A stretch of 64,000 nt of DNA from positions 53,615-117,614 of the IMG/VR virus record IMGVR_UViG_3300024346_000015. One strand, given 5' to 3'. Both the position numbers and the translations under genes were made by a program. The notes beneath the pieces are model-generated. The model did not search any database. It was not told the origin of the DNA and was given only the letters and a program-made list of their open reading frames with translations. This DNA is from a virus. Below are positions 1 to 64,000 of the stretch, piece by piece (positions within the stretch are counted from its first letter, which is position 1; each line of letters begins with the position of its first letter).

Positions 1-930
1 ATATACGTTTTGTTTCCCAGCCTCTATTATACCAGAATCTGAGATTTTGTCAAGCAATTTCTTTACACTAAAGTGTTCCGAACCAATTTGTCCTGTCGCA
101 AGGTTAGTATTTCTGTAGGATGCACCGACACCACCCGCCATCATCTGTTTAAATGTGTTCTGTAACTTGGCGGTTCTCATGGTCTGCACTTGGAAGGTAC
201 GGTGTAACGGAGACTTATCTTCGGTCTTCTTTACGTTCGATGGTGAGTACAGATACGGCAACTCACTATTCCAAGGGTCTTGTTCCAACATCTTGTCAAG
301 ACTACCCAACCGGATATTAGTGTCGTGTATAGATGCATACAAGAATAACGGACAACCATTGGTGGTAGTGGCTCTGTCTCTCAACCAATCACATGCTTCG
401 AGTGGATGCAAGTAAGGGATCAGTATCTTCATGTTACTTTGGATAGATGGTTCTAGATAGGACAAGTCTACGTCTTTCCGTAGATCCTGACCACATATCT
501 TAGTGATCTCTTTTTCTAACGTATCCGTGACTGTACGTGATATCTTCTTAGACTTACTAACGACAGCGTGTTCGTCCATGATAGTGAACACATATATACT
601 GGCTTGTCCAGCATCATTACTTTTAATCACTTGATCAATACTAGTCATTATAAACGATCTAGACATTACTGGCAATAAAGTTTTATCTTCAGATGCCATT
701 TCAATGAATAATCTTTCGGTTCCAGAAAATCCTATACCATCAACGAAACCCTGATCATCAGATATAGCAATCTGGCCAGAGATATAAGGTTTCTCTAGAC
801 TCTCAAAGAATACCAATTCTACAATGTTAGAGTTCAAATTGATACGGTTAGAAACGTCCTCACCACCCTGTTGTTCGGAAGTGATAAACGCCTGCGTTAT
901 CTTATATTGTGATTGGTTCTCGTTCTTCAT
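1..930 (-). CDS. Baseplate hub-type protein (gp27-like), truncated by window start
   Basis: Open frame I translated by hand from ATG at 930 (MKNENQSQYKITQAF...FESLEKPYISGQIAISDD...IPYLHPLEACDWL). Overlaps the gp53 stop (ATGA). The position after gp48-gp53 is typical of marine T4-like phages. Not in the ORF track because it runs off the edge. Confidence 0.65.
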   Translation of the reverse strand, partial: MKNENQSQYKITQAFITSEQQGGEDVSNRINLNSNIVELVFFESLEKPYISGQIAISDDQGFVDGIGFSGTERLFIEMASEDKTLLPVMSRSFIMTSIDQVIKSNDAGQASIYVFTIMDEHAVVSKSKKISRTVTDTLEKEITKICGQDLRKDVDLSYLEPSIQSNMKILIPYLHPLEACDWLRDRATTTNGCPLFLYASIHDTNIRLGSLDKMLEQDPWNSELPYLYSPSNVKKTEDKSPLHRTFQVQTMRTAKLQNTFKQMMAGGVGASYRNTNLATGQIGSEHFSVKKLLDKISDSGIIEAGKQNVY

Positions 931-1967
931 CGGTTATTTGTCAACCTATAAAATTCTTTAGTTACACTTTCAACACTAGTGTCTTTCAATACCTTGATCT
1001 GTTTCAAGTCTTCGTTACGTGCGATCATTCGTTCATAGTAGGTCACTTCGGTTAACGATGAAGGTATCTCTTCCACAAATGGATCGATGTCTACGTATTC
1101 TCCAGCTGCATTCTCATAATGATGTACAGCGTTGTATTGTGCATCTTCTCTATGAATACGTGCGAATACTACTAGACCAGTGGTATCGTCACGGAAGTAG
1201 ATCTGTTCTCCCGCCTGAAACCTTGCTTCACCATCATTAAACAATCGCACTCTTGCGGTCAATGTATACTCATAGTTACCGACTTCGAATGGGATGTTTC
1301 TAATATTTACGATAGTATCTATCTGAGATAGTGTCAAGGTATACCCAGTCAAAGAAACGGGATCTGCCGTTGGATTGTCTAAGTCTTTTTTCAACAAGAT
1401 CCACTGATCGGTATTTGCGAAACGTTTCAATGGATCTGTCAATGATATTTCAGCTGCACCGTTAGTGTTAATCGTTACAACAAAGTCTTCGTTGCCTTCT
1501 ATGTACGCATGTTCAGTATCGATGGTCAATTGACCCAAGTCTAGGTTTCGTTTGATGATCGTTCCTACGGTACCCGATATCTGACCCGTTACTGTTCGAC
1601 CAACCTTGAAGTCATAACCACCTTCGGCAGTTGCAATGTCTGCGGTAGTTGTGATGATACGATGCGGGTAGAAACCTTTAGCACGTTCCAACAACTCTTC
1701 GGTCTTCAACGGCCAACCAGACTCACGTAAGTGGTCATTCATCAGATAGAATGTCCAGTAATGAGTGTAGTCACCATACAACTGTAATGCTAACGTATCC
1801 GGTCTATCTCCAGACTTGATAGTATAATCTTCGTAGAATGCCTGTTGCGGTTTGACCTGATCAATGATATCGACATATTGAGTAAGATTCTGGAAAAGAG
1901 AATATGAAGTCTCGTCCCCGAACTTATAATATAACTTCTCAAACCGTTGAAAGTATTTTGTACTCAT
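927..1967 (-). CDS. 53: Baseplate wedge subunit gp53
   Basis: N-terminal YF..F..YY and LysM-like YTIKSGDRPDTLALQLYGD..YWTFYLMN motif; next to gp48. Confidence 0.88.
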   Translation of the reverse strand: MSTKYFQRFEKLYYKFGDETSYSLFQNLTQYVDIIDQVKPQQAFYEDYTIKSGDRPDTLALQLYGDYTHYWTFYLMNDHLRESGWPLKTEELLERAKGFYPHRIITTTADIATAEGGYDFKVGRTVTGQISGTVGTIIKRNLDLGQLTIDTEHAYIEGNEDFVVTINTNGAAEISLTDPLKRFANTDQWILLKKDLDNPTADPVSLTGYTLTLSQIDTIVNIRNIPFEVGNYEYTLTARVRLFNDGEARFQAGEQIYFRDDTTGLVVFARIHREDAQYNAVHHYENAAGEYVDIDPFVEEIPSSLTEVTYYERMIARNEDLKQIKVLKDTSVESVTKEFYRLTNNR

Positions 1968-3013
1968 TAGAATCCAACTCCATCCGCATCCACGTCAAGA
2001 ATATCTTTCTTGGATAGTGTAACGGTTTCGGTAAAGTTAAGGTTCATATCCACTTCGAGGAACTCTCCATCATCGTGGAACGCCATCTGACTCGCATTGT
2101 AAGTGGTATCAACCGAACGTAGGAAACAAGGTTTAACTTTGTGTGCAATAGTCTTACCATCATATTCGAACTCAAGGTTAAACTTGTTAGGGAACTGATA
2201 ACCCAGAGACAACTCTTGTCCACCAATTGTAACAGGAATGTCTTCGGGATACAACTCACTACGGAAAAAGTTAACGATCTTCTTGACCTGTGCAGCCTCT
2301 TCCTTAGATCGTGCAATCATCTTAAAGTTAAACGCAAACTCTCGCATATTAACTTGTTTAAATAACGAGCGTTGGTTTGGATTCGTGGTAACACCTGTCT
2401 GTAATTTGAGACCCGCAGTAACTTCATCACTGAACTTACCGGCAGACGATGCCAGTTTCACTGTTGCGAGTTTTGCGAGACCATCGTTTGCACCACCACC
2501 ACCAGTAAGACCATTCACAAATGACCCTACACCATCTGCCATAGAACCTAATACCGATGCACCACCCGCGACTGCGGCACCTGTTGCACCTACATCAACG
2601 TTCTCGTATGTGACGTTGTCACGGAACTGTAGACCCTGTGGTAGGTACAAAAGTACTTCGGTATCGACAATCTGTCTTGGTCGCATACCCATATCAGTTT
2701 CGTTCTGTAGACCGTTGAATGCACCAACATCTTTAGACAGTTCTTCTAATTGTGCAGTAACTTCCTCCAGTTCACCGTAAGATGCTGTAGTACTCATACC
2801 ACCGCCACCTTCGTTGTCTTTGGCCTCAGACTTAACCTGATCGAGGAGTTCCTGTCTTTTAGTTTTTAGATTCTTCATATCCTGTTGTTTATCGGATAAG
2901 ATATCAGACAAACCTGTATTGAAGTACTGTTCAGCGAACAGAGTGAATCTGATTCTACCTTTATAATCATCTTCGTCATGAAGAGGATATTGATATGTGT
3001 TTTTTGCGCTCAT
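1967..3013 (-). CDS. 48: Baseplate tail-tube cap gp48
   Basis: YPL N-terminus; LYLPQGL..DNVTYE; NPNQRSLFKQVNMREFAFNFKMIARS; LKSVDTTY-like motif (LRSVDTTY). Confidence 0.88.
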   Translation of the reverse strand: MSAKNTYQYPLHDEDDYKGRIRFTLFAEQYFNTGLSDILSDKQQDMKNLKTKRQELLDQVKSEAKDNEGGGGMSTTASYGELEEVTAQLEELSKDVGAFNGLQNETDMGMRPRQIVDTEVLLYLPQGLQFRDNVTYENVDVGATGAAVAGGASVLGSMADGVGSFVNGLTGGGGANDGLAKLATVKLASSAGKFSDEVTAGLKLQTGVTTNPNQRSLFKQVNMREFAFNFKMIARSKEEAAQVKKIVNFFRSELYPEDIPVTIGGQELSLGYQFPNKFNLEFEYDGKTIAHKVKPCFLRSVDTTYNASQMAFHDDGEFLEVDMNLNFTETVTLSKKDILDVDADGVGF

Positions 3014-3022
3014 AACTTTTCC

Positions 3023-3061
3023 GATAAATAGGGTTATTAAAAACTTCTATTTCTATTTATA
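3023..3061. promoter_or_regulatory. Divergent T4-type late promoters: GATAAATA (+, 3023-3030) toward gp4 and TATAAATA (-, 3054-3061) toward gp48
   Basis: Matches to the gp55-dependent late consensus TATAAATA between divergent genes. Confidence 0.7.
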
Positions 3062-3069
3062 AGGATTCT

Positions 3070-3558
3070 ATGGCGTATTCGGGCAAATATAAACCAAAAA
3101 ACCCAGAGAAGTATTTGGGTGACGTGACCAACATAGTGTATCGATCATTATGGGAAAGACACGTAATGCGCCATTGTGACAATGACTCTAACATCAAGGA
3201 GTGGGGATCGGAAGAGATCGTCATACCTTATCTATATGAAGTGGACAGAAAATACCACCGTTACTTCATGGACTTTGTTATTGTGTACAAGAACGGTACG
3301 ACTAAGTTGATCGAAGTGAAACCTTTCAAAGAGACCCAACTACCCAAGATGAAAGGTAGACGTACTAAACGTATGTTAACAGAATCGTTCACCTATGTCA
3401 AGAATCAGAACAAATGGAAAGCTGCATCTGAGTATGCAAAGGATCGGGGGTGGGGATTCGAGATATGGACTGAAAAAGAGTTGACTGCGATGGGTATTAT
3501 GCCTAAATCGACTAAACCATTAAAACCACTAAAACCTTTTAAGAAACGTAAAAAATAA
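3070..3558 (+). CDS. 4: Head completion protein gp4 (TnsA-like nuclease fold)
   Basis: MAYSGKYKPKNPEKY.GD..NIVYRSLWE; RYFMDF; LIEVKP; NQNKW.AA. Confidence 0.92.
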   Translation: MAYSGKYKPKNPEKYLGDVTNIVYRSLWERHVMRHCDNDSNIKEWGSEEIVIPYLYEVDRKYHRYFMDFVIVYKNGTTKLIEVKPFKETQLPKMKGRRTKRMLTESFTYVKNQNKWKAASEYAKDRGWGFEIWTEKELTAMGIMPKSTKPLKPLKPFKKRKK

Positions 3559-3559
3559 G

Positions 3560-3567
3560 TATAAATA
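3560..3567 (+). promoter_or_regulatory. Late promoter TATAAATA, 5 nt before the gp2 ATG
   Basis: Exact consensus. Confidence 0.8.
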
Positions 3568-3572
3568 GACGT

Positions 3573-4178
3573 ATGAGTAATTTATTTAACAGACTAGAAC
3601 TACAGGCATTCCGTGCGGGAGTTACACCTCGTACCAAGGAGAGTCGTGATTGGTTCCGACAGAAAGCATCTAATCTACGATCTATCAACCGTGAAGCGTT
3701 GATGAAAGAAGATCCGTTGAAGAAACGTGATGCGGGTAAAGCAGACAATCGTGAGATGATCGGTAGTATGCAGATGTTTTTCTATGATCCAAAACATAAG
3801 AAGACATTGCCGTACTACGATGCGTTTCCGTTGGTCATCATTGTTGGCCCAGCGGAAGGTGGGTTCTACGGACTCAACTTGCATTACTTACCTCCGATAC
3901 TTCGTGCGAAGTTTCTGGATGCGTTGATGGGTGTACTTGGACAAAAGATGACCCAGAGTGCGAGACAAGCATTAACTTATAATATGTTGAAGAAGGCCGC
4001 CAAGATGCGGTACTACAAACCGTGTTTGAAACACTATCTAACCGCACATGTAAAGAGTCGGTTCGCAGAAGTACAAACACCAGAGTGGGAGATTGCAACA
4101 TTCTTACCGACTGCACAGTTCCGTAAGGCAAACTCACAGAAAGTATTCTACGATTCAAGGCAAAAGATAGATGGCTAA
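3573..4178 (+). CDS. 2: DNA end protector protein gp2
   Basis: MFFYDPKHKKTLPYYDAFPL; GLNLHYLPP.LRA.FL; PCLKHYL; FLPTAQF. Confidence 0.92.
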   Translation: MSNLFNRLELQAFRAGVTPRTKESRDWFRQKASNLRSINREALMKEDPLKKRDAGKADNREMIGSMQMFFYDPKHKKTLPYYDAFPLVIIVGPAEGGFYGLNLHYLPPILRAKFLDALMGVLGQKMTQSARQALTYNMLKKAAKMRYYKPCLKHYLTAHVKSRFAEVQTPEWEIATFLPTAQFRKANSQKVFYDSRQKIDG

Positions 4179-4869
4179 CTCAGTAAACCAAATAGGTAAC
4201 ATTGAACAACTCAAGACTCTGATCGGTAGGAGTGGTGGCATACAACGTCCCAACCTCTACCGTGTACAGTTACCACCTATCGAAGGTTATGATACCAAAG
4301 ATCTAAACTTATTGTGTAAGGCAGTAACCATGCCAGGCAGACAGTTAGGTACGATCGAAAAACAGATGGGTACATTCAAGATGGACGTTGTTAACGCAAT
4401 GACCTTGAGTGAAGTAACTATGGTGTTTCACGTACCGTCTAATCATGTCGTCAAGTCTTACTTCGAAGCATGGCAGTCTGCGATGTGGACACGTGGTGAG
4501 GTAGGTTACTACAAAGACTATTGCAGAGATATCGTTGTCGAGACTATACAGAAAGGTGCGTCCATTCCGTTGTACAACAAACAGATCCCGTTCCTGACTA
4601 AACTGTCACCAACTATCAGAAACAGATTACCTGACATTGGCCCATTCAAGTTCTCTCAAGGAGAGGTTGATCTTGATTTGGGAACAACAGACGAACCAGC
4701 ATACACGTGTCGATTAATCGATGCGATTCCGACTACACTAAGTGACATCCAGTTGGGTGACGATCAAGGCGATGCAATTATGGAACTTACGATATCGTTC
4801 AAGTTCAAAGATTGGTACAGTAAAGCGCACGATGCGAAGCGACTTTTTAGTGGACTAAATATACGTTAG
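4171..4869 (+). CDS. 54: Baseplate tail-tube initiator gp54 (gp19-like fold)
   Basis: GG..RPNLYRVQL; LCKAVTMPGRQL; YFEAWQ; context. Confidence 0.75.
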   Translation: MANSVNQIGNIEQLKTLIGRSGGIQRPNLYRVQLPPIEGYDTKDLNLLCKAVTMPGRQLGTIEKQMGTFKMDVVNAMTLSEVTMVFHVPSNHVVKSYFEAWQSAMWTRGEVGYYKDYCRDIVVETIQKGASIPLYNKQIPFLTKLSPTIRNRLPDIGPFKFSQGEVDLDLGTTDEPAYTCRLIDAIPTTLSDIQLGDDQGDAIMELTISFKFKDWYSKAHDAKRLFSGLNIR

Positions 4870-4913
4870 ACAACCCTGAATTAAACTATTTCTAAATTAT
4901 TAGGAGAAATGAA

Positions 4914-5630
4914 ATGGCATTACCCAAGTTAAACACCGCACCGCTATATGAATTGGCGGTTCCTTCGACCGGACAGAAAGTAAGTTTTCGTCCGTATCTA
5001 GTGAAGGAAGAGAAAGTGTTGATGATGGCGTTTGAATCTGGAGATCAGAAACAAGCGTTGAAAGCAATCGTCTCAACAATTGATGCGTGTGTTCAAGAGA
5101 AGTTGACGGTCAGAGACTTAGCAACATTCGATGTAGAGTATATGTTTACTCAGATTCGTTCTAAGTCTGCCGGTGAAAAGGCGACCGTGATGTTGAAGTG
5201 TAAGGAATGTGGGACACAACACGAGTACAGCGTTGACTTATCAACGATTGGTGTTGACATCCCAGACGATAGTGGTCTGATTGAGCTGACCGACAATATA
5301 ACGATCGAGATGCGTTATCCACCATATAGTTCATTGATGGATAGTAATCTAAATGCTGATCAGATGGAATTAGGATTAGCGATGGTCGTGAGTAGTGTCA
5401 GTGCAATCATTGTTACTAACGGACTAGAAGAAGAACGAATAGATGCGAAAGACGTATCTAAAAAAGAAATATACGATTTCATCGAATCGATGACGAGTGA
5501 ACAGTTTGAGAGAGTTACCCAGTATATCGGAGATCTCCCAGCCATGAAACATAATGCGAAGTTTACTTGTTTGAATTGTGATACCGAAAATGACATGGAA
5601 CTTAAAGGGATATCGGATTTTTTATCCTAA
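4914..5630 (+). CDS. 26: Baseplate hub assembly protein gp26
   Basis: MALPKL..P.YEL.VPSTG.KV.FRPYLVKEEK.L; IRSKSAGE; CxxC pairs; ends ..GISDFLS. Confidence 0.9.
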   Translation: MALPKLNTAPLYELAVPSTGQKVSFRPYLVKEEKVLMMAFESGDQKQALKAIVSTIDACVQEKLTVRDLATFDVEYMFTQIRSKSAGEKATVMLKCKECGTQHEYSVDLSTIGVDIPDDSGLIELTDNITIEMRYPPYSSLMDSNLNADQMELGLAMVVSSVSAIIVTNGLEEERIDAKDVSKKEIYDFIESMTSEQFERVTQYIGDLPAMKHNAKFTCLNCDTENDMELKGISDFLS

Positions 5631-5818
5631 ACCTTTCTCATGATAGTCTTGTAAACCATTATAAGACGAATTTTGCAATGATGCAACATCATCATTATAG
5701 TTTAACAGAACTGGACATGATGATGCCATGGGAGAGGGAGATTTACGTCAGTATGTTATTGGATCACATTAAAGAAGAGAATGAACGTATAGAACAACAA
5801 AATAAACAAAACGGATAG
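5621..5818 (+). CDS. 51: gp51-like small ORF in the -1 frame relative to gp26 (first in-frame ATG only at 5678)
   Basis: Hand translation FILNLSHDSLVNHYKTNFAMMQHHHYSLTELDMMMPWEREIYVSMLLDHIKEENE matches the marine T4-like gp51 pattern (Y.TNF.MMQHH.YSLTEL..MMPWEREIY). Confidence 0.8.
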   Translation, partial: FILNLSHDSLVNHYKTNFAMMQHHHYSLTELDMMMPWEREIYVSMLLDHIKEENERIEQQNKQNG

Positions 5819-5822
5819 AGTA

Positions 5823-8111
5823 ATGGCAAAACAGGCGAACTTACAAGGTGCGATCGACAAGTTAAGAACTTCTAATGAGAAGGTTCTTGGCGAGATGAAT
5901 GATCGTTCAGGTGAAATTGCATTCAACACAAGAACCACCAAGAATCTTATTGGTGATATGTTGGATGGGATGGCTCTCGATCGTCAAAGAGGTCAAGACG
6001 AGGAAGAAACCGTAGCACCAGCCGGTGGGGGTCGTGATAACGGTTCTCCGGAAAGTAAAGACTCTGGTGGTGGACTCGGTATCGCAAGAATGTTGGCAGG
6101 ACTTGCCGGTGCAGCCCTTGGTTTTGTAAGTGGTTTCATTAGTGCGTTTACTAGACCATTGATGAAAGCATTAAAGTCTTTCAAGAAGGCGTTCTCGTCA
6201 AGTACGTTAGGTAAAACCGTAACTCAATTCGGTAAGAACCTATCCAAACAGTTTAAGTTGTTCTTCAAACCTCTGGTCAATACACTCAAGAATATTCGTA
6301 TTGCATTCTCTGAAGGACTCAAAGGCAATGCGAAAGTAGTCCGTGGCGCCATGGGTAGAATGATGAATCCAGTAAAAGGATTCGTTGGTATCTTTGGTCG
6401 TATCGGTAACTTGTTGAGTCCGATAGTCAAGGATATGAAGAGACGTATCAAGGTTGTCCGAAAGTCATTTGGTTTACTCCGAACGGGTGTGAGCAGTGTT
6501 TCTGGATTCTTTGGTCGTATCGGATCAGTCTTCTCTAGAGTAGGTCAAGGTATAAAGGCTGCGGGTTCAGCACTAGGTAGTCTAGGAAACGTCTTCAAAG
6601 GTTTCTTTAAAGTGTTCGCCACCATTGGTCGTGTAGTTGCGTTCCCTATAACCATCATCACTGGATTGGTCGGTGGTTTCATGAACATGTTCAAAGAAGG
6701 TAAGGAGTCTATGGCCAAAGGCGATAGTTTCTTTAAGGTCTTTGTCAATGGTTTCTATGGATTCATCGAAGGTGCGATCAATGCTGTCATAATGGCACCA
6801 TTAGATATGTTGAAAGATGGTATCGGTTGGATTGCTGGTAAACTAGGATTCGAGAACTTCGAGAACATGTTGGCTGGATTCAGTTTCTCAGGACTGTTCA
6901 GTGGATTGATCGATGGTATAAAGAACATGATCTTCGGAATCGCAGACTTCTTTGTACAACTAGTGACAGATCCGATTGGTCTATTCAAGAAGATAGGTGC
7001 AGCGATCGGTAGTTTCATGGGTTCTATCGGAGAGAGTATCTCCGGTATGTTCGGAAACTTGATTGATGGTGTATTCGGATTCTTCACGGGTGATGAAGGT
7101 ATGTTCGCCAAACTAGGTGAAGGTGTCGCTAATATTAAGAACAAGTTTAGAGAGTTTATCCTTGGTATGTTACCGGAGAGAGGATCGTTCCTTGAGAAGT
7201 TTGTTCCTGATTCCGTCTATGAGTGGGCGGGTACTACTGCACCACCGGCAGAAGCGGGAGCGGAACCTGTCGCTGACGCACAAGGAGCAACACCAGAAGT
7301 AGAGATGACCAAGGAAGAACTACAGAAACAATTAGTGGCAGACAAAAAAGATCTTGCAGATGCAACTCAAGCAAGAGATGATGGAACTGGTTCGGATCTT
7401 GAAGTCGAGAAGATGCAGATGTTCGTAGATGCAACAGAGATGCAACTAGCCGGACTCAAAGAGTTGACCACCTCTAACAAAGATATGAATGACGCAAGAC
7501 TTGAGGCAATCAAGACTAACGACACATCTAAGTTAGAAGAAGTGAAGAAGAAAGAACGTAGACCTCGTAAGTCCTATGAAGAACTACAAATGGATAGACT
7601 TGCGAAGATGAAGGATCAACTTGAAAGAGGTGAGGCAACCTTCACGTGGTCACAGGCAGAGTTAGATGGAGCAAATGCAGCAGACCGAGAATGGATGATG
7701 CAAGATAACTCTGAGGAAGGTCAAGCGAATCAGTTGAAAGAACTCAGTAAGAGTATCGCAGCGAAAGAAAAAGAACTTGAAGACTATAAACTAAAACAAG
7801 CACAAAAAGAGATGGATATCGCTAAGTATGGTTCTGCTCAAGGGGCGAGACTTGCGAAGATGTCTGAAGCTGACCGTGAGAAGAATCTTACACGTGCAAG
7901 AGAAATGATTGCGAAATCTGAGAGAGGCGAAGAGGTTCTTGCAGTCAATAAGAGAAGAGCAGAAGCGTTACTCGCTGCAGATGCAAATAGACAATCCTCA
8001 ATGATAGTCGCACCGTCTACCAACGTAGTAAACAACAGCGCACCTACTACCGCAGTTATGAACATGAACATGCCTGCAACCGATGCATTAGACCTTAGTT
8101 ACGGTACATAA
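5823..8111 (+). CDS. Tail tape measure protein (gp29-like)
   Basis: 762 aa; Gly/hydrophobic helical repeats with a charged coiled-coil C-terminus; follows gp26/gp51. Confidence 0.7.
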   Translation: MAKQANLQGAIDKLRTSNEKVLGEMNDRSGEIAFNTRTTKNLIGDMLDGMALDRQRGQDEEETVAPAGGGRDNGSPESKDSGGGLGIARMLAGLAGAALGFVSGFISAFTRPLMKALKSFKKAFSSSTLGKTVTQFGKNLSKQFKLFFKPLVNTLKNIRIAFSEGLKGNAKVVRGAMGRMMNPVKGFVGIFGRIGNLLSPIVKDMKRRIKVVRKSFGLLRTGVSSVSGFFGRIGSVFSRVGQGIKAAGSALGSLGNVFKGFFKVFATIGRVVAFPITIITGLVGGFMNMFKEGKESMAKGDSFFKVFVNGFYGFIEGAINAVIMAPLDMLKDGIGWIAGKLGFENFENMLAGFSFSGLFSGLIDGIKNMIFGIADFFVQLVTDPIGLFKKIGAAIGSFMGSIGESISGMFGNLIDGVFGFFTGDEGMFAKLGEGVANIKNKFREFILGMLPERGSFLEKFVPDSVYEWAGTTAPPAEAGAEPVADAQGATPEVEMTKEELQKQLVADKKDLADATQARDDGTGSDLEVEKMQMFVDATEMQLAGLKELTTSNKDMNDARLEAIKTNDTSKLEEVKKKERRPRKSYEELQMDRLAKMKDQLERGEATFTWSQAELDGANAADREWMMQDNSEEGQANQLKELSKSIAAKEKELEDYKLKQAQKEMDIAKYGSAQGARLAKMSEADREKNLTRAREMIAKSERGEEVLAVNKRRAEALLAADANRQSSMIVAPSTNVVNNSAPTTAVMNMNMPATDALDLSYGT

Positions 8112-8134
8112 AAAAAGGGACTCCGAAGAGTCCC
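8110..8134 (-). terminator. Rho-independent terminator with cUUCGg tetraloop
   Basis: Minus strand GGGACTC-TTCG-GAGTCCC-TTTTTTT downstream of gp32, at the convergence with the tape measure gene. Confidence 0.9.
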
Positions 8135-8170
8135 TATAACCATAACGGTTTATCCTAAGGCAAGGATGCT

Positions 8171-8290
8171 TTAGTCTCGGAAACCTTCACCCTTTACAAA
8201 GTGATGGAATCTGTGTGAGATTACTGCGAACAGCAACCTCACAAGACTTGTCTCTGAATAAGAACCATTCTCAGTATGCAAGTGATACAT
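8171..8290 (-). CDS. 39-aa hypothetical protein
   Basis: MYHLHTENGSYSETSLVRLLFAVISHRFHHFVKGEGFRD fills the gap between the gp32 stop and the terminator. Confidence 0.5.
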   Translation of the reverse strand: MYHLHTENGSYSETSLVRLLFAVISHRFHHFVKGEGFRD

Positions 8291-8292
8291 TC

Positions 8293-9216
8293 TTATTCCT
8301 CTGCCGCCATCTTAGCGAAGTATGACAGAGAATCGTCTTCATCACTTGACGATGATTCAATCGTTGGTTGCGGTGCAGCCACGATAGTTGGTTCTGGACT
8401 AGAAGATACTGGTGCAGCTTCCGCAGATTGCGTCAGTGCCTCATTCTTCATAGTAGAACCCGCACCTACTGAGTGACCTAGTACAAGTTGTAGACGAGAA
8501 TTTAGATCCTCATACGACTTGTAGTTAGCGGGATCGATAAACTCCCGTAGTTCAAACAGTTGGTTGTAGGTCGCCTCAAGTCGTGTCTCATCAGCATCAA
8601 ATAATGCGTTTGGAGATTTGAACTCCGACTTATCATAGTTACGATAACCCGCAACATTACGAATCTTCAACTGAAAGTCAGCACCTTCCCAGAAGTTAAA
8701 TGGATTGACCGGAGTCTCGCCAGGGAACTGTGGTTGCATAACGTCCATGATCTTATCAAAGATCTTCTTACCATAAACGAACAACTTCACTTGACCTTCG
8801 TTCTGAGGGTTAGCTGGATCACTAACAATCAGTACGTTAGAGATGTAGTGCAGTCTACGTTTCTGTTTACGAGCAGTCTCTTTGTCCTCTTCATTACCAG
8901 AGTTCCACAGACGTGAGTTCAACTCACCGACTGGATCCTTCTGACCGATTGAAGTAAGAGACTTCTCGATATACCATTGACCAGTTGGGCCTTTAAAACC
9001 GTGATCCCAGTAACGTTCCCAAGGAAGTTCCTGACCTTCAGTTTCAGGTAAGAATCGAATTACAGCATATCCGTTACCAGCGTCATCGACAGTTGGTTTC
9101 CAGATACGGTCATCTTCGTATTTGTTTTTAGTTTTCTGACCACCAGCAACTTCTTGGGCGGCAGATACGAGTTTAGAGATGTCGGTGCGACCCGACTTTA
9201 GATTAGCAAAAGACAT
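8293..9216 (-). CDS. 32: ssDNA-binding protein gp32
   Basis: DDRIWKP..D.AGNGYAVIRFLP; HGFKGPTGQWYIE.SL; YGKKIFDKI; YRNYDKSEF; acidic tail ..SYF.KMA. Confidence 0.97.
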   Translation of the reverse strand: MSFANLKSGRTDISKLVSAAQEVAGGQKTKNKYEDDRIWKPTVDDAGNGYAVIRFLPETEGQELPWERYWDHGFKGPTGQWYIEKSLTSIGQKDPVGELNSRLWNSGNEEDKETARKQKRRLHYISNVLIVSDPANPQNEGQVKLFVYGKKIFDKIMDVMQPQFPGETPVNPFNFWEGADFQLKIRNVAGYRNYDKSEFKSPNALFDADETRLEATYNQLFELREFIDPANYKSYEDLNSRLQLVLGHSVGAGSTMKNEALTQSAEAAPVSSSPEPTIVAAPQPTIESSSSDEDDSLSYFAKMAAEE

Positions 9217-9284
9217 ATTGTTTTCCTTTATATTAACAATGTATTAGACAGTTTATCCACTAGTTGATCATATTATAAGACAGT

Positions 9285-9326
9285 ATTATACCACATATAG
9301 TATTCATATGGCAACTATTATTTATA
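9285..9326 (-). promoter_or_regulatory. Tandem gp32 promoters: sigma70-like TTGCCA-N18-TATAAT and late TATAAATA (9319-9326)
   Basis: Consensus matches upstream of an AT-rich leader. Confidence 0.7.
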
Positions 9327-9341
9327 CAGATCGGAAATTAA

Positions 9342-9857
9342 TCATTTCTGTATCTTTCCCAACCATGCAGTGACGACTAACCTTGTACCCTTTACAACCG
9401 GAGACGCAGCGTGCCAATGATCAGCTGGAAATACTATGGTCTGACCTTCTTCTATTTTCGGAGAATAACCAACATCGTCATCCTCACTTGAATACAAAAC
9501 AAGACCATCCCCTTCGAAGTCATCTGATAGTTCAAGAATACTCACCGTAGTATATATTCTATTTTCCTCTTCACCTATAATGCGATCATAATGTTTAACA
9601 AACTTCTGACCCTTATCGTAATGAAGAACATCTATCTGTGTGACTTCTAATTCACCGTATATGGAGGCCATTTGTTCACAGAACTCCGGATACCATGTAC
9701 GATGGACATCTAACTTAGTACTGGTACGATCGTTGGAAAGATATCCATTGGTACCAACACTAACCTGACTAGGTGTTACTGACAAAGAACCTGAATAGAA
9801 ATCGTCCTTGATCTCATCCAGAAGTTCTTTGTCTATAATGTATCGACCCTCATACAT
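9342..9857 (-). CDS. 2OG-Fe(II) oxygenase (prolyl-hydroxylase-like)
   Basis: HYD iron motif, distal H in WHAASPV, R in GTRLVVTAW. Confidence 0.85.
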   Translation of the reverse strand: MYEGRYIIDKELLDEIKDDFYSGSLSVTPSQVSVGTNGYLSNDRTSTKLDVHRTWYPEFCEQMASIYGELEVTQIDVLHYDKGQKFVKHYDRIIGEEENRIYTTVSILELSDDFEGDGLVLYSSEDDDVGYSPKIEEGQTIVFPADHWHAASPVVKGTRLVVTAWLGKIQK

Positions 9858-10101
9858 CCAAAGTATTAACCTTTGGTATTATATTCAGATCCATTGCTTC
9901 CTTCTCAAGTTGTTCTACTATAGGCAGATTGAGGTACTTCTTAATATCTTCTATCTCGATATTATTCTTTTCACACAACCAGACTATCGCATCAAGGTAA
10001 GACATCGAGTTCGTCCGAACTGCCATCTCCACCATCGATGAGAACTTCTTCTTGTTTAGGAAGTTTTCTTTCGTGGACTCTTCTTGGTTCGTTTCCACCA
10101 T
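9850..10101 (-). CDS. 33: Late transcription co-activator gp33
   Basis: KKFS..VE..V....SYLDAI..CE.N.IE.E.I.K.L...I.E.LE.EA..LN; upstream of gp32. Confidence 0.88.
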   Translation of the reverse strand: MVETNQEESTKENFLNKKKFSSMVEMAVRTNSMSYLDAIVWLCEKNNIEIEDIKKYLNLPIVEQLEKEAMDLNIIPKVNTLDV

Positions 10102-10558
10102 ACCACTCCTTTTTTAGTTCTTGTGTCCACACCTGACTGATGTCTGGATACCATGTACCCACAGATCGTTTAGGTGTTCCATCTGGATAGTACGCCATTG
10201 TCGTACAGATTGTCATCATTCGGCCTTCACGGTTACGACCGTAACGACTGTCTTGATACACACCCCCAGATAGATAGGACTTCAAGTTTTTCAGATAGAC
10301 ATCCAAGATCTGATATTCGTGTCGTTCCTTACTATCCTTAGATAGACGTTGTCTCTTTATGGAGTTCAGTTCAGATGTGATTTCTTTCACCCACACCCGA
10401 ACCTTCTTCCAATGGATAGGACTATCTTCGTCCATCTCCAACAACTCAGGACTGACCGATTTAGATCCATCGTGTCCACGTTTTTCACGAGCGATCCGCA
10501 AACGTTCTGCTGCAGCCAGTCGCTGTTCTTCAGTCATAGGTTTACGTTTCTTCTTCAT
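9992..10558 (-). CDS. Conserved hypothetical protein of T4-like phages
   Basis: KRKPMTEEQR.AAAERL..AR.K N-terminus; C-terminal ..AY..DG.PKR.VGT.YPD. Confidence 0.65.
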   Translation of the reverse strand: MKKKRKPMTEEQRLAAAERLRIAREKRGHDGSKSVSPELLEMDEDSPIHWKKVRVWVKEITSELNSIKRQRLSKDSKERHEYQILDVYLKNLKSYLSGGVYQDSRYGRNREGRMMTICTTMAYYPDGTPKRSVGTWYPDISQVWTQELKKEWYGGNEPRRVHERKLPKQEEVLIDGGDGSSDELDVLP

Positions 10559-10561
10559 AAA

Positions 10562-10828
10562 TTACTCGATCGGCATAAAGGTTAAGAGTGAATCGTAACG
10601 GAAAGATCTCCACTCATTAATACTTAGGTCATACACACGACACGCAACTTCTTCGTTGTTCGGTGCCTTGTCTGACTTAGGACGTTTGTCTTCCGGAATC
10701 ATATCCGTTAACAGTGTTGCTTTCATTTCACGAACACCACCATCCTTCACTTTGGTAAACGACAGACTTACCATTCCGTCTCGAAGCATGTCGAGGATTT
10801 CATCTTTACTATAATTCACTTCACTCAT
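10562..10828 (-). CDS. Small SH3/WYL-like beta-barrel protein
   Basis: L..G.V...FTK..G..R.M.ATL; V.D.....WRSFR.D pattern. Confidence 0.65.
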   Translation of the reverse strand: MSEVNYSKDEILDMLRDGMVSLSFTKVKDGGVREMKATLLTDMIPEDKRPKSDKAPNNEEVACRVYDLSINEWRSFRYDSLLTFMPIE

Positions 10829-11169
10829 GATTTTTCTCCATCTAACTTTCCATTATGTAAATCTTTTAACCATTGGTCACCCTGATCAAACCAGATTAGG
10901 ATCTGTTCCATCGAACTCAATAGTTTCTCAATACTATCCGACTCTTCGGACTTCTCGGCCATCTTGTCGTCACCGACCTTACCTTCTTTACGATCAAGAA
11001 AATAACGGATGGTGTCAACATAAGAATCACGCAGATACTCTACAGTAACCGACTCTGCCTCTTCAGCGGATATATCCGGAAGAGCAACACGATTGACCGG
11101 AGCGGACATCGGTGCATCTTCTTTCGGTAACGGTTTAGAACTATCACCCTTTGTTGCTTTAGCTTTCAT
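10825..11169 (-). CDS. Hypothetical protein
   Basis: ORF packed in a co-oriented array. Confidence 0.55.
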   Translation of the reverse strand: MKAKATKGDSSKPLPKEDAPMSAPVNRVALPDISAEEAESVTVEYLRDSYVDTIRYFLDRKEGKVGDDKMAEKSEESDSIEKLLSSMEQILIWFDQGDQWLKDLHNGKLDGEKS

Positions 11170-11170
11170 A

Positions 11171-11383
11171 TTAAATTTCTCCTATGCGAGTATTTTCTAG
11201 TACATCACTAAAGTGTGCTTTCGCATAGTCACTAGCATCACTCCAATGAATTGGGGACATGTCATCGTACTTCTCTACCGATGCCACTAATTTATCAACA
11301 CGTTTCTCATGCGCCTTTGCTGACTGGATCTTCTCCGCAGCACGTCTGATCATGGCATAACGTTGTGCTTTACTTATCTTCAT
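11171..11383 (-). CDS. Hypothetical protein (start refined to MKISKAQ)
   Basis: ORF track 11171-11467; the internal ATG is more plausible. Confidence 0.5.
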   Translation of the reverse strand: MKISKAQRYAMIRRAAEKIQSAKAHEKRVDKLVASVEKYDDMSPIHWSDASDYAKAHFSDVLENTRIGEI

Positions 11384-11543
11384 TCTTAACTCCACGTTTC
11401 TCGAATTTTTCGGACAACCAACTCTTGTTGTTTTCTTCGTACTCTTCAATCGACAGATTCTTCTCATTCCAATAATCGCGTTCTTCGCAATTCTCTATCC
11501 AATGGTTACGCAAGAAGTTCTTCCAAGTGTCACTGCACATTCA

Positions 11544-11969
11544 TTATACCTCATCAAAGGGGAAACAGTCAAGGAAAAGTTCACGTTCTAAACGATACGC
11601 TTCTTTCTCCCAAGGTTGGTTCATGTAATCATAACCATCAGCCTTGCGTCCTTTCCAAGCGAACCCACCTTCACTGGTAAGTTGACCTCGGAAGAACTGA
11701 CGAGCATGAACCATCTCGTGAGCAAGTGCTTGCATCTGTCTCATGAAACTCTGACCTTTAGTTGCAATGGTCAAGTAAACAGACTTGGTGTCTCCCATAC
11801 AGAGACCTTGTGCTTCACCGTCTAACTTAGACTGAAACTCAATCGCAAGTTCACGGGCAGTAAAACGGTGGATATCTAACGCAACCATGAGGTTACGGAT
11901 GTATTGATCAACAACTTCTTTCTTTGCGTGACGACCAGCAACGTAATACATATTCACTTCTCTCATCAA
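11544..11969 (-). CDS. HExxH zinc metallopeptidase-like protein
   Basis: ALAHEMVHARQF plus downstream PWEKEA; preceded by an early promoter. Confidence 0.7.
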   Translation of the reverse strand: MMREVNMYYVAGRHAKKEVVDQYIRNLMVALDIHRFTARELAIEFQSKLDGEAQGLCMGDTKSVYLTIATKGQSFMRQMQALAHEMVHARQFFRGQLTSEGGFAWKGRKADGYDYMNQPWEKEAYRLERELFLDCFPFDEV

Positions 11970-11979
11970 TTAAGTACAC

Positions 11980-12008
11980 ATTATAAGGGATGGGGCAGAG
12001 AAAGGCAA
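11980..12008 (-). promoter_or_regulatory. Early sigma70-type promoter TTGCCT-N17-TATAAT
   Basis: Consensus hexamers with 17-nt spacer. Confidence 0.8.
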
Positions 12009-12011
12009 GCG

Positions 12012-12305
12012 TTATTTACCAATATCTTTAATATTATTTCTACCGATCACCTGATATGCACCTTTGTTATAAGCAGGGGCGATAGTATAACCAGATGAAA
12101 TATGGACTCTCTCTTCACGAGAAAGTGTTTCATTAACTGTACATTGTACATTATTAGAAACACTTGGGTAGTCCGGTGTGTCGCGCCTGAAGGGCGTCTC
12201 AGGTGAGTACTCCTTGAACTCGACCTCACGGGTCTTAGTCTTGCCCCATGCGTTATACGACTTCTTACGACCGTTCGGGTAGTGTCTCATACTGCCGTGC
12301 AACAT
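12012..12305 (-). CDS. Conserved hypothetical protein
   Basis: C-terminal TIAPAYNKGAYQVI motif common in T4-like phages. Confidence 0.7.
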   Translation of the reverse strand: MLHGSMRHYPNGRKKSYNAWGKTKTREVEFKEYSPETPFRRDTPDYPSVSNNVQCTVNETLSREERVHISSGYTIAPAYNKGAYQVIGRNNIKDIGK

Positions 12306-12423
12306 CTAGATATTCTCCATTCTTCTTGGACTCTTTCTTCTTGTCCACGTGGGTATCGGGTTTATGGTACTTATCCATATTTTTCTTAACGGGGTTCTTA
12401 CGATACTGTGTTTTGTTTTTCAT
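12265..12423 (-). CDS. Small basic hypothetical protein
   Basis: Hand translation MKNKTQYRKNPVKKNMDKYHKPDTHVDKKK...; directly downstream of a promoter. Confidence 0.5.
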   Translation of the reverse strand: MKNKTQYRKNPVKKNMDKYHKPDTHVDKKKESKKNGEYLDVARQYETLPERS

Positions 12424-12441
12424 TCGGACACATCAACCATG

Positions 12442-12470
12442 ATTATATCATACTGGCCTGACGTGGTCAA
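12442..12470 (-). promoter_or_regulatory. Early promoter TTGACC-N17-TATAAT
   Basis: Consensus hexamers. Confidence 0.75.
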
Positions 12471-12567
12471 GCGTTCCATCTCATCTAATGCAGAACGAAT
12501 GTTATCGTACTCACTGATCAGATCGTTCTTCTCGTCTAACAATTGAACCTTCATTACCTTCGTTCCC

Positions 12568-12708
12568 CTAGAGTTTATTGCCATAGTAATCATGCGTCCC
12601 AGCCTCCCAATTCTTTCTCCGAGCGCTGACCTCCAACATACTGTTTAAACTTGCTTTCCAACCACCATAAGCAAAAAGGATTACAAACAACGTTGCTAGT
12701 ACCAACAT
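12568..12708 (-). CDS. 46-aa single-TM protein
   Basis: MLVLATLFVILFAYGGW...NWEAGTHDYYGNKL; TAATG overlap with the upstream stop. Confidence 0.55.
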   Translation of the reverse strand: MLVLATLFVILFAYGGWKASLNSMLEVSARRKNWEAGTHDYYGNKL

Positions 12709-13109
12709 TACGCAGCCTCCTTACGTGACAGGTGATATTCTGAACGATCGCCACTAGGCATCATGACGAACGATAACGTACCAGCGTAAGACTCTCGCTG
12801 AGCAACATAGTTGCCATAGAAGTTGCGGGTGACGAAGTACGGGGGCGACCACTCTTCCCACGGAGTTTGATCCGTATCAACGATACTAGAATCAATGACG
12901 TACTCTTTTGAGTACTCGTCAGACGATTCGATCAACGCAGTGATCTCATCACGGTACGTCTCAACGTTTGCGTAATCGCAGTCGATTACGTAGGTGCTAC
13001 CACCTTTCATCTTCCAATACTGTGGGCATGAACCCTCACCGTCCCAATCATGGGCGCCATAGTTTTCTTCGTGTTGGGTCTCGATTACTAAACGGATCAT
13101 TGCAGTCAT
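12708..13109 (-). CDS. Hypothetical early protein
   Basis: LVIETQHEENYGAHDWDG.G.CPQYWK.KGG motif; purine-rich RBS. Confidence 0.7.
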   Translation of the reverse strand: MTAMIRLVIETQHEENYGAHDWDGEGSCPQYWKMKGGSTYVIDCDYANVETYRDEITALIESSDEYSKEYVIDSSIVDTDQTPWEEWSPPYFVTRNFYGNYVAQRESYAGTLSFVMMPSGDRSEYHLSRKEAA

Positions 13110-13142
13110 AATATATTCTCTCTTCTCATAGTCAATACAAGT

Positions 13143-13171
13143 ATTATACAATACTCAACAGGGTTTGGCAA
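13143..13171 (-). promoter_or_regulatory. Early promoter TTGCCA-N17-TATAAT
   Basis: Consensus followed by ACTTGTATTGA. Confidence 0.8.
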
Positions 13172-13349
13172 CTACTTTTTTAAACTTTCTTCGAGATTTC
13201 GACCATTGTTTCATTGGTTTGTTGAACAAGATCTCTTCGGTGGTGTTCACTTTGATGTAACCGGCAAGTTGTCCTGCCTTGTTTACAATGTAAGTGTGAT
13301 TGGGAATGGTTTGGTCACCCCAATCGGTGACCTCTTGTAAGTACTCCAT
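13155..13349 (-). CDS. Hypothetical protein
   Basis: ORF track; ..PNHTYI....L..YI....W.K.RRKF pattern. Confidence 0.6.
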   Translation of the reverse strand: MEYLQEVTDWGDQTIPNHTYIVNKAGQLAGYIKVNTTEEILFNKPMKQWSKSRRKFKKVVAKPC

Positions 13350-13648
13350 TATGATCTCTTCTTACGTGGTTTGAAACCAAGGGTTTCCATAGCTTCCATC
13401 GGACTAGTAGTTCGAACCAACTCAACGTACTGTTCAACAGTAGAGTTCTTAACTAGGTAGTTAACCCACGACTTCCACGGTTTTGAACCATACTTGAATC
13501 GTGCGATGAACGTGCGTTCTGGCATACCGTGCCAAGATGGGTGACAGTTCGGAGACACTTGCTCCATAGTACGTGAACCTTCGAACGCACCTTGATACAT
13601 AAGGTACATACCGTCCCAACTGAACTTCTCTTTATCAAATCTAGTCAT
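13349..13648 (-). CDS. Hypothetical early protein (start refined to MTRFDKEKF)
   Basis: Downstream of a promoter/RBS cassette. Confidence 0.65.
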   Translation of the reverse strand: MTRFDKEKFSWDGMYLMYQGAFEGSRTMEQVSPNCHPSWHGMPERTFIARFKYGSKPWKSWVNYLVKNSTVEQYVELVRTTSPMEAMETLGFKPRKKRS

Positions 13649-13679
13649 AATCATCTCTCTTCTCATATTCAATACAAGT

Positions 13680-13708
13680 ATTATACTGTACTGGCCAGTA
13701 AATGGCAA
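13680..13708 (-). promoter_or_regulatory. Early promoter TTGCCA-N17-TATAAT
   Basis: Consensus followed by ACTTGTATTGA. Confidence 0.85.
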
Positions 13709-13727
13709 GCGTCTATGATAAAAAAAG

Positions 13728-13765
13728 TATAAATAAATGGGTATAACGAGAAAAAGGTATAAATA
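13728..13765 (+). promoter_or_regulatory. Two tandem late promoters TATAAATA (13728-13735, 13758-13765)
   Basis: Exact consensus twice. Confidence 0.75.
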
Positions 13766-13770
13766 ACAGT

Positions 13771-14034
13771 ATGTCAAACGAACTATTCGATTTCGGGTTT
13801 ACCCTTGTAGATGAGAACGAACTGGAGGTTGTGCAACAGGCGCAAGCAACAGTCACGTCAGCATCAACCTCGGCAACCGAAACACAGGACAAATTAGACA
13901 AATTATTCAATGCGATTCAACCATTGTTAAACAATCTCAAGGCGAACCCAGAGAAAGAGTATATCCTCTGGCCCAATCGTACTGAGAAGATAGAACAATT
14001 TGAGTCTCACATTCAAGGTATTTACAAAGGGTAA
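13771..14034 (+). CDS. Conserved late hypothetical protein
   Basis: FDFGFT.VDE.EL; I.PLL.NLK.NPEKEYI.WPNR. Confidence 0.75.
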   Translation: MSNELFDFGFTLVDENELEVVQQAQATVTSASTSATETQDKLDKLFNAIQPLLNNLKANPEKEYILWPNRTEKIEQFESHIQGIYKG

Positions 14035-14037
14035 GGT

Positions 14038-14940
14038 ATGTTTTACAAAGATGACAGTGAGTTATATGTTCAATCGACCAGATCAGATGGTGAACTCAAT
14101 CTGAGGTACGTTACGCCTGAACTGAAGGAACGTACCTACCGACACATCAATAGTCGTATTGAGAACAGTAAGCGAAACAAGAATCTCCTTACTCATTACA
14201 AGAACGCTGAGATTCATATGGTGGCGGAGATAATCAATCGTGTTCCCATGTATTGTAATGTCATCGCATCTCGCGGATACAGTAATATACTGTTCGTTGG
14301 TCATTTCAACGCATCTCAATATAAGTGGTACCTGAAGACTAGACCAGCAGATCCAGGCACTAGACTGTACCATGAACTACCACCCGAACGTGATGGCCAA
14401 GAGAACTTCGTTGACCTAAACATCTGTCACCAATTTGTTCCTATCATTTGGGACATGTATGGTTACAAACCCAATATGGACTATGTCCAACCACCTCATT
14501 CACGTAACTTGGGTATGATGCACGAGTTGTATCAGAAGTTCCAACTAAACAGAGTCCGGTCGGATCAACAGTACCGTCACGGTGATACTCAGTTTGTTCT
14601 ATCTGATTGGGACGAAAACCCGTATGACGCAGTAGTATTTGCGGGTGTACCTGAAGCGGTAGGTAAAGATTCTTTCTCTATGACAGACGTGGTAGATAGT
14701 CTAGGTGCATATGTAACGGATGATTGTGAGTTTATTGATCTATGGGGAAATGAGTCTCACGACTACCGATTCTATGGCAATGAAGCGGATCATCTACCGA
14801 CTGATAACAATGTCGCTACTGCATTCCGCATTAGAGGGGATTGGGACAAACAGGTTAGGAATGAAGGTCGTCCTGAAGAGTACGCACTAATGTGTAAAAA
14901 CATCAATGCGTACCGCAAGAGTTTTATCTTAGAACCTTAA
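14038..14940 (+). CDS. Hypothetical protein (possible Rossmann-like enzyme)
   Basis: 300-aa ORF co-transcribed with a late gene; ILFVG and YDAVVFAG strands. Confidence 0.6.
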   Translation: MFYKDDSELYVQSTRSDGELNLRYVTPELKERTYRHINSRIENSKRNKNLLTHYKNAEIHMVAEIINRVPMYCNVIASRGYSNILFVGHFNASQYKWYLKTRPADPGTRLYHELPPERDGQENFVDLNICHQFVPIIWDMYGYKPNMDYVQPPHSRNLGMMHELYQKFQLNRVRSDQQYRHGDTQFVLSDWDENPYDAVVFAGVPEAVGKDSFSMTDVVDSLGAYVTDDCEFIDLWGNESHDYRFYGNEADHLPTDNNVATAFRIRGDWDKQVRNEGRPEEYALMCKNINAYRKSFILEP

Positions 14941-15809
14941 CCCCAAGTAACTGCTTTAGGAACGTAAGAGGATATCTTTGATTTGATATCCTTTTCTAAT
15001 TTGTCAACTGGAGTGGCTGGTTTACCTTGACGTTTTGCGTAGAAGTATTTCGCATCTTTTAAGAATGAACCACCCCCACCAGATACTTTAAGATCAGCAT
15101 CGACACCGACCTTGTTGAATGCGAATACGATATCCCCATCCATATATCTCTTCAACGTTGAACCCATGTTAACGATGTCAGCCATAGTCTGTGATGCACC
15201 ACGGTGTGTGTTGACTAGGATCTCTGCGGGTACAGTACGAGAACGTCTGAGGTTCTGTGCCTTTGCCACTTCGATATCGTTGACTACCCATACGATATGG
15301 ATGTTCTTCTTGTCGTAACCCACGTTAGTCAACATACGAGATAGGTTACCTAACTTCTGTAGATCTTTCAGAGTTGTATCGAAAACAAGATTAGGTTTAC
15401 GATCAGGTGCAGCTGCAAGGACACCACGCATCAATACTTTCTCTTTACGTGTATCCAGTTGCAGTACGTTAGCAATGATGTCATGTAACTTACCAACGTT
15501 CTCCGGATCCTTTAGATTAGACGCGATCGCTTCGATATCCATACCAGTCTCCGCCTTGACTCTCTTACGAATCAACGGTGACTTTGCAGAAGCAAGTTTG
15601 AGGGAATCAACGTCCATGACTTTACCCTCAAGACCGACTAGGTTGGATAGGACGAATCCTTTACCAGAACCCGCACCGCCTGCCATGATGACAACGTTAC
15701 CGAAGTTGGGGTAAGCTTTACCGCCAAACGTAATGAGTTTTTCCATCAGAATCTCTGCGGATTCTTGGAGTTCTAGTTCTTCTGTGAGGTGTTCGTTGAA
15801 TGTTTTCAT
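14937..15809 (-). CDS. P-loop kinase (zeta/AAA_33/Pnk-kinase-like) with an internal-protein-like N-terminus
   Basis: Walker A GGAGSGKG, VFDTT Walker B, lid N.RR.R.VP; starts MKTFNEHLTE; TATAAATA at 15816-15823. Confidence 0.8.
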   Translation of the reverse strand: MKTFNEHLTEELELQESAEILMEKLITFGGKAYPNFGNVVIMAGGAGSGKGFVLSNLVGLEGKVMDVDSLKLASAKSPLIRKRVKAETGMDIEAIASNLKDPENVGKLHDIIANVLQLDTRKEKVLMRGVLAAAPDRKPNLVFDTTLKDLQKLGNLSRMLTNVGYDKKNIHIVWVVNDIEVAKAQNLRRSRTVPAEILVNTHRGASQTMADIVNMGSTLKRYMDGDIVFAFNKVGVDADLKVSGGGGSFLKDAKYFYAKRQGKPATPVDKLEKDIKSKISSYVPKAVTWG

Positions 15810-15818
15810 GCTTGTTAT

Positions 15819-15971
15819 TTATACAAGTAAGCAGAGACAAGATACGATAAGTAACAAAATAATCACATTGGGACGAAATTCCCACACGTCACCGATGTCG
15901 CTCCAAGTACCTCGAACGAAATCGATTACTACTTCTTGTGCTTTGTTCCAAAGTTCTTTTACTTTATCCAT
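15819..15971 (-). CDS. 50-aa protein with C-terminal TM helix
   Basis: Hand translation MDKVKELW...NVIILLLIVSCLCLLV. Confidence 0.5.
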   Translation of the reverse strand: MDKVKELWNKAQEVVIDFVRGTWSDIGDVWEFRPNVIILLLIVSCLCLLV

Positions 15972-16599
15972 TCTGGAGTTCCTTAGTCATTGTTTTCTTT
16001 GTCTTTACTACTATCTCCACATTCTCAGGTATTTTGAACTTCACCTTATCATGTGAATGGTACAGATAGAACTTGACATCTTTGTGTTCAGCGAACATTG
16101 CAGGCCAGATCGGTCTCCAATGGTTTGCTATCCTATGTGTATTATTTATAGATCTATCGCTTTCTAGAATCAAATCAGTAGAACTCAATAGATTCATATC
16201 AAACATAGAGTCGAACCCGTAAATGTGTACCTCTTTAGCGTTCATCTTTGTACATGCATAATCAACTGCCATGTGACCACAACTAAAGTTAGTCGCATTA
16301 CCGGCATACTCAGGAACACGTTGATGGAAAGCACGGATGTTCTGTGAGTACTTTAGATAGAAGTTTGGTTGTATCTCCATCCACTTACGTGGACGTGTAC
16401 CCAATATCCAATCGTACATATTCAGATTGACCTTACCTTCAGCCAATGCCATCATCATCTTAAAATCCACCATACAAGATGCGTGAACTTCGTTTCTAGG
16501 TATCTCGAAGGGAGGCATGTTACAGACCAGTAACTTACCTTCGGTGCCACGTTGGAATAAGAAATTGTGGTCTCCGTTACCTAAAACATTTACTCTCAT
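15964..16599 (-). CDS. Glycosyltransferase-like protein (sialyltransferase/Maf-like Rossmann fold)
   Basis: V.VLGNG; FSCGH.A..YA....AKEVHIYGFDS. Confidence 0.55.
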   Translation of the reverse strand: MRVNVLGNGDHNFLFQRGTEGKLLVCNMPPFEIPRNEVHASCMVDFKMMMALAEGKVNLNMYDWILGTRPRKWMEIQPNFYLKYSQNIRAFHQRVPEYAGNATNFSCGHMAVDYACTKMNAKEVHIYGFDSMFDMNLLSSTDLILESDRSINNTHRIANHWRPIWPAMFAEHKDVKFYLYHSHDKVKFKIPENVEIVVKTKKTMTKELQNG

Positions 16600-16952
16600 T
16601 ATTTCTTTCCACCAAAGTATTCTGTAGCGTGACCTTCTTCGAGCAACATCTGATTCACTGTACCATCATCAGTAACAATCGCACCAAGGATACGACCGAA
16701 CTTACCTTTCGCATCATACTTGTGTGTCAGTAATGTTACTACCGTTCCAACGGGCGCCATCTCGTTGACTCTCGCCTTGGCGGCAAGTCCCTTCGCTTTT
16801 TCTTCCAAATCTCTGGTGCGAGATTCCGGAGTATTAATACCGTAAAGACGAACGCGCTGATCACGCAGTACAACATCAAAACCAAGATCAATGTCAACGT
16901 CAACTGTATCACCATCAACCCACCTATCAATGGTTGCTTTATATTCATACAT
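16599..16952 (-). CDS. Staphylococcal-nuclease-like (thermonuclease) protein
   Basis: VDGDTVD..IDLGF; RVRL.GI.TPE; GKFGRILG. Confidence 0.88.
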   Translation of the reverse strand: MYEYKATIDRWVDGDTVDVDIDLGFDVVLRDQRVRLYGINTPESRTRDLEEKAKGLAAKARVNEMAPVGTVVTLLTHKYDAKGKFGRILGAIVTDDGTVNQMLLEEGHATEYFGGKK

Positions 16953-17604
16953 CTATTTTACCCCTAATTATATCATTACCTTTTTGTCCTGTGTGGTGTA
17001 CCACTGTAGGACTTTTTACTGCTGTCCCATCTATGTAGTCTAACCGTAACGTATTGAACCGTGATGGTAGACTGTTTATCAGTGACATCCTCATTATCTC
17101 ATTACCGTCAATCATTCTGTACAGGGTCTCTTGATCACCTACTTCAGGGTTGTTTATACACTCATCAGCCCAGTGTCTTAATATGTTGGGACTTCCTTTG
17201 AAAACAACAACACCAGAGTTATGCCATACTCCTTTAGATCCACGTCTACGACTCCACGGTTTATCTTCGACCATTCCTAGTCTACCGTCTTCCGTCCAAT
17301 TAAAGATAGTGTCGATACTATCGTTCATGACTTCACAATCAGTATCTAACCAACATATACGATCATAATCCATACGACTAGCGTCTAACATGGCACGTGG
17401 TTTCTTGAACCATCCTTTTGCCTGTGACTCACAACTACTCACCGTGATGTTTTCTAGTGGTTCTAACGACTCGATCATTTCACTAGACATACCAAAGTCA
17501 GAAATAATCAATGGTGTGTCACTGTGTTGTCTTAGGTTAGTTATGAACCAAGGTAGTTGCCACTCAGTATTCTCATCACATCCTGTCAAAAAGGCATTAG
17601 GCAC
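16945..17604 (-). CDS. GT-A glycosyltransferase (GT8-like)
   Basis: WLDTDC DxD; NSGVVVF; DQETL; VVHHTG. Confidence 0.78.
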   Translation of the reverse strand: MPNAFLTGCDENTEWQLPWFITNLRQHSDTPLIISDFGMSSEMIESLEPLENITVSSCESQAKGWFKKPRAMLDASRMDYDRICWLDTDCEVMNDSIDTIFNWTEDGRLGMVEDKPWSRRRGSKGVWHNSGVVVFKGSPNILRHWADECINNPEVGDQETLYRMIDGNEIMRMSLINSLPSRFNTLRLDYIDGTAVKSPTVVHHTGQKGNDIIRGKIDV

Positions 17605-18253
17605 GGATCACGTCCACCTTATTATGTTTAGATTTAGTTCCTTCTTCACGTTGAATAGTAGTAAACGTATCACGTGCAGTTGCAGGCCACGGATAGTATT
17701 CTTGTATCCAAGGGAAGTCTTCTAGGTTCATAAACACATCGGTTGGACGAGCATATATCTTTGCTTGTGCTACGAGTCTCCTCGCACCTTCGGGTTTCAA
17801 CATGTAGGCGTGAGCGCCAGGCATGTACGGGTTTCTTCCGTTCCCACCTTTACTACACAAAGGATTAACACCCAGTGTCATCGGTGTATTGTACTTACCG
17901 TAAGAGGGCGCACCGATATTCATCATGTAGTCAAAGTGTTGGGTCGGTAGACTGTTGTTGAGTACCGCATCATGTTCAAAGATAACAAATGTCTCGTCAT
18001 CTTCTATACACTGTTTCCATAGACTGTAGTGTGAAAAGAACGCAGCAGCGCAGTTATCTGGTCTACTGTATTTCTCAAGAAACCCGTCCATCTTCATACC
18101 TTCTTTCTCAAACAACACCGCAAGATCATCTCTAGGTGTGGTCGCAGGCCAGTTCTTAATGTTGATATTATACCATGAACTGTGACGGATGCATCGATCT
18201 GCCACATGAACCGAATCGGGGTTGTCCATGATTGTAATTACATAGGCTCTCAT
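17597..18253 (-). CDS. Glycosyltransferase family 25-like
   Basis: AYVI; C..SHYSLWKQC; VIFEHDA; GAHAYML.P.GA..L. Confidence 0.78.
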   Translation of the reverse strand: MRAYVITIMDNPDSVHVADRCIRHSSWYNINIKNWPATTPRDDLAVLFEKEGMKMDGFLEKYSRPDNCAAAFFSHYSLWKQCIEDDETFVIFEHDAVLNNSLPTQHFDYMMNIGAPSYGKYNTPMTLGVNPLCSKGGNGRNPYMPGAHAYMLKPEGARRLVAQAKIYARPTDVFMNLEDFPWIQEYYPWPATARDTFTTIQREEGTKSKHNKVDVIRA

Positions 18254-18438
18254 ATTAAAAAATCTACCTTCGTCATATTTGTTTTAGTATCAATCTTACC
18301 ATTGTGGTCATATGTAGTGACCTCGTATGTCATCCTTTCCACCTTGAGTTTACCGTCACTGGTTTTACTGGTAGTCTCAACGTTGTACGAACGAGTAACG
18401 ACAGAGGTTGATGGACTTACTTGAACGATTTCACTCAC
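18250..18438 (-). CDS. Hypothetical protein
   Basis: Small ORF with overlapping start/stop in the operon. Confidence 0.55.
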   Translation of the reverse strand: MSEIVQVSPSTSVVTRSYNVETTSKTSDGKLKVERMTYEVTTYDHNGKIDTKTNMTKVDFLI

Positions 18439-19148
18439 GATGTGGTACTAGACGCAGTTCCCTGTACTTTTGTATAATAGGGATAGACAATTCTCAGGTG
18501 CATAAAGTTCTCTCTGCATATGAACGCATCATTAGGCCACATACCGACTTCCTTTACCTTATCTAGAAACTCCTTTGCGACTCTTGGATCTACCCAGTAA
18601 GCAGAACCACCCGCCAATCCTTGGGGTACCGGAGGTTCACCCGCTTCGTTTACTGTAGGTACAAACTTGATAGCGTTACTGTAGGACGCAGTTTCGTGGT
18701 ATCTTGCAGCCTTCCTTGTCGCACCACGTGGATCACATAATCCTACAATACCCAGACCTTTACGTAAACCAGTAAACTTACGAGTAAACATCGCGTCACT
18801 CTCAAGAACTAGACACGCACGATCTTCCTTGATGATCTCTTCCCAGACACGCATATGAGACACCGCACAAGCAATCACTTTAAGTTGATTCTCTGCACGG
18901 TACATCTTCTTGTAGACACCTGTCTGTAGATCGATACCCTCTTCATCCGGACTCATGGGCCAGTTCCAACGCCAATCATTGGAATCAAACATGATCATGT
19001 CTCTGATATCTTGTTCCATTGTTGCGGGAGTAGACGCACGGAAAATCTTCACATCAACATCCGACTCGGTGTCCTTGATACTCTTCCTCAAACGTTTGAT
19101 TTGATTCTGTTGTTCGCCCGTAACATTGATAACATATGCAGTTGTCAT
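18435..19148 (-). CDS. Glycosyltransferase family 25-like
   Basis: YVIN; ACAVSH..VW..I; LVLESDA; SAYWV.P..A; PNDA. Confidence 0.78.
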   Translation of the reverse strand: MTTAYVINVTGEQQNQIKRLRKSIKDTESDVDVKIFRASTPATMEQDIRDMIMFDSNDWRWNWPMSPDEEGIDLQTGVYKKMYRAENQLKVIACAVSHMRVWEEIIKEDRACLVLESDAMFTRKFTGLRKGLGIVGLCDPRGATRKAARYHETASYSNAIKFVPTVNEAGEPPVPQGLAGGSAYWVDPRVAKEFLDKVKEVGMWPNDAFICRENFMHLRIVYPYYTKVQGTASSTTS

Positions 19149-19723
19149 TAGATTCTCTCGATCATCATTGCGCCTACCCCAGTCTTAACCTCGGCAGTAA
19201 CCTTCCAAGGTTTACCCTCGATCCACTTATGTATCCCCGGCCCTATGGTCGATGGATTACCATTACATCTGGCAGTATCATGGAAGACAATCGCCTTCTT
19301 AACCTTGGTCGCATGTACCGCTAACTCTTTCTTCGTATGACGCCAATGGTGTAATGAATCTATCATTAGAACATCACAGTCACCAGCGGTCATCGGATTG
19401 TCTGAACCCGTCTCGTGTTGTACAATCTTGATACCATTCTTTTGAGCATAGTCTTCGAACAACTTACTGTTCTCTCTATAGAAGTCCAATGTCATATCTA
19501 CCAAGTGAACTGTCTTCGCACCATTCAACATTGCGGATGCGAGAGATGCACCTTGATGCACCCCCAGTTCCTTATAGACATCACCGCCACTCAAGACACC
19601 CTTGACCATATCGTGATGACTACAGTAATCTTGTCCTTGCGCCCTCTCTTGTTGGGTTCTAATTTCTTCGTAGAACTGTTTGAGATCCCTTGCGGTGATA
19701 ATGGATTTAATCATCGGATACAA
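19148..19723 (-). CDS. Class I SAM-dependent methyltransferase
   Basis: ELGVHQGAS; LMIDSLH; IVFHDT. Confidence 0.8.
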   Translation of the reverse strand: MYPMIKSIITARDLKQFYEEIRTQQERAQGQDYCSHHDMVKGVLSGGDVYKELGVHQGASLASAMLNGAKTVHLVDMTLDFYRENSKLFEDYAQKNGIKIVQHETGSDNPMTAGDCDVLMIDSLHHWRHTKKELAVHATKVKKAIVFHDTARCNGNPSTIGPGIHKWIEGKPWKVTAEVKTGVGAMMIERI

Positions 19724-19991
19724 TCAACTTAACAAACTCGACATCGACTACTGCACATTTGACACCTTCAAGTTCTACTGCAAACGCCTTTGTCCAATCT
19801 AAGTAAACCTTCTGTTTAGGAACGAGTCCTGCCTCTGCGACTGAAATAGATCCACTTGTCGCAAGAACGATTGCGGGTTTATTGCCCGTTGCGATATCGT
19901 TTTGTAGAATGATACCACCGGAAGTTTGTTCTTCCTTGGCTGCCTCTGTTACTAATATGTTATTACCTAGTACTTTCATTATAACTCCCAA
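19707..19991 (-). CDS. groES: GroES-like co-chaperonin (functional analogue of gp31)
   Basis: MKVLGN.ILV......TSGGIIL; V..G.KV; V.LEG. Confidence 0.75.
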   Translation of the reverse strand: MGVIMKVLGNNILVTEAAKEEQTSGGIILQNDIATGNKPAIVLATSGSISVAEAGLVPKQKVYLDWTKAFAVELEGVKCAVVDVEFVKLIVSDD

Positions 19992-20452
19992 CTTATGGTA
20001 GGACGTTGATCGCCTTTACCGTTCCAATGTATTGAACACCCACATTCTTCAATGATGGGGATGATCGCCTTTAAATTCTTTACGCCTGTCTTGTCTCCGT
20101 TAAAACAGAATGAACTACTGTCTTGTTCTTCAGGTGAGTAGGTTTCCATAGTACCTTCACCTTCGTACTCGTAGTCTTCCTCATCTTCTTCTTCCATGTC
20201 TTCCCACATATCTTCGTTCTCACAGTCTTGCTCGTGATTGAAGAGAACCTTGGTCAGATCAACATCTACGTATTCTATCTCGTTACCGTCTTTGTCCTTA
20301 GTGATGAGATAACCTTTATCATCATACTTAGCGTCAAAGTAATCAGGTATGTCCATCCATGCACACGACTGACAACATAGATGTCCCCATCCAACGTACC
20401 AGCCTTCTTCGGTCAAACGTTTCTGTAACTTTCTAAAACCATTCATCATCAT
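19979..20452 (-). CDS. Hypothetical protein
   Basis: CCQSCAW motif and an acidic stretch. Confidence 0.65.
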   Translation of the reverse strand: MMMNGFRKLQKRLTEEGWYVGWGHLCCQSCAWMDIPDYFDAKYDDKGYLITKDKDGNEIEYVDVDLTKVLFNHEQDCENEDMWEDMEEEDEEDYEYEGEGTMETYSPEEQDSSSFCFNGDKTGVKNLKAIIPIIEECGCSIHWNGKGDQRPTISWEL

Positions 20453-20485
20453 TCCTCATATTATAGGTGTCTATTATAACACACT

Positions 20486-20893
20486 TTAGTCCCAAAGTCC
20501 AGTATAATATTTACCAAATAACCGAAATCCGTTCTGAACACGTTTAGTTTTCTCTTCACTAAACTCCCACTCATCCATGTCATTGACCTTGGCGTCAAAT
20601 GCGTATATCATTTCGGACATGATCCAATCCCATCGATCGTGTACTGCATCTTCGTGTTCACCCTGTAACTCAAAGGGTACATCCGATTTATCGGTAATTG
20701 GTGATCCGTGTTTGGTCTTCGTTAGTTGCAACAACATAGGGAGTATTATATGTGCGAGCGTAGAGTCCATACTCCAAGTGTCATAGTTATCGATCCGGAT
20801 CTTTCTTTTCTGTTCCGGTGCATATCCGAACCACTTATAAAGATATGTGTTGTACCATCTCCACTCAGGGTATTTACCTATAGATACTTTCAT
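20486..20893 (-). CDS. Conserved hypothetical protein
   Basis: DTWSMD.TLA.II.P.L; RWDWI..EMI.AF; GFRLFGKYY..LWD. Confidence 0.7.
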   Translation of the reverse strand: MKVSIGKYPEWRWYNTYLYKWFGYAPEQKRKIRIDNYDTWSMDSTLAHIILPMLLQLTKTKHGSPITDKSDVPFELQGEHEDAVHDRWDWIMSEMIYAFDAKVNDMDEWEFSEEKTKRVQNGFRLFGKYYTGLWD

Positions 20894-21459
20894 TTCCTTG
20901 TACTCACTACTACTCTACTGTTACCGTGGCCCGCGTTCACATTGAATGTGATAACTTCTTCGAAACCCAACCCCTCGATAATGTTCAGGAACTCACCTTT
21001 ACTTATCTGTAACGGATCCATGTCAGATGACGTGTTGTCTGATCCTACCATCAACTCAACACAAAGAATACCATCCTCAGTCAGTTGGTCTGTCCATGTC
21101 CGTAAACACTTTTCAGGATCGTAAGAATGATCGAATGAGTTTGAGTATATCATGTTCCACTTACCAACCCACTCTTCCTTCACTTCATGAAAATCCCATT
21201 CGAACATATTGGAGATATCATTTGCGGTCGGAGATATATCAGTTCCAGCAACACACCCGTCAGGGTATTGATCGAGAAAGAATTGCAGTTCTCGACCGTT
21301 CCTTGCACCGTGACACAGAACACTATCGACATCCGGATACATGAGTTGTATCTTCTTTACGGTAGATTCACTACACCAGACCGCATGTAACTTCTTTATA
21401 TTTGCGTCTATCTGTAGTTGCTTATACTCTTCGTAGTTTTTATACTTCCATAGTTTCAT
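20890..21459 (-). CDS. Class I SAM-dependent methyltransferase (start refined to MKLWKY)
   Basis: LCHGARNG; YSNSFDHSYDP; ATGA overlap with the upstream gene. Confidence 0.75.
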   Translation of the reverse strand: MKLWKYKNYEEYKQLQIDANIKKLHAVWCSESTVKKIQLMYPDVDSVLCHGARNGRELQFFLDQYPDGCVAGTDISPTANDISNMFEWDFHEVKEEWVGKWNMIYSNSFDHSYDPEKCLRTWTDQLTEDGILCVELMVGSDNTSSDMDPLQISKGEFLNIIEGLGFEEVITFNVNAGHGNSRVVVSTRK

Positions 21460-22241
21460 ATCTGTGACATCAGTAGTTCGACATTCTCGCCCCGCTCGGG
21501 AAGTTTGTCTTTCAGGAAAAAGTGAATAAAGTGACATTCATCGATCTTTGTATTGGCGGTATAGAGACCGTTCCACACGTCACTCAAGTGTCTAGTCGGG
21601 ATCTTGTATTTCTTCAAGAAGAAGTTTAGTAGGGTCTGGTCGGTACTCCACTTCCAAGAACCGATACCATCAACAAACTCTTTGAACTCCATACGGTTCA
21701 AGAACTGTTTGGCTGTCTGTCCTTTAAGGAATGGTTTGAATTTCTCAACGTTGATCACCATCAATCCCATGTTAAAGAACTCGAATCCTCGATCATTGGG
21801 TTTGAAGTCTGTCTTGTTAGAGTGTAACTGTGAGTACTGCATATGACTGTAGTTTCGGATCTTATCGACATACTGCGGAGTGATAGACATCTCACGTTCA
21901 GATACCGCAGCAAAGGCACAGTTGCAATCAAACTCATCTAGAATGTTGGGAGCAGTGTCACGGATATAGATGTCAGCGTCAATGATTATCAAACGGTCAT
22001 ACCCATCCATCATATCAAACGCATTCTCCTTCTCGTAGATAGGGAGATAACCACCGTGTTTCTTATATGAATCTTCACTACGATTGGTGAAGAATGGGTC
22101 GGGTGCGATCATTAGTTTGGGTGTAGTCTGAACAAAGTGATCAAACCCTAACCTCTCACAATAGTCATGAACACTGCGAATACAGTGTTGATATAACTTA
22201 GACGGTCTTCCCACCGAAACTTGATATACTAGTGTCTTCAT
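21456..22241 (-). CDS. GT-A glycosyltransferase (GT8-like)
   Basis: IIDADIY; FNMGLMV; DQTLLN; HFIHF. Confidence 0.8.
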   Translation of the reverse strand: MKTLVYQVSVGRPSKLYQHCIRSVHDYCERLGFDHFVQTTPKLMIAPDPFFTNRSEDSYKKHGGYLPIYEKENAFDMMDGYDRLIIIDADIYIRDTAPNILDEFDCNCAFAAVSEREMSITPQYVDKIRNYSHMQYSQLHSNKTDFKPNDRGFEFFNMGLMVINVEKFKPFLKGQTAKQFLNRMEFKEFVDGIGSWKWSTDQTLLNFFLKKYKIPTRHLSDVWNGLYTANTKIDECHFIHFFLKDKLPERGENVELLMSQI

Positions 22242-22936
22242 TTTATTTTACCATCAGCCTTAAATAACGAAACGTGCTCTTTACCATGTTCTATTGTAGT
22301 ACCTATATGTGCATGAACTATCTGTCTACAATACTTTATATTCTTAACCTTACTTATCTTCGGTTGTCTAGGGTCTGACACATCATGCGAGATATCAGAC
22401 AACAGATTCTCAAGGACACCGTCTACATTATGTTTAACACCCGTTTTCCATATTGGTTGTTCGAGTATCCATTTTGCCATCGGACTTGTCATATACATTG
22501 CGGTACACGCCAGTTTTACAAGTCTACCTGTAGGTGCCACTTGGTGACCTAATAACGACCATTCCAAGTCCAGCAATAACAGTTTAGGTATGTAATGCAG
22601 GAGTTCAGTGTCATGTTCGCATACAATTCCACTCTCACCCGAATCAGCGATCATCTGGATCGCCTTTAAATAACTATAGAATATAGATCTCTCGGTCGGG
22701 GTGTGATCTCTATGTGGTACCTTAAAGTCCTTCTTATTGAACTTAATCCAGTTGTGCGGAGGCTTACCTTCCGTTGCCGGAGTTATCGCCTCAACACTCA
22801 CCACCTCGTGATCGTGATCCCACCAAGTCGGTTCAGATAGTTCTCGATAATATTGAGAGATCTCATTATCACTGATAGATATCTGATATACTTTTACTCT
22901 ATGTCCTGTAATCTTCAAGGTCAAATTCCGTACCAT
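22238..22936 (-). CDS. GT25-like glycosyltransferase
   Basis: IVCEHDT; TAMYMT...A. Confidence 0.55.
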   Translation of the reverse strand: MVRNLTLKITGHRVKVYQISISDNEISQYYRELSEPTWWDHDHEVVSVEAITPATEGKPPHNWIKFNKKDFKVPHRDHTPTERSIFYSYLKAIQMIADSGESGIVCEHDTELLHYIPKLLLLDLEWSLLGHQVAPTGRLVKLACTAMYMTSPMAKWILEQPIWKTGVKHNVDGVLENLLSDISHDVSDPRQPKISKVKNIKYCRQIVHAHIGTTIEHGKEHVSLFKADGKIK

Positions 22937-23864
22937 GCATCTTCATTAAGTCACGTTCATGGTTAGTATACACTAAAACTTCGGGATCGTCAAGCAGAAA
23001 ATCACATGTTTTACAATAATCTGGATAATTCTTAGTTGTATGCATGTCACGTAGTTCTGTGTATTGAGGGCCATCCCAGATCTCTTGGATAGTATTCTCA
23101 GACGTATGACCCAGTACCGCCTCTTCGTCTTGACCCAGTACTTGACAACAAGGGGCAACCGCACCCGTCTTACCGTCCAGTCCACCGGCACGAATCACAA
23201 CATCCGGAGAGAATGGTCGTCCACAAGTTTTGACCTCACCTTTACGTTCGTTCTGTTTGATGTCATATACACCAGACCAGTTGTGCATCTTCCAGATCTC
23301 GGTCTTCACCCCCAGATCATCTACCAACTCTTTATACGCATCTAGTTCATTGTCTAGGTTGTCGTTATCGGTAATCAGATGATAGGTTGCAACAGTACAA
23401 TCTGATCCAGTCTTCTCGACATACTCTTGCATCTCTCGTATGTTCTTACAGATCAAATCGTAGTTACCACCTTGAGTGTTATACATCCACTCGTTGTACT
23501 TCTCTTTGTTGTATCCAATAAAAGAAAAACGATAGAAGTCTAGTCCAGCGTCTACACAATCTTCCATGAACTTACCGTGCATACGGAAACCGTTAGAGAA
23601 CATGAAACACTTAGCTCCATACTTCTTAACGATCTTGATGTACTCAGGTAGTTGACGGTTCAGGGTAGGTTCACCCGATCCTTCTAGGTTTACAACACGC
23701 AATCCATGTTGGGCGCAATCACGAACATTGTCTTCAAACTCTAACAAGTTCATCTTACGTAGGAAACGTTTGTCACGTCCACCTGTACGCATATCCTGTG
23801 GACACATCGTACAAGAGTAGTTACACCCACCATTAATCTCTATTACTGCTCTATCTATCTTCAC
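22899..23864 (-). CDS. Radical SAM protein with SPASM/twitch domain
   Basis: CNYSCTMC (CxxxCxxC); GSGEPTL; C-terminal CGRPF, PCC, C..C; TATAAATA at 23889-23896. Confidence 0.9.
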   Translation of the reverse strand: MKIDRAVIEINGGCNYSCTMCPQDMRTGGRDKRFLRKMNLLEFEDNVRDCAQHGLRVVNLEGSGEPTLNRQLPEYIKIVKKYGAKCFMFSNGFRMHGKFMEDCVDAGLDFYRFSFIGYNKEKYNEWMYNTQGGNYDLICKNIREMQEYVEKTGSDCTVATYHLITDNDNLDNELDAYKELVDDLGVKTEIWKMHNWSGVYDIKQNERKGEVKTCGRPFSPDVVIRAGGLDGKTGAVAPCCQVLGQDEEAVLGHTSENTIQEIWDGPQYTELRDMHTTKNYPDYCKTCDFLLDDPEVLVYTNHERDLMKMHGTEFDLEDYRT

Positions 23865-23897
23865 TCTTTTTCTCCAATATGGGGAATATATTTATAG

Positions 23898-24515
23898 TTA
23901 CTTTATCTCAAATATCCAACTGGTATCCATGAATACCTTATCGGGTTCCCCTAACATTGCATGTACTGCCTCGACCACTTCCGGCCATCCTTGTGGATCA
24001 TAGTCGTGACCAGCAATGAACCCACCCTTTTTTAGTTTGGGTAAGTACAGTTGAATATCTAAACATACGGAATCGTAAGTGTGGTCTGCGTCTATATAGA
24101 TGAAGTCAAAGAACTCGTCTTCGAACAACTCTACCGCAGATTTGGATTTCCCACGAATGACATGGAATTTTTGATGACAGTAGTCAGGTACACTCGGCCC
24201 ATACATTCTAGTATTGTAATTAAACTCATCACGAATGTCTTTCCAAGTTAACTCTACGTCATCGTTTCTAACTTTATACTCATCGTCAGGGCCTGCCCAA
24301 GGATCTACTGCATAGAATCCAGATGTCCACAATCCACTTGCAAGAAACATTTGAGTAGACTCACCCATGAATGACCCGATCTCGATACCTTTATACTCTT
24401 TTTTGTTAGGTCGGTTCTCGTGATAATAGGATATCAATTGAGTTAACCCCAAGTACTGGTGATTGACTTTAGGGTTTATCCATTCTGGCGGTGGTCTATA
24501 TCTCATGTATCCCAT
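23898..24515 (-). CDS. Class I SAM methyltransferase (Methyltransf_24-like)
   Basis: IEIGSFMGES; FIYIDADHTY; LKKGG.IAGHDY. Confidence 0.88.
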   Translation of the reverse strand: MGYMRYRPPPEWINPKVNHQYLGLTQLISYYHENRPNKKEYKGIEIGSFMGESTQMFLASGLWTSGFYAVDPWAGPDDEYKVRNDDVELTWKDIRDEFNYNTRMYGPSVPDYCHQKFHVIRGKSKSAVELFEDEFFDFIYIDADHTYDSVCLDIQLYLPKLKKGGFIAGHDYDPQGWPEVVEAVHAMLGEPDKVFMDTSWIFEIK

Positions 24516-24521
24516 AACACT

Positions 24522-25382
24522 TTACTCTTTTTTAATTAATCTCAATATTCTCTTTCTGTATGATATGGTCTTCTTCTTGGTGTGACCTAACATCAATTTG
24601 ACATCCTTTACCCAAAACCATATATTCGTTTTTGCCTTTCCGGAAGCTGAAGCACGTACAGCATTCGGTGTGTGATATTTCGTAATTCCTTCATCACTAG
24701 ATACTATCATAGGAATACACGCATTCCTCGCTATGTAATGCCACATACCATCGTAACATAACACCATACGACTAGTATTGATATGAAACATCGCTTCTCT
24801 AACCGGAGTTCTGTAGGTCAATTCTACTACATGTAATCCGGCTTGGCGGAGAAGCCCTAGTATAACATCCCAGTCATCATTTGTCAAGAGCCTTTTCCAT
24901 AATCTTGGAATTTCTGCATTATGCAGTGGTCTCCATATAACAACCTTCATTCGATTGTAATAAAGTGGCGCATTAACACCGGATATATCGTTTCGGAATA
25001 ACCAGTCGTTATCCGGTGCCTTACCACCAGACTTTTTAGGCCCATCGTGTACGTGACCGTCCTCAAACCAGAATCTATTCTTCTCTTTCAGGTTCTTCTG
25101 ATCTTCGTCATTATAGAAGTATCGAGTACCTTCACGTTGATCGAACAGGTGAGTAACTCTTACTCGATCCTTGTCCATATACAGATTGTGAATATACTCC
25201 AGTCTTTCTATAATGGTCTCTTCTTCTTCAAAATGGTGTAGATGGTCAGGCCCGTGTGGCCAATGAAACTCAAGGTTTATAATCAGGTCGTTCTTCTGAG
25301 CGTGTAGGTGACACGAATTCAACGCCCACATAAAGTCACCTACGCCAGGTGTACCACGCCAAGTTGCCTTGATCTCTTTCAT
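24522..25382 (-). CDS. GT-B glycosyltransferase-like (GT9-like) protein
   Basis: GVGDF N-terminal motif; LCYDGMWHYIA. Confidence 0.5.
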   Translation of the reverse strand: MKEIKATWRGTPGVGDFMWALNSCHLHAQKNDLIINLEFHWPHGPDHLHHFEEEETIIERLEYIHNLYMDKDRVRVTHLFDQREGTRYFYNDEDQKNLKEKNRFWFEDGHVHDGPKKSGGKAPDNDWLFRNDISGVNAPLYYNRMKVVIWRPLHNAEIPRLWKRLLTNDDWDVILGLLRQAGLHVVELTYRTPVREAMFHINTSRMVLCYDGMWHYIARNACIPMIVSSDEGITKYHTPNAVRASASGKAKTNIWFWVKDVKLMLGHTKKKTISYRKRILRLIKKE

Positions 25383-25727
25383 CTACTTTCGCTTAGCTAA
25401 TGCTTCTTTACCATAGAACGCGGCAACGATTGCAGCGACAGATACAAAGTATGTCGGTGCCATATCACCCAGAGTCTTACCCGCATTATCTAATCCTACA
25501 ATCTCACAGAACACAACCAGAGACGGATACAACAACATACCGAACAAGGCAAACCATGCCATGTTACGTTGTGCATCACGCATTGCATCCGCATCTTCGA
25601 GTTCTTTGCGTTTAAACTCCAGATGCATTAATAGTTCCTTTTCGGAAACATGACCGTCACCGTTGACATCTGCACCGGCAAGGGTACCATCACTATCGAC
25701 AGTTATACTTCTCTTATCTTCTGACAT
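25383..25727 (-). CDS. Two-TM membrane protein with EF-hand-like loop (holin candidate)
   Basis: DVNGDGHVS..E; two hydrophobic helices. Confidence 0.65.
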   Translation of the reverse strand: MSEDKRSITVDSDGTLAGADVNGDGHVSEKELLMHLEFKRKELEDADAMRDAQRNMAWFALFGMLLYPSLVVFCEIVGLDNAGKTLGDMAPTYFVSVAAIVAAFYGKEALAKRK

Positions 25728-25728
25728 C

Positions 25729-27201
25729 TTAAAATACCTTTACTTTATATTTCTGTTCCCATAACCTAGCGTCATGTTCGTTGTTGACCATAGGTCTTCC
25801 CCGTATGTTCAATGATGTATTTAGTAACATAGGAACTCCGGTTCTTTCATAGTACTCTTCGATAACCTTTCTGAACACTGACTGACAATCTTTCTTTACG
25901 ACTTGTACTCGTGCAGTACCGTCTACGTGTGTGACAGACTTGTAGTCATGTTTTGCGGTAGACGTGTATTGCATGTACTCGTTCATAGGGCCATCAAAGT
26001 ACTCCTCTGCATACTCCTCTAGGATAGCAGGGGCGAATGGACGGTACTTCTGTCTGCGTTTGATAGTGTTGACTGTGTCCTTTACGTCATATCTCACGTC
26101 TGCAATCAGAGACCGATTACCTAACGCACGTGGGCCAAACTCTGCCCTACCGTTCGCCAGACCGCATACTTTCTTGTCTAAGAGGTGATCGACTACTTCC
26201 GTAGGGTTTATGTCTCTTTCTATATTGTAACCAAGATATGGTGTCCATACCAACTGATCTTTTCCGGTTGCTTGACTCCACGCATGGGCCGCACATCCTA
26301 ACGATGATCCCGCATCTGTAGGAGATACCGCAATGTGAACATCATCGAATAGTTCTGGTAGTCTTGAATTGATAACAACATTCTGAGCGCAACCACCAGA
26401 GTAAACAAGTTTGTTACCGTACTGACGTGCCTTCGTCATGATTTCCATAATCGCCCACTCTGCAAACTTCTGTACAGTCATTGCAAAGTCACGGTGTTCC
26501 ATACCACCGTTTAGTCTCTTCTCCATGATCTTCCACATTCGAGCTCTCTCGATCTCAGACAGTGAGGTTCGTTCTGCATTAATAACGTTACCCATGGCGA
26601 TGTCGGCATTGACATCAGGTTGTTCTTGATACCAGTCCTTCAGGTCATAGAATAACTGTTCGTTCGGAACGCCATAAGAACTTAGTCCCATAACAACATA
26701 CTCGTCCTCAAGTGGACGCAAACCCAACAGTTTTGTGGCGGCCGTGTAGACTAATCCTACGGACTTAGGATATGTTTGTTCATACACTAGATTGAAGTTA
26801 CTGTCTAGGATGACAGTTGTTTGATGTTCCCCCACGCCATCGATCGATACCATAACTGTAGAGTCACGGTCTTTCCAAGGTCGTGTATAAAATGCACCAG
26901 CACAATGAGAAACGTGGTGAGACGTGAATGTGTCTGGCTCAGGGAAGTAGTGTTCTGATTTGACTTTTAATAGTGCGTCAGTGAAGGGTCGCCTTATTTC
27001 ATTCTTTAAGTCGGTGTCTTCATAAAAGGATATGTGGTCGGACTTTTTGTGATAATCCCACAAGGACTGTGGGATCCACGCTGTATTTTTATTTTGATCA
27101 AAACGTTCGGCATGGGACGCAAATTCAATCGTCCCATCCTCGTTTATTATTGATAATCCGGCATCATGATAGTTTTGCGAGTATCCGGTATAACGGGTCA
27201 T
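25729..27201 (-). CDS. O-carbamoyltransferase (NodU/CmcH family)
   Basis: YHDAG; HH.SH; DGVGE; GRAEFGPRALGNRS; RPFAP; HVDGTARVQ; LLNTSLN. Confidence 0.93.
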   Translation of the reverse strand: MTRYTGYSQNYHDAGLSIINEDGTIEFASHAERFDQNKNTAWIPQSLWDYHKKSDHISFYEDTDLKNEIRRPFTDALLKVKSEHYFPEPDTFTSHHVSHCAGAFYTRPWKDRDSTVMVSIDGVGEHQTTVILDSNFNLVYEQTYPKSVGLVYTAATKLLGLRPLEDEYVVMGLSSYGVPNEQLFYDLKDWYQEQPDVNADIAMGNVINAERTSLSEIERARMWKIMEKRLNGGMEHRDFAMTVQKFAEWAIMEIMTKARQYGNKLVYSGGCAQNVVINSRLPELFDDVHIAVSPTDAGSSLGCAAHAWSQATGKDQLVWTPYLGYNIERDINPTEVVDHLLDKKVCGLANGRAEFGPRALGNRSLIADVRYDVKDTVNTIKRRQKYRPFAPAILEEYAEEYFDGPMNEYMQYTSTAKHDYKSVTHVDGTARVQVVKKDCQSVFRKVIEEYYERTGVPMLLNTSLNIRGRPMVNNEHDARLWEQKYKVKVF

Positions 27202-27782
27202 TACCCCTCCAAGTATTCGTAGACCTCCTTCCAGTTCTTCATTAGAGGGAAATCAGTGTTATCCATGTTGTAAGCATGTTCTATTAGTATACTATCTAGA
27301 CCTAACTTATCACCGACTTCTGCATTCTCAACCTTGTCCTCGATCCAAGTCAAACCACTGTCAGCATAGGGGATCAAAGCATCGTCCTTGTCAGCACCAG
27401 TGTCCAGACATACAACCTTCGCAAAGGCAGTCTCACCGAACAACTTCTTTAGGTTCTCTTCACGCAGACGGGCCGCATGTGGGTCAAGACTCAGACTAGT
27501 AATCGCATGGAACACATAACCGTGTTCTTCGTGTAACTTACGTACATAGTGAATCGCGTCACGTAGTGGCGGAAGGAACCCAATCGCCGCACTCTCGTTG
27601 AAGTGACGAACCATCTTCTTACTCTCGGCTCGTTCCATATCAAATATCTTATCTACATTGTAGACATCAGGGTCTTTTACGTTGTAACCCTTTTGTTCCA
27701 TCCAGACCTTGAACGCATATCCCCAGTTCAGGAGAACACCGTCAACATCGGTCAGAATAACTTTTTCGTAATCTTTGTGCAT
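27201..27782 (-). CDS. HAD-family 5'-nucleotidase-like protein (T4 30.2-like)
   Basis: LTDVDGVLL motif I; WIEDK motif IV; start refined to MHKDYEK. Confidence 0.82.
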   Translation of the reverse strand: MHKDYEKVILTDVDGVLLNWGYAFKVWMEQKGYNVKDPDVYNVDKIFDMERAESKKMVRHFNESAAIGFLPPLRDAIHYVRKLHEEHGYVFHAITSLSLDPHAARLREENLKKLFGETAFAKVVCLDTGADKDDALIPYADSGLTWIEDKVENAEVGDKLGLDSILIEHAYNMDNTDFPLMKNWKEVYEYLEG

Positions 27783-27812
27783 CTTTCCTCTCTTTCTCTC
27801 AGTTAGGTACCC

Positions 27813-27841
27813 ATTATATGACATTGGGCATCTTTTGTCAA
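27813..27841 (-). promoter_or_regulatory. Perfect sigma70 promoter TTGACA-N17-TATAAT
   Basis: Exact consensus. Confidence 0.88.
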
Positions 27842-27844
27842 GCG

Positions 27845-28840
27845 TTAAATCATGTTTTCTGTACCATGTCTGGTAACTTTTTTGTGGACAACCATAGGTT
27901 CTGGTGGCGTGAGTTCTATCCAATTCATCTTACGAGAGTAGTCACTTATGTACTTGGTCACTAGTGCGAACTCTTGTTGTAGAGCCCACTGCAACATCCA
28001 CCGTTTCTCTCTGATACCATTGAAGTGTGGAAACTTGATTTCATAACAATCAGACGGGGGTGGATTCACCCAAGGTTCAACATATAACGGATTGTCCATC
28101 CAGAGTGGACTTATCGTCTCATAGTTAAACCCCAGATTAGTTACGTTCACACTGACATATGCGTCATCATAGTATAGACAGTTTACTCTTTGTTGCGGGT
28201 CAGTGTTACAGACACCATCTTCATATAACCAGTCCTTCCAATCACTGAACTCTTCTCTGGCACGTATTCTACCCTCTCTACTGAATACCATCATACCACC
28301 TTGCATATGCATGTATTTCGAGGTAGTGTAGGCACCACGTATGCCCGCAACTGAACCGATCATCTTAAAACCAGATCGTTCTATCTTGTCTCTATAGATG
28401 TTACTTACTCGTTCATCCGCATCCCATGGCGCACATTGATAGTGTCGCATTCTATAGTCAGCTTCATTGACACCATAGACATCCGCATCAGATGCCTCGA
28501 ATATGTTCTCTTTGGTGTTTGCAACTACGTCTAGATCAAAGACCGCAATCTTATCATACTTGTCGTACTCAGGGTCGTAGATTATCTCTAACCACTCAAA
28601 GTAGACAGACGCAGAATGACGATGTCCGCCTATGGTCATAGACTCCGGACTATTGTCAAACTCATATTCTGCACCAATGGACTTGGCGTAATTACGGAAG
28701 GATTCTGTCGATACGAGAATCATATCGTGGTAGAGGTCGTTCACCGATTCGACATCAGGGCCATACTCAGATGAACTTGCTTCGGGTTGGACTTTAGAGG
28801 TTCGGGACTTATCCACAAACCTCTGATAGACAAGGTTCAT
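27845..28840 (-). CDS. GT8-like glycosyltransferase, paralog A
   Basis: VFDLDV DxD; similar to the adjacent paralog. Confidence 0.7.
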   Translation of the reverse strand: MNLVYQRFVDKSRTSKVQPEASSSEYGPDVESVNDLYHDMILVSTESFRNYAKSIGAEYEFDNSPESMTIGGHRHSASVYFEWLEIIYDPEYDKYDKIAVFDLDVVANTKENIFEASDADVYGVNEADYRMRHYQCAPWDADERVSNIYRDKIERSGFKMIGSVAGIRGAYTTSKYMHMQGGMMVFSREGRIRAREEFSDWKDWLYEDGVCNTDPQQRVNCLYYDDAYVSVNVTNLGFNYETISPLWMDNPLYVEPWVNPPPSDCYEIKFPHFNGIREKRWMLQWALQQEFALVTKYISDYSRKMNWIELTPPEPMVVHKKVTRHGTENMI

Positions 28841-29724
28841 TACCAGTCCTTTTGAAATATCGGGAACTTATCCTTATGGTATAAATCAATCATAATGAGT
28901 TTCTGATCACCTCCGGTGTAGTGTAAGAAGTTACACTTACCTTGGTCAATCCACTTCTGAGGATCATTATAATGTGTGGGGGTGTCATTCCATTTCTGAT
29001 CGACAGACTCAACATCAAAGTCGTGTTTCATCAACTGACCAGAAATAAACGGTTGGTCATTTAATATAGACATGTGATGTTCTTTGTTATTAGGATCTAG
29101 TCGTTTGGGTTCCATCCAATGAACCCAGTTGTCGAAGTCTCTACGTGCTTTGAGTCTAGCTTCCTTAGTCCAGACAACAACACCTGTATTAAAGATCGTC
29201 AACTTAGAATCAAATGAATGACCGATACCGAACGATGGTACCATTGGTATATCGTGCATCGCGAACTTTTCTTGATAGTCCATGAGGATGTTGGCGTCAT
29301 AGTCCCAAGAGTTATAACCACCAGTCTTTTCAGTACGAATGTCACTCTCCAGTACACCATATACTTCAGCATCAGATACTTCAAATATATTCTCTTTGGT
29401 GTTACAGACGATGTCGGTATCTAGGAAACAGACTTTGTCAAAGTCATCGAAGAACGGATCGTAGATGATACGTAGACATTCGAATAAACAGGACGTAGAG
29501 TTTTGAGCGTAGTCTTGAGTCAACCATCTTTTGTCAGAGTAGAGGTACTCACAATCTATCTCATCTGCGTACATCTCGAACGATGATCGAGAGATGTCAG
29601 CCATCTCTTTGTAAACATCAGAACGTTTCCGTCCCTCTAGATCACCTCGAGCATCAACTCGGTCGTCTACTACTAGATACTGAAAAATGATGTTCTTCAT
29701 GTTGTGTCCTATTATATGATTCAA
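28840..29724 (-). CDS. GT8-like glycosyltransferase, paralog B
   Basis: FLDTDI; FNTGVVV; NDQPF; FLHYTG. Confidence 0.8.
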   Translation of the reverse strand: MNHIIGHNMKNIIFQYLVVDDRVDARGDLEGRKRSDVYKEMADISRSSFEMYADEIDCEYLYSDKRWLTQDYAQNSTSCLFECLRIIYDPFFDDFDKVCFLDTDIVCNTKENIFEVSDAEVYGVLESDIRTEKTGGYNSWDYDANILMDYQEKFAMHDIPMVPSFGIGHSFDSKLTIFNTGVVVWTKEARLKARRDFDNWVHWMEPKRLDPNNKEHHMSILNDQPFISGQLMKHDFDVESVDQKWNDTPTHYNDPQKWIDQGKCNFLHYTGGDQKLIMIDLYHKDKFPIFQKDW

Positions 29725-29824
29725 CCGATCTCATTTTGGTTGATGCACCTTCCTGAGATCTTTGCTTATGCTTGTTGCGTTTCTTATTTTGGGGATCGTG
29801 GCGTGTATACTTTGCCATGACTAA

Positions 29825-30292
29825 TTAGTCCTTTTGAATGCCTATTTTATACACTGTCTTGCCGTCTTCTTTAACAGCAGTCAGTACCGATTTACGGTTG
29901 GCATCAGGATCTAAGTAAGACACGTGAACCCAACCGCTGTCGGGAATACCTACAGTATAGAACTCTAAAATCAACTGATCAAAACTGAGGTTATCCCGAA
30001 TCCATTCCGCAACTTCTGCATTAGGTACGCCCGGACATTCGATATCGACTGCCTCGCCCTTACAGTGTTGACTCTTGGATGAACCACCTACCGCCTTGTT
30101 TAACTCTTCTCCCCGATAACCAGAATTGATTACCGTTGGCCCGAAGTGATCTCGAACTGGTTGAACAACATACTCGAACAACATCTCTGCGTTCTCTAAG
30201 TGAATGTCAGACGGGGTATTATCTAACCCCAGTCTAGTTGCGGTCTGTGATTTGGTGAACTCTTGTAGAGTAAAATTCTTTGATAGTCTCAT
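29825..30292 (-). CDS. Endolysin, peptidase M15 family
   Basis: SGYR; SQH..GEAVD; WVHVS zinc ligands. Confidence 0.9.
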   Translation of the reverse strand: MRLSKNFTLQEFTKSQTATRLGLDNTPSDIHLENAEMLFEYVVQPVRDHFGPTVINSGYRGEELNKAVGGSSKSQHCKGEAVDIECPGVPNAEVAEWIRDNLSFDQLILEFYTVGIPDSGWVHVSYLDPDANRKSVLTAVKEDGKTVYKIGIQKD

Positions 30293-30984
30293 TAGTTGAT
30301 CTCTAACATTTCTTTTGTCATTATATAGTCACGCACGAAGTCAGATCTGACAATGTCTGCCCATGTAAACGTAACCACGCTAAACTTAGTCATATGTTCA
30401 ATGATCTTCAGGAACTTACCGAACCCAGTTTTATCAGACTCCTTAGTGAAGTCGGACTGGAGATAGTCTCCGCAGAATATGATTCTACAGTTCTGTCCAA
30501 TCCTAGTGATAACCGAATCAAGTTCGTGGAATGTGAGGTTCTGCATCTCATCCACAATGATTACTGCATCATTAAACGTTGTCCCTCTTATATAGGACGT
30601 AGATAAAAACTCTACAACATCTTGTTCTACAAGTTTGTCGTATGCTTTAGTGTCTTGGAATAACTCAGTACAGATCGATTTGTATGGCCCCGCATAGGGT
30701 TCCATCTTCTCTTCCATACTGCCAGGCAAGAAACCTATCTCCCGTGTAGGTACAATCGATCGAGTCAGTATGACCTTCTCTAATTGATTGCCCTTATCGA
30801 GAACTTGTTCTAACGCCAGATAGATAGCGGAGAACGTCTTACCTGTACCGGCAGATCCGGTCAGTACCAGATGGTTGTTATCTGCCCATGCCCGATAAAC
30901 CTTTTCTTGATTTTCGGTCATAGGTTCAAACGTATGAAGATCGTCAATACGTAACTTCATAGGAATCGTTTTTTCTTTTCTCAT
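30292..30984 (-). CDS. phoH: PhoH family protein
   Basis: GSAGTGKT; RSIVP..GFLPG; RGTTF; DEMQN; CGD..Q.D; DIVRS. Confidence 0.95.
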   Translation of the reverse strand: MRKEKTIPMKLRIDDLHTFEPMTENQEKVYRAWADNNHLVLTGSAGTGKTFSAIYLALEQVLDKGNQLEKVILTRSIVPTREIGFLPGSMEEKMEPYAGPYKSICTELFQDTKAYDKLVEQDVVEFLSTSYIRGTTFNDAVIIVDEMQNLTFHELDSVITRIGQNCRIIFCGDYLQSDFTKESDKTGFGKFLKIIEHMTKFSVVTFTWADIVRSDFVRDYIMTKEMLEIN

Positions 30985-31229
30985 GTATTAATCTTATTCT
31001 CTTTACCGGAACCTTTCTTGATTCGGGATAGATGATCATTCCATTCCGTACCCGCCATAGACATGGTGGATTTGGTTCCGGATATGAGTGAAGGGGCGCT
31101 TGTTATGACTTTAACAAGGTTCGGGTTTGTTGCATGGTATTCATCTAGTTCGCTGATCTTCATCAGTTTATCGAACTCTTCGCCTGTGACGGTGTCTCTA
31201 AATGTATATATGGGCATAATCTCTTCCAT
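30981..31229 (-). CDS. FmdB-like small protein
   Basis: MPIYTF....TGE.F pattern. Confidence 0.65.
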   Translation of the reverse strand: MEEIMPIYTFRDTVTGEEFDKLMKISELDEYHATNPNLVKVITSAPSLISGTKSTMSMAGTEWNDHLSRIKKGSGKENKINT

Positions 31230-31248
31230 TGTTAATCGTTAACGAAGA

Positions 31249-31265
31249 CGGGGACTTAGTCCCCG
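31249..31265 (-). terminator. GC-rich hairpin, possible terminator or attenuator
   Basis: CGGGGAC-TAA-GTCCCCG; weak U-tract. Confidence 0.45.
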
Positions 31266-31483
31266 CCTACGAGATACTTTATCACCTTCCTTATCGAGCT
31301 GAGGACATGTAATCCTCGATTGTTTGATTTAAGAAATTTTCTTTCACCATTAGCCGGTGGGCCTTTGAATCATTACCTTTCTTCTTATGGCGTCTGATCT
31401 GGTGAGAGAGTTCTCTCTGGTCTTTCCTCAATCGTTCTATTTGGTTTCTCGACATAATACTCCTTATGTTATTATTATAGGAA

Positions 31484-31918
31484 CTACGTTGTGATTAATT
31501 TAGGGAATGCCTCCTGTACAAGCTTCTTGGTTAGATATTTGACTGGTGACTTCTTAGACACCATTGATAGAACCACTTCCGCATCCTGTGGATGAATTGC
31601 TTCCAATAGACGGATAAACATATTCTCTCTTTTATATGCGGGCAGGCCACTACTCTTCGCACCTTTAACAAAGTAACCGAATTGACGGTGTTCTCGTAAA
31701 AGTGTCGAAGGAATAGATTCTGGTTTATTGGCGACAAACGGTGGTTTGCCGACAGGTAAGACCCACTCCAAGGATTCATCAAATGTGCCTCGGAGTACAT
31801 CTTGGAATGCGGGTACGTCTGCGTACTTCTCAAGTACCGCTTTTCGTTTTGGTCGAGTAGTTTCTTTACTAAACTCTTCTAGTATTTCAAATATTTCTTT
31901 GTGTATCACGTGTGCCAT
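31484..31918 (-). CDS. Conserved T4-like hypothetical protein
   Basis: FD....W.LP.G.PPF; RE.MFI.LLE..HP.DAE. Confidence 0.75.
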   Translation of the reverse strand: MAHVIHKEIFEILEEFSKETTRPKRKAVLEKYADVPAFQDVLRGTFDESLEWVLPVGKPPFVANKPESIPSTLLREHRQFGYFVKGAKSSGLPAYKRENMFIRLLEAIHPQDAEVVLSMVSKKSPVKYLTKKLVQEAFPKLITT

Positions 31919-31949
31919 AAAAAACTCATATATGATTGATTAAAAATTA

Positions 31950-32492
31950 TTAAGTGTTTGGATTCCACCAAGGGTTCGGATCTTCTCCGTGTGTTGCAGA
32001 ATCCCATGCCCACTCACCGTTGTCCAGTCGCTCTCGTATGTCCGAATCTAAATTGTCATAAACGTATGTCGGTTCGGTATTCAAAGTTCGAATCCCTTCG
32101 TAAGCATCTAGACTAATATCTATAAGAATCTCATTTACCAGTTCTCTCTGGTCTTCTCGACACCTATAAACAAATTCCGCATCATGATCGGTTAGGAAGT
32201 CAGCGTTGTTAGTGGTATGTCTGCTGATAGAGAAACGGATGTCTCCACCAAGGTGATGATCTGAAGTAGTGACGCACATGTAATCACATGCTTCGTAACC
32301 CAACTGTGAGTATCGGCCACCGTATTCTTCTGGTAGAGCCCAAGTCAGGGCAGTCAAACCGTTAGAATAGTTTCGTCTGTAGGACGGTTCCACGCCATCA
32401 CCCAATATAGTTTTGAGTTCTCCGTGGGTATTGGTTATCCAGCCAGCTTTGACTAGATCCGTATGATCTTGGTCACTGTTAATAATGGGCAT
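31950..32492 (-). CDS. Late-promoter hypothetical protein
   Basis: 180-aa ORF with TATAAATA at 32517-32524 and 32597-32604. Confidence 0.65.
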   Translation of the reverse strand: MPIINSDQDHTDLVKAGWITNTHGELKTILGDGVEPSYRRNYSNGLTALTWALPEEYGGRYSQLGYEACDYMCVTTSDHHLGGDIRFSISRHTTNNADFLTDHDAEFVYRCREDQRELVNEILIDISLDAYEGIRTLNTEPTYVYDNLDSDIRERLDNGEWAWDSATHGEDPNPWWNPNT

Positions 32493-32599
32493 ATTTTACT
32501 CGTTATCTTTTACTTTTATTTATAAAATAGGCGACTTTTAAGTTGCATAACAATATATAGTAATCTTCGAACTTTAAAGTCGCCTTCCTCTAAAAGTAT

Positions 32600-33037
32600 T
32601 TATACAGATTCGATGTCCACGGGGCCAATAACATACGTTCTATAGTCAATATCACTCCAACCTTCCTCACGGAAAAACTCGTCAGAGAAGGCACAGTCTT
32701 CGATGGCCTCAAGGATCCGATCCTCTTCGTCTGCATCGACTCCTTCAAACTCGTATTCCAGACTACACCCGTCATAACAATCTTCGAACTCAACATCTTC
32801 GAAAGAATCGAACTCAAAGATCTCATCATCATCAGCGTAGGTTGCACCCTCCAGATCTTCGACTTCATCCTCGTTCTGTGGACGAATGATATATGTACCG
32901 TTCCGGAACACTTCAGATATCTGAACGGAGACATAATCTCCGTTATCGAAAGATCCCTTGGCCCAGATACACTCCTCGACAAATGATTTTTTATTTGAGG
33001 CGATTACGCGGTACGCACCCCCGACTACAATACTCAT
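32600..33037 (-). CDS. Acidic hypothetical protein
   Basis: ORF track; operon context. Confidence 0.65.
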   Translation of the reverse strand: MSIVVGGAYRVIASNKKSFVEECIWAKGSFDNGDYVSVQISEVFRNGTYIIRPQNEDEVEDLEGATYADDDEIFEFDSFEDVEFEDCYDGCSLEYEFEGVDADEEDRILEAIEDCAFSDEFFREEGWSDIDYRTYVIGPVDIESV

Positions 33038-33306
33038 AACTTCTGTACCCTCTCATCATATTCACTAAACGCTGTTTCGTAAGGAACAAACACTTCCTCA
33101 CCTATTTCATATTGACCGTGTGATGACTCTTCACACTTCACAATGTAACAAGAGAACGGAATCGAAATATCTCCGCGCATCTCACCGAACTCGTGACGCT
33201 TGATAACCGTACCAACTACGAAACGGTCTGGTCGATCATCCATTGGACGGAAGTCGAGTGCTTTTAAACGATCGCCCAACTGAGCAGTGTTTTCAAATTT
33301 CATCAT
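33034..33306 (-). CDS. Hypothetical protein
   Basis: ORF track; ATGA overlap. Confidence 0.6.
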   Translation of the reverse strand: MMKFENTAQLGDRLKALDFRPMDDRPDRFVVGTVIKRHEFGEMRGDISIPFSCYIVKCEESSHGQYEIGEEVFVPYETAFSEYDERVQKL

Positions 33307-33309
33307 AAT

Positions 33310-33822
33310 TTATGCCGCCTTTTTCATGTCTAGTTTAAGTTCATCACGGATCGCCTTGACTTCAGCAATTCGAGCAGAAAGATCTTTGGTCTCACTAGTG
33401 CAAACGTAAGGTTTGTCGTAAGAACCAACGTTGATGTCCGTGTAATGCGAACGGTGAAAGTAATCAGTCATTGAGTCATCTTCGTTGAAGAACTCAGGCC
33501 CTTCCATCGCAGATTTCAGTTCAGTCAGGAACGCAGAGATCTCAGGGTAGTTCTTGTAAGTATCTTCGATCCAATACTCATTGACGCGAACGTACTCTTC
33601 TAACTGGATGTATTGGTCAGGGTGGTGATACAACTCACGTTCAATGTGATCGAGTCGAGTCTCTTGGTAAGCGCTGATAATGTCTAGATCACCAGACTTG
33701 ATATTCACAACAAGGGTAGAGTGGTGACGAACAGCGATAGACGCTTTCATGTTGTACTTTTTAAGTACTGCTTTGATCGCGGGGGTTAACATCTTTTTAT
33801 CTTCTTGACTTACAAACGCCAT
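33310..33822 (-). CDS. Conserved early hypothetical protein
   Basis: IK.VLKKY.MK.SIAV.HHSTLVV.I; DSMTDYF motif. Confidence 0.75.
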   Translation of the reverse strand: MAFVSQEDKKMLTPAIKAVLKKYNMKASIAVRHHSTLVVNIKSGDLDIISAYQETRLDHIERELYHHPDQYIQLEEYVRVNEYWIEDTYKNYPEISAFLTELKSAMEGPEFFNEDDSMTDYFHRSHYTDINVGSYDKPYVCTSETKDLSARIAEVKAIRDELKLDMKKAA

Positions 33823-33855
33823 AATTTCTTCTCTCTCTCAATCAATTAGGTAACT

Positions 33856-33884
33856 ATTATCTCATGCTGGGCAACTATTGTCAA
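33856..33884 (-). promoter_or_regulatory. Early promoter TTGACA-N17-GATAAT
   Basis: Near-consensus. Confidence 0.8.
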
Positions 33885-33897
33885 GCGTTTTCTTCAA

Positions 33898-34191
33898 TTA
33901 ATTATAAGTTTTTTGCGAGAATCTTGGGTACAACCGGAACGGTGCCTGTACATCAAGAGTCTCAGAATAGATGATCGGTTCGGGAAGACACTTCTCATCT
34001 AACGCATCAAAGAACAACGCCATGTCGCAGTCTTCCTCTAACCAGATATAATCTTTGTTGAAGAACGAATACTCAGAGATCTTGTTGATAAAGTTTAGGT
34101 TCTCAGCCAGACGGACTGGAACTTTCAGGTAACTATGTGACGGATCAGAAACATATGTCACGGCATTTTGGGGATTAGTTGCAAAACTCAT
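33898..34191 (-). CDS. Hypothetical protein
   Basis: SDPSH.YL.VP; LEEDCD motif. Confidence 0.7.
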   Translation of the reverse strand: MSFATNPQNAVTYVSDPSHSYLKVPVRLAENLNFINKISEYSFFNKDYIWLEEDCDMALFFDALDEKCLPEPIIYSETLDVQAPFRLYPRFSQKTYN

Positions 34192-34463
34192 TTTGATGCC
34201 TCACTCATTAATTTCATTATGTGGTAGTCTTTCTCAAGGATATCACGAACACGTTCACGGTCAATCGAGTCACCGTCACCCCACTCAAAGTGGTTCTTAG
34301 GACTAACGACTAGTTTGAGGTATTCTTGGATAGCTGACTCTACTTTGTCAACAGAGTTACTCTCAATAGGGTAGAGACCGTCATACGCATAGAACGACAA
34401 GACATAGTTACGGAAGTTAACTAACGAAGGGTTTGAACGCAGTGCAATTACATTAGAAGTCAT
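34188..34463 (-). CDS. Hypothetical early protein
   Basis: FY..DGLYP; F..GDS.DRE.VRDI. Confidence 0.65.
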   Translation of the reverse strand: MTSNVIALRSNPSLVNFRNYVLSFYAYDGLYPIESNSVDKVESAIQEYLKLVVSPKNHFEWGDGDSIDRERVRDILEKDYHIMKLMSEASK

Positions 34464-34466
34464 ATT

Positions 34467-34526
34467 TTCTCTCTCAGTTCTCATAATCAATACAAGTATT
34501 ATACGGTACTGGCCAGAGAAAGGCAA
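34467..34526 (-). repeat. Early promoter/leader cassette; 37 bp identical to 55248-55284
   Basis: TTCTCTCTCAGTTCTCATAATCAATACAAGTATTATA present at both sites; promoter TTGCCT-N17-TATAAT. Confidence 0.9.
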
Positions 34527-34663
34527 GCGTTTTCTTTAAATAGTTACAATCTTTTTACATTCATTGAGTCTACGGATACTAGACATAACACCGTAGTAAT
34601 CGTCTTGATTGTCAACAGAGAATGCCAACCAGAGAATCAAGACGATACGAGCGACTAATAGTC

Positions 34664-35203
34664 TCAAACGAACCAACTAGGAACTTCGCGGTTCGTCCAT
34701 TTGGCCATGTACTTCTTCTCTTGGATGTAGTACTTACGGTAAGCTTGAACGGGATCGTTCATCTTACACGAATCTGGCATCGCCTGTGCGAACGTATCCA
34801 TAGTTGCTACTTGGTCGATGTTACGAGGAGCGAACCACAACTGTCCTTTCAGTTTCTCTTCGGTCATGTGAACCTTACCGTAACGTCTGGTGTACTCTGT
34901 ACACAATGCACGGAAGTGCTTGTACAACCAACGGTAGTTCTGGTCGTTCTTACGTGTCCATATGTTGGACGGATGGTTTACGTGGGACGCCTTGTACAAG
35001 AGTCGTTCTTGTGCATCAGGCGCCAACCTCCATCGTTTGATCTTACTACCATTCTTGGTCTTGTCCAGATACAACTCACCGTCTAGTACACGGTGTGCAG
35101 TAGACATCAGCTGAGCGTACTCGACTATCATTTTTACGACATGTTTATCACACATCATTTGTGCAGCTTTCACGGGGTCATTATCTAAGTGGAAAATGTT
35201 CAT
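34664..35203 (-). CDS. Pyrimidine-dimer DNA glycosylase/endonuclease V family protein
   Basis: MNIF.LD.DP..AA...CDKHVVKMI.E.AQL.STAH; H.NHPS..W; Y..RYGK.H. Confidence 0.75.
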   Translation of the reverse strand: MNIFHLDNDPVKAAQMMCDKHVVKMIVEYAQLMSTAHRVLDGELYLDKTKNGSKIKRWRLAPDAQERLLYKASHVNHPSNIWTRKNDQNYRWLYKHFRALCTEYTRRYGKVHMTEEKLKGQLWFAPRNIDQVATMDTFAQAMPDSCKMNDPVQAYRKYYIQEKKYMAKWTNREVPSWFV

Positions 35204-35415
35204 GCAAAGTATATCCAATCTCGAAAGGTGTTGATAACACGGAGTTTGTTTGGTTGGTAAGTGAAGGCGTTCAACGCGACAGTAAAGATATCATGACCTT
35301 CTGGACATGTCGCCTGATACGAATACTTAGTGAAACCTTCGTCATCCGGAATTTCTTCACAGGTTAAAACGTAACTCTGGTAAACGTCAATAACATCTGA
35401 GTAATGTATCATCAA
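35200..35415 (-). CDS. Hypothetical protein
   Basis: ORF track. Confidence 0.5.
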   Translation of the reverse strand: MMIHYSDVIDVYQSYVLTCEEIPDDEGFTKYSYQATCPEGHDIFTVALNAFTYQPNKLRVINTFRDWIYFA

Positions 35416-35574
35416 TAGTCTCCCTGTCTGATAGCGTACATCACCTCGAACTTTTGGGATGAGTTCGCACCGATCGAAGTCAACGCTTCGCTGAGTGCAG
35501 TCCAGTCCGGATGGCGTGGCATCTCGATGTACTGTTCTGCGAGGTTCGCAACCAACTGCTGGGTGATAACGAAA

Positions 35575-35760
35575 TTATCTGTATTCATCTAACTCTCCTC
35601 TATTGGCAAGATCGTAAAGACCCCAACCGACTAGTGACATACCTAAGACACACTTCAACAGTAATGGCCCGATTGGTTGTGGTTCCATCGCCGCGATCAT
35701 CATATCATCGTAACCAACAGCACCCATAACAATAAAAAACCCGATAGCAATTCTAATCAT
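35575..35760 (-). CDS. Small two-TM protein
   Basis: Two hydrophobic segments. Confidence 0.55.
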   Translation of the reverse strand: MIRIAIGFFIVMGAVGYDDMMIAAMEPQPIGPLLLKCVLGMSLVGWGLYDLANRGELDEYR

Positions 35761-35914
35761 CTCTATACCTCAAACTCGACTACTTGAAATTTGTGAAACT
35801 TGTTTTGTGTTGCGTAAGATTCTGCACTTTCTTTGTCAGCGAAACATGGCATGTTGTGTAACAATTGACTCTCGTCTTCTCTTATCTCAACCACGTAATA
35901 GACTTTATCTCGAC

Positions 35915-36106
35915 TCACGTTTTACTCTCCAAATAATCTCTTGTTGATATCAACTCTTCTAACACTTCGGGATGTTGACTGGCCAAACTTACCAGTAGTG
36001 AATAGTAGTAACCCGAACGGAAAGCAAAGGAAGGGTTCGTGGCTTCAAGGGCGGACTCAACGTCATCCATAATATCGCGAACATTCATATCAAAATCTCT
36101 CATCAA
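35915..36106 (-). CDS. Hypothetical early protein
   Basis: Downstream of promoter TTGCCA-N17-TATAAT (36117-36145). Confidence 0.55.
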   Translation of the reverse strand: MMRDFDMNVRDIMDDVESALEATNPSFAFRSGYYYSLLVSLASQHPEVLEELISTRDYLESKT

Positions 36107-36148
36107 TTAAGTACCTATTATAGGTCATGGGGCATGAAATGGCAAGTA

Positions 36149-36991
36149 TTATTTATACAATTTAGTGAATATTTTGTCAATCTCTTGGGCGGTGGCGGTC
36201 TTGTCTACCACGATCATCTCGTAGTAATCATCGTTATACCAGTTGGTATCGTTACCGAACTTATCGATCTTGGGATTGTAGTAGTACTTTGCGACTTCAT
36301 CGGTGGTGTTCATACGGTGAATAAGGTTAAACATTATACGTATTCCTCAGCAATTTCATCAAATAGATTGTAGTACATATTAACGGTTTCGTTGACAGGG
36401 TTGAGACGCACAAAGACATCTGCGTCAACGAAGTTCCAGTTGATATCTCCACAAGGAAAACGGTTCTCTGGAGAGGCGACAGCCTCTGCGACATAAGATT
36501 GAATGACTCGTTTAAGATCTTGCATTACTTTACCTCCACCCAATCGATCCAAGTGTTAGACATAAACTCTCTGGTCTCATCTTTGTTCATGCGCCACTGA
36601 AGCGCATCAGTCATAGAATGGAACACAGGAGAAGGAACTTGAGCATCGTTGATCATATTGCGGATAATGTATACATATTCTTTAGTCATTTCTTTCTCTC
36701 TTTTCTCAGTTTGTATACACATTATAGTGCTGCCAGCAGAAAAAGTCAAGCGTTTTCTTGAATAAATTTCCAGTTAATCCACTGAATGTTTGAAAATTTT
36801 AGCGATCGGAAGATACTATAATTTTCAGGATGGTCTAGTTCTGCACGGTAATTAAGTGCATCATCAATACATTCAAACTTCTTGTGGGTAATTATCTTAT
36901 TGTTTTCTAGGGAACGAATCGAATAAATATACATAACTTTTTCTCTCTTATTTTGAATACACATTATAGTGCAGCCAGCAGAGAAAGTCAA
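36149..36991 (-). CDS. Run of four small hypothetical ORFs (36149-36334, 36334-36552, 36525-36689, 36746-36934)
   Basis: ORF track; two near-duplicate promoters TTGACT-N17-TATAAT at 36721-36749 and 36963-36991. Confidence 0.55.
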
Positions 36992-36999
36992 GCGTTTTT

Positions 37000-37470
37000 T
37001 TACGGTCGATTATGCCACGGTTCTTGGCGGTGACCCAGTTTTTTGGTGGTTATCTGTAGGTCTTTAGGTAGGTGTTTCCCGTGGATCTTGCATCCAATGA
37101 AGGCGTTGTAGTAGTCATCACGGAGTAGAACATCGTGGTCGAATTGATACTTGGTTTCAAAGTAAGAACACTCACCCTTGGTACGACACAGTTTGAGTAT
37201 CTCACGTTTGAATGAAGCTTCACCTCGTTCGATCAGTAGTTTGACTTCTGCCGATGATCCGTAATACTTCATCCAGTCAGATTGGACTCTGGTCTTCTTA
37301 CGTCTCTTTCTTGCTTTTGTAACAGGTAGGGTCTTAGGTTTCCAAAAGAACTTCTTACCGATATACTTCATACCAGTAGTTTCTTCGGTCAATAGATAAA
37401 CGAACCCTTGATAGTCTTCTAAGAAGGGTTCGTCTGGTGTAAATTCTTCGTTCTGATAATACCAAGTCAT
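37000..37470 (-). CDS. GIY-YIG-like nuclease-fold protein
   Basis: GFVYL....TG.KYIGKK; YYGSS; F.REIL..C; YYN. Confidence 0.75.
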   Translation of the reverse strand: MTWYYQNEEFTPDEPFLEDYQGFVYLLTEETTGMKYIGKKFFWKPKTLPVTKARKRRKKTRVQSDWMKYYGSSAEVKLLIERGEASFKREILKLCRTKGECSYFETKYQFDHDVLLRDDYYNAFIGCKIHGKHLPKDLQITTKKLGHRQEPWHNRP

Positions 37471-37481
37471 ACAGGTATATA

Positions 37482-37613
37482 TCAGTCTTCTATCTGGTCA
37501 GCCTCAACCTCTGTGCCGCACATTGGACAAAACATAGGTATCTCATCCGATTCTGTGGTTTCGTGTACGACTGTAATACAATCGCACACACCACATACCA
37601 ATTCGTAAGACAT
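37482..37613 (-). CDS. 43-aa zinc-ribbon protein
   Basis: Hand translation with CGVC ... CPMCG. Confidence 0.6.
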   Translation of the reverse strand: MSYELVCGVCDCITVVHETTESDEIPMFCPMCGTEVEADQIED

Positions 37614-38584
37614 CAAGCGACCTCTGTCTCGAATGCATCCCAGTTCCATTCACCGTCCATTCCATTCACGGAATACTCAGTGACACGTTTCTCAAAGAAG
37701 TTATCATGTGACGCACCATTCAGTACCCAGTCCAACCACGGTAGTGGATTGTCCTTGACCTTGAAGTTTGGTTTCATACCCAGTTGTAGTAGTCTACGAT
37801 CTGCAATGTGACGGATGTATTGTTTCACATCTGCCTCTGACAGTCCTTCGATGTCTCCAGACTTATATGCAAGTTTGATGAATCGATCTTCTAACTTAAC
37901 AGCGTTCTTCGCCATCTCGTAGATCTTTGACTTCAGTTCATCGTTTACGATACGTGGATGTTCCTCACAGAACTCACGGAACAACTTAGCGTTACCTTGT
38001 ACGTGCATAGTCTCATCACGGATAGACCATTCTACGATTGTACCCATACCCTTCATCTTACCGAAGCGTTGGAAGTTCAACAACATCACGAATGATGCGA
38101 ACAATGACATACCTTCGTTGAATACAGATTGTGCAAGTACAAGTGCGAGTCCAGTATGAGAATGAATGTCACCCTCTTTCATGAAGTCGATCTTGTCGGC
38201 CATCTCCTTGTACTCAAGGAATGCATGGTGTTCTTCGTCAGGTAAACCCAGAGTGTCGTTCAACAATGCATAGGCACGTTGGTGTACACCTTCTCGGTTT
38301 GCGAACGATGATAACATGTTACGGATCTCATTGTTCTTAAACTTAGGAATCAGTAACTCATGGTAGTTCTCCCCTACCTGTACATCCGACTGTGTAAACA
38401 ATCGTAGTACTTGAGTGATGAACTCTTTCTCTTGTTCAGAGAGTTTCGTTCTCCAATCTTGGATATCTTCAGAGAGTTCTGCCTCGTCTTCTACCCAGTG
38501 GATCTCTTCGTGTTTCTTAGTCAGTTCTACTGCCCAAGGAAACATGAATGGTTTATATGTTTTGCTAAATTCTAGTAATGCCAT
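37613..38584 (-). CDS. nrdB: Ribonucleotide reductase class Ia beta subunit
   Basis: REGVH..AY; EG..LF.SF; RDE.MH diiron ligands; NFFE.RVTEY. Confidence 0.97.
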   Translation of the reverse strand: MALLEFSKTYKPFMFPWAVELTKKHEEIHWVEDEAELSEDIQDWRTKLSEQEKEFITQVLRLFTQSDVQVGENYHELLIPKFKNNEIRNMLSSFANREGVHQRAYALLNDTLGLPDEEHHAFLEYKEMADKIDFMKEGDIHSHTGLALVLAQSVFNEGMSLFASFVMLLNFQRFGKMKGMGTIVEWSIRDETMHVQGNAKLFREFCEEHPRIVNDELKSKIYEMAKNAVKLEDRFIKLAYKSGDIEGLSEADVKQYIRHIADRRLLQLGMKPNFKVKDNPLPWLDWVLNGASHDNFFEKRVTEYSVNGMDGEWNWDAFETEVA

Positions 38585-38587
38585 TTA

Positions 38588-40573
38588 TTATCCTTCGCAG
38601 GCCCGACATTCATCGGACTCTTCTAGTTCTACTGGTTTGTTTAGGTGTTCCATCAACTCGTCATATCCACCGACATATTTGCCTTCGATATAGATTTGTG
38701 GTACTGTTTTTACTTTACGTCCGGTAACTTCAGAGGCAGTCTTACCGATATCCGCAAGATCAATATAGTCATACGTGATACCTCGTAATTTTAACTCGTC
38801 CTTTGCCAACTGACAATACGGACATCCTTTCTTACCATAGACAATTGTACGTACATCTTCTGATAGAGCGACACGTTCTACCTTATCCGAAACATTCTCT
38901 GCACGTTGTTTTGCTTCTGTACGTAGGTAGTATAGACCTTTCAGTCCCTTCGCCCACGCACTATAATGAACTAAACTCACATAAGACTTCTCTGCACCGG
39001 CAGGGAAGAATAGGTTAACCGATTGTCCTTGACAGATAAACGGTTGACGTTCTGCAGCATGGGTCACTACCCACATCTGATCTAACTCTTGAGCTGTCTT
39101 GAACACTGACTTCTCACCTTCGGTCAAGAACGGTAGATGTTGTACCGAACCTTTGTTGGTGATAATCGATGTCCAGTTAGACTCGTTGTTCTCACCCTTC
39201 TCATCTAACAATAAGGTCAGGTACTTGTTCTTCACTAGGAATGAACCAGCACGTGTACGGTGAGTATATGCATTTGCCTTCAGTGGTTCAATAGAAGGAC
39301 TTGTACTCAAAATAACACCAGATGATGCATTAGGTGCAATTGCCATCAAGTGAGAGTTTCTCTTACCAGATCCCTCACCATCAAGATACTCTCCACGTTC
39401 AACCGCAAGACGATCTGTCTCTTCGTGCGCTCGATCGTTGATAGTCTCGAACACCACTTTATTCATTTCACGGGCTGTCTCTGACTCCCACGCAACACCA
39501 TGTTTTTGGAGTAAGGAATGGAATCCCATTGCCCCAAGTCCGATACTTCGTTCTCTCGCAGCAGAGTATTTTGCTCGTGAGATCGTATCAGGAGCATTAT
39601 TAATAAAATACTCAAGGACGTTATCAAGCATACGAACAATATCTTGAACAATCGTAGTGTCTTTCCATTCATCGTAATACTCCAGATTCAGAGAAGACAG
39701 ACAACATACGGCAGTACGTTCTGCATCTGTGGGAAGATGTATCTCATTACATAGGTTAGATCCATGAATCTTCAATCCTTTATCTTTCAGTGGTTGTGGC
39801 ATATCCGCATTGGCGGTATCAATAAAGTTCAGGTAAGGTTCACCTGTACGGAATCGTGTCTCTAGGATACGTTCCCATAGTTTACGGGCATCGACTGTGT
39901 CTTTGACCGCATCGTCCTTCGGATCACGCAGATCAAAAGAACTTCCCTGTTTAACTGCCTCCATGAACTCGTTACTAATGTTAAGTGCATTGTGAAGGTT
40001 CAATGCCTTTCGTTGCACATCACCTGTCGGGATACGCATGTTTAGAAATTCGATAATGTCTGGATGACTCACATCCATATACGCAGCATAAGAACCCTTT
40101 CGAGTCTTACCTTGTCTATACGCAATCATGTCCGCATCTACGGTATGTAGGAACGGCATCGGGCCAGGCGCAATGTCACTTACTGTACGTACATCACTCC
40201 AGTGTCCACCTACACCACCACCATAAACAGACAACCACCTCAACTCAGATGAATGGTCGATTAGTCCCTCAAGTGTGTCCGGAACATATGTCAGGAAACA
40301 ACTGATAGGCATCCCCTTACCTTTACCATCACCATTAGGTGCATTAGATAGTACCGGAGACGCAAACATAAACCACTTCTTACTTACGTAGTCATAGAGA
40401 CGTTGTGCAAGTTCAGGATCTAGTTCATCCTTGTATGTACTCCAAGCTGTCGCTGCACGTGCATATGCTTGTTGGGGAGAATCTTCTTTTGCGGTCAAAT
40501 AAAAATCTTTCAACATACCTACTGCGTAATCGGCCAGTAGATCATCCATAGATCTATTAATTTTTATTTTCAT
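38588..40573 (-). CDS. nrdA: Ribonucleotide reductase class Ia alpha subunit with inserted glutaredoxin domain
   Basis: PISCF; SNLCNEI; IAPNASS; KGLYYLR; then CPYC...TVPQIYI..GGYD, then terminal CRACEG. Confidence 0.96.
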   Translation of the reverse strand: MKIKINRSMDDLLADYAVGMLKDFYLTAKEDSPQQAYARAATAWSTYKDELDPELAQRLYDYVSKKWFMFASPVLSNAPNGDGKGKGMPISCFLTYVPDTLEGLIDHSSELRWLSVYGGGVGGHWSDVRTVSDIAPGPMPFLHTVDADMIAYRQGKTRKGSYAAYMDVSHPDIIEFLNMRIPTGDVQRKALNLHNALNISNEFMEAVKQGSSFDLRDPKDDAVKDTVDARKLWERILETRFRTGEPYLNFIDTANADMPQPLKDKGLKIHGSNLCNEIHLPTDAERTAVCCLSSLNLEYYDEWKDTTIVQDIVRMLDNVLEYFINNAPDTISRAKYSAARERSIGLGAMGFHSLLQKHGVAWESETAREMNKVVFETINDRAHEETDRLAVERGEYLDGEGSGKRNSHLMAIAPNASSGVILSTSPSIEPLKANAYTHRTRAGSFLVKNKYLTLLLDEKGENNESNWTSIITNKGSVQHLPFLTEGEKSVFKTAQELDQMWVVTHAAERQPFICQGQSVNLFFPAGAEKSYVSLVHYSAWAKGLKGLYYLRTEAKQRAENVSDKVERVALSEDVRTIVYGKKGCPYCQLAKDELKLRGITYDYIDLADIGKTASEVTGRKVKTVPQIYIEGKYVGGYDELMEHLNKPVELEESDECRACEG

Positions 40574-40576
40574 ATT

Positions 40577-40948
40577 TTATCCATTGTTCTGTTTAGTATG
40601 TTGACTATAATCGTAAATTGGTAACTCATCGTTGAAGTCGATTTCTTCAATGAGTAATTGTTTACCCGTTCTTTGAAACTCTCTTATCTGTTTCACCATG
40701 TAATCCATCTGTTCGCCAGAGTCGAGAAGACCTTCCCACATCATATGATTAGTGAGAGACTGGTGATAATTCTCTGTGAGAAACCTGTCGGGGTGAAGAT
40801 ATTTATCATCGCAACCATCTAGAGCGACATAAATTAAGCGACCAGTTATACCTTCTCGGTCGTAAGTATTTTGGATATCGTGTATCCATTTGAGATCCTC
40901 TCCTTCTTTGATAAAAAAGATCGGATCTCCATAATCAAGAAACTCCAT
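40577..40948 (-). CDS. Hypothetical protein
   Basis: Downstream of promoter TTGACA-N17-TATACT (40985-41013). Confidence 0.6.
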   Translation of the reverse strand: MEFLDYGDPIFFIKEGEDLKWIHDIQNTYDREGITGRLIYVALDGCDDKYLHPDRFLTENYHQSLTNHMMWEGLLDSGEQMDYMVKQIREFQRTGKQLLIEEIDFNDELPIYDYSQHTKQNNG

Positions 40949-40990
40949 GAAACTTCCTTAGTGGTTAGTTTTATCTAGGAGTGCAGTATA

Positions 40991-41452
40991 TCACAATCCA
41001 CGTGACTTGTCAATAGCCCGTGACCCAAACCAGAAAGAAATAATTGCGGCGAAGATTGCCTTGGTGTCATCATCCCAAAGGACGTTCAATGCTTGTGTCA
41101 GATCTGCACCCTTATCAAGGGCATCCATCAGAAGACTGACTTCGATCGCAGCAAAGAGTCCGAAGAAACAATAGGTGATAACTGGACGTACAGACTTCTG
41201 AAGGCCTGCGATGATACCAGTCGATTTTGCGATTGCGATATCATGATCGATCAATCGTTGATGTTCTTGATCCGATGCTTGTTGTTCATACATCTTGATG
41301 TCTTGGTCAAATCCCATCTTGCGGAGTTCCGCCATGTGGGTCATCTGTTCAAGTTTAAATTTGTTGTCTGCCTTTGTCTTGAAGTGATCTGTTATTGCGG
41401 GTACTACTGACCCACCGAATCCCAAAAGACTGCCTAATAATCCACTAACCAT
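40991..41452 (-). CDS. Membrane protein, 3TM-holin-like
   Basis: SVRPVITY.F; AAII.FWFG.RA. Confidence 0.6.
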   Translation of the reverse strand: MVSGLLGSLLGFGGSVVPAITDHFKTKADNKFKLEQMTHMAELRKMGFDQDIKMYEQQASDQEHQRLIDHDIAIAKSTGIIAGLQKSVRPVITYCFFGLFAAIEVSLLMDALDKGADLTQALNVLWDDDTKAIFAAIISFWFGSRAIDKSRGL

Positions 41453-41460
41453 TTTCTACC

Positions 41461-41622
41461 TCACTTTGCTATACGCTTTAGTACTTTTTCAATATCTTTA
41501 CGTTTCTTCTTACGGTCATACTTCTTACGCATTACTACGGTATCGGAATCATCTCCCGCACCCGCAACAGACGAAGTAGTCGTACCACCCATGTCTTCAA
41601 TAAACTTTTTAAAATTCTTCAT
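41461..41622 (-). CDS. 53-aa basic protein with internal-protein-like N-terminus
   Basis: Hand translation MKNFKKFIEDMGGTTTSSVAGAGDD...RKKYDRKKKRK. Confidence 0.6.
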   Translation of the reverse strand: MKNFKKFIEDMGGTTTSSVAGAGDDSDTVVMRKKYDRKKKRKDIEKVLKRIAK

Positions 41623-41634
41623 ATCTACCTCTAC

Positions 41635-42243
41635 TTATACTCGTTTTAACAGGGTGGCCCAAGATTTATCTTCGACCAGACTCCCGTCTTTAGCGAACGC
41701 AGTTACACGGTAAGTAAATCGTTCTATTGGTTCAAATGCGGACAAGATGTCTTGTTCGAATTGTTTAACGACATGATGAATGGGTTCCTCATCTGTTCTC
41801 ATAACAAGAATGTATTCGGCACCGTTATCGTCTGCCTTCTGAAAGTATTGAGCAATGCTTCGGTGATTACTACCGGCATCAAATATCCATAGGTCGTGGA
41901 TGTTTTCTATCTCTTGAGTGTAATCCTTTATGTCTGCGATAACACCTTGGAATCGTCCACCGAATATACCACGGATGACATGCATGTTCTCTCTACTGTA
42001 ACCGTATCGATCATCATCAACACTGGTAAACCTAACTTGACCATCGTGTTGTAACCACAATAAAGAACTGTGTCCGGCTCCAAATCCTAGTTCAACTACA
42101 CTGGTCGCCCCAGTACGATCGTAGACTTTATCTATCATGTCTACGGTAGTGGTATGTAAGGACATGTATGCTTCGAGAACTTTACCTTGGTTACCTAGTG
42201 CGATATACTCGTCTACTAGATTATCAACAGACAATGTGGTCAT
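41635..42243 (-). CDS. Class I SAM methyltransferase-like
   Basis: VVELGFGAGHSS; SVD; WIFDAG. Confidence 0.7.
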   Translation of the reverse strand: MTTLSVDNLVDEYIALGNQGKVLEAYMSLHTTTVDMIDKVYDRTGATSVVELGFGAGHSSLLWLQHDGQVRFTSVDDDRYGYSRENMHVIRGIFGGRFQGVIADIKDYTQEIENIHDLWIFDAGSNHRSIAQYFQKADDNGAEYILVMRTDEEPIHHVVKQFEQDILSAFEPIERFTYRVTAFAKDGSLVEDKSWATLLKRV

Positions 42244-42833
42244 TTAGTGATATCCGATATGGTTACTAATACTTTGTGTCCAGACTTCATGTGAGTACCC
42301 TCGTAGATATTGAGTCCAAGAATACTGTCTATAGGAAGTGTCTTCTCTATACGTAACTGGTCACCCTTGCGAACTACCTCTGCACATTGGGTAGTCATTG
42401 AATCGTACTTCATACGATAGATGCCTGGCCCGATCTCTTCACCATCGATCATGAACCATTGGTGATCTTCTGCCAGACAATCTAGAATGTCGATACCTGT
42501 CTTCTCGTGGATCTTCATCAGGTTCGAATCTGACAACTCACCATGTTCTTTAATCAATGCGAGTGCGGCACCATATCGTGCAACTACCGACTGACCGCCA
42601 GGCACCTTTGCCATGATTCGTTTTAAATTGAAAACAAGTCTATGGAAGGGGGTGTAGTGACTACGATACGCTTCACGGTCATCTGTCAAGTTGGTACTGA
42701 AATCCTTATTCTTCTTACCGTCTTTGTCAATGATACCTGCCTTGAACGCATCGGTATCCTCGAAAGGGGTAACTAAGAGTTTGAGGAATCTAATTGTATA
42801 GACTAGATCCGCAGCTGATTTTAAAATTCCCAT
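42240..42833 (-). CDS. Conserved late T4-like hypothetical protein
   Basis: RFLKLLVTPF...AFK.GIID.DG; YTPFHRLVFNLKR; TATAAATA at 42859-42866. Confidence 0.75.
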   Translation of the reverse strand: MGILKSAADLVYTIRFLKLLVTPFEDTDAFKAGIIDKDGKKNKDFSTNLTDDREAYRSHYTPFHRLVFNLKRIMAKVPGGQSVVARYGAALALIKEHGELSDSNLMKIHEKTGIDILDCLAEDHQWFMIDGEEIGPGIYRMKYDSMTTQCAEVVRKGDQLRIEKTLPIDSILGLNIYEGTHMKSGHKVLVTISDITK

Positions 42834-42861
42834 TATCTTTTCTCTAAAGGTTTATCTTTAT

Positions 42862-43230
42862 TTATAGTCTGGCGATTTCACGTAGTGCTTGAATCGCAAC
42901 TTTATCCATTTCAATACCCGTTATTTCATCATTTTTGATGGCACGGAGATATATTAGGAAGGGTTTGAGTGTGGGCCAGTGTTCTACTACGATTTTCTGT
43001 GCCAACATCTCAACGGCAGGTTCAGTACCGAATACATTGAGTAGGACAATAAGGTGATTTAGGATTAGTCTCTCTGACAAATCTCCCCCACCATAGTACC
43101 TATTCAACAATCGTTTGATGTACTTGAATCGTTTTAGATCTTCGAAGAACTCGTCTTCGTCAATACAGGTGGGGTTACGATAATGCTTTGCTGCATATAA
43201 CGTGAAGTTATTTCTGTTTAGTTCCATCAT
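42862..43230 (-). CDS. Conserved T4-like hypothetical protein
   Basis: L...NF..YA.KHY.NP.C....EF.EDLKR.KYIKRL; RLILNH.I.L.N.FG. Confidence 0.78.
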   Translation of the reverse strand: MMELNRNNFTLYAAKHYRNPTCIDEDEFFEDLKRFKYIKRLLNRYYGGGDLSERLILNHLIVLLNVFGTEPAVEMLAQKIVVEHWPTLKPFLIYLRAIKNDEITGIEMDKVAIQALREIARL

Positions 43231-44233
43231 TAACCAATCTCAAAGATTTATAAAATGTGTCTTCATATTTAGTCTCTAGGTTAGACTCTATAATATAGTC
43301 CATCAGAGTTACCATCCACTCATAAGAAAACCTACCATCCGGAATATTCTCTTTCATTTTGTTCATGACGACTCCAGTGGGGTCAGGTGAGTACAAGTAT
43401 GTGAACTCGTCCTCTTCGTCATGATAGGCGACATCTAGTTCACCTCTCACACCTTTCTGTTTGATCTCCCACCATTGCATAGTGTCTTCACCTACCAACA
43501 ATTTGGGATCATAATTTATATGGGACGCACCTTTACGTGAGAAGAATACCATACGATTGAAGAGATCCCGATAACCGTTTTTGTTCTTTGTCGGATTGGA
43601 CATCTTCCAACATAGTTTTTCGAACGCAACTCTTGACTTTGCCCATTCCATCATGGTATTATCGTCACACCAATCGTAGACCATCTCATGATCACTAAAC
43701 TCAGGGCCGCGACACCGTTGCTTTCTCCACCAGTTCGTCCAATCTGTGGGTAGGCATTCATTTATCTCTTTATCTAGTTTTGCCCATCCTTTAGTTCGAG
43801 ACCACGATTCGACCACATCGTTACCATTTTTGTCCTTAGTAAACTGAGTCGCTACTTTACTCCACTGATTGACAAGGGCAACTACATCTGGAGGAGACGG
43901 GTGTTCAGATAACTGTCGGTAGAACTCTACGCCATATTCAGTGACTATATCGTCACCGTCAACGGCAACCATATGTTCATGAGTAGACTCAAGGAACAAT
44001 CGAATTAACGAGTTTTTTCCGGTAGATGGAGTTCCATCAGATTCGGTAACATAGTGTTCTATACCCATGAACCAACAGTAGTCGGTCGCACGTTCCACGT
44101 AATCCTTATCCAGAGAGTTGATAACTACAATAAGATCTTCGCGGGGAATCGTTCGCAAGTGTTTTACAAACAAGCAATTGTCGGGGTTGTGACGGAGGGA
44201 TTTATCCCTAGATAGTAAGACATAATATTTCAT
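43208..44233 (-). CDS. GT-A-fold glycosyltransferase-like protein
   Basis: VAVDGDDI; GEDT motif; GTP..GKN. Confidence 0.55.
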   Translation of the reverse strand: MKYYVLLSRDKSLRHNPDNCLFVKHLRTIPREDLIVVINSLDKDYVERATDYCWFMGIEHYVTESDGTPSTGKNSLIRLFLESTHEHMVAVDGDDIVTEYGVEFYRQLSEHPSPPDVVALVNQWSKVATQFTKDKNGNDVVESWSRTKGWAKLDKEINECLPTDWTNWWRKQRCRGPEFSDHEMVYDWCDDNTMMEWAKSRVAFEKLCWKMSNPTKNKNGYRDLFNRMVFFSRKGASHINYDPKLLVGEDTMQWWEIKQKGVRGELDVAYHDEEDEFTYLYSPDPTGVVMNKMKENIPDGRFSYEWMVTLMDYIIESNLETKYEDTFYKSLRLVNDGTKQK

Positions 44234-44263
44234 GTAACTATCTAGGGATATGTTTGGACAGGT

Positions 44264-44602
44264 TTATCCTACGATTTCATTCATTTGAGCTAGTAGGTCT
44301 TTCTTAGAACGTCTACGATCTAATTCCACACCCATAGTACGTCCCAGTGCTTCTAGTTCGATCTTAGTCATTTCTTCTAACGACTTACCACCTACAGGTG
44401 CTTCAGTCAACATAGACACATCAGCACCACCCAGTTTGGCGTTAACAAGAAGATCGATCTCATCCTGTTCGCCATGGAATTCATTGATCTGTGCTTGAGT
44501 GAAACCACTCGATATAAACAGTTCTCCGGTGTTCGGATCTTCCCAACCGTTTAGGGTTGGTACTGCGTCTGGACACCAGCCTGGAGCTCTTAATTTAGAC
44601 AT
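44264..44602 (-). CDS. Hypothetical protein with C-terminal helix-extension-helix-like domain
   Basis: MTK.ELEA.GR..GVELDRR.SK..L. Confidence 0.7.
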   Translation of the reverse strand: MSKLRAPGWCPDAVPTLNGWEDPNTGELFISSGFTQAQINEFHGEQDEIDLLVNAKLGGADVSMLTEAPVGGKSLEEMTKIELEALGRTMGVELDRRRSKKDLLAQMNEIVG

Positions 44603-44619
44603 AATCTTTTACCTTTGTT

Positions 44620-45576
44620 TTATGATTTACGGAGTTGTTCCAAAGTACGTTGAATCAGATCAGAATGTTCCTTAACAGGTTTTGGTGCAGCGTCACCCTG
44701 TCCAGTATCGCCTGGCAGTTTCTTGGGTGATGGGCCACCTTTACCAGCAGCAGTAGTAACCTTAACCGCATCTTCGTAACTGTCTTCAAGTTTCTTATCA
44801 GACTTAGCGTGTAACTCAGCGAATGCTTTCTCTTGAGGAGACTGAGTCTCACCGTGTTCTTCGCCAGGTGCTTTGCTTTCCAACAGACCCATGAGTTCAC
44901 TGATCAATGCGTCAGATGATTCTTTAAATGATTCTTTTTTCATTGCTTTACCAATTGCCTTACGTCTCTTATGTAGGAACTTATCAGAAGAATCGACATC
45001 ACCATCGTTATCAATGTCTTTGTCTTTACGATCTTTGAACTTCTTCTTAGCAGCTTTAGGGTCTGCCTTGTCAAGTCCTTCACCGTCATCTTCGTCATCG
45101 TTAGATGCGTCTTCTTTGACATCATCTTTCTCAACGTCTTTCTCTAGTTCGGTCTTCTCGTCTTCTTTCTTCTTTTTCTTCTTAGGCTTATCTTCAGACT
45201 CTTCACCAGAATCTTTCTCTTCGCCTTCGTCTTCGTCTTCGTCTTTCTCTACGTCAACGTCTTTACCAGCAGGAACTGCTTTCTTACCGGACTCTTCTTC
45301 GTCATCCGACTTCTTCTTACCTACAGCAGCTTTCTTCAGAAGTTCAGGATCGATGTCTTCGTTCTGACGTTTCAGTACCGCAGCAACCTGTGGATGCTGA
45401 GATAGACCCTTGGCGAGTTTCTCGATTGTTTTAACTGCACCAGAGTAGTTACCACCAGCGTAACGTTTATCGGATGCAATCCCTATGGCTTGTTTGATAA
45501 CTTTCGCATCAAACTTCGCTTCAGAGACAACCTCAAGATATGCCTCTTTCATTTTGTTAATATCTTGACTGTTCAT
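44620..45576 (-). CDS. Highly charged low-complexity late protein (probable head core/internal protein)
   Basis: Acidic and Lys-rich tracts; KDIDNDGDVDSSDKFLHKRRKAI motif. Confidence 0.7.
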   Translation of the reverse strand: MNSQDINKMKEAYLEVVSEAKFDAKVIKQAIGIASDKRYAGGNYSGAVKTIEKLAKGLSQHPQVAAVLKRQNEDIDPELLKKAAVGKKKSDDEEESGKKAVPAGKDVDVEKDEDEDEGEEKDSGEESEDKPKKKKKKEDEKTELEKDVEKDDVKEDASNDDEDDGEGLDKADPKAAKKKFKDRKDKDIDNDGDVDSSDKFLHKRRKAIGKAMKKESFKESSDALISELMGLLESKAPGEEHGETQSPQEKAFAELHAKSDKKLEDSYEDAVKVTTAAGKGGPSPKKLPGDTGQGDAAPKPVKEHSDLIQRTLEQLRKS

Positions 45577-45584
45577 GTCGTCTC

Positions 45585-45872
45585 CTATTGACTTAACCAG
45601 AAGTAGTCTGTCACAACACCAACTGTCGCGATAGCTACCATGTATACTATTGAGTTAATTATTTTAATGGTGTGACCTTGGTCATCCACCTTTCTTTCTA
45701 TATCATCTAACTTCTGAGAGAACTTATTCATTCTCTCGAAATGGTTATTGTGGTTGTTCTCTATGCCGATAAGTTTTTCTTCAGCACGAGCCAATGCAAT
45801 CATGGCATCAGAGAGTTTATCAATCTTCTCCTCGATACGATCTAATCGCTTTTGGTTTGTATCTGTTGCCAT
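45585..45872 (-). CDS. Coiled-coil protein with C-terminal TM helix
   Basis: RLDRIEEKIDKLS..; late promoter at 45915-45922. Confidence 0.7.
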   Translation of the reverse strand: MATDTNQKRLDRIEEKIDKLSDAMIALARAEEKLIGIENNHNNHFERMNKFSQKLDDIERKVDDQGHTIKIINSIVYMVAIATVGVVTDYFWLSQ

Positions 45873-45917
45873 TACTTCATCGTTCCCATATGTTAAAAGT
45901 CGGTTGACTTATACTAT

Positions 45918-46190
45918 TTATACTTCTAAGATACGCAGTATTAAGGTATCTGTTCCTTTTATTAATCGGTGGTACTCCATCTTAGTGATGGTGTAGCTAT
46001 GTCCTTCTAATAATTCGATTGGTTCTTCGTTGTCCATTTGAAGTTCCCAACCATATCCTTCCATGACTATAATCCTTCGATCTCGTTTGTCCCTATGCCA
46101 GACTAGTTCCTCGTCAGCAACATTGGGATCAAATGTCCTAAGTCTACTACCATCATGTAAGTTTAACTCAAGATAAGGACGATCTACCAA
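45918..46190 (-). CDS. Cupin-like small protein
   Basis: WHRD...R; GW..Q.D.E.P; YHRLIKG. Confidence 0.6.
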   Translation of the reverse strand: MVDRPYLELNLHDGSRLRTFDPNVADEELVWHRDKRDRRIIVMEGYGWELQMDNEEPIELLEGHSYTITKMEYHRLIKGTDTLILRILEV

Positions 46191-46693
46191 AAGAAACTAC
46201 CGCCTCCGGAGAGACCTAGTTGTTTTGCGTATCGCGGTAAACGACATGCCCAGTATGCAGCGGTCATACGATCATTCTGTTGGTCACACTTGTGACGTGC
46301 AGCGAATGATTTGCGTGCCTTGGGGTCGTTTAGTTTAACTTTAAGTCCGGTGGTGTCACCCCAAGAGATCTTCTTGATGTTACCTGTAGAAGGATCTTTG
46401 ACGTGTACGTAATACTTCTTAGGGCCACCGGCTTTGGGTTTACCCAGTTCTGGTTCTTTCTCTTCGAAGATGCAATCTAATGCAACGTTCTCTCCATTGA
46501 ACTCAGCAAACTCACCTAGATTACCTTCCATGATGTCTACTTCGGATGGATCAATCTCTAGGTTACCAGCATAGTAATCTTCACGACACTGTCTCCAGTA
46601 ATCGAAATACGCCTCTGATCCAACCCGATAGATATTACTCTCTACTAGGTTAGATTCAGATCCGCAGTTACAATGGTCGTTAAATGATTTCAT
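46184..46693 (-). CDS. Late protein with ARKSFAARHKC motif (DUF6321-like, from memory)
   Basis: KKISWGD; KARKSFAARHKCD; YWACR. Confidence 0.7.
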   Translation of the reverse strand: MKSFNDHCNCGSESNLVESNIYRVGSEAYFDYWRQCREDYYAGNLEIDPSEVDIMEGNLGEFAEFNGENVALDCIFEEKEPELGKPKAGGPKKYYVHVKDPSTGNIKKISWGDTTGLKVKLNDPKARKSFAARHKCDQQNDRMTAAYWACRLPRYAKQLGLSGGGSFFW

Positions 46694-47880
46694 TTCAGTT
46701 TCAGTGCTTTCTGTAAATCCTGTGGACTCTGAGATGCCAAGTCCGCGAACTTCAACTTCTGATCGTTTCGTTTAATGCTATTATACTTCATCAGTACCGC
46801 TTTGGCAAGGTTTTGTTTCAAGTTTACTTTCTTACCGTTCTTGAACTCGATCACTCCACCCTTAGATAGATCAGCAACTCTACGCAACTGAACAATGATG
46901 TTCTTGTCTGCCGCTTTACGGTCATCTGCCGTTGCCTTCACATCGTCATCGTCAGCAGAGTCCTTACCACGTTTATCCATAGCACGGAATGCATCACGTT
47001 TCGCACTCTCTAGAATACTGTCTTCAAACAACTTTGCAGCTTGTTTCATACTTATGGTTTTGATATCACCGAATTGGTTCTTGGTTCTAACAGTAATCTT
47101 ACGTCCACTCATATCGAAATCAAGTGTGTAGGTCTTACCGTCTTTACCACGAACGTTCTTGAGTGCTTCGTTGACTGCGGGTTTGTCGTGAGTGTAACCT
47201 AACTTAGCATACTTGTCATGATCCGCCTGAGTATCTGCATCGTACTCTTTACCAGTTTCGGGATCATACATCTTGTGAGGTTTGAACGCTTCTTCCAACG
47301 ATTCTTTGATGATCTTAACTGGATATAACGCAGAACCGCCAGTCTTGGGATCGATCTGCATAGCGTATGGAACGCCTTTCATCTTAGTCTTATAATCTTT
47401 ATGAATCTTGGCATAGTTCTTCGCGGTCATCTCGATCTCGCCCTTGGCATTTAACTTGCCCATTGCTTCATCAAGAACTTCTTCGTTACGCTTACCTTTC
47501 TGGTATGCGTTGTACTCTTTACGTCTCTCTGCATCTTTCTTCTTCTCAGCAGGAGTCATCTGAGATACAGGTTTCTTACCCTCTACCATCGCAGATTCAA
47601 TGTACATGTTCAGTTCGTAACGTCTGTTATCTAAGTTCGCAACTTGGATATGTACATTACGGTTCTTCTTTTGAGTTGAAAGAATGTATTTGTTGGTCTT
47701 ACCCGAAGATGGTTTCTTCGGCCCCATTGCAACCTTGTTATCGATATCATCAGTAGATACGACATAACCTTTCTTCTTCGCATATGCATATGCGTGTTGC
47801 ATAGCACCAGAGAAGTCTTTGTGGTATAGGTCGTAACCAGACGAAGATTTCGCTTCTCTAATTTGATTGAAAGATTTCAT
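46690..47880 (-). CDS. Modular internal-protein-like polyprotein
   Basis: Starts MKSFNQIRE; repeated [ILV]xE-[AS] junctions. Confidence 0.65.
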   Translation of the reverse strand: MKSFNQIREAKSSSGYDLYHKDFSGAMQHAYAYAKKKGYVVSTDDIDNKVAMGPKKPSSGKTNKYILSTQKKNRNVHIQVANLDNRRYELNMYIESAMVEGKKPVSQMTPAEKKKDAERRKEYNAYQKGKRNEEVLDEAMGKLNAKGEIEMTAKNYAKIHKDYKTKMKGVPYAMQIDPKTGGSALYPVKIIKESLEEAFKPHKMYDPETGKEYDADTQADHDKYAKLGYTHDKPAVNEALKNVRGKDGKTYTLDFDMSGRKITVRTKNQFGDIKTISMKQAAKLFEDSILESAKRDAFRAMDKRGKDSADDDDVKATADDRKAADKNIIVQLRRVADLSKGGVIEFKNGKKVNLKQNLAKAVLMKYNSIKRNDQKLKFADLASQSPQDLQKALKLK

Positions 47881-47882
47881 TG

Positions 47883-48155
47883 TTATGCCAGATCCTTATC
47901 GTGATTTAGTGTGCCTTTTTTCTTTTTGACTATGAACGCATTTACTCGTGCATGTCCCCATTGTTGTGGAGTGGTGCCTGGTCTGTGACCCGTCTTCCAT
48001 GCCGCTACTCCACGGTTATATACCTTCTTGAGTGTAGCAGGCGATATACCAGACTTCTTTGCCTTCGCAGCAATACCGTCCGAACCTTCCTTTACGTCTA
48101 CCTCATCGTACATAGAATATCGTTTTTCTTCTAAGTATTTCTTGAAATTAATCAT
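47883..48155 (-). CDS. Small basic protein with RPGTTPQQW..ARVN motif (DUF5824-like, from memory)
   Basis: LKKVYNRG.AAWKTGHRPG..PQQW..ARVN.F; starts MINFKKYLEE. Confidence 0.7.
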   Translation of the reverse strand: MINFKKYLEEKRYSMYDEVDVKEGSDGIAAKAKKSGISPATLKKVYNRGVAAWKTGHRPGTTPQQWGHARVNAFIVKKKKGTLNHDKDLA

Positions 48156-49888
48156 TTGGTTTCTCTATTCTTTGCTTTGGTTGCGGCCAATCTTGCACGA
48201 TCCATCATACGATCATGTTTTGCCTTGTCAGCTTCCTTCTCACGGTCAATGGCATCTTTTGCGGCAGAGACATCGTCTTCACCCAGTAGACCGTGGAGGA
48301 CTTTTCTATCCATACCACTATACGTATTGGCGATCTTTTGTGCATAATAGTCAGTACTATGTCGCAACTTACCACCGTTCTCTTTCTTTTTACGTACCAA
48401 TAAATCTTTTAATGTCTTCAATGCGTGTTGATACTGCTTCTTATTCGTAGTAACCGACTTCAACTTGTTTAACATTCTACCCTCTGTTGTTTCAGTGGTA
48501 ATAACATTAGAGGTAGTTTTGAAGTTTTTCTTACGCATTATTGTTTTGTTAACAACTTCGAACTCATCCTTCTTACGGTCATAGTTTATGACAACCGGAA
48601 GATTCAAATCAGTTTGTAAATCTTTAATGACCGCTTCACTGTCAGGATTCTGACGAATGTTCTTCGCCTTCCTCTTTGCGATCTTCTTGAATACACGTTG
48701 TAACTCAGCCACCGTGATAGGTGGATCATTACGTTTGTCATTCATACGGTCAGCGAAATGCCGTGTGAACTCGATATCGACATCGAACTTTGCGAGCAGT
48801 CGGTCTGCGAACTTCTCAAGGTCGTTGAGTTGTTTTTGACTGACTTCTTCGTACATGTCTTTGAATTGTTTGGTGTACTTGGATGGTTTCGTTTTCGCGG
48901 TAGCATCGCCTGGAGCGGGTTTATAGGCTGAATCATCATCGTCTGCTTTCTTCCCGTGTTTCTTAAAGTGTGCATCACGTGCAACCTTAGTGGACTTCTT
49001 GAGACCAGAGTGATAACGTGCGGGTTGAGTACCTTTGCGATCCTTGATATCAGAATCTTGTGCTTCGACTAATTCAATTGCGTCAATCCACTTGCGATAC
49101 TTCTTATCCCCGCACTCTACGATTACGTAGTTGGAACCCAGAAACTTTACCACGCCAAGTTCTTCAGACTCTTTAACGACAACTGAATCACCCACTTGGA
49201 AAAGATCCCCCTGCACATACTGTTCTCTTGTTTCAGAAACAGGCGCGAGTTCAACGTGGTTCTTGAAAGATCGTTCTTCCGATAACCCCATACCCTTACG
49301 TACATCATTGAATAAAGACCGTGCGTCCTTGTTGGACATAGTTCTAGGAACACCCTGAGAGAAACTAACGAAGTCATTTTCGGATGCATTCGCTCGTTGT
49401 TTGGATGCGGACATACCTTCAACACCTTCCGCATCGGGATCTCTTGCTCCCGCAGATACTATCTTGATACTTTTAAAGTTGTAGAAACCGTGTCTAGCTT
49501 GTTTCGCATTGTATTTGTTGAGTAACGTTTCGAACTCTCGAATACGATCTGCACCGACAACCATAGTTACATTGCGGTAACCTTGGTCATACAATGATGC
49601 AGCTACATCAAATACGTTTTTGATCTTTTTGTCCATCATAACATTCCGTGCATGTTTTGGGAACATCTTACGGATATGTTTAACTTTCTGAGAATATGTC
49701 AACGGATCCTTTTTAGGATTCTGTGACTGAGACACAAACACCTTGTAGTCTGATTTACCAGACTTAGATGCCAGTGTATCCATTACCTTACCATGACCAA
49801 TTGTTGGAGGATTCATTCTACCAAAGGTAAAATAACATTCTCTCTCTTCTTCAATCAGGTATTGTGAGAAATTTTTAAGATTCTTCAC
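48152..49888 (-). CDS. Multidomain HxGH nucleotidyltransferase (cytidylyltransferase-like) with extra C-terminal modules
   Basis: FTFGRMNPPTIGH; VVGADRI.EF; MSASK; start refined to GTG 49888 (MKNLKNFSQYLIEE). Confidence 0.82.
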   Translation of the reverse strand: MKNLKNFSQYLIEEERECYFTFGRMNPPTIGHGKVMDTLASKSGKSDYKVFVSQSQNPKKDPLTYSQKVKHIRKMFPKHARNVMMDKKIKNVFDVAASLYDQGYRNVTMVVGADRIREFETLLNKYNAKQARHGFYNFKSIKIVSAGARDPDAEGVEGMSASKQRANASENDFVSFSQGVPRTMSNKDARSLFNDVRKGMGLSEERSFKNHVELAPVSETREQYVQGDLFQVGDSVVVKESEELGVVKFLGSNYVIVECGDKKYRKWIDAIELVEAQDSDIKDRKGTQPARYHSGLKKSTKVARDAHFKKHGKKADDDDSAYKPAPGDATAKTKPSKYTKQFKDMYEEVSQKQLNDLEKFADRLLAKFDVDIEFTRHFADRMNDKRNDPPITVAELQRVFKKIAKRKAKNIRQNPDSEAVIKDLQTDLNLPVVINYDRKKDEFEVVNKTIMRKKNFKTTSNVITTETTEGRMLNKLKSVTTNKKQYQHALKTLKDLLVRKKKENGGKLRHSTDYYAQKIANTYSGMDRKVLHGLLGEDDVSAAKDAIDREKEADKAKHDRMMDRARLAATKAKNRETK

Positions 49889-50342
49889 TCTTGCCCCTCT
49901 TACGTGCCAATTCTTGTTTGCGAACTTTGGGTAACAATTTCTTCGCAAGTTTATCGATTTTAGGTTTCATTTTGTCCAGACGTTTTTCGATTTCCATTCG
50001 TCTAGCCATATTTAGGTCGGCTTTACCGACACCTTTTGTCAACTTTTTGGCAAGCATATTACGTGCTTGTTTCTTCGCACGTTTCTTTAGGGTATCCATA
50101 TTAGCAATCTTACGTGCAGCTCTTGCACGACCTATTGCGATCTTGGGGGCGAGTTTCTTCATTTGACGCGCCTTCTTCAGACGCTGTTGAATATTAAGAG
50201 CCGCTTGGAGTTCTACCTCTTCACTGTTGTTACCAGTGGGTATATCCTTTTTGCGTTTCTTACTATTGAGCGCGAGTTGATCATCTCCGGTCTGAGTATA
50301 ATCGACTGCTATGAAATCTTTAAAACCTAACTTCTTAGGCAT
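49875..50342 (-). CDS. Very basic helical protein (probable DNA-binding core protein)
   Basis: Lys/Arg-rich; starts MPKKLGFKDF. Confidence 0.7.
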   Translation of the reverse strand: MPKKLGFKDFIAVDYTQTGDDQLALNSKKRKKDIPTGNNSEEVELQAALNIQQRLKKARQMKKLAPKIAIGRARAARKIANMDTLKKRAKKQARNMLAKKLTKGVGKADLNMARRMEIEKRLDKMKPKIDKLAKKLLPKVRKQELARKRGKSEES

Positions 50343-50366
50343 AACGTCCTCTTTTGGTTTTTCCCA

Positions 50367-51587
50367 TTAATTACGACTAGGTTTGTCCCAGCCTTTAACA
50401 ACATCGGGCGAAAAGTTATTATAGGAGAATTCCATCCTATTAACCAATTTCACCGCATCACCACCAAGTGTATCAATAGCGACATATCCTTCTTCACCAG
50501 TGGTCTTATAACCATTGGTAGTCTTAACGAACGTGTCGATATTTTTTAAACTATCAAGTTTATTTATAAGAATTAGTTTCGCAAGAACTATGTTTTTTTG
50601 CAATTCGAACATCTGAACTAACGATCTTTGGTTTTTTTGTGAGAAGAATGTCAGTATATCATCTAACTTCTGTTGTTGTACACCCTTACCTTTCTCGGTC
50701 TTTCTCTTATCGATCTCTTTCTGGAACTTCTTATTGATCCAACCGATAAGACCACGAACGTGCGCTTTAGTGTTCGTAATGACCATTCCTTCCCGCACAA
50801 AAGTGTTGTTGTACTGTTCGATCAACTGTGCGAGATCTTGTTTACTTTCTAGTTCACGTAACGTTGTACCCGATACTTTGTTGAACAGTTGACCGCACGT
50901 AGTCAGGTAACCATTCACGGCTTCAGTTTCTTTCTTGGTCAGTGTTGCCCCTTGTTCGTTAGACAACATCGCATCCTGTGACCATACGTTAGTAGACTTA
51001 CGGAACTTAGACACGTCCACACCATACTGCGCTTTCATACTTTCGAACGTATCACCAGTATAGGTTGTGTGCCATACAATACCGATCTTCGCCTTCTTGA
51101 CTTCCGCAGCCTGTTCTACAGGTACCGCATAGATGATTGTGTTTGGGTGAAAGACAACATACGACTTACCGTCAATCTTCTTGGTCTCTAGGTCTGATTT
51201 TGAGAACAAGAAATCTCCTTGGACGACACCCTTGATACCCAGAGAGGGAAGATACTCAAGTGCATCTTTCATCTTACTGGCCAGATCACCAGACATATCC
51301 GCATCAATTTCTGCGTTAGTCTTATAGATCTTTGGGTTCTTTGCAAAGATACCTTTCTTCGCCACAAAGAACTTACCGTCAGATGGATCTTGTCCACAGA
51401 AGATTGCAGGCGCACCGTCCCACTTGACCGATACTTTACTCGCCTTCTTACCACCCAACATGTCACGCATATCACGTAACGCATTGATTGCCGAACGAGT
51501 ACCAGCGACACCCCCATAGAGAACCTTATCCTCAATGTGGGTCATGTGGGTATTTTTCTGTTCTGTTATAAAGTTTTTAAAGTCCAT
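50367..51587 (-). CDS. DUF6267-like protein with ATP-dependent ligase-superfamily motifs
   Basis: KNTH.THIED; KWDG; QGDF; EGYV; VKLVNR. Confidence 0.7.
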   Translation of the reverse strand: MDFKNFITEQKNTHMTHIEDKVLYGGVAGTRSAINALRDMRDMLGGKKASKVSVKWDGAPAIFCGQDPSDGKFFVAKKGIFAKNPKIYKTNAEIDADMSGDLASKMKDALEYLPSLGIKGVVQGDFLFSKSDLETKKIDGKSYVVFHPNTIIYAVPVEQAAEVKKAKIGIVWHTTYTGDTFESMKAQYGVDVSKFRKSTNVWSQDAMLSNEQGATLTKKETEAVNGYLTTCGQLFNKVSGTTLRELESKQDLAQLIEQYNNTFVREGMVITNTKAHVRGLIGWINKKFQKEIDKRKTEKGKGVQQQKLDDILTFFSQKNQRSLVQMFELQKNIVLAKLILINKLDSLKNIDTFVKTTNGYKTTGEEGYVAIDTLGGDAVKLVNRMEFSYNNFSPDVVKGWDKPSRN

Positions 51588-52699
51588 TAGAATTTCAACG
51601 TGGTGAAGTCACACATCATTCGTGTGGGGTAACCATCTTTGCCTTGAGTGTCTCGTATATTTAGTTTGAATCTATAGTACGGTGAACTGAGTTCCATGTC
51701 AATACGTTTACCTCGACCTGTCTTACCACCGTAGTGAACGGTACAAGTAGTAACCTTTGATGCAGCTTGCATCGCAGCGAGATCCATCTTCTTGGAATGA
51801 ACGTTCTTCTTCATCTTATGGATGACATGGTAACCGTGACCGATACCACTTTCGAGTAATGCCTTCATCGCCTGTTTGTCTGGTCGGGTAACGACTTTAC
51901 CACCTTTGGTCTTAACATCGTCATTGAATATACCACAGAATCTCTCGTTGTCAATACCGAATAGATTGAGTAACTTCAGACCATCAGCGTTCTGGATCTT
52001 ACCTTCTTTGATTTCTTTGGGGGTTAACTTGGTACGGACACCTACGTTGAAGAACGTGGTGGTAGACTCGAACTTGAGACTGAGATAGACTTTGGTTCCG
52101 TCTTCCTTTATCAGGGTAACATCAGTAACACTAGAACCGATATCTGTACCCACACCTTTAGTGTTAGTCAAAACGATATTAGCGCCAGTGAAGTTCAATG
52201 GTCTCTTGGTGTTCTCTCCACCCACAACATTGATCTTGAGTGTCTTGGAACCACTGAGATCATACAACTCATCAAGATGCATGATCGCCTTGAGATTACC
52301 CTCATCTTTTACGGCATCCTTACCTTCCGCATACCAAGTATTCAGATCATTTGCAAACGAAGTCTCAAACAGATTACCTCTATTCTTCACACCACGATTA
52401 CCACTAGAACCATTACCATACTTGATACGTACAGTCTTTACTCCAGCGTTACGTTTGATGTCACCGATATCCTCTACCGCCTTGAAGGTACGAGCTATGT
52501 TGATATCTTTCTGTTTTTTCATGTCGATGTTGATCGGTGCTTCTACACCTTTGTTCGACAAGTACTTGAATAGTGCGAGTACATCTGCAACACTATCATG
52601 TGGCCAGTCCGCCAGAGTGGTTGAGATTTCATCTTCCGTTTTAGGGAAGAATGAATATGCTTCCCCCAACATCTCGACATGTTGTTTAAATCGTAACAT
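51587..52699 (-). CDS. PD-(D/E)xK restriction-endonuclease-like late protein
   Basis: G..FE ... TDV ... LSLK; TATAAATA at 52739-52746. Confidence 0.6.
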   Translation of the reverse strand: MLRFKQHVEMLGEAYSFFPKTEDEISTTLADWPHDSVADVLALFKYLSNKGVEAPINIDMKKQKDINIARTFKAVEDIGDIKRNAGVKTVRIKYGNGSSGNRGVKNRGNLFETSFANDLNTWYAEGKDAVKDEGNLKAIMHLDELYDLSGSKTLKINVVGGENTKRPLNFTGANIVLTNTKGVGTDIGSSVTDVTLIKEDGTKVYLSLKFESTTTFFNVGVRTKLTPKEIKEGKIQNADGLKLLNLFGIDNERFCGIFNDDVKTKGGKVVTRPDKQAMKALLESGIGHGYHVIHKMKKNVHSKKMDLAAMQAASKVTTCTVHYGGKTGRGKRIDMELSSPYYRFKLNIRDTQGKDGYPTRMMCDFTTLKF

Positions 52700-52741
52700 C
52701 TGTTTGTCCCAGTGAGTAATTTAAATTAATTATAACACTAT

Positions 52742-53419
52742 TTATAACAAAACGGAAGTAGAACTTTGCTCCTCATTGTATTTTTCTATGGTCTCACGGA
52801 GAGGACGAACCCAGTTATCACGGTGTTCGATGAACACTTGAGGGGCATTACCATCAACAGAAATGACAGTAACCAACTGAGTGATAGGTTGACCAGTACG
52901 TTCTTCCCACATGATTGCATACGCAGCTTCTTGCATGAAGTAGTTCTTAATCCAGTCTTTACGTTTAGGTTTCATCGAAGTCTTGTAGTCAATGATAGAT
53001 GGTTTGCCATCGAAGATACCCACGCAATCCACTCGACCCGCCACACCAAGGTGGTTGGAGTACAGTGGTGCCTCTTGAGCATACACTTTAGTCAGACGTT
53101 CATCTAGTATTGGTTTCAAATCAAGAAACGATTGTACAATGTCCGGAGTATAACCATCCTTGAAGTTGGGATCATTATCAACATACTTCTCAAGGATCTC
53201 GTGAACAGATGTACCACGAGTAGACGCACGATAAGAGATACGGTTAGCTTCCGCATCACCGACCTTCTTACGCCACTTGGCAATTGAGTCACGACTAAGT
53301 ATAGATAGTACAGTAGTAATAGAAGGTAGATTGACACCCTCTGGAGTTTTGTATTTACGACCAGAGTCCGTAGTAACGGCATTCATCTCAGTCAATTCAA
53401 CGCTTTCATGTTCAAACAT
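52742..53419 (-). CDS. Cas4-like PD-(D/E)xK exonuclease
   Basis: PSITTVL; RGT.VH; GRVDC; IIDYKTS; QEAAY; promoter TTGACA-N17-TATAAT at 53449-53477. Confidence 0.88.
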   Translation of the reverse strand: MFEHESVELTEMNAVTTDSGRKYKTPEGVNLPSITTVLSILSRDSIAKWRKKVGDAEANRISYRASTRGTSVHEILEKYVDNDPNFKDGYTPDIVQSFLDLKPILDERLTKVYAQEAPLYSNHLGVAGRVDCVGIFDGKPSIIDYKTSMKPKRKDWIKNYFMQEAAYAIMWEERTGQPITQLVTVISVDGNAPQVFIEHRDNWVRPLRETIEKYNEEQSSTSVLL

Positions 53420-53473
53420 ATATATCTCTCTTCTCGGTAACAGCTGTTATTATACAGGAAAATACAGTTATTG

Positions 53474-53713
53474 TCAAGCCATAGTTTCAATTAAATTTCG
53501 TGCAAGGAAGGTCAGTCCCAGACCATTTACCAGTATCAACGCCCTGTCTTTCCAGAGTATCGATACCCATAACCATCCGATTACACCCACAAACGATAGA
53601 CTCAGGTCATAGATCTGGAGTCCATCAACACCTCTGATTGACATGGCACTGATCATCAATACGGATGCGGCCCACTTTACATACCAATCTAATTCTCTCT
53701 TAGCCCCAGACAT
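53474..53713 (-). CDS. Small multi-TM protein
   Basis: WY.KW.AS; three hydrophobic segments. Confidence 0.65.
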   Translation of the reverse strand: MSGAKRELDWYVKWAASVLMISAMSIRGVDGLQIYDLSLSFVGVIGWLWVSILWKDRALILVNGLGLTFLARNLIETMA

Positions 53714-53891
53714 CTGGTAATCCTTCTTGTGACTGTTCCATATAGTACTCGCCCGGATAGTGTCTCAGACATCTGTACGCTTCCTTGCGTACTGCACTAG
53801 GTACCCTTGGAGTCTTCTTTGGATCTAACAAGTCAATCAAGAACTGACGGGTGTTGTTAACCGCCCATGTTCTCTCATCTGGCATTGTCAC
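53700..53891 (-). CDS. Conserved small protein
   Basis: MPDERT.AV...R.FL..LLDPKKTPRVP...R.EA..CLRHYP. Confidence 0.7.
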   Translation of the reverse strand: MTMPDERTWAVNNTRQFLIDLLDPKKTPRVPSAVRKEAYRCLRHYPGEYYMEQSQEGLPDVWG

Positions 53892-54059
53892 TCTGCAACC
53901 TCCAACCACTCGAAGTGTCCGTTCTGCGGGTTGAACTGAGCGCATGATGTTGCGGCTGAATCTAATCGCCATTGGTTCTGAACTGAACCCGCACCTAACA
54001 TCGACCCCACAATTACTCCAATAAACACTACCACAGCGTAAATCATCAATTCGTTATTT

Positions 54060-54443
54060 CTACTCATCTCTCAATCCTCTATGTTCCAATTCAAGTTCCA
54101 TCGCTTTACGTATAACAGGTCTAATAAACAGTTGTTGTGTTTCCAAGACCGCTTCAATATGAGCGGTATCCATCTCACTCAATTTAACATACGATAACGG
54201 TTGATCACCATCTTTACCGTATGTACCCCACTCAACAGACTCTCGTATCACACTGAACTTATCGGTATCATACACAGCCAGACTGATTTGATCCTCGTGT
54301 ACGGACGCACGAATATAGTCTAGACCACCATCCACCACATATTTTTTACCGTTGGCATCGGTATGACTCTGATAATCGTGACGGTTACGTGACACGAGAA
54401 TCGTGCCATCCGGAGTCTGTATTGCATTTCTAACTAATGTCAT
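54060..54443 (-). CDS. Conserved hypothetical protein
   Basis: NAI.TPDGT.L.S..RHDY; VDGG..Y.R; WGTYG. Confidence 0.7.
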   Translation of the reverse strand: MTLVRNAIQTPDGTILVSRNRHDYQSHTDANGKKYVVDGGLDYIRASVHEDQISLAVYDTDKFSVIRESVEWGTYGKDGDQPLSYVKLSEMDTAHIEAVLETQQLFIRPVIRKAMELELEHRGLRDE

Positions 54444-55069
54444 AGTTTCTCTCTCATTGTTTTCATTCTATTCTTAGACTCGACCCACTTCTCGAACGTC
54501 TGAGGTTTACGGGGTTCTCCAAATGCGAGACCCTTTCTCTTGAACTCGTGTTTCAGAATCTTCTTCTCGTCTGCACCCATGAAGGTACCTACCAGACTCA
54601 CTAGGCATTGACGGAACGAACGTCCGTGGTGCATGTGACCCAGAGTATGGGCAAGTTCATGGAGTAAGATGTACTTATTGAATCCGTTAATCGGACACAG
54701 AGTGACGGTACGACCGTTGGTAAAACCGGACAGGGTTTTGTTACGTTTACTCATCACGACAATCTCAGGTTGAGAGTTGAAGATACGACCCATGTCATCA
54801 TCAAGAGATTTCTGCCACAACTTGATCCAAGTCTTGGATTTGTAGATCTTCTTGGAGAGTTTGCGGATCTCTTCAACAGTGTCGTAAGTCGGGATATCGA
54901 CTTGACGCATAAAGAGGTTCTCGGCCGAGTAAGTCATCTGACGTTCGGAATCGCGAGACTTCGACCCTTTGTTTTGTTTCGCTTTATGTTTGGTGAGATA
55001 TTGGTTGTACTTATGTTCATCGGAATCGTACAACGGCATGTCAAAGTAATTATAGAGCGACATTGTCAC
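54440..55069 (-). CDS. HExxH metallopeptidase-like (SprT/M48-type)
   Basis: LLHELAH....HHG..F. Confidence 0.72.
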   Translation of the reverse strand: MTMSLYNYFDMPLYDSDEHKYNQYLTKHKAKQNKGSKSRDSERQMTYSAENLFMRQVDIPTYDTVEEIRKLSKKIYKSKTWIKLWQKSLDDDMGRIFNSQPEIVVMSKRNKTLSGFTNGRTVTLCPINGFNKYILLHELAHTLGHMHHGRSFRQCLVSLVGTFMGADEKKILKHEFKRKGLAFGEPRKPQTFEKWVESKNRMKTMREKL

Positions 55070-55241
55070 CTCCAGTCATTCCAACCCATGCATAGGCAGG
55101 GTTCGCACAGAACATTCCGATCTCATCGAAACCTAAGATGCAGAACCCTTCTTCAGGGTTAGTGCCTTTCTCAAACTCGACTAACTCGTAGCCAGCACGG
55201 AACTCACGGACGGTGTTGATGTCAACTAATTCTACTTTCAT
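55050..55241 (-). CDS. Hypothetical early protein
   Basis: Downstream of the cassette promoter TTGACA-N17-TATAAT (55279-55307). Confidence 0.6.
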   Translation of the reverse strand: MKVELVDINTVREFRAGYELVEFEKGTNPEEGFCILGFDEIGMFCANPAYAWVGMTGGDNVAL

Positions 55242-55328
55242 AATATATTCTCTCTCAGTTCTCATAATCAATACAAGTATTATAGATGACTGGGCAGGAA
55301 ATGTCAAGCGCTCATTTGCAAATAAAGC

Positions 55329-55354
55329 AAAAAAAAGGGGATATTTCTATCCCC
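55329..55354 (-). terminator. Rho-independent terminator
   Basis: GGGGATA-GAAA-TATCCCC followed by T8. Confidence 0.88.
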
Positions 55355-55361
55355 CCAAAGG

Positions 55362-56327
55362 TTAGGCAGAGGCGAACTCAACTGCCTTGTTAACTGCGTT
55401 GACCTTACGGTTCTGGTTAGCACCGAACCATGCAGAACTCATTCGAGTGTCAGCACTACGACCCATCTCGTGGTCAGTCAAGTAGGTCACACTGTTCAGT
55501 GCTTGCCACCAAGTACCACGTCCAAACTCTGCTCCTGGCTGAGTCTCTAACAGATCAAACGCTTTCTTTGCGTTAGTGGTCAGATCATCGTACTTCTCAA
55601 CCGCGACAGGATTCTTACCGTGATAGGTACGTGGGAACACTTCGTTGTAGTACTTGATGAGGTTGTCCATAGAGAATCTCTTTGAAGATAGGAACTGAGA
55701 CATCTCTTTGAACTGGTCAAACTTCTCGTGGGCAAGACCCATAGTAGTTTTAACGTGATCCGCATCGAATACGTTACGGTGGTTCATCTTAACACCGTTG
55801 ATCGCACGACCACGAAGGGCAGTAGCGAGAGTGTTCATACAAGACACACGGATCGGAGTGAATCGGATATCGACAGACTTACCGTAATCGTGTGGGTTGG
55901 AGAACAACAAGTAAGAATCAACACGGTCACCGTCCATCACATCGAACGACTCGTTGATCTTGGCCAATGCCCAAACCATCTTACCACCTTTCAGTGAACC
56001 GGCAGTGTGCATTTCCATACCACCTTCTAGACAGTACTCGTTGAAGAACTCAAAGGCAGTTTCGTTTTGGACTGGATTCCACTTACCACCAACTTGGGTA
56101 AGAATCTTGTTATCTGTAGAACGAACGAGTGCTTCCATTCCGGTCGGGACTTCTTCCCCGCCCACTCGTGCGTATGTAGGAATTTTTGATACTGACCAGT
56201 CTAAACCAGCCTTCTGCATCATTTGTTGTGGAGACAGGTCATTTGATACTTGTGTACCAATCTCACCCCAAGGTGAAGAACCAGCGTATGCCATAGTCTC
56301 GATCTGAAGGATATCATTCATGCTCAT
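55362..56327 (-). CDS. DUF932/TIGR03299-type phage/plasmid protein
   Basis: AGLDW.V; PVQN..AF.F; TAGSL.GG..VWALA; HD.G.S; TP.RV.C.NTL; W.A.N.VT...DH. Confidence 0.85.
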   Translation of the reverse strand: MSMNDILQIETMAYAGSSPWGEIGTQVSNDLSPQQMMQKAGLDWSVSKIPTYARVGGEEVPTGMEALVRSTDNKILTQVGGKWNPVQNETAFEFFNEYCLEGGMEMHTAGSLKGGKMVWALAKINESFDVMDGDRVDSYLLFSNPHDYGKSVDIRFTPIRVSCMNTLATALRGRAINGVKMNHRNVFDADHVKTTMGLAHEKFDQFKEMSQFLSSKRFSMDNLIKYYNEVFPRTYHGKNPVAVEKYDDLTTNAKKAFDLLETQPGAEFGRGTWWQALNSVTYLTDHEMGRSADTRMSSAWFGANQNRKVNAVNKAVEFASA

Positions 56328-56417
56328 AGTTTTCTCTCTTTTCTCTAGTTAATTTCTCATTCTCAATACAAGTATTATATCATACTCAATACAAGTTTGG
56401 CAACTGTTTTCTTGAAA

Positions 56418-58238
56418 TTATTTTAAGAAAGTGTATATTTCTATGAGTTCTTCTTTACCCTTAACTTTGATGTCCCCAATCTTACGGGATACTGTGTCGG
56501 TCAATTGGTCTTTGGTGTGACTTGAGTAGATGGTCGGGAAGTCTTTGTAGTCCCCTCGTGCAGCCGTTGCTTCCAATCGTGCGGCAAGGTTTACCGCGTC
56601 ACCGATAACTGAATAGTCAAATCTGGACTCAGAACCCATATTACCAACAATACAGTCTCCGGTATTAATGCCAGTACCAACATTGATGTCAGGAAGACCT
56701 CGCTCTTTGTAAGTTTCCTTAAGCTCATCTGTTTTCTCCTCTATTTCTTTGGCAGACTTTACTGCCATGTCTGCGTGGTTCTCACAGGGTACAGGTGCGT
56801 TCCAGAACGCCATGATACAGTCACCCATGTACTTATCGATAGTACCACCGTTGTTTAAGATAATCTGTGTCATCGCATCTAGGAACTCATTGACCAACTC
56901 AACCAATCCTTCGGGATCATCGTTGTTCTTGTAGTGTTCTGAGATCGGAGTGAAGCCACATATATCCATAAATAAGAACGACATCTCCTTACGTTCGCCC
57001 CCTAGTTTCAAAAGTGATGGATCCTTCTGAAGCATATATACCATGTCCGGAGATAAATATGTCCCGAACTGTTTTTTTACTTGCTCTTTCAATTTGTATG
57101 TGGTATAATACTGATTAAAAGACGATTGCCCAAATACAAGGAACCCCGCAATTGAGACCCAAACGATATCCAGCACAAAGTAAGAATTACTCCAGACGAT
57201 CCACGATATTATCGGGACGCTTGAAAGAAACAAAACAGAACTTATCACCCCAACAACTGTGGGAAATCTATAGACCGATACAAGGATTCCTAGACACACT
57301 ACCAAAATCGAAAGCACTTCAACTATTAGACTCCAGTCGGGCCTCTGTATTTGAACACCTGAGAGTACGGTCTGAATTTGATGGCCTTGAACTTCGTGGG
57401 GATACACTGCACCCATTGGGGTTGGTACTGGATTAGCAACTCCCTCTGCGGTCACACCTAAAATTATTATCTTACCTTCGGGGATGGGTTCGAGTATACT
57501 CTGAGACTTAAAGTCGTGCCAGAAGGCAACAGGCAACTCTGAGGACGGCTCTGTGACCAAAGGATCCTGTTTACCCAGTCTTATCCACTCTACACCAAGA
57601 GAATTGTATTTCACGGTGTAGGATGGTTCCCCTATCCACACCCTAACGGCGTCTAACCCAAGAGAGGGGTACGGTTGTCCGTTGATGCCTACCATTAATG
57701 GTGTCCGTCTGAGAACACCTGTAGGTTGATCAACTTCAGCGGATACTGCACCCACCCCCATACTCATCTGTGCGAGTTCCGGAATAGGTATCAGTATACC
57801 ACTGTAGTCGATTAGTGAATCTATAGGTTTACCGAACGTAGATACGTTGGCATATATCCCTAGATCATCCGTAGTAGTTTGGCGTGTAGGTGCGCTGGCC
57901 AGGATTACGGGTTTTAGGGCGATTGATTTTGATAGTTCCAGATCCCCCGCAAACCGATCGGGTTCTGACCATATCATTGTTGATACTATTAGAGAATTGG
58001 GTGGTGCTTGGTTGATATACTTGGCGATTGTCTTTCGCGGCCACGGGTATTGTCCTTCCTTTTCAATTGATGCTTCATCTATGTTTACCAATACAATATC
58101 GTCTATCGAGATAACCTCGTGACTTTGTTGTAGTTGATCGTAGTATGCGTACTGCAACGACTTCACAATGTCGATCTGCGATACTTTTAAAACCGCGAAC
58201 AGAATGATCACGGGGATGACACTATACCACTTTGTCAT
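56418..58238 (-). CDS. Membrane-bound CHASE2-domain class III adenylate cyclase
   Basis: LVNIDE.SI...GQYPWPR (CHASE2), three TMs, FMDICGFT, DKYMGDCIMA, GNMGS..RFDYSVIGD.VNLAARLE. Confidence 0.93.
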   Translation of the reverse strand: MTKWYSVIPVIILFAVLKVSQIDIVKSLQYAYYDQLQQSHEVISIDDIVLVNIDEASIEKEGQYPWPRKTIAKYINQAPPNSLIVSTMIWSEPDRFAGDLELSKSIALKPVILASAPTRQTTTDDLGIYANVSTFGKPIDSLIDYSGILIPIPELAQMSMGVGAVSAEVDQPTGVLRRTPLMVGINGQPYPSLGLDAVRVWIGEPSYTVKYNSLGVEWIRLGKQDPLVTEPSSELPVAFWHDFKSQSILEPIPEGKIIILGVTAEGVANPVPTPMGAVYPHEVQGHQIQTVLSGVQIQRPDWSLIVEVLSILVVCLGILVSVYRFPTVVGVISSVLFLSSVPIISWIVWSNSYFVLDIVWVSIAGFLVFGQSSFNQYYTTYKLKEQVKKQFGTYLSPDMVYMLQKDPSLLKLGGERKEMSFLFMDICGFTPISEHYKNNDDPEGLVELVNEFLDAMTQIILNNGGTIDKYMGDCIMAFWNAPVPCENHADMAVKSAKEIEEKTDELKETYKERGLPDINVGTGINTGDCIVGNMGSESRFDYSVIGDAVNLAARLEATAARGDYKDFPTIYSSHTKDQLTDTVSRKIGDIKVKGKEELIEIYTFLK

Positions 58239-58972
58239 TGTTGTGTTATTGTAACAGAACAACCGCCTACTGTCAAGCAATTTTGCTGTAAAGTATAGGT
58301 TGCGGTTGAATTAAATTGTTTGAGAGTCAAGTCAGTACCATACGTACCGTCAAGAGTTATATTTGCGGTATGGGTTGCGTTGGGCCCTTTCTGACGGATG
58401 AACACATCGTTCTCGTCATTGTAGATATTGAGGTTGATTTCCTTTGCACCATCGTGTTGTTGGATGGTCGTAACCTCGTTGTTGTCTCCAGCTACGTGTA
58501 GATCGACTGCATGACCATCGACACTACCTTGATTGGTCTGTTGAATAGAAACACCGTTGTTGTCTCCGTGAACGGTTAGGTCAACGGTATGTCCACCGCC
58601 TTCCCAGTTATCGTACCAATAGTCATGGTTGGTATAACTCTCTGGATAATCGAATGCACATCCTTGACAGATCTTTACTCCATTACCAGAACCACTCATC
58701 TCATCTGTTGTAATCTTGTTTACAGAAGAAGTGTCTTCGTTGTATTGAATGAATAGAAGTCCACTATAGGTGGTGTTGATAAATGATCCAGTATCTAACA
58801 TATCCACCACATTGTGTGAACCGACTTGTTCTATACCTAAACTGAAATTAGTACCGGATTGATCGATAGTTATTTGATTGTCCGCTGATGCGGTATCGGT
58901 GAAGAAACATATTAGACCAATGAAGAATATGGCCATGATACATGTATCTCTGAATTCGTTGTCGTCTTTCAT
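58235..58972 (-). CDS. Secreted curlin-repeat protein (CsgA/CsgB-like) 2
   Basis: Signal peptide; repeats I.Q.G..N / G.NN.V.I.Q. Confidence 0.7.
   Translation of the reverse strand: MKDDNEFRDTCIMAIFFIGLICFFTDTASADNQITIDQSGTNFSLGIEQVGSHNVVDMLDTGSFINTTYSGLLFIQYNEDTSSVNKITTDEMSGSGNGVKICQGCAFDYPESYTNHDYWYDNWEGGGHTVDLTVHGDNNGVSIQQTNQGSVDGHAVDLHVAGDNNEVTTIQQHDGAKEINLNIYNDENDVFIRQKGPNATHTANITLDGTYGTDLTLKQFNSTATYTLQQNCLTVGGCSVTITQQ
58248..58276 (-). promoter_or_regulatory. sigma70 promoter TTGACA-N17-TACAAT for the cyclase gene
   Basis: Near-consensus, just upstream of ATG 58238. Confidence 0.75.
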
Positions 58973-58973
58973 A

Positions 58974-60119
58974 TCAATTGCTCTGTCTTATTACCACCAA
59001 AATGTCATCACCCCCGTCTGCGGTGATCGTTCCTACGTAACCTTCTACCTCTGTATCTAGTCTTATACTACCTCCGGTTAAAAAGTTCAATGCAATAACA
59101 CCGTTTACGTCACGGTAGAAAACAATACCTTGGTCTTCTTGGAAAACTGCATATTGACTGTCAACGTTCTTACCCCAGACAGCACCCTTCAACCTTATCG
59201 CACCACCACCTCTACCCGATTGCATATCTTCGAGATCACCCATAGTGCGTACTAATGCTTCTACTTCATCTAATAGATCCACCAACAATTCTGAGTCAAG
59301 TGCATCATAGTCTAATCTAGTGTAGACCGGATCTTCAGCGTAATCATCATATGACTTTTCCAGTTCATCGAACTGAAGGAAGTCTGCGTCCAATGAACCC
59401 ATGTCTATATCAGCGTCATCTAACAACTGTTCTTGTATCGCCTCTGCCACTTCATCGGGTGGACTGACAATGAACATGTTATCGATTGACGATGGTGTTA
59501 TATTCTCGATGACCACAACTCTGGTCGGAGGCGAGTCTAAACTAGACACCATTGTCGTTGCATAGGCTTGAGTGAGAGTAGTCTCACCCGCATCATTAGA
59601 AACAACAATCTCACCAGACGGATTACCATATTCGTCCGGTAATAATATAACGAGAGTCCGACCCAACTCATCGATCGTTGTAGTGAAATCCGTTCCACGG
59701 ACAGCAATCTGTGCAGTCGGGGTAGAGATATCGATATTCTTCTTATCTACCATTCCCAATCGACCAGACGCAAATCGAGCAGTCCCAAGTGCCATCTTCA
59801 TGACCATCTTAGACTTACTCGGATCTGGATCGTAATACACCTTATCAATAAAGACTTTGGTGTGTTCGATCAACGACAACTCAGCATCATCCTTGAACTT
59901 AATTAACATCCTTCCCTTTGCAGTTTGGGCTGTATCATTAAGTTCTATGTCAGTGCCTACCACGGACGATATGACATCCGTCTCTCTTAGCAAAGAACCG
60001 ATTCCTTTCGATTCAACTATCCCGCCGATAGATTCTGCATGTACTACCCCAGAACCCATTGACAGTATAACACTAATTATCGTTGGCGTTATCTTTCTGA
60101 TTAATCTGTATGACTGCAT
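58974..60119 (-). CDS. FecR-domain periplasmic protein
   Basis: D...T.....I.F.D.....L.E.T; L.GT.RF.SG; I.TPTA.I.VRGT.F. Confidence 0.85.
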   Translation of the reverse strand: MQSYRLIRKITPTIISVILSMGSGVVHAESIGGIVESKGIGSLLRETDVISSVVGTDIELNDTAQTAKGRMLIKFKDDAELSLIEHTKVFIDKVYYDPDPSKSKMVMKMALGTARFASGRLGMVDKKNIDISTPTAQIAVRGTDFTTTIDELGRTLVILLPDEYGNPSGEIVVSNDAGETTLTQAYATTMVSSLDSPPTRVVVIENITPSSIDNMFIVSPPDEVAEAIQEQLLDDADIDMGSLDADFLQFDELEKSYDDYAEDPVYTRLDYDALDSELLVDLLDEVEALVRTMGDLEDMQSGRGGGAIRLKGAVWGKNVDSQYAVFQEDQGIVFYRDVNGVIALNFLTGGSIRLDTEVEGYVGTITADGGDDILVVIRQSN

Positions 60120-60798
60120 TGTCTGACGTAATATCCATAGTAATGATACCCTTACACGACTGTATTCCGGTTGGACACGTACCACTTAACTGGTTGATGT
60201 CGATATCCGCATTGTCACCGGCAAACTCTACTGTCTGTGTCTGATAGAAACCATCGTTCTGTAATGATACTATGTTATTACCGTCACCAGTAATGTCCCA
60301 GTCCCAAGTTACGTCATCGGTCTCAACGTCAATGTCGAACACATTAGAAGATCCAAGAACCTGTAGATCTAAATCTAAACGTTCAGAAGATGCAGCTGCA
60401 CCTTGATCGAAATCAATTGTGTTAGAGTCGCCCGTCATTGTGATATCCATTGTGGTAGCGTCCGTAGATCCTATATCACCAATGAAATAATCGAGTACGT
60501 TAGCATCACCAGTCCACAGTAAATTGTATGTAGAACTGTTAGATGTCAATGTACCGAACAACAGGTTTTCGTTACCAACTTGATCGATGTTAAATGTTAG
60601 TGAGGAACCTGTGATCGGTGTCGCACTAGAATTTGTCGCGAAGTTGTCTAAACCAATTTTGTTACCGTAACCAATCTGATCGATATAAAGGGTAAGCGTG
60701 TTACCCGATTGATCGATGTTGATCTCGTTGTCGTCAGATGCTGCACCATAACTTAAACTAGAAAACAGTGCAACTAGTCCTATTAAGTACTTATTCAT
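60073..60798 (-). CDS. Secreted curlin-repeat protein (CsgA/CsgB-like) 1
   Basis: Signal peptide MNKYLIGLVALFSSLSYGA; about 8 beta-solenoid repeats (IDQ.G..N, TGD.N). Confidence 0.72.
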   Translation of the reverse strand: MNKYLIGLVALFSSLSYGAASDDNEINIDQSGNTLTLYIDQIGYGNKIGLDNFATNSSATPITGSSLTFNIDQVGNENLLFGTLTSNSSTYNLLWTGDANVLDYFIGDIGSTDATTMDITMTGDSNTIDFDQGAAASSERLDLDLQVLGSSNVFDIDVETDDVTWDWDITGDGNNIVSLQNDGFYQTQTVEFAGDNADIDINQLSGTCPTGIQSCKGIITMDITSDNAVIQINQKDNANDN

Positions 60799-61723
60799 CG
60801 TCTTTACTTTCTCCTATCGGGTGACCTTCGTTTGTCCCATCATGCTGATGGGGATGACGATGTCCTGTCCCTACTTTCCAAAGACCTCTATCATGTCCTT
60901 GGTAGATTAACTCTAGTACGCCCGCTTCTATAGCCGTTCGTACCGCATATGTCACTGATTCATTATTTCCCACTCCGTCTTCATACTCCACCAGCTGTGT
61001 CCCCTGTTCGTAAAATCTAAACAAGTCTCCACCCGCACCATAACTAAGAATCGTCTTTGTACTCTGGACGTTCAACAAAACTTCTCCCGTCAGAACAGAA
61101 ACTGCTCTGATAGAAACCGTCACAATATCTTTACGATACTGCCTAGAGAATCCGATACCTAATGTTCTGGCACCTCGTCCTCCAGTCTGGATATTGGTAT
61201 CATAACCAATAATACCTCCTTCAATAATCATACCAGCAAAGAGCAAAGGCCCAATACTACCAGACTTCTCGTCAGAGTATTCCTTACGGGTTGATCGAAC
61301 GATCTGTCTCTCTCGTACCAGATTATCGATGCCCTGTCTCTCTACTACACGGAACCACTTACCTTGGGATGCCGTCTTGAGAGCGTCTATTAATAACTCG
61401 GTTCCCCCTTGGGATACCGCAGTACTGAAGTCCGCAATTCCATCGCGTGCCTTCCGTTGACCAGTGAGATCCTTAAATCCATATACAGCTACAACTGGCA
61501 TGTTTGTTGCCGGTGGTACGTTTAATAAGTCAACGTATGCCGGCAACTTTACTACTGTAGGTTGATCTACGCAAATATACTTGCGAGACATAACCTTGTC
61601 TAATCCTTTGTCCGTTCCACAATCTTTCGGGTTTTCTGACCATTGTGGTATCTGAGCGCAACCTGTCATAAAAATGACGCTCAACAATAGTAGATGCAAT
61701 TTACGTACCATCACCACCATCAC
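60791..61723 (-). CDS. csgG: Curli secretion channel lipoprotein CsgG
   Basis: Lipobox MTGC; VAVY.F.D.TGQRK; WFRVVER.G..NL..ERQI.R; GGI.GYD.N. Confidence 0.93.
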   Translation of the reverse strand: MMVVMVRKLHLLLLSVIFMTGCAQIPQWSENPKDCGTDKGLDKVMSRKYICVDQPTVVKLPAYVDLLNVPPATNMPVVAVYGFKDLTGQRKARDGIADFSTAVSQGGTELLIDALKTASQGKWFRVVERQGIDNLVRERQIVRSTRKEYSDEKSGSIGPLLFAGMIIEGGIIGYDTNIQTGGRGARTLGIGFSRQYRKDIVTVSIRAVSVLTGEVLLNVQSTKTILSYGAGGDLFRFYEQGTQLVEYEDGVGNNESVTYAVRTAIEAGVLELIYQGHDRGLWKVGTGHRHPHQHDGTNEGHPIGESKDDE

Positions 61724-62210
61724 TCCCGTCTGTACCGAAGTTACCTGTTCCGACAGGTATTTCGATCACGGTCTCAGTTCCATCTGTGTCGATGATAGTC
61801 ATCTTGATGTAATCTTCACCGGCTTCGTTGGTGAGTACCTCATATGACACAACTGATCCCTCAAGGGTAAATGACCCAAAGGTTACTGCATTTTCGTTGC
61901 TGAACATATTGTCCACCAACTGTTTAGATAGTTGTGCATAGATTCTACTCTCTAGGTTACGTATGAACTTGGCTAAGGTTGTATTCTCTGCTTCCCGTTC
62001 TGCGGCCTTTTGTGCCGCCTCTAACGCATCCTCGATAGATTTCTTTCTACTGTGTTCTTGGTTTTCAATGGTGAGATAGTGTGATCCAGTACCCACTCCA
62101 CTAAAGGACGGGTTCTTAAAACCAAATGTTATCTCTGACGTTGCCGCCAATGGCGACATCATTACCAAAACAAGAATACTACTTGTTAGTCTTTTTATCA
62201 TTTCGTTCAA
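61701..62210 (-). CDS. csgF: Curli assembly protein CsgF
   Basis: Signal peptide then E..F.FKNPSF.G; F.RNLESRI...LS..L. Confidence 0.88.
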   Translation of the reverse strand: MNEMIKRLTSSILVLVMMSPLAATSEITFGFKNPSFSGVGTGSHYLTIENQEHSRKKSIEDALEAAQKAAEREAENTTLAKFIRNLESRIYAQLSKQLVDNMFSNENAVTFGSFTLEGSVVSYEVLTNEAGEDYIKMTIIDTDGTETVIEIPVGTGNFGTDGSDGGDGT

Positions 62211-62460
62211 CCATTTCCTGCTGTTGCAGTATCATATCTAATTTAGTACGCAATCTAATCAAGTCATTGTCGAGCATTCGTACTCGATCGATCAACTGGA
62301 TCAGAGTCAAATGCGACTCCTCTATCACTGGATCTACATGGTCAGTAACCCAGTGCCACACATAATAGATGAAGTACCCTAATCCTATACAAGCGATAAT
62401 GGGGAATCCATATGTGTTTATCATGTCTACGATATTTAGTGATTCGATAGGTTCCATCAA
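62179..62460 (-). CDS. Small membrane protein (csg-associated, paralog B)
   Basis: GFPI + TM helix + coiled coil. Confidence 0.7.
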   Translation of the reverse strand: MMEPIESLNIVDMINTYGFPIIACIGLGYFIYYVWHWVTDHVDPVIEESHLTLIQLIDRVRMLDNDLIRLRTKLDMILQQQEMVERNDKKTNK

Positions 62461-62735
62461 TCCTTCCTCGAATCTTTCTGTCCATCGGCCCTAGACAATC
62501 GGTCTAGGTCTGGCCGTAAGTCAAAAGAATGTGATATCAACAAGTCGATACGAACCAACTCATTGTTCATAGTTTTTATTCGGTTTTCCAAACTCAATAC
62601 AAATCCGCGTTGCGTCTTGATATTACTCAAGGCACCGTCCAGTATAAATTTTAAAGTTAGGAATACGAAAAATCCTCCGGCGAGTGCGGAGGCGATAGGG
62701 AATCCAACGTCCATGACGCTTAGAAATAAATCCAT
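62457..62735 (-). CDS. Small membrane protein (csg-associated, paralog A)
   Basis: GFPI + TM helix + coiled coil. Confidence 0.7.
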   Translation of the reverse strand: MDLFLSVMDVGFPIASALAGGFFVFLTLKFILDGALSNIKTQRGFVLSLENRIKTMNNELVRIDLLISHSFDLRPDLDRLSRADGQKDSRKD

Positions 62736-62767
62736 CGTAATACCTTCAAATCAAAAGACTGTGAAAG

Positions 62768-62775
62768 TATTTATA
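62768..62775 (-). promoter_or_regulatory. Late promoter TATAAATA heading the curli cluster
   Basis: Exact consensus 32 nt upstream of the first gene; GAAGG RBS in the leader. Confidence 0.78.
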
Positions 62776-62783
62776 CGTCTAGA

Positions 62784-63023
62784 CTATTTGATCTCGCCCT
62801 TTTCTATCAAATCGGTAAATATGTCCCACATTTTCTGGAACTTTAGTTCATACATCTTCTTTATACCGAAGTATTGGTTCATAAGTTCGTCTTGATACTC
62901 TGCATCGCCACACTTATTCTGCCACTTGGGGTCGTCTACGAAGTGACACGTAGCTTCGTCTATATCATCTAGTATTAACCAACATCGCATCATTGCATTC
63001 TCTAAATCAAATCTATCACTCAT
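62784..63023 (-). CDS. Hypothetical protein
   Basis: RFDLE..M..CW.I.DD; G....Y..KF..W. Confidence 0.65.
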   Translation of the reverse strand: MSDRFDLENAMMRCWLILDDIDEATCHFVDDPKWQNKCGDAEYQDELMNQYFGIKKMYELKFQKMWDIFTDLIEKGEIK

Positions 63024-63247
63024 TCTATAACCTTCCAGTCAGTTATTGTTTTCACATCAATAGTTTCCCATCGTCTACTTACTACATCAAAGAACGCCAG
63101 AACACCATTGTCTTTTTGTTGTTTCAATGATGTGGGGGTGGCAAGTAAAGTGAAGTTAGAACACAACTCTTCACCTGTTCTATAATGGTTAAACGTAATC
63201 TTCACTACACCTTTGTATGCAGCGTTAAGTAATTTATCAGTGTCCAT
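63020..63247 (-). CDS. Small SH3/WYL-like protein
   Basis: G.V.I.F......; FFDV....W.T pattern. Confidence 0.5.
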   Translation of the reverse strand: MDTDKLLNAAYKGVVKITFNHYRTGEELCSNFTLLATPTSLKQQKDNGVLAFFDVVSRRWETIDVKTITDWKVIE

Positions 63248-64000
63248 CTATTCCTCTTGGAATTTTTGTTCTATGTATTTAGCGAAGGCGGTATGCGCCT
63301 CTGCACTTGGGTGATGGCCAGACATAAAACCAACACACTTATTATCTTTGTCTACGACTTCGGTACATACTTGAGAGAAGGACTTTCCACTAGCAAACCC
63401 CAGTCGAGATTTCTTTGGTAATGAATACATCATCTTCTTTATCATATGTTGCCAGTCTTGCAGGGATTGGACTTCAGGTCTATTACAATCAAGGATCGCG
63501 TTCAATAACTGTCTCCACTGATTCCTATGGAACTGAGTCATAACTAGTTTGATTCCTCGCGCCTCACATATCTGATGTATCGCAATCATGTAACTCATCT
63601 GGTGAGTAATGGCTGTACGAAACATTAGATTCATTTCATCATAATATAGGTGCAAGGCATCCTTGGTTCGGTTTTTAGCGAAACCTATGCTGTTAATACG
63701 GGTTGGTGACAACTGAGTGATACTGTTGTATCTAGGAACATGATAGAGATGTTCATCTTCCGGTGACACGTCATTGACAATCTCTTCTCTCTCCCATGCA
63801 GACCACACTATAACCATGTGAGTACAATCATCTGCATGTTCGGACGATAAGAAGTTTAATGTGTCACGGAAGATCTTATGGTTACTGCCTCCGCAACTGG
63901 CGTAGTTCATTAGATCTATGTCTAGTGACTTTGCCAGTTTGTCGGAGAACCTGTGGTGTTGATGGGTGGGCGGATTAGTATTAAAACCCGGCAGTTCATC
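63248..64000 (-). CDS. SGNH-hydrolase-like protein, truncated by window end
   Basis: Frame open to 64000 (DELPGFNT..FSDKLA..NYA.CGGSN); terminal HPSAEAH. Confidence 0.65.
   Translation of the reverse strand, partial: DELPGFNTNPPTHQHHRFSDKLAKSLDIDLMNYASCGGSNHKIFRDTLNFLSSEHADDCTHMVIVWSAWEREEIVNDVSPEDEHLYHVPRYNSITQLSPTRINSIGFAKNRTKDALHLYYDEMNLMFRTAITHQMSYMIAIHQICEARGIKLVMTQFHRNQWRQLLNAILDCNRPEVQSLQDWQHMIKKMMYSLPKKSRLGFASGKSFSQVCTEVVDKDNKCVGFMSGHHPSAEAHTAFAKYIEQKFQEE

Follow-up and report, generated by a model that had tools for sequence, protein, structure and literature searches.

DUF6267, a hypothetical protein family of marine T4-like phages, is predicted to be an OB-less nucleotidyltransferase resembling RNA ligases

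The gene described here occupies positions 50367..51587 of the window, the 64 000-nucleotide stretch of IMG/VR record IMGVR_UViG_3300024346_000015 that was analysed, and encodes a protein of 406 amino acids which, from its ORF, its PF19782 assignment, its AF2 model and its fold matches, is predicted to be a ligase-fold (lysine) nucleotidyltransferase. This gene and all of the features given below lie on the minus strand. Directly upstream is the gene for a 370-residue phrog_8438 protein (51587..52699; assigned from ORF and sequence), the stop codon of which overlaps the ATG of the DUF6267 gene, which makes co-transcription and translational coupling of the pair probable; a TATAAATA late-promoter box (52739..52746), about 40 nt upstream of the ATG at 52699, heads this two-gene unit. 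On the downstream side, a small basic protein of 155 residues (49875..50342) is encoded between the DUF6267 gene and the gene for a HIGH-motif (cytidylyltransferase-like) nucleotidyltransferase (48152..49888; PF01467, phrog_395/3041), which has a GTG start and the leader VKNLKNFSQYLIEE. A Zeta-toxin/AAA_33-type P-loop kinase, assigned with Pfam, is encoded distally (14937..15809); it carries the leader MKTFNEHLTEE, and a TATAAATA box of its own lies at 15816-15823. Neither tRNA genes nor a 3'-phosphatase or cyclic phosphodiesterase that could serve as an end-healing partner were found in the window.

The 406-residue product is a full-length member of PF19782 (DUF6267), with residues 12-393 aligning to positions 1-373 of the 376-position profile (E = 5e-105; 352 bits against a cut-off of 27). 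The family corresponds to the cyanomyovirus cluster T4-GC71, which belongs to the same Pfam family and forms the same gene pair with T4-GC190. T4-GC71 belongs to the core shared by all cyanomyoviruses (Sullivan et al., 2010; PMC3037559, Table S4) and is among the 25 core genes that have been `hypothetical' since 2010 (PMC3037559); it is carried as a hypothetical protein across the sources that we compared and has stayed unannotated since that year. In cyanophages the gene is located in the uvsX-gp41-mazG replication block, and the encoded forms are shorter (about 295-330 amino acids), with 25-35% identity to the long forms. Ocean metagenomes contain at least 7,980 clusters of the family at 90% identity and at least 2,575 at 50%, and the gene is present in nearly all marine T4-like phages. 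A literature search under the family name found no paper on DUF6267, and nothing relevant came up on RNA ligases of cyanophages or of HTVC008M.

The first-pass annotation of this DNA had read five ligase motifs in the protein, with a large helical insert between motifs III and IV, and the translation contains all five at the places given and in the order seen in ligases. Motif I, VKWDG (51414..51428), includes Lys55, the predicted nucleotidyl-accepting lysine, and its Lys55, Asp57 and Gly58 are invariant. It is followed by the Ia-like element FFVAKK (51354..51371) with invariant Phe74 and Lys78, motif III, VQGDF (51210..51224), with conserved Gln123 and Gly124 and invariant Asp125, motif IV, EEGYV (50481..50495), with invariant Glu366 and Gly367, and motif V, VKLVNR (50436..50453), with invariant Lys380 and near-invariant Arg384. 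The helical insert was likewise borne out, as the DSSP helices of the model form a domain of residues 218-345 before motif IV (50553..50936), placed between the strands 201-205 and 351-356; its length varies across the family and is shorter in the S-SM1 and S-CREM2 forms. Upstream of motif I lies a conserved, family-specific box, HMTHIED (His14, His17, Glu19 and Asp20; 51528..51548), in which His17 is invariant and His14 is at least 90% conserved among close relatives, and which is kept in the short cyanophage forms. In the alignment of 56 close relatives (A1), Lys55, Asp57, Gly58, Phe74, Lys78, Gly124, Asp125, Glu366, Gly367 and Lys380 are all invariant, and the equivalent columns are again invariant in an alignment of 37 sequences comprising 22 short cyanophage forms and 15 long forms (A3). 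This conservation in both alignments rules out a chance origin of the motifs.

Several features depart from the usual ligase pattern. The motif III residue Asp125 stands where ligases usually have a glutamate, and motif V has the single lysine Lys380 with a valine at position +2 in place of the usual KxK; Arg384 could be a stand-in for the second lysine. The invariant histidines His17 and His173 have no counterpart in ligases. In the model the chain ends 26 residues past motif V in a single helix, and the C-terminal OB domain with motif VI is absent, as is any other recognised domain for binding nucleic acids.

Structure prediction, which the first-pass annotation had named as a check on membership of the RNA/DNA ligase and capping enzyme superfamily, gave a ligase-like fold; together with the conserved catalytic residues, the model supports that membership. 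The AF2 model of the 406-residue protein has a pLDDT of 93.4, and an independent model of a 298-residue cyanophage member has a pLDDT of 91.8. In an exhaustive VIA search with the former, the top match was PDB entry 5cot (Z = 8.1 over 186 residues), followed by Trl1 (Z = 7.9 over 200 residues), REL1 (7.9), T4 Rnl2 (7.5) and T4 Rnl1 (6.8), with DNA ligases at 6-6.5; Z values of about 8 fall in a range that is possible without homology. In a second VIA look the first 19 rows were all RNA ligases, and PDB entry 6vt9 reached a Z of 8.6, with residues 11-392 of the model placed on residues 143-338 of the chain, which make up the whole adenylyltransferase domain. With the 298-residue form, the first 27 rows of 48,161 chains were all ligases, led by RNA ligases, with capping enzymes far below (Z of about 3.6-4), and in Foldseek about 44 of the top 50 rows were ligases or capping enzymes. 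Ligases dominated the Foldseek lists of both models, but at weak E-values of 0.09 or worse. DNA ligases ranked below RNA ligases in every fold search, with an overall Z range of 5-6.5. The case for a ligase fold rests on the uniformity of these hit lists and on the motifs.

Sequence comparison gave no significant link between this protein and known ligases. Neither phmmer with the single sequence nor hmmsearch with the profile found a ligase among the PDB sequences, the 406-residue protein had no Pfam match to PF01068, PF09414 or PF09511, and hhalign of the DUF6267 profile against T4 Rnl2 (as a single sequence and as a 19-member profile; probability below 1%) and T4 Rnl1 was not significant, with only the motif IV string EGYV in the aligned stretch. 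PF09511 appeared below threshold in three of the 56 relatives (best E = 6e-4), and a fold search of the ESM Atlas returned DUF6267 clusters only. Taken together, the fold and the motifs suggest that the protein is a divergent, OB-less covalent (lysine) nucleotidyltransferase, closest to the ATP-dependent RNA ligases Rnl5/NgrRnl, Rnl1/Trl1 and Rnl2.

A capsid leader and a late promoter had also been noted at first pass, and both were found. The protein begins with MDFKNFITE (51561..51587 in the translation), a propeptide resembling the T4 capsid-targeting sequence (CTS) and ending in an I-x-E protease-type site, and residues 1-8 of the model have a pLDDT below 50. A regular expression for the leader matched 48 of 73 DUF6267 relatives of this clade, compared with 0.8% of control windows; an [LIVMF]xE site lies directly upstream of the DUF6267 domain in 86 of 95 relatives, and a protease-type site is present at 23 of 24 fusion junctions. 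The window contains 16 TATAAATA boxes against 3.06 expected, a number reached in none of 100 shuffles, and the record of the phage includes a gene for a gp21-type protease. The combination of a late promoter and a T4-type propeptide therefore makes it probable that the protein is loaded into the prohead, trimmed and injected, and in this lineage the cleavage would probably follow I-T-E and be made by the gp21-type protease. The CTS positions, the protease-type site, the late promoter and the gp21-type protease thus speak for the capsid-leader idea, but the cyanophage homologues have no N-terminal leader and were not seen in two virion proteomes: T4-GC71 went undetected in virions of S-SM1, S-PM2 and Syn9 (Table S8), and the part of the S-CREM2 virion table that was examined has no ORF at the position of the homologue. 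In the S-SM1 and S-CREM2 virion proteomes the transferase and its neighbours were detected, and transferase orthologues bearing the same type of leader are virion proteins.

Both gene order and fusions support the functional link to the neighbouring transferase that the first-pass annotation proposed. The HIGH-motif transferase lies within 4 kb downstream of the DUF6267 gene in 25 of 39 loci and upstream in none of 45, and DUF6267-transferase fusions have arisen repeatedly and in both orders. Its cyanophage orthologue is T4-GC190 (`cytitidyltransferase'), which is found in virions. The transferase itself gave weak NaMNAT and cytidylyltransferase matches only and is at best NMNAT-like; the N- and C-terminal extensions of the fused relatives mostly matched CTP_transf_like below threshold in Pfam and had no sequence matches in the PDB; one weak match was of the Pol-beta type (P0086, E = 0.18). 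A predicted complex of the DUF6267 protein with the N-domain of the transferase scored 0.01, which counts neither for nor against an interaction. The small basic protein is downstream of DUF6267 in nine of 39 loci. The suggested co-operation with a PD-(D/E)xK protein was not borne out by conservation: the exonuclease and the upstream restriction-like gene accompany DUF6267 in just two and three of 45 loci, respectively; the phrog_8438 protein is restriction-endonuclease-like by ESM features only (0.90-0.92). The distal P-loop kinase, also proposed as a co-worker, is possibly a third component beside the DUF6267 protein and the transferase: this part of the proposal is favoured by a single fusion and by a few loci in which the genes are adjacent, and the kinase is weakly similar to the kinase part of the fusion P0001, but its link is weaker than that of the transferase. 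A relationship of the kinase to T4 PseT was considered and rejected (BLASTP E = 3).

Other strand-joining enzymes were sought in the same genomes. The phage's own record contained no match to PF01068, PF01653, PF09414, PF09511 or RtcB, none of the ligase families tested was present in the complete relatives C48C1 and S-WAM1, and a six-frame search of five phage records with PF09511 at E ≤ 10 gave no match. Of the enzymes that other T4-like phages have for this purpose, no cyanomyovirus has the RNA ligase RnlA or the polynucleotide kinase PseT, and at least one lacks the DNA ligase gp30 (PMC3037559, Table S3; PMC2993671).

The reading towards which we lean, at somewhat better than even confidence, is that the DUF6267 protein is an OB-less, RNA-ligase-like enzyme that works with the HIGH-motif transferase and is probably packaged in the head and injected; its activity, substrate and packaging we infer from the features described above. 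In such an enzyme Lys55 of motif I would attack a nucleotide donor, most likely ATP, to form an enzyme-NMP adduct, the NMP would be passed to a 5'-phosphate end, and attack of a 3'-OH on the activated 5' end would seal the break. The helical insert may bind the substrate, as C- or N-terminal domains do in other RNA ligases, and RNA ends are somewhat more likely substrates than DNA nicks. The enzyme would form a unit with the transferase encoded two genes downstream, although we know of no established role for such a transferase in strand joining. A more ambitious version, which we hold to be possible but doubtful, is a head-packaged and injected strand-joining kit of the ligase-fold enzyme, the NMNAT-like transferase and the P-loop kinase that acts before phage expression. 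Its task would be to rejoin tRNA, mRNA or entering DNA that host defences have cut, and it might use a cofactor made on site by the partner, for example if the ligase were coupled to NAD+ and had a supply of its own. Defences that shut off translation or deplete NAD would not affect a kit of this sort.

The protein might instead be a cytoplasmic enzyme, the DNA ligase otherwise missing from marine T4-like phages, sealing Okazaki and repair nicks in place of gp30 and not being injected, with an N-terminal motif that is incidental or has another purpose. That no DNA ligase, whether ATP- or NAD-dependent, was found in the record of this phage or in the complete genomes of C48C1 and S-WAM1 fits this idea, as do the universal core status of T4-GC71, its place in the cyanophage replication block, the non-detection of the homologue in two virion proteomes (that of S-CREM2 in part) and the nick-sealing ability of NgrRnl, the best structural match. 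However, the chain stops 26 residues after motif V without the OB domain that, to our knowledge, all studied DNA ligases use, and every search placed DNA ligases under RNA ligases. A replication enzyme would be ill-matched with a late promoter and a leader of the CTS type, the latter conserved in 48 of 73 clade relatives, and the protease-type sites persist at 23 of 24 fusion junctions. No PolX palm domain was found in this genome or in three relatives. We regard this explanation as rather unlikely.

An activity other than ligation has also to be weighed, in which the protein is a nucleotidyl transferase that, with the transferase and the kinase, caps or adenylylates a nucleic-acid or protein end, or uses or regenerates a dinucleotide cofactor such as NAD+. 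Pairs of a kinase and a HIGH-motif transferase are the usual layout of NAD, FAD and CoA synthesis, the known Zeta-toxin kinases phosphorylate nucleotide-sugars or NAD, and here the conserved partner is a HIGH nucleotidyltransferase of the small-molecule type, paired with a kinase of Zeta-toxin type. The motif III aspartate, the motif V without a second lysine and the invariant His17 and His173 without ligase counterparts would agree with a chemistry of this kind. Capping enzymes, however, need an OB domain and rank far under ligases (Z of about 3.6-4), and neither sequence nor fold points to any particular alternative substrate, which leaves this explanation unlikely in our judgement. Lastly, the protein could be an inactive descendant of a ligase with a structural or scaffolding role in the head. 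This would accord with the leader, with late expression and with the virion proteins encoded by neighbouring genes in cyanophages, but is very improbable given that the nucleotide-binding and catalytic positions are all invariant at 25-35% identity, as is typical of an active enzyme.

The ligase-fold assignment offers a concrete and cheap biochemical test for a long-standing gap in marine T4-like phages, and a ligase that is compact, has no OB domain and binds its substrate through a novel insert would be a possible reagent. If the DUF6267 protein and the transferase are injected, T4-like heads would have a new class of cargo, enzymes loaded in advance, and the pair would be a possible counter to anticodon-nuclease or nicking defences.

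Among known enzymes, the closest in predicted structure is NgrRnl (Rnl5; PDB entries 5COT and 6VT9), with Z values of 8.1-8.6 and an r.m.s.d. of 3.8-3.9 over 183-186 residues at a sequence identity of 9-13%; the match spans the entire adenylyltransferase domain of NgrRnl (143-339), and the enzyme follows the classic lysine-AMP route (PMC4408790). NgrRnl carries an OB-like domain at its N-terminus and lacks a helical insert, whereas the DUF6267 protein has no accessory domain at either terminus but has a helical one inserted ahead of motif IV. T4 Rnl1 and fungal Trl1 (PF09511; Z = 6.8-7.9 over 156-200 residues) share with it the KxDG motif, an F..K-G element about 20 residues further on, EGYVA and the motif V lysine. 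VKWDG compares with TK99EDG of T4 Rnl1, and FFVAKK resembles LFKSK119GS of the same enzyme, with a similar spacing from motif I. The motif IV string is common to the DUF6267 protein, T4 Rnl1 (E227-GYVA) and T4 Rnl2 (E204-GYV), but the motif V lysine pairs K240-I-K242 of Rnl1 and K225-C-K227 of Rnl2 are reduced here by the second lysine, and the motif III aspartate is a further difference from T4 Rnl1 and Trl1. An all-helical accessory domain is present in both groups, inserted in the DUF6267 protein and C-terminal in Rnl1 and Trl1. T4 Rnl2 and trypanosome REL1 (PF09414) give Z values of 6.5-7.9, and the C-terminal domain of Rnl2 is missing from the DUF6267 protein. The ATP-dependent DNA ligases (T4 gp30, Chlorella virus ligase and LigI; PF01068) share the nucleotidyltransferase core and motifs I, III, IV and V, but differ in having an OB domain and motif VI, and their fold scores are lower.

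As regards delivery, the comparison is with the T4 internal proteins IPI, IPII and IPIII and with Alt, which are capsid-targeted, processed by gp21 and injected, and which share the leader type of aromatic residues three apart followed by (I/L)-x-E; the N-terminus of IPII and IPIII is MKTYQEFIAE. In the T4 CTS, residues 4 and 7 are responsible for targeting, and processing requires residues 8 and 10 (PMC9026906). Phe3 and Phe6 of MDFKNFITE correspond to positions 4 and 7, and Ile7 and Glu9 to positions 8 and 10. Unlike in the T4 internal proteins, the putative cargo behind the leader in this phage is a predicted enzyme of about 400 residues from an unrelated family.

The 406-amino-acid ORF at 50367-51587 (minus strand), a member of phrog_455, is matched over its full length by Pfam DUF6267 (E = 5e-105). 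Its source contig is that of a 122-kb marine T4-like myovirus from IMG/VR, approximately 74% complete, and the closest isolates to the protein are phage C48C1 (67% identity), Pelagibacter phage HTVC008M (37%) and several hundred cyanomyoviruses. In the latter it corresponds to T4-GC71, which belongs to the 25 core genes of cyanomyoviruses, is present in 16 of 16 genomes and is labelled only as hypothetical (Sullivan et al., 2010, Table S4, PMC3037559); the S-SM1 homologue, SSM1_189, is annotated as T4-GC71. The source names of the relatives examined read 'hypothetical protein' throughout, a literature search turned up no paper mentioning the name DUF6267, and the family is a DUF without public annotation. 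One locus lies on a 188-kb contig in the assembly of a cultured flavobacterium, Nonlabens xiamenensis 1Q3, and this contig could be a large phage, either co-sequenced or resident. The remaining cellular matches all come from aquatic MAG bins, in which phage contigs are probably included.

The first-pass annotation had recognized a set of five ligase motifs in this protein, with a large helical insert, and in the translation all five were found where it had placed them. Within a 56-member alignment K55, D57, G58, F74, K78, G124, D125, E366, G367 and K380 are invariant, and these columns were unchanged in a second alignment of 22 short cyanophage forms and 15 long forms, groups sharing 25-35% identity with one another, so that the motif set is not a chance occurrence. 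The insert is also borne out: in the predicted structure, helices occupy residues 218-345, separating the final strand of the first-sheet region from the motif IV strand, and the insert is smaller in the cyanophage forms.

Sequence searches with DUF6267 using phmmer and hmmsearch gave no match among PDB sequences, hhalign against T4 Rnl1 and T4 Rnl2 was not significant, and PF09511 (the Rnl1/Trl1 family) gave sub-threshold matches in only three of the 56 members (best E = 6e-4). The structure of the window protein was predicted with a pLDDT of 93.4 and a pTM of 0.90, and was aligned exhaustively with 48,161 PDB representatives. RNA ligases lead the result, with NgrRnl (Z = 8.1 over 186 residues), Trl1 (7.9 over 200 residues), REL1 (7.9), T4 Rnl2 (7.5) and T4 Rnl1 (6.8), compared with 6-6.5 for DNA ligases, and the non-ligase rows are solely short helical bundles aligned to the insert. 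In a second structure comparison RNA ligases make up all of the first 19 rows, and the NgrRnl match spans its entire adenylyltransferase domain (residues 143-338). Because a Z score of about 8 does not settle the matter by itself, a divergent 298-residue cyanophage member with a minimal insert was also folded (pLDDT 91.8). Its first 27 rows in the exhaustive search are all ligases, again led by RNA ligases; only 16 chains reach Z ≥ 5, all 16 of them ligases, and ligases or capping enzymes fill about 44 of the top 50 rows from Foldseek, with weak E-values. The ligase-like fold predicted in two models, together with the invariant KxDG, D, EG and K residues, thus supports the assignment of DUF6267 to the covalent nucleotidyltransferase superfamily proposed in the first-pass annotation.

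The window protein is very probably an active lysine nucleotidyltransferase, and it is more likely than not that it joins polynucleotide ends. The model contains no OB domain, the chain stopping 26 residues past motif V. By definition this puts the protein outside both the DNA ligases and the capping enzymes, in agreement with the RNA-ligase branches, whose accessory domains are of other kinds. The fold ranking, the Rnl1-like motifs, the missing OB domain and a fusion to a kinase all favour RNA as the substrate; core-gene status, the position in the replication module of cyanophages and the missing gp30 weigh towards DNA, leaving RNA somewhat preferred. Ligases of PF01068 and PF01653 are absent from the phage's own record and from the complete C48C1 and S-WAM1 genomes, PF09414 and RtcB have no match in the phage's own record, and PF09511 was not found in five related records. 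The gene for gp30 is listed as a quasi-core gene absent from at least one marine cyanophage (Petrov et al., 2010, PMC2993671), and RnlA and PseT, core in non-cyanophage T4-like phages, are missing from all cyanophages (Sullivan et al., 2010, Table S3, PMC3037559).

Co-operation with neighbouring genes had been suggested, and 72 DUF6267 loci from genome bins were compared, counting those with enough sequence. The suggestion is supported for the HIGH-motif cytidylyltransferase-like enzyme two genes downstream (48152-49888, minus strand; PF01467, phrog_395/3041), which is encoded no more than 4 kb downstream in 25 of 39 loci and upstream in none of 45, is paired with DUF6267 in one Atlas cluster as well, and is fused to it, in both orders, in at least eight of about 15 extended forms among the best 150 representatives. 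It is not supported for the PD-(D/E)xK exonuclease (52742-53419), which accompanies DUF6267 in only two of 45 loci, nor for the upstream gene at 51587-52699 (minus strand; phrog_8438), which does so in only three of 45. The latter is likened to type II restriction endonucleases (HaeIII, MspI and HinP1I families) by protein-language-model features only (0.90-0.92), and occupies a slot in which relatives carry at least six unrelated gene clusters. In nine of 39 loci a small and very basic protein (49875-50342, minus strand, in the window) separates DUF6267 from the transferase; in one locus its counterpart (7182-7541) begins with MKTYKEFLTE, almost the T4 IPII/IPIII leader. Short P-loop kinases follow DUF6267 in a few loci. 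Other relatives, all metagenomic proteins, are fused to a Zeta-toxin/AAA_33-type kinase (P0001, ligase part 69% identical), to an 'FTRHF' module found in the C-terminal half of the window's transferase protein (P0131) or to a homologue of the window protein at 46184-46693 (P0005). In the window DUF5824 is divided, one piece lying in the C-terminal part of the transferase protein and the other in a 90-residue gene of its own (47883-48155, minus strand); in the fusion P0003 the two adjoin. In P-HM1, P-HM2 and Syn1, T4-GC71 measures 1206-1221 nt where T4-GC190, the transferase counterpart, measures 552-570 nt, whereas in the other 13 cyanophages T4-GC71 is short and T4-GC190 long (Sullivan et al., 2010, Table S4, PMC3037559), which hints that a domain moved between the two genes. 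The transferase resembles NMNAT weakly, and that it supplies a cofactor to the DUF6267 enzyme is speculation.

The capsid-leader and late-promoter features cited in the first-pass annotation are real. The N-terminal MDFKNFITE shares the aromatic-x-x-aromatic-(I/L)-x-E pattern of T4 IPII and IPIII (MKTYQEFIAE); in the T4 CTS, targeting depends on residues 4 and 7 and processing on residues 8 and 10 (Mullaney and Black, 1996, reviewed in PMC9026906). The N-terminal stretch of the window protein is modelled as disordered, and the conserved domain begins right after it. Among the 73 relatives in which the domain begins 9-22 residues in, 48 show the pattern, compared with 0.8% of internal control windows. 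In the 12 residues that precede the domain, an [LIVMF]xE site is present in 86 of 95 members and in 23 of the 24 that are fused or extended (control 12.6%); the members are related to one another, and the p-value therefore exaggerates their independence. In the fusion proteins nearly all junctions keep an (L/I/V/M)xE site, suggestive of polyproteins that the prohead protease cleaves. A gp21-type protease is encoded in the record (PF03420, E = 1.3e-41). The transferase, the DUF5824 protein (MINFKKYLEE) and a Zeta-toxin/AAA_33-type P-loop kinase at 14937-15809 (minus strand; T4 CTS-like MKTFNEHLTEE) all begin with this same type of leader. There are 16 copies of the sequence TATAAATA in the window where 3.06 would be expected, a five-fold enrichment, mostly on the coding strand and just 5' of genes (for example at 42859, 45915, 50561, 52739 and 62768), in keeping with T4-type late promoters. 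The gene at 51587-52699, whose stop codon overlaps the start codon of DUF6267, has such a box about 40 nt upstream; the box at 50561-50568 falls within the DUF6267 gene and precedes the next gene by about 220 nt. Another directly precedes the kinase (15816-15823), which may be a further packaged enzyme; the substrates of known Zeta-family kinases are UDP-GlcNAc or NAD, not polynucleotides.

Published virion proteomes bear on whether these leaders deliver their proteins. In S-SM1 virions the transferase T4-GC190 was detected with 25 counts, together with its neighbours GC1453 (SSM1_188), GC1454 (SSM1_191) and GC1455 (SSM1_192), and T4-GC71 is absent from the virion table for S-SM1, S-PM2 and Syn9 (Table S8, PMC3037559). 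Transferase ORF154 and adjacent ORFs were likewise detected in S-CREM2 virions, and the part of that table examined lists no ORF at the position of the DUF6267 homologue (58914-59762). Both detected transferases begin with the leader (MKKFSAFLNEAE for S-SM1, MKNFSSFLTEADE for S-CREM2), which is missing from those cyanophage DUF6267 proteins that were checked (N-termini MCDSTLSC in S-SM1 and MSKNTHLEHLED in S-WAM1). As far as the examined S-CREM2 data extend, leader presence therefore tracks virion presence in both phages with such data, which strengthens the leader as a targeting signal; by the same token, leaderless homologues missing from virions make DUF6267 packaging at best lineage-specific. 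Packaging in the window's clade is plausible, and for packaging followed by injection of the protein in this lineage we put the chances at slightly below even. The 'injected repair system' is a reasonable but unproven hypothesis, with the leaderless relatives as one piece of contrary evidence.

Compared with T4 Rnl1, TK99EDG, LFKSK119GS and IE227GYVA are alike to VK55WDG, FVAKK78GI and EE366GYVA of the window protein, and FK240IK242 resembles VK380LVNR, although motif V of DUF6267 has one lysine, with R384 near-invariant. Motif III has Asp where ligases usually have Glu, and the family possesses its own conserved HxxHxED box and HTxY element. By virtue of this Asp, the single motif V lysine and its own boxes, DUF6267 is a new branch, outside Rnl1, Rnl2 and Rnl5.

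Follow-up and report, generated by a model that had tools for sequence, protein, structure and literature searches.

Why a phage should encode a curli secretion pore together with curlin-like proteins, a FecR-domain protein and an adenylate cyclase, and whether these genes form one device, is the question raised by a locus in the window, as we call the whole stretch of 64,000 nucleotides analysed here.

An eight-gene unit behind a late promoter

The window is part of a Kyanoviridae-type virus contig of 122 kb that is ~74% complete. A preliminary description had regarded the locus as phage-encoded, and the virus origin of the record is borne out by PHROG matches for tape measure, ribonucleotide reductase and carbamoyltransferase as well as by its relatives, which are Kyanoviridae. 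All eight genes of that description are present on the minus strand with Pfam or profile support, forming one tightly packed unit (56418-62775) behind a T4-type late promoter, with the gene order given in Table 1. The genes had also been described as overlapping; stop/start overlaps indeed recur along the unit, and its junctions either overlap (by 4-47 nt) or abut. Refined start codons are ATG 60119 for the FecR protein, as used by gene callers, and ATG 58238 for the cyclase. The window contains 16 copies of the late promoter motif, compared to 3.1 expected, and within 56418-62800 it is found in a single copy, at the head of the cassette. Of 34 related viral loci, 24 contain the motif in the 120 nt that precede their first small gene.

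Table 1. Features of the cassette in order from the promoter; coordinates refer to the window.
Feature	Coordinates	Strand	Length	Characteristics
T4-type late promoter box TATAAATA	62768..62775	-		33 nt upstream of the gene for small membrane protein 1
Small membrane protein 1	62457..62735	-	92 aa	N-terminal TM helix, then coiled-coil-like helix
Small membrane protein 2	62179..62460	-	93 aa	Paralogue of protein 1
CsgF homologue	61701..62210	-	169 aa	Signal peptide; Pfam CsgF 1.8e-16 (60.9 bits, cut-off 25.8)
CsgG homologue	60791..61723	-	310 aa	Outer-membrane lipoprotein pore; Pfam CsgG 5.7e-51 (173.3 bits, cut-off 20.8)
Curlin-repeat protein 1	60073..60798	-	241 aa	Signal peptide; predicted beta-solenoid
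FecR-domain periplasmic protein	58974..60119	-	381 aa	Pfam FecR 1e-7 (32.7 bits, cut-off 24)
Curlin-repeat protein 2	58235..58972	-	245 aa	Signal peptide; more variable than any other gene of the cassette
CHASE2 class III adenylate cyclase	56418..58238	-	606 aa	Pfam CHASE2 1.5e-30 (107.1 bits, cut-off 26.3), Guanylate_cyc 1.2e-17 (64.6 bits, cut-off 21.9)

The two small membrane proteins can be aligned to each other, and both belong to phrog_18771 (function unknown; E 2.3e-25 for protein 1 and 6.9e-30 for protein 2). Hydropathy places the TM segment of protein 1 at residues ~10-33, and a profile search against the PDB returned generic coiled coils and nothing else; the Atlas neighbours of protein 2 are all viral hypothetical proteins. 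At this position a histidine kinase has been labelled (PMC9599517). An alignment of 18 sequences contains no invariant His in protein 1, and we reject the label: the upstream small genes do not encode kinases.

A CsgF/CsgG pore with two diverged curlin-repeat proteins

The CsgG homologue matches E. coli CsgG structures at 9e-48. The lipobox noted earlier is present in the variant form F-M-T-G-C, with Cys22, and of the constriction triad Phe alone is kept in comparison to E. coli CsgG. In CsgF the N-terminal motif T-F-x-F-x-N-P-x-F-x-G can be aligned to the portion of E. coli CsgF that is resolved in CsgG-CsgF complexes (6l7a). A search of the 122-kb record (~74% complete) found neither CsgE nor CsgC, in agreement with the preliminary description.

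The proposal that both repeat proteins are curlins held for the families but not for the single sequences, which with Pfam Curlin_rpt scores of 18.1 and 14.2 both stay below the cut-off of 20.7. The family profile of curlin 2 matches solved curlins (8c50, E 3e-11; E. coli CsgA 8enq, E 3.5e-4) and hhalign relates curlin 1 to the curlin 2 family with 99.4% probability (E 5.7e-21); thus the curlin assignment is recovered at the family level. Curlin 1 contains six I/V-x-I/V-x-Q motifs, and its AlphaFold model (pLDDT 80) is all-beta and superimposes on CsgA of Pontibacter korlensis (8c50) with Z 16.5 (VIA-align); a Foldseek search with this model gave no significant match among solved structures. 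The phage repeats are highly diverged, and a C-terminal Cys pair is conserved. The identity of curlin 2 to its relatives drops to 27-38%, below that of the neighbouring genes, and its orthologue in the Pelagibacter phage HTVC008M contains a PA14 domain. Both signal-peptide-bearing repeat proteins are kept in every complete locus. The locus had been judged to be more than an orphan pore, and this judgement stands, because the unit, conserved under purifying selection, includes substrate-like subunits as well as a signalling output.

Alternatively, the CsgG/CsgF pair might have been given a new function as a gated outer-membrane pore, similar to a pinholin or secretin, and either time lysis or let small molecules through; in that case the repeat proteins would not be exported to build fibres, and gating would be regulated by the cyclase and the FecR protein. 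Such a pore was proposed for the Methylophilales phage Melnitz from structural modelling and gene synteny, and no clumping of Melnitz-infected cells was seen (Buchholz et al., PMC9004378), which also weighs against the curli reading. The idea draws further on the module's position behind a late promoter, the CsgE gate not found in the 122-kb record, constriction residues unlike those of E. coli CsgG, and two upstream TM/coiled-coil proteins that are holin- or spanin-like in size and layout. However, a pore alone needs no curlins, no PA14 fusion and no CsgF motif; therefore the retention of two signal-peptide curlin-repeat proteins under purifying selection in every complete locus, the adhesin-type PA14 domain fused to one of them in HTVC008M, and the conserved CsgF motif matching the segment resolved in the E. 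coli complex argue against a gated pore, which we consider unlikely.

The FecR-domain protein and the CHASE2 cyclase

In the predicted model of the FecR-domain protein a signal/anchor helix is followed by the FecR beta-sandwich (~residues 32-191), an acidic low-confidence linker and a small C-terminal beta domain. Foldseek matched the model to the C-terminal cell-surface signalling domain of PupR (6ovk; E 3.4e-4, probability 1.0), showing that the phage protein shares the periplasmic FecR-type beta-sandwich fold with the FecI-FecR-FecA and PupI-PupR-PupB systems. In contrast to these, it has no cytoplasmic anti-sigma domain, since it begins directly with the signal/anchor helix, and searches of the phage record found neither an ECF sigma factor nor a TonB-dependent transducer. 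A function as iron or anti-sigma regulator was rejected on these grounds, and we dispute the FecR label in PMC9599517, as the protein is without the features that define such a regulator.

The layout described earlier for the cyclase, CHASE2, three TM segments and a class III catalytic domain, was confirmed by Pfam and topology, with one further TM segment preceding CHASE2. The protein matches P. aeruginosa CyaB (3r5g) at 3.7e-30 and keeps all six catalytic residues; across 22 phage homologues four of these positions are invariant and two vary in one homologue each. We infer that the phage cyclase synthesises cAMP and that this cAMP has a target. The genes of the 122-kb record include none for a cNMP-binding protein, which counts against an output through cAMP.

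A sigma70-like promoter is located just upstream of the cyclase in the window, as might be expected if the fibres were real and the cyclase/FecR pair served host takeover on its own, flooding the cell with cAMP upon an external or envelope cue and having no more than the late operon in common with them. Podovirus copies of the module, which often do not contain the second curlin and the cyclase (Wittmers et al., PMC9599517), point in the same direction. Yet this internal promoter is not kept beyond the closest relatives, and the cyclase is translationally coupled to curlin 2, its ATG overlapping the curlin 2 stop codon in an ATGA that is aligned in six of eight relatives. Moreover, every locus has the FecR gene flanked by the two curlin genes, and the phage FecR proteins carry a C-terminal extension, lacking in bacterial relatives, that ends in a curlin-like I-x-Q-x-N motif. 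An independent cyclase/FecR device is, in our estimate, quite improbable.

Conservation in phages

Neither the full gene set nor its order is new. The cassette was published in 2022 from SAR11 and OM43 phages (PMC9599517), and the GenBank record of Melnitz already names its genes. Wittmers et al. (2022; PMC9599517) described the module in pelagiphage podo- and myoviruses, reported transcripts and proposed the same roles; an amyloid coat, aggregation, superinfection protection and a report of surface state through cAMP were all in print as hypotheses (PMC9599517, PMC7029224). Wherever the contig permits a judgement, this set of eight genes in unchanged order was found in 32 IMG/VR loci, HTVC008M (gp011-gp019) and Melnitz (genes 97-104), and also on seven phage-like contigs binned into MAGs. 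As in the pelagiphages, all genes of the window copy are encoded on one strand, between replication and structural genes. The window proteins are only 26-58% identical to those of HTVC008M and Melnitz, and the lineage of the window copy has ~40-42% GC versus 35-37% in the fetched loci of these two phages (window 42%, 18-kb HTVC008M locus 35%).

The cassette sits in the hypervariable region. Phage C48C1, the nearest whole-genome relative, shows no match to CsgG, and its homologue of the flanking gene has none of the eight genes next to it. Both facts would suit a host-derived passenger without a role in infection. This is contradicted by the conservation data: gene order persists even though protein identity between phages has fallen to 27-50%, dN/dS against the closest relative is 0.01-0.19 for all eight genes, which indicates purifying selection, and the cyclase catalytic residues are intact. 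Together with 3848 matches to metagenomic homologues and the reported transcripts (PMC9599517), these data make a passenger extremely improbable.

Two bacterial units in one cassette

Bacterial T8SS (E. coli csgBAC-csgDEFG and alphaproteobacterial csgF-csgG-curlin loci) resemble the phage module in the CsgG lipoprotein pore, the N-terminal pore-binding motif of CsgF and Q/N-rich curlin-repeat beta-solenoid subunits, which are secreted in bacteria and presumably exported in the phage system; the csgF-csgG order of the alphaproteobacterial loci is that of the phage. The phage module differs in its highly diverged repeats, its altered constriction residues and the lack of a detectable CsgE or CsgC in the record, and it adds the FecR protein, the CHASE2 cyclase and the two small membrane proteins, none of which occurs in the bacterial T8SS loci examined. 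Seven alphaproteobacterial CsgG loci (44-51% identity) contain CsgF and curlins, whereas FecR, the cyclase and the small proteins are all missing from them.

The closest bacterial relatives of the phage FecR protein and cyclase are found in another kind of unit, represented by alphaproteobacterial Slam-like-FecR-CHASE2 cyclase loci, S. meliloti cyaD1-smc02177 and the Burkholderia operon of LysM-FecR and a CHASE2 kinase. Here, too, a secreted FecR-fold protein is encoded beside a CHASE2 membrane sensor, with class III cyclase output. Among 73 bacterial FecR-like loci, 58 contain a gene for a TPR + Slam-like outer-membrane barrel, mostly directly upstream, 19 a full-length CHASE2 cyclase and none CsgG or CsgF; four of five bacterial FecR/CHASE2 genomes are without any CsgG. 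That this pair occurs in bacteria without a T8SS would also fit the independent device considered above. The phage has CsgG and curlins instead of the barrel, and its FecR protein carries the acidic linker and C-terminal beta domain in addition. CHASE2 cyclases and FecR-domain partners had been said to form trans-envelope signalling units in proteobacteria; the pairing holds as a gene neighbourhood (PMC5192318, PMC5498481; 19 of the 73 loci) and at that level only. Since the nearest bacterial FecR relatives adjoin a Slam-like barrel, often a CHASE2 cyclase and never CsgG, the phage cassette is a composite of two bacterial units.

A proposed role in infection

New in this analysis are the CHASE2 domain of the cyclase, the finding that FecR is not an iron or anti-sigma regulator, the composite of two bacterial units and the exclusion of kinases upstream. 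We think that the locus is probably a curli-like T8SS cassette of marine T4-like myophages with a FecR/CHASE2 sensor pair, known from pelagiphages. Transcribed late in infection as a single unit, it would place a CsgG lipoprotein pore with a CsgF cap in the host outer membrane, through which two Sec-dependent curlin-repeat beta-solenoid proteins would be exported and could polymerise, one of them conserved, the other variable and, in some phages, joined to an adhesin-type domain. The sensor pair, made up of a FecR-fold protein in the periplasm and a CHASE2 adenylate cyclase in the inner membrane, would be of alphaproteobacterial origin and spliced in. S. meliloti CHASE2 cyclases are activated via an outer-membrane barrel protein (PMC13001267, PMC7529298). 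As neighbour of FecR, the Slam-like barrel has in the phage most likely given way to the CsgG/curlin apparatus, and by analogy of gene neighbourhoods FecR may be physically coupled to CsgG or to CHASE2. With the apparatus in the barrel's place, the state of the pore or fibre would be converted into cAMP inside the infected cell, and the phage may benefit through aggregation, surface masking or the timing of lysis.

Gene content of the cassette

Eight abutting or overlapping genes are located on the minus strand of the window between 56418 and 62775. Pfam searches, hydropathy and N-terminal sequences agree with the preliminary description of these genes, which was accurate in listing two small membrane proteins, CsgF, CsgG, two curlin-repeat proteins, a FecR protein and a CHASE2 cyclase as overlapping genes. 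The start of the FecR protein was refined to the ATG at 60119, giving 381 amino acids in agreement with public gene calls. The cyclase start was refined to the ATG at 58238, which overlaps the preceding stop codon as ATGA; this coupling at the curlin 2/cyclase junction is aligned in 6/8 relatives. Hydropathy and N-terminal sequences showed signal peptides in CsgF, both repeat proteins and the FecR protein.

Genes of the cassette in the window and the Pfam evidence for each
Gene	Position	Strand	Pfam evidence
Small proteins 1 and 2 (92-93 aa)	62457-62735, 62179-62460	minus	zero matches
CsgF	61701-62210	minus	CsgF, E 1.8e-16, 60.9 bits (cut-off 25.8)
CsgG	60791-61723	minus	CsgG, E 5.7e-51, 173.3 bits (cut-off 20.8)
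Curlin 1	60073-60798	minus	Curlin_rpt, weak, sub-threshold
FecR domain ORF	58974-60185	minus	FecR, E 1e-7, 32.7 bits (cut-off 24)
Curlin 2	58235-58972	minus	Curlin_rpt, weak, sub-threshold
CHASE2 and class III cyclase ORF	56418-58280	minus	CHASE2, 1.5e-30; cyclase domain, 1.2e-17

This anatomy and the roles proposed for it are already in print, and the discovery belongs to earlier work. The annotation of Pelagibacter phage HTVC008M shows the same series in gp011-gp019 (CsgF, CsgG, curlin-associated protein, two hypothetical proteins, adenylate/guanylyl cyclase), and the GenBank record of the Methylophilales phage Melnitz names CsgF, CsgG, a curlin repeat protein, a FecR domain protein, a curlin repeat protein and a cyclase. 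Zaragoza-Solas et al. (2020; PMC7029224) described the curli cluster together with the idea of "sibling capture". Wittmers et al. (2022; PMC9599517) reported the order HK, CsgF, CsgG, CsgA/B, FecR, second CsgA/B and AC in podo- and myoviruses; they found the module to be ubiquitous in GOV2.0, reported transcripts, noted that the full set is missing from bacterial T8SS operons and hypothesized aggregation and superinfection protection. CHASE2 is not mentioned in that work. The present analysis adds that the cyclase carries CHASE2, corrects two earlier labels ("iron regulator" and "histidine kinase"), describes Slam-like/FecR/CHASE2 triads in bacteria and offers a concrete coupling model that can be tested.

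The cassette is carried by marine myophages and is under selection

The window belongs to a 122-kb IMG/VR virus record that is ~74% complete and contains phage families such as tape-measure, ribonucleotide reductase and carbamoyltransferase. It is related to Kyanoviridae-type myophages; overall, C48C1 is the nearest of these phages (79% identity in the reductase), followed by Melnitz and HTVC008M. The GC content is 42% in the window vs 35% in the fetched HTVC008M locus and 37% in the Melnitz locus, and no tRNA was found in the window. For the 122-kb contig the designation "pelagiphage" is not proven.

HTVC008M and Melnitz have the same module gene order. When viral contigs were searched with the FecR protein, 32 loci were recovered, all of which showed this order as far as the contigs reach. 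In a public protein database the FecR protein has 3848 homologues, of which the best 120 are 69-100% identical and lie on contigs of at most ~148 kb. The order was also found in seven phage-like contigs binned into unrelated MAGs. These contigs (L037-L043) carry the whole module and sit in MAGs labelled Sphingobacteriales, Synechococcus, Planctomycetaceae, Saprospirales and Flavobacteriaceae; they look like phage contigs that were mis-binned into bacterial genomes, and provide no evidence for a host.

No match to CsgG was obtained in phage C48C1, and its homologue of the downstream flanking gene has none of the eight genes beside it; the module is thus a cassette in a variable region. The C48C1 locus (L003, 70687-88958) keeps this flanking gene, phrog_1221, at 66% identity and has small hypothetical genes in place of the module. 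The site marks a point of cassette insertion or deletion.

Comparison with the closest relative (L005) gave dN/dS values of 0.013-0.17 for all eight genes. A non-functional passenger is contradicted by these selection data, and we regard this explanation as very improbable. A T4-type late promoter box, TATAAATA, is located 33 nt upstream of the first gene and is the only copy inside the module. The motif was found 16 times in the window (3.1 expected), and in 24 of 34 related loci the first gene is likewise preceded by a copy.

CsgG and CsgF resemble the bacterial curli pore

CsgG of the window matched E. coli CsgG structures over residues 55-285 (E 9e-48). Its N-terminal hydrophobic stretch closes with F-M-T-G-C at Cys22, a variant lipobox with Met at -3. 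The constriction residues of E. coli CsgG are Tyr, Asn and Phe. When the phage protein is aligned to 3x2r, the Phe is shared, Asp stands in place of Asn, and the Tyr position is not conserved. CsgF contains the motif T-F-x-F-x-N-P-x-F-x-G, which aligns with the pore-bound N-terminal segment of E. coli CsgF (complex structure 6l7a). The first inspection had seen no csgC or csgE, and our searches likewise gave zero matches for CsgE and CsgC in the 122-kb, ~74% complete record. Both proteins, in their gammaproteobacterial form, are dispensable or missing in many bacterial lineages. Buchholz et al. (2022; PMC9004378) proposed a pore that times lysis, and saw no clumping; we consider it unlikely that the genes encode a repurposed lysis or uptake pore.

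Two related curlin-repeat proteins

The Curlin_rpt scores of the two repeat proteins in the window are 18.1 and 14.2 bits, with a Pfam cut-off of 20.7. Orthologues of curlin 2 exceed this cut-off in HTVC008M (33.1 bits) and Melnitz (21.8 bits), and a profile of ten curlin 2 sequences matched solved curlins (8c50, E 3e-11; E. coli CsgA 8enq, E 3.5e-4). A comparison by hhalign shows homology between curlin 1 and curlin 2 (99.4%, E 5.7e-21), and the AlphaFold model of curlin 1 is all-beta and probably a solenoid (pLDDT 80, pTM 0.74). The best VIA-align matches of this model were SufD-type beta-helices (Z 17) and CsgA of Pontibacter korlensis (8c50, Z 16.5, 19% identity, but with an rmsd of 9.1). 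A Foldseek search of the PDB with the curlin 1 model returned nothing significant, and the family profile of curlin 1 by itself matched no solved curlin; support for assigning curlin 1 as a curlin comes only from VIA-align and from its homology to curlin 2.

Curlin 2 is the most variable gene of the module. HTVC008M gp018 (L001:10689-12014), the orthologue of window 58235-58972, has an extra N-terminal segment of ~200 aa, identified as a PA14 domain (27.7 bits, cut-off 24). That an adhesin-type domain is fused to the variable curlin speaks for exposure at the surface and a role in binding.

A conserved cysteine pair was observed at the C-termini of both repeat proteins (window 60073-60200 and 58235-58290; alignments A2 and A3). 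The pair lies in G-T-C...S-C-K-G in curlin 1, where it is present in most lineages, and in Q-N-C-x-T-V-G-G-C in curlin 2, where it is invariant. E. coli CsgA is not known to have such a pair. The cysteine pairs suggest that the last turn of both proteins may be locked by a disulfide.

The FecR protein is not an iron regulator

The model of the FecR protein consists of a signal/anchor helix, a confidently predicted beta-sandwich (residues 32-191), an acidic low-confidence linker and a small C-terminal domain of six strands. Foldseek matched the beta-sandwich to the cell-surface signalling domain of PupR (6ovk, E 3.4e-4, probability 1.0). A cytoplasmic anti-sigma domain is absent: the protein starts with a hydrophobic helix (residues 3-20 of 381), which is followed from residue 32 by the FecR domain. 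The phage record contains no ECF sigma factor (the only Sigma70_r2 hit is a sub-threshold 10.4-bit match elsewhere in the record) and gave zero TonB_dep_Rec matches for a TonB-dependent transducer. The protein is therefore not a FecR-type iron regulator, and the label of a FecR-type anti-sigma/iron-citrate regulator was rejected, the periplasmic FecR domain being the only feature of such a regulator that was found.

A C-terminal extension is common to the phage FecR proteins and missing from their bacterial relatives (window 58974-59200; alignment A1). It comprises the acidic linker and the six-strand beta domain, and its end, I/V-x-I-x-Q-x-N, corresponds to the curlin-repeat motif. An Atlas search with the C-terminal domain gave no usable match; in Foldseek it weakly resembled a domain for cell-surface anchoring (5ix9, E 0.036).

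The small upstream proteins are not histidine kinases

Small proteins 1 and 2 are paralogues belonging to phrog_18771, a family with no assigned function, and each consists of a TM helix and a coiled-coil-like helix. Profile matches in the PDB were restricted to generic coiled coils. Among the Atlas neighbours of small protein 2 only viral hypothetical proteins were found, apart from a weak lead to YvrJ (0.86), which was rejected as its identity. Where the window has these two proteins, Wittmers et al. drew a "histidine kinase". We rejected this label: the proteins measure only 92-93 aa, neither an H-box His nor HATPase_c was found, and no His is invariant across 18 aligned sequences.

A CHASE2 adenylate cyclase with intact catalytic residues

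Pfam CHASE2 covers residues 27-331 of the cyclase with 107 bits (cut-off 26.3). One TM segment precedes the CHASE2 domain and three follow it, with hydropathy peaks at ~18-40 and 314-386. The cyclase is nearest to P. aeruginosa CyaB and to photoactivated cyclases. Class III cyclases use two Asp for metal binding, Lys and Ser/Thr/Asp for recognition of adenine, and Asn and Arg for the transition state. All of these positions are present in the phage protein (D439, K483, D487, S557, N564 and R568 in the numbering of the 620-aa ORF), with conservation of every position in 21-22 of 22 phage homologues. The specificity pair, Lys and Ser, is of the class IIIb adenylate cyclase type. The enzyme is predicted to synthesize cAMP. 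It might do so as an independent device for cAMP takeover, which we judge to be quite improbable. The phage record yielded no gene for cNMP binding.

A sigma70-like promoter (11/12, extended -10 TG) was observed in the 3' end of curlin 2 directly before the cyclase start (window 58248-58276, minus strand). This match lies within conserved coding sequence and its hexamers are confined to the window and the two relatives nearest to it; separate timing of the cyclase by an internal promoter was therefore rejected as a family-wide feature, which it probably is not.

The cassette combines two bacterial units

The FecR alignment was used to scan 185,579 species genomes, and neighbours within ~10 kb were collected. 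The scan yielded 73 genuine bacterial FecR-like loci (L044-L116), mostly from Alphaproteobacteria, which match the FecR domain only. The preliminary description had proposed to compare the completeness of the module in phages and bacteria: the eight-gene order was found in phage loci, and CsgG/CsgF in 0/73 of the bacterial loci. It had also stated that CHASE2 cyclases have FecR-domain partners in proteobacteria; this is borne out by 19 of the 73 loci, in which a full-length CHASE2 cyclase lies near, often directly adjacent to, the FecR gene. Published neighbourhoods agree: S. meliloti cyaD1 adjoins the FecR-domain gene smc02177, and in a Burkholderia biofilm operon a LysM-FecR protein is encoded beside a CHASE2 kinase.

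A gene of ~450 aa was found near 58/73 of the bacterial loci, mostly directly upstream and on the same strand. Its product combines a signal peptide with TPR repeats and an outer-membrane barrel of the Slam-like type (SlipAM/DUF2860); these families exceed the Pfam cut-offs in several members, with an Atlas score of 0.99. The resulting alphaproteobacterial series, a TPR/Slam-like barrel followed by a FecR-domain protein, is seen in L091:8626-13262 and 57 other loci; 16 of these 58 loci additionally encode a full-length CHASE2 adenylate cyclase within ~10 kb, often adjacent. In loci without the cyclase many FecR ORFs are very long (800-1000 aa). S. meliloti CHASE2 cyclases have been published to sense an external protein signal via an outer-membrane barrel protein. 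NsrA of S. meliloti was rejected as a homologue of the Slam-like neighbour (~1200 aa, barrel at 600-1200) and serves as an analogy only.

CsgG was absent from the entire genome in four of five genomes with such bacterial FecR-like loci. Among 401 alphaproteobacterial genomes surveyed, seven encode a CsgG that is 44-51% identical to the phage protein. These seven loci contain csgF-csgG and curlin-like neighbours; no FecR protein, cyclase or small protein was found within ~9 kb. FecR loci thus occur without CsgG/CsgF and CsgG loci without FecR or cyclase, showing that the cassette combines a T8SS with a FecR/CHASE2-cyclase pair and is composite. Where bacteria have the Slam-like barrel, the phage has CsgG and the curlins, which most likely fill its place.

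A model for secretion-coupled signalling

In the reading with the best support, the phage would place CsgG/CsgF into the outer membrane late in infection, and the two curlin-repeat proteins would be exported through this pore and might polymerize. The FecR-fold protein would contact both sides, linking the outer-membrane apparatus to the CHASE2 domain, and the cyclase would report the state of the envelope or of secretion as cAMP, for which we infer a receiver. As a tentative possibility, the role of the FecR-fold protein may be a general one, that of a periplasmic adaptor from an outer-membrane translocon to an inner-membrane CHASE2 sensor: the translocon would be the Slam-like TPR/beta-barrel in Alphaproteobacteria, phages would have swapped in CsgG/CsgF, and the phage C-terminal domain with its curlin-like strand would monitor the traffic of curlins or the nucleation of fibres to set the cAMP level. 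If true, this would be the first virus-borne secretion-coupled second-messenger circuit, and the widespread uncharacterized Slam-like/FecR/CHASE2 gene triads would be given a function.

Our re-reading replaces the vague annotation "iron regulator plus kinase" by a testable model, in which CHASE2 is part of the cyclase, the FecR-fold protein acts as an adaptor and not in iron regulation, a histidine kinase is absent and two bacterial units make up the cassette. Phages infecting the ocean's most abundant bacteria spend ~6 kb on what would be a secretion system of the infected cell and a second-messenger sensor; the cultured hosts, SAR11 and OM43, reportedly have no such secretion system. Should both the fibres and the cAMP signal prove real, an infected cell would differ in its surface properties and aggregation, perhaps with effects on marine particle flux.
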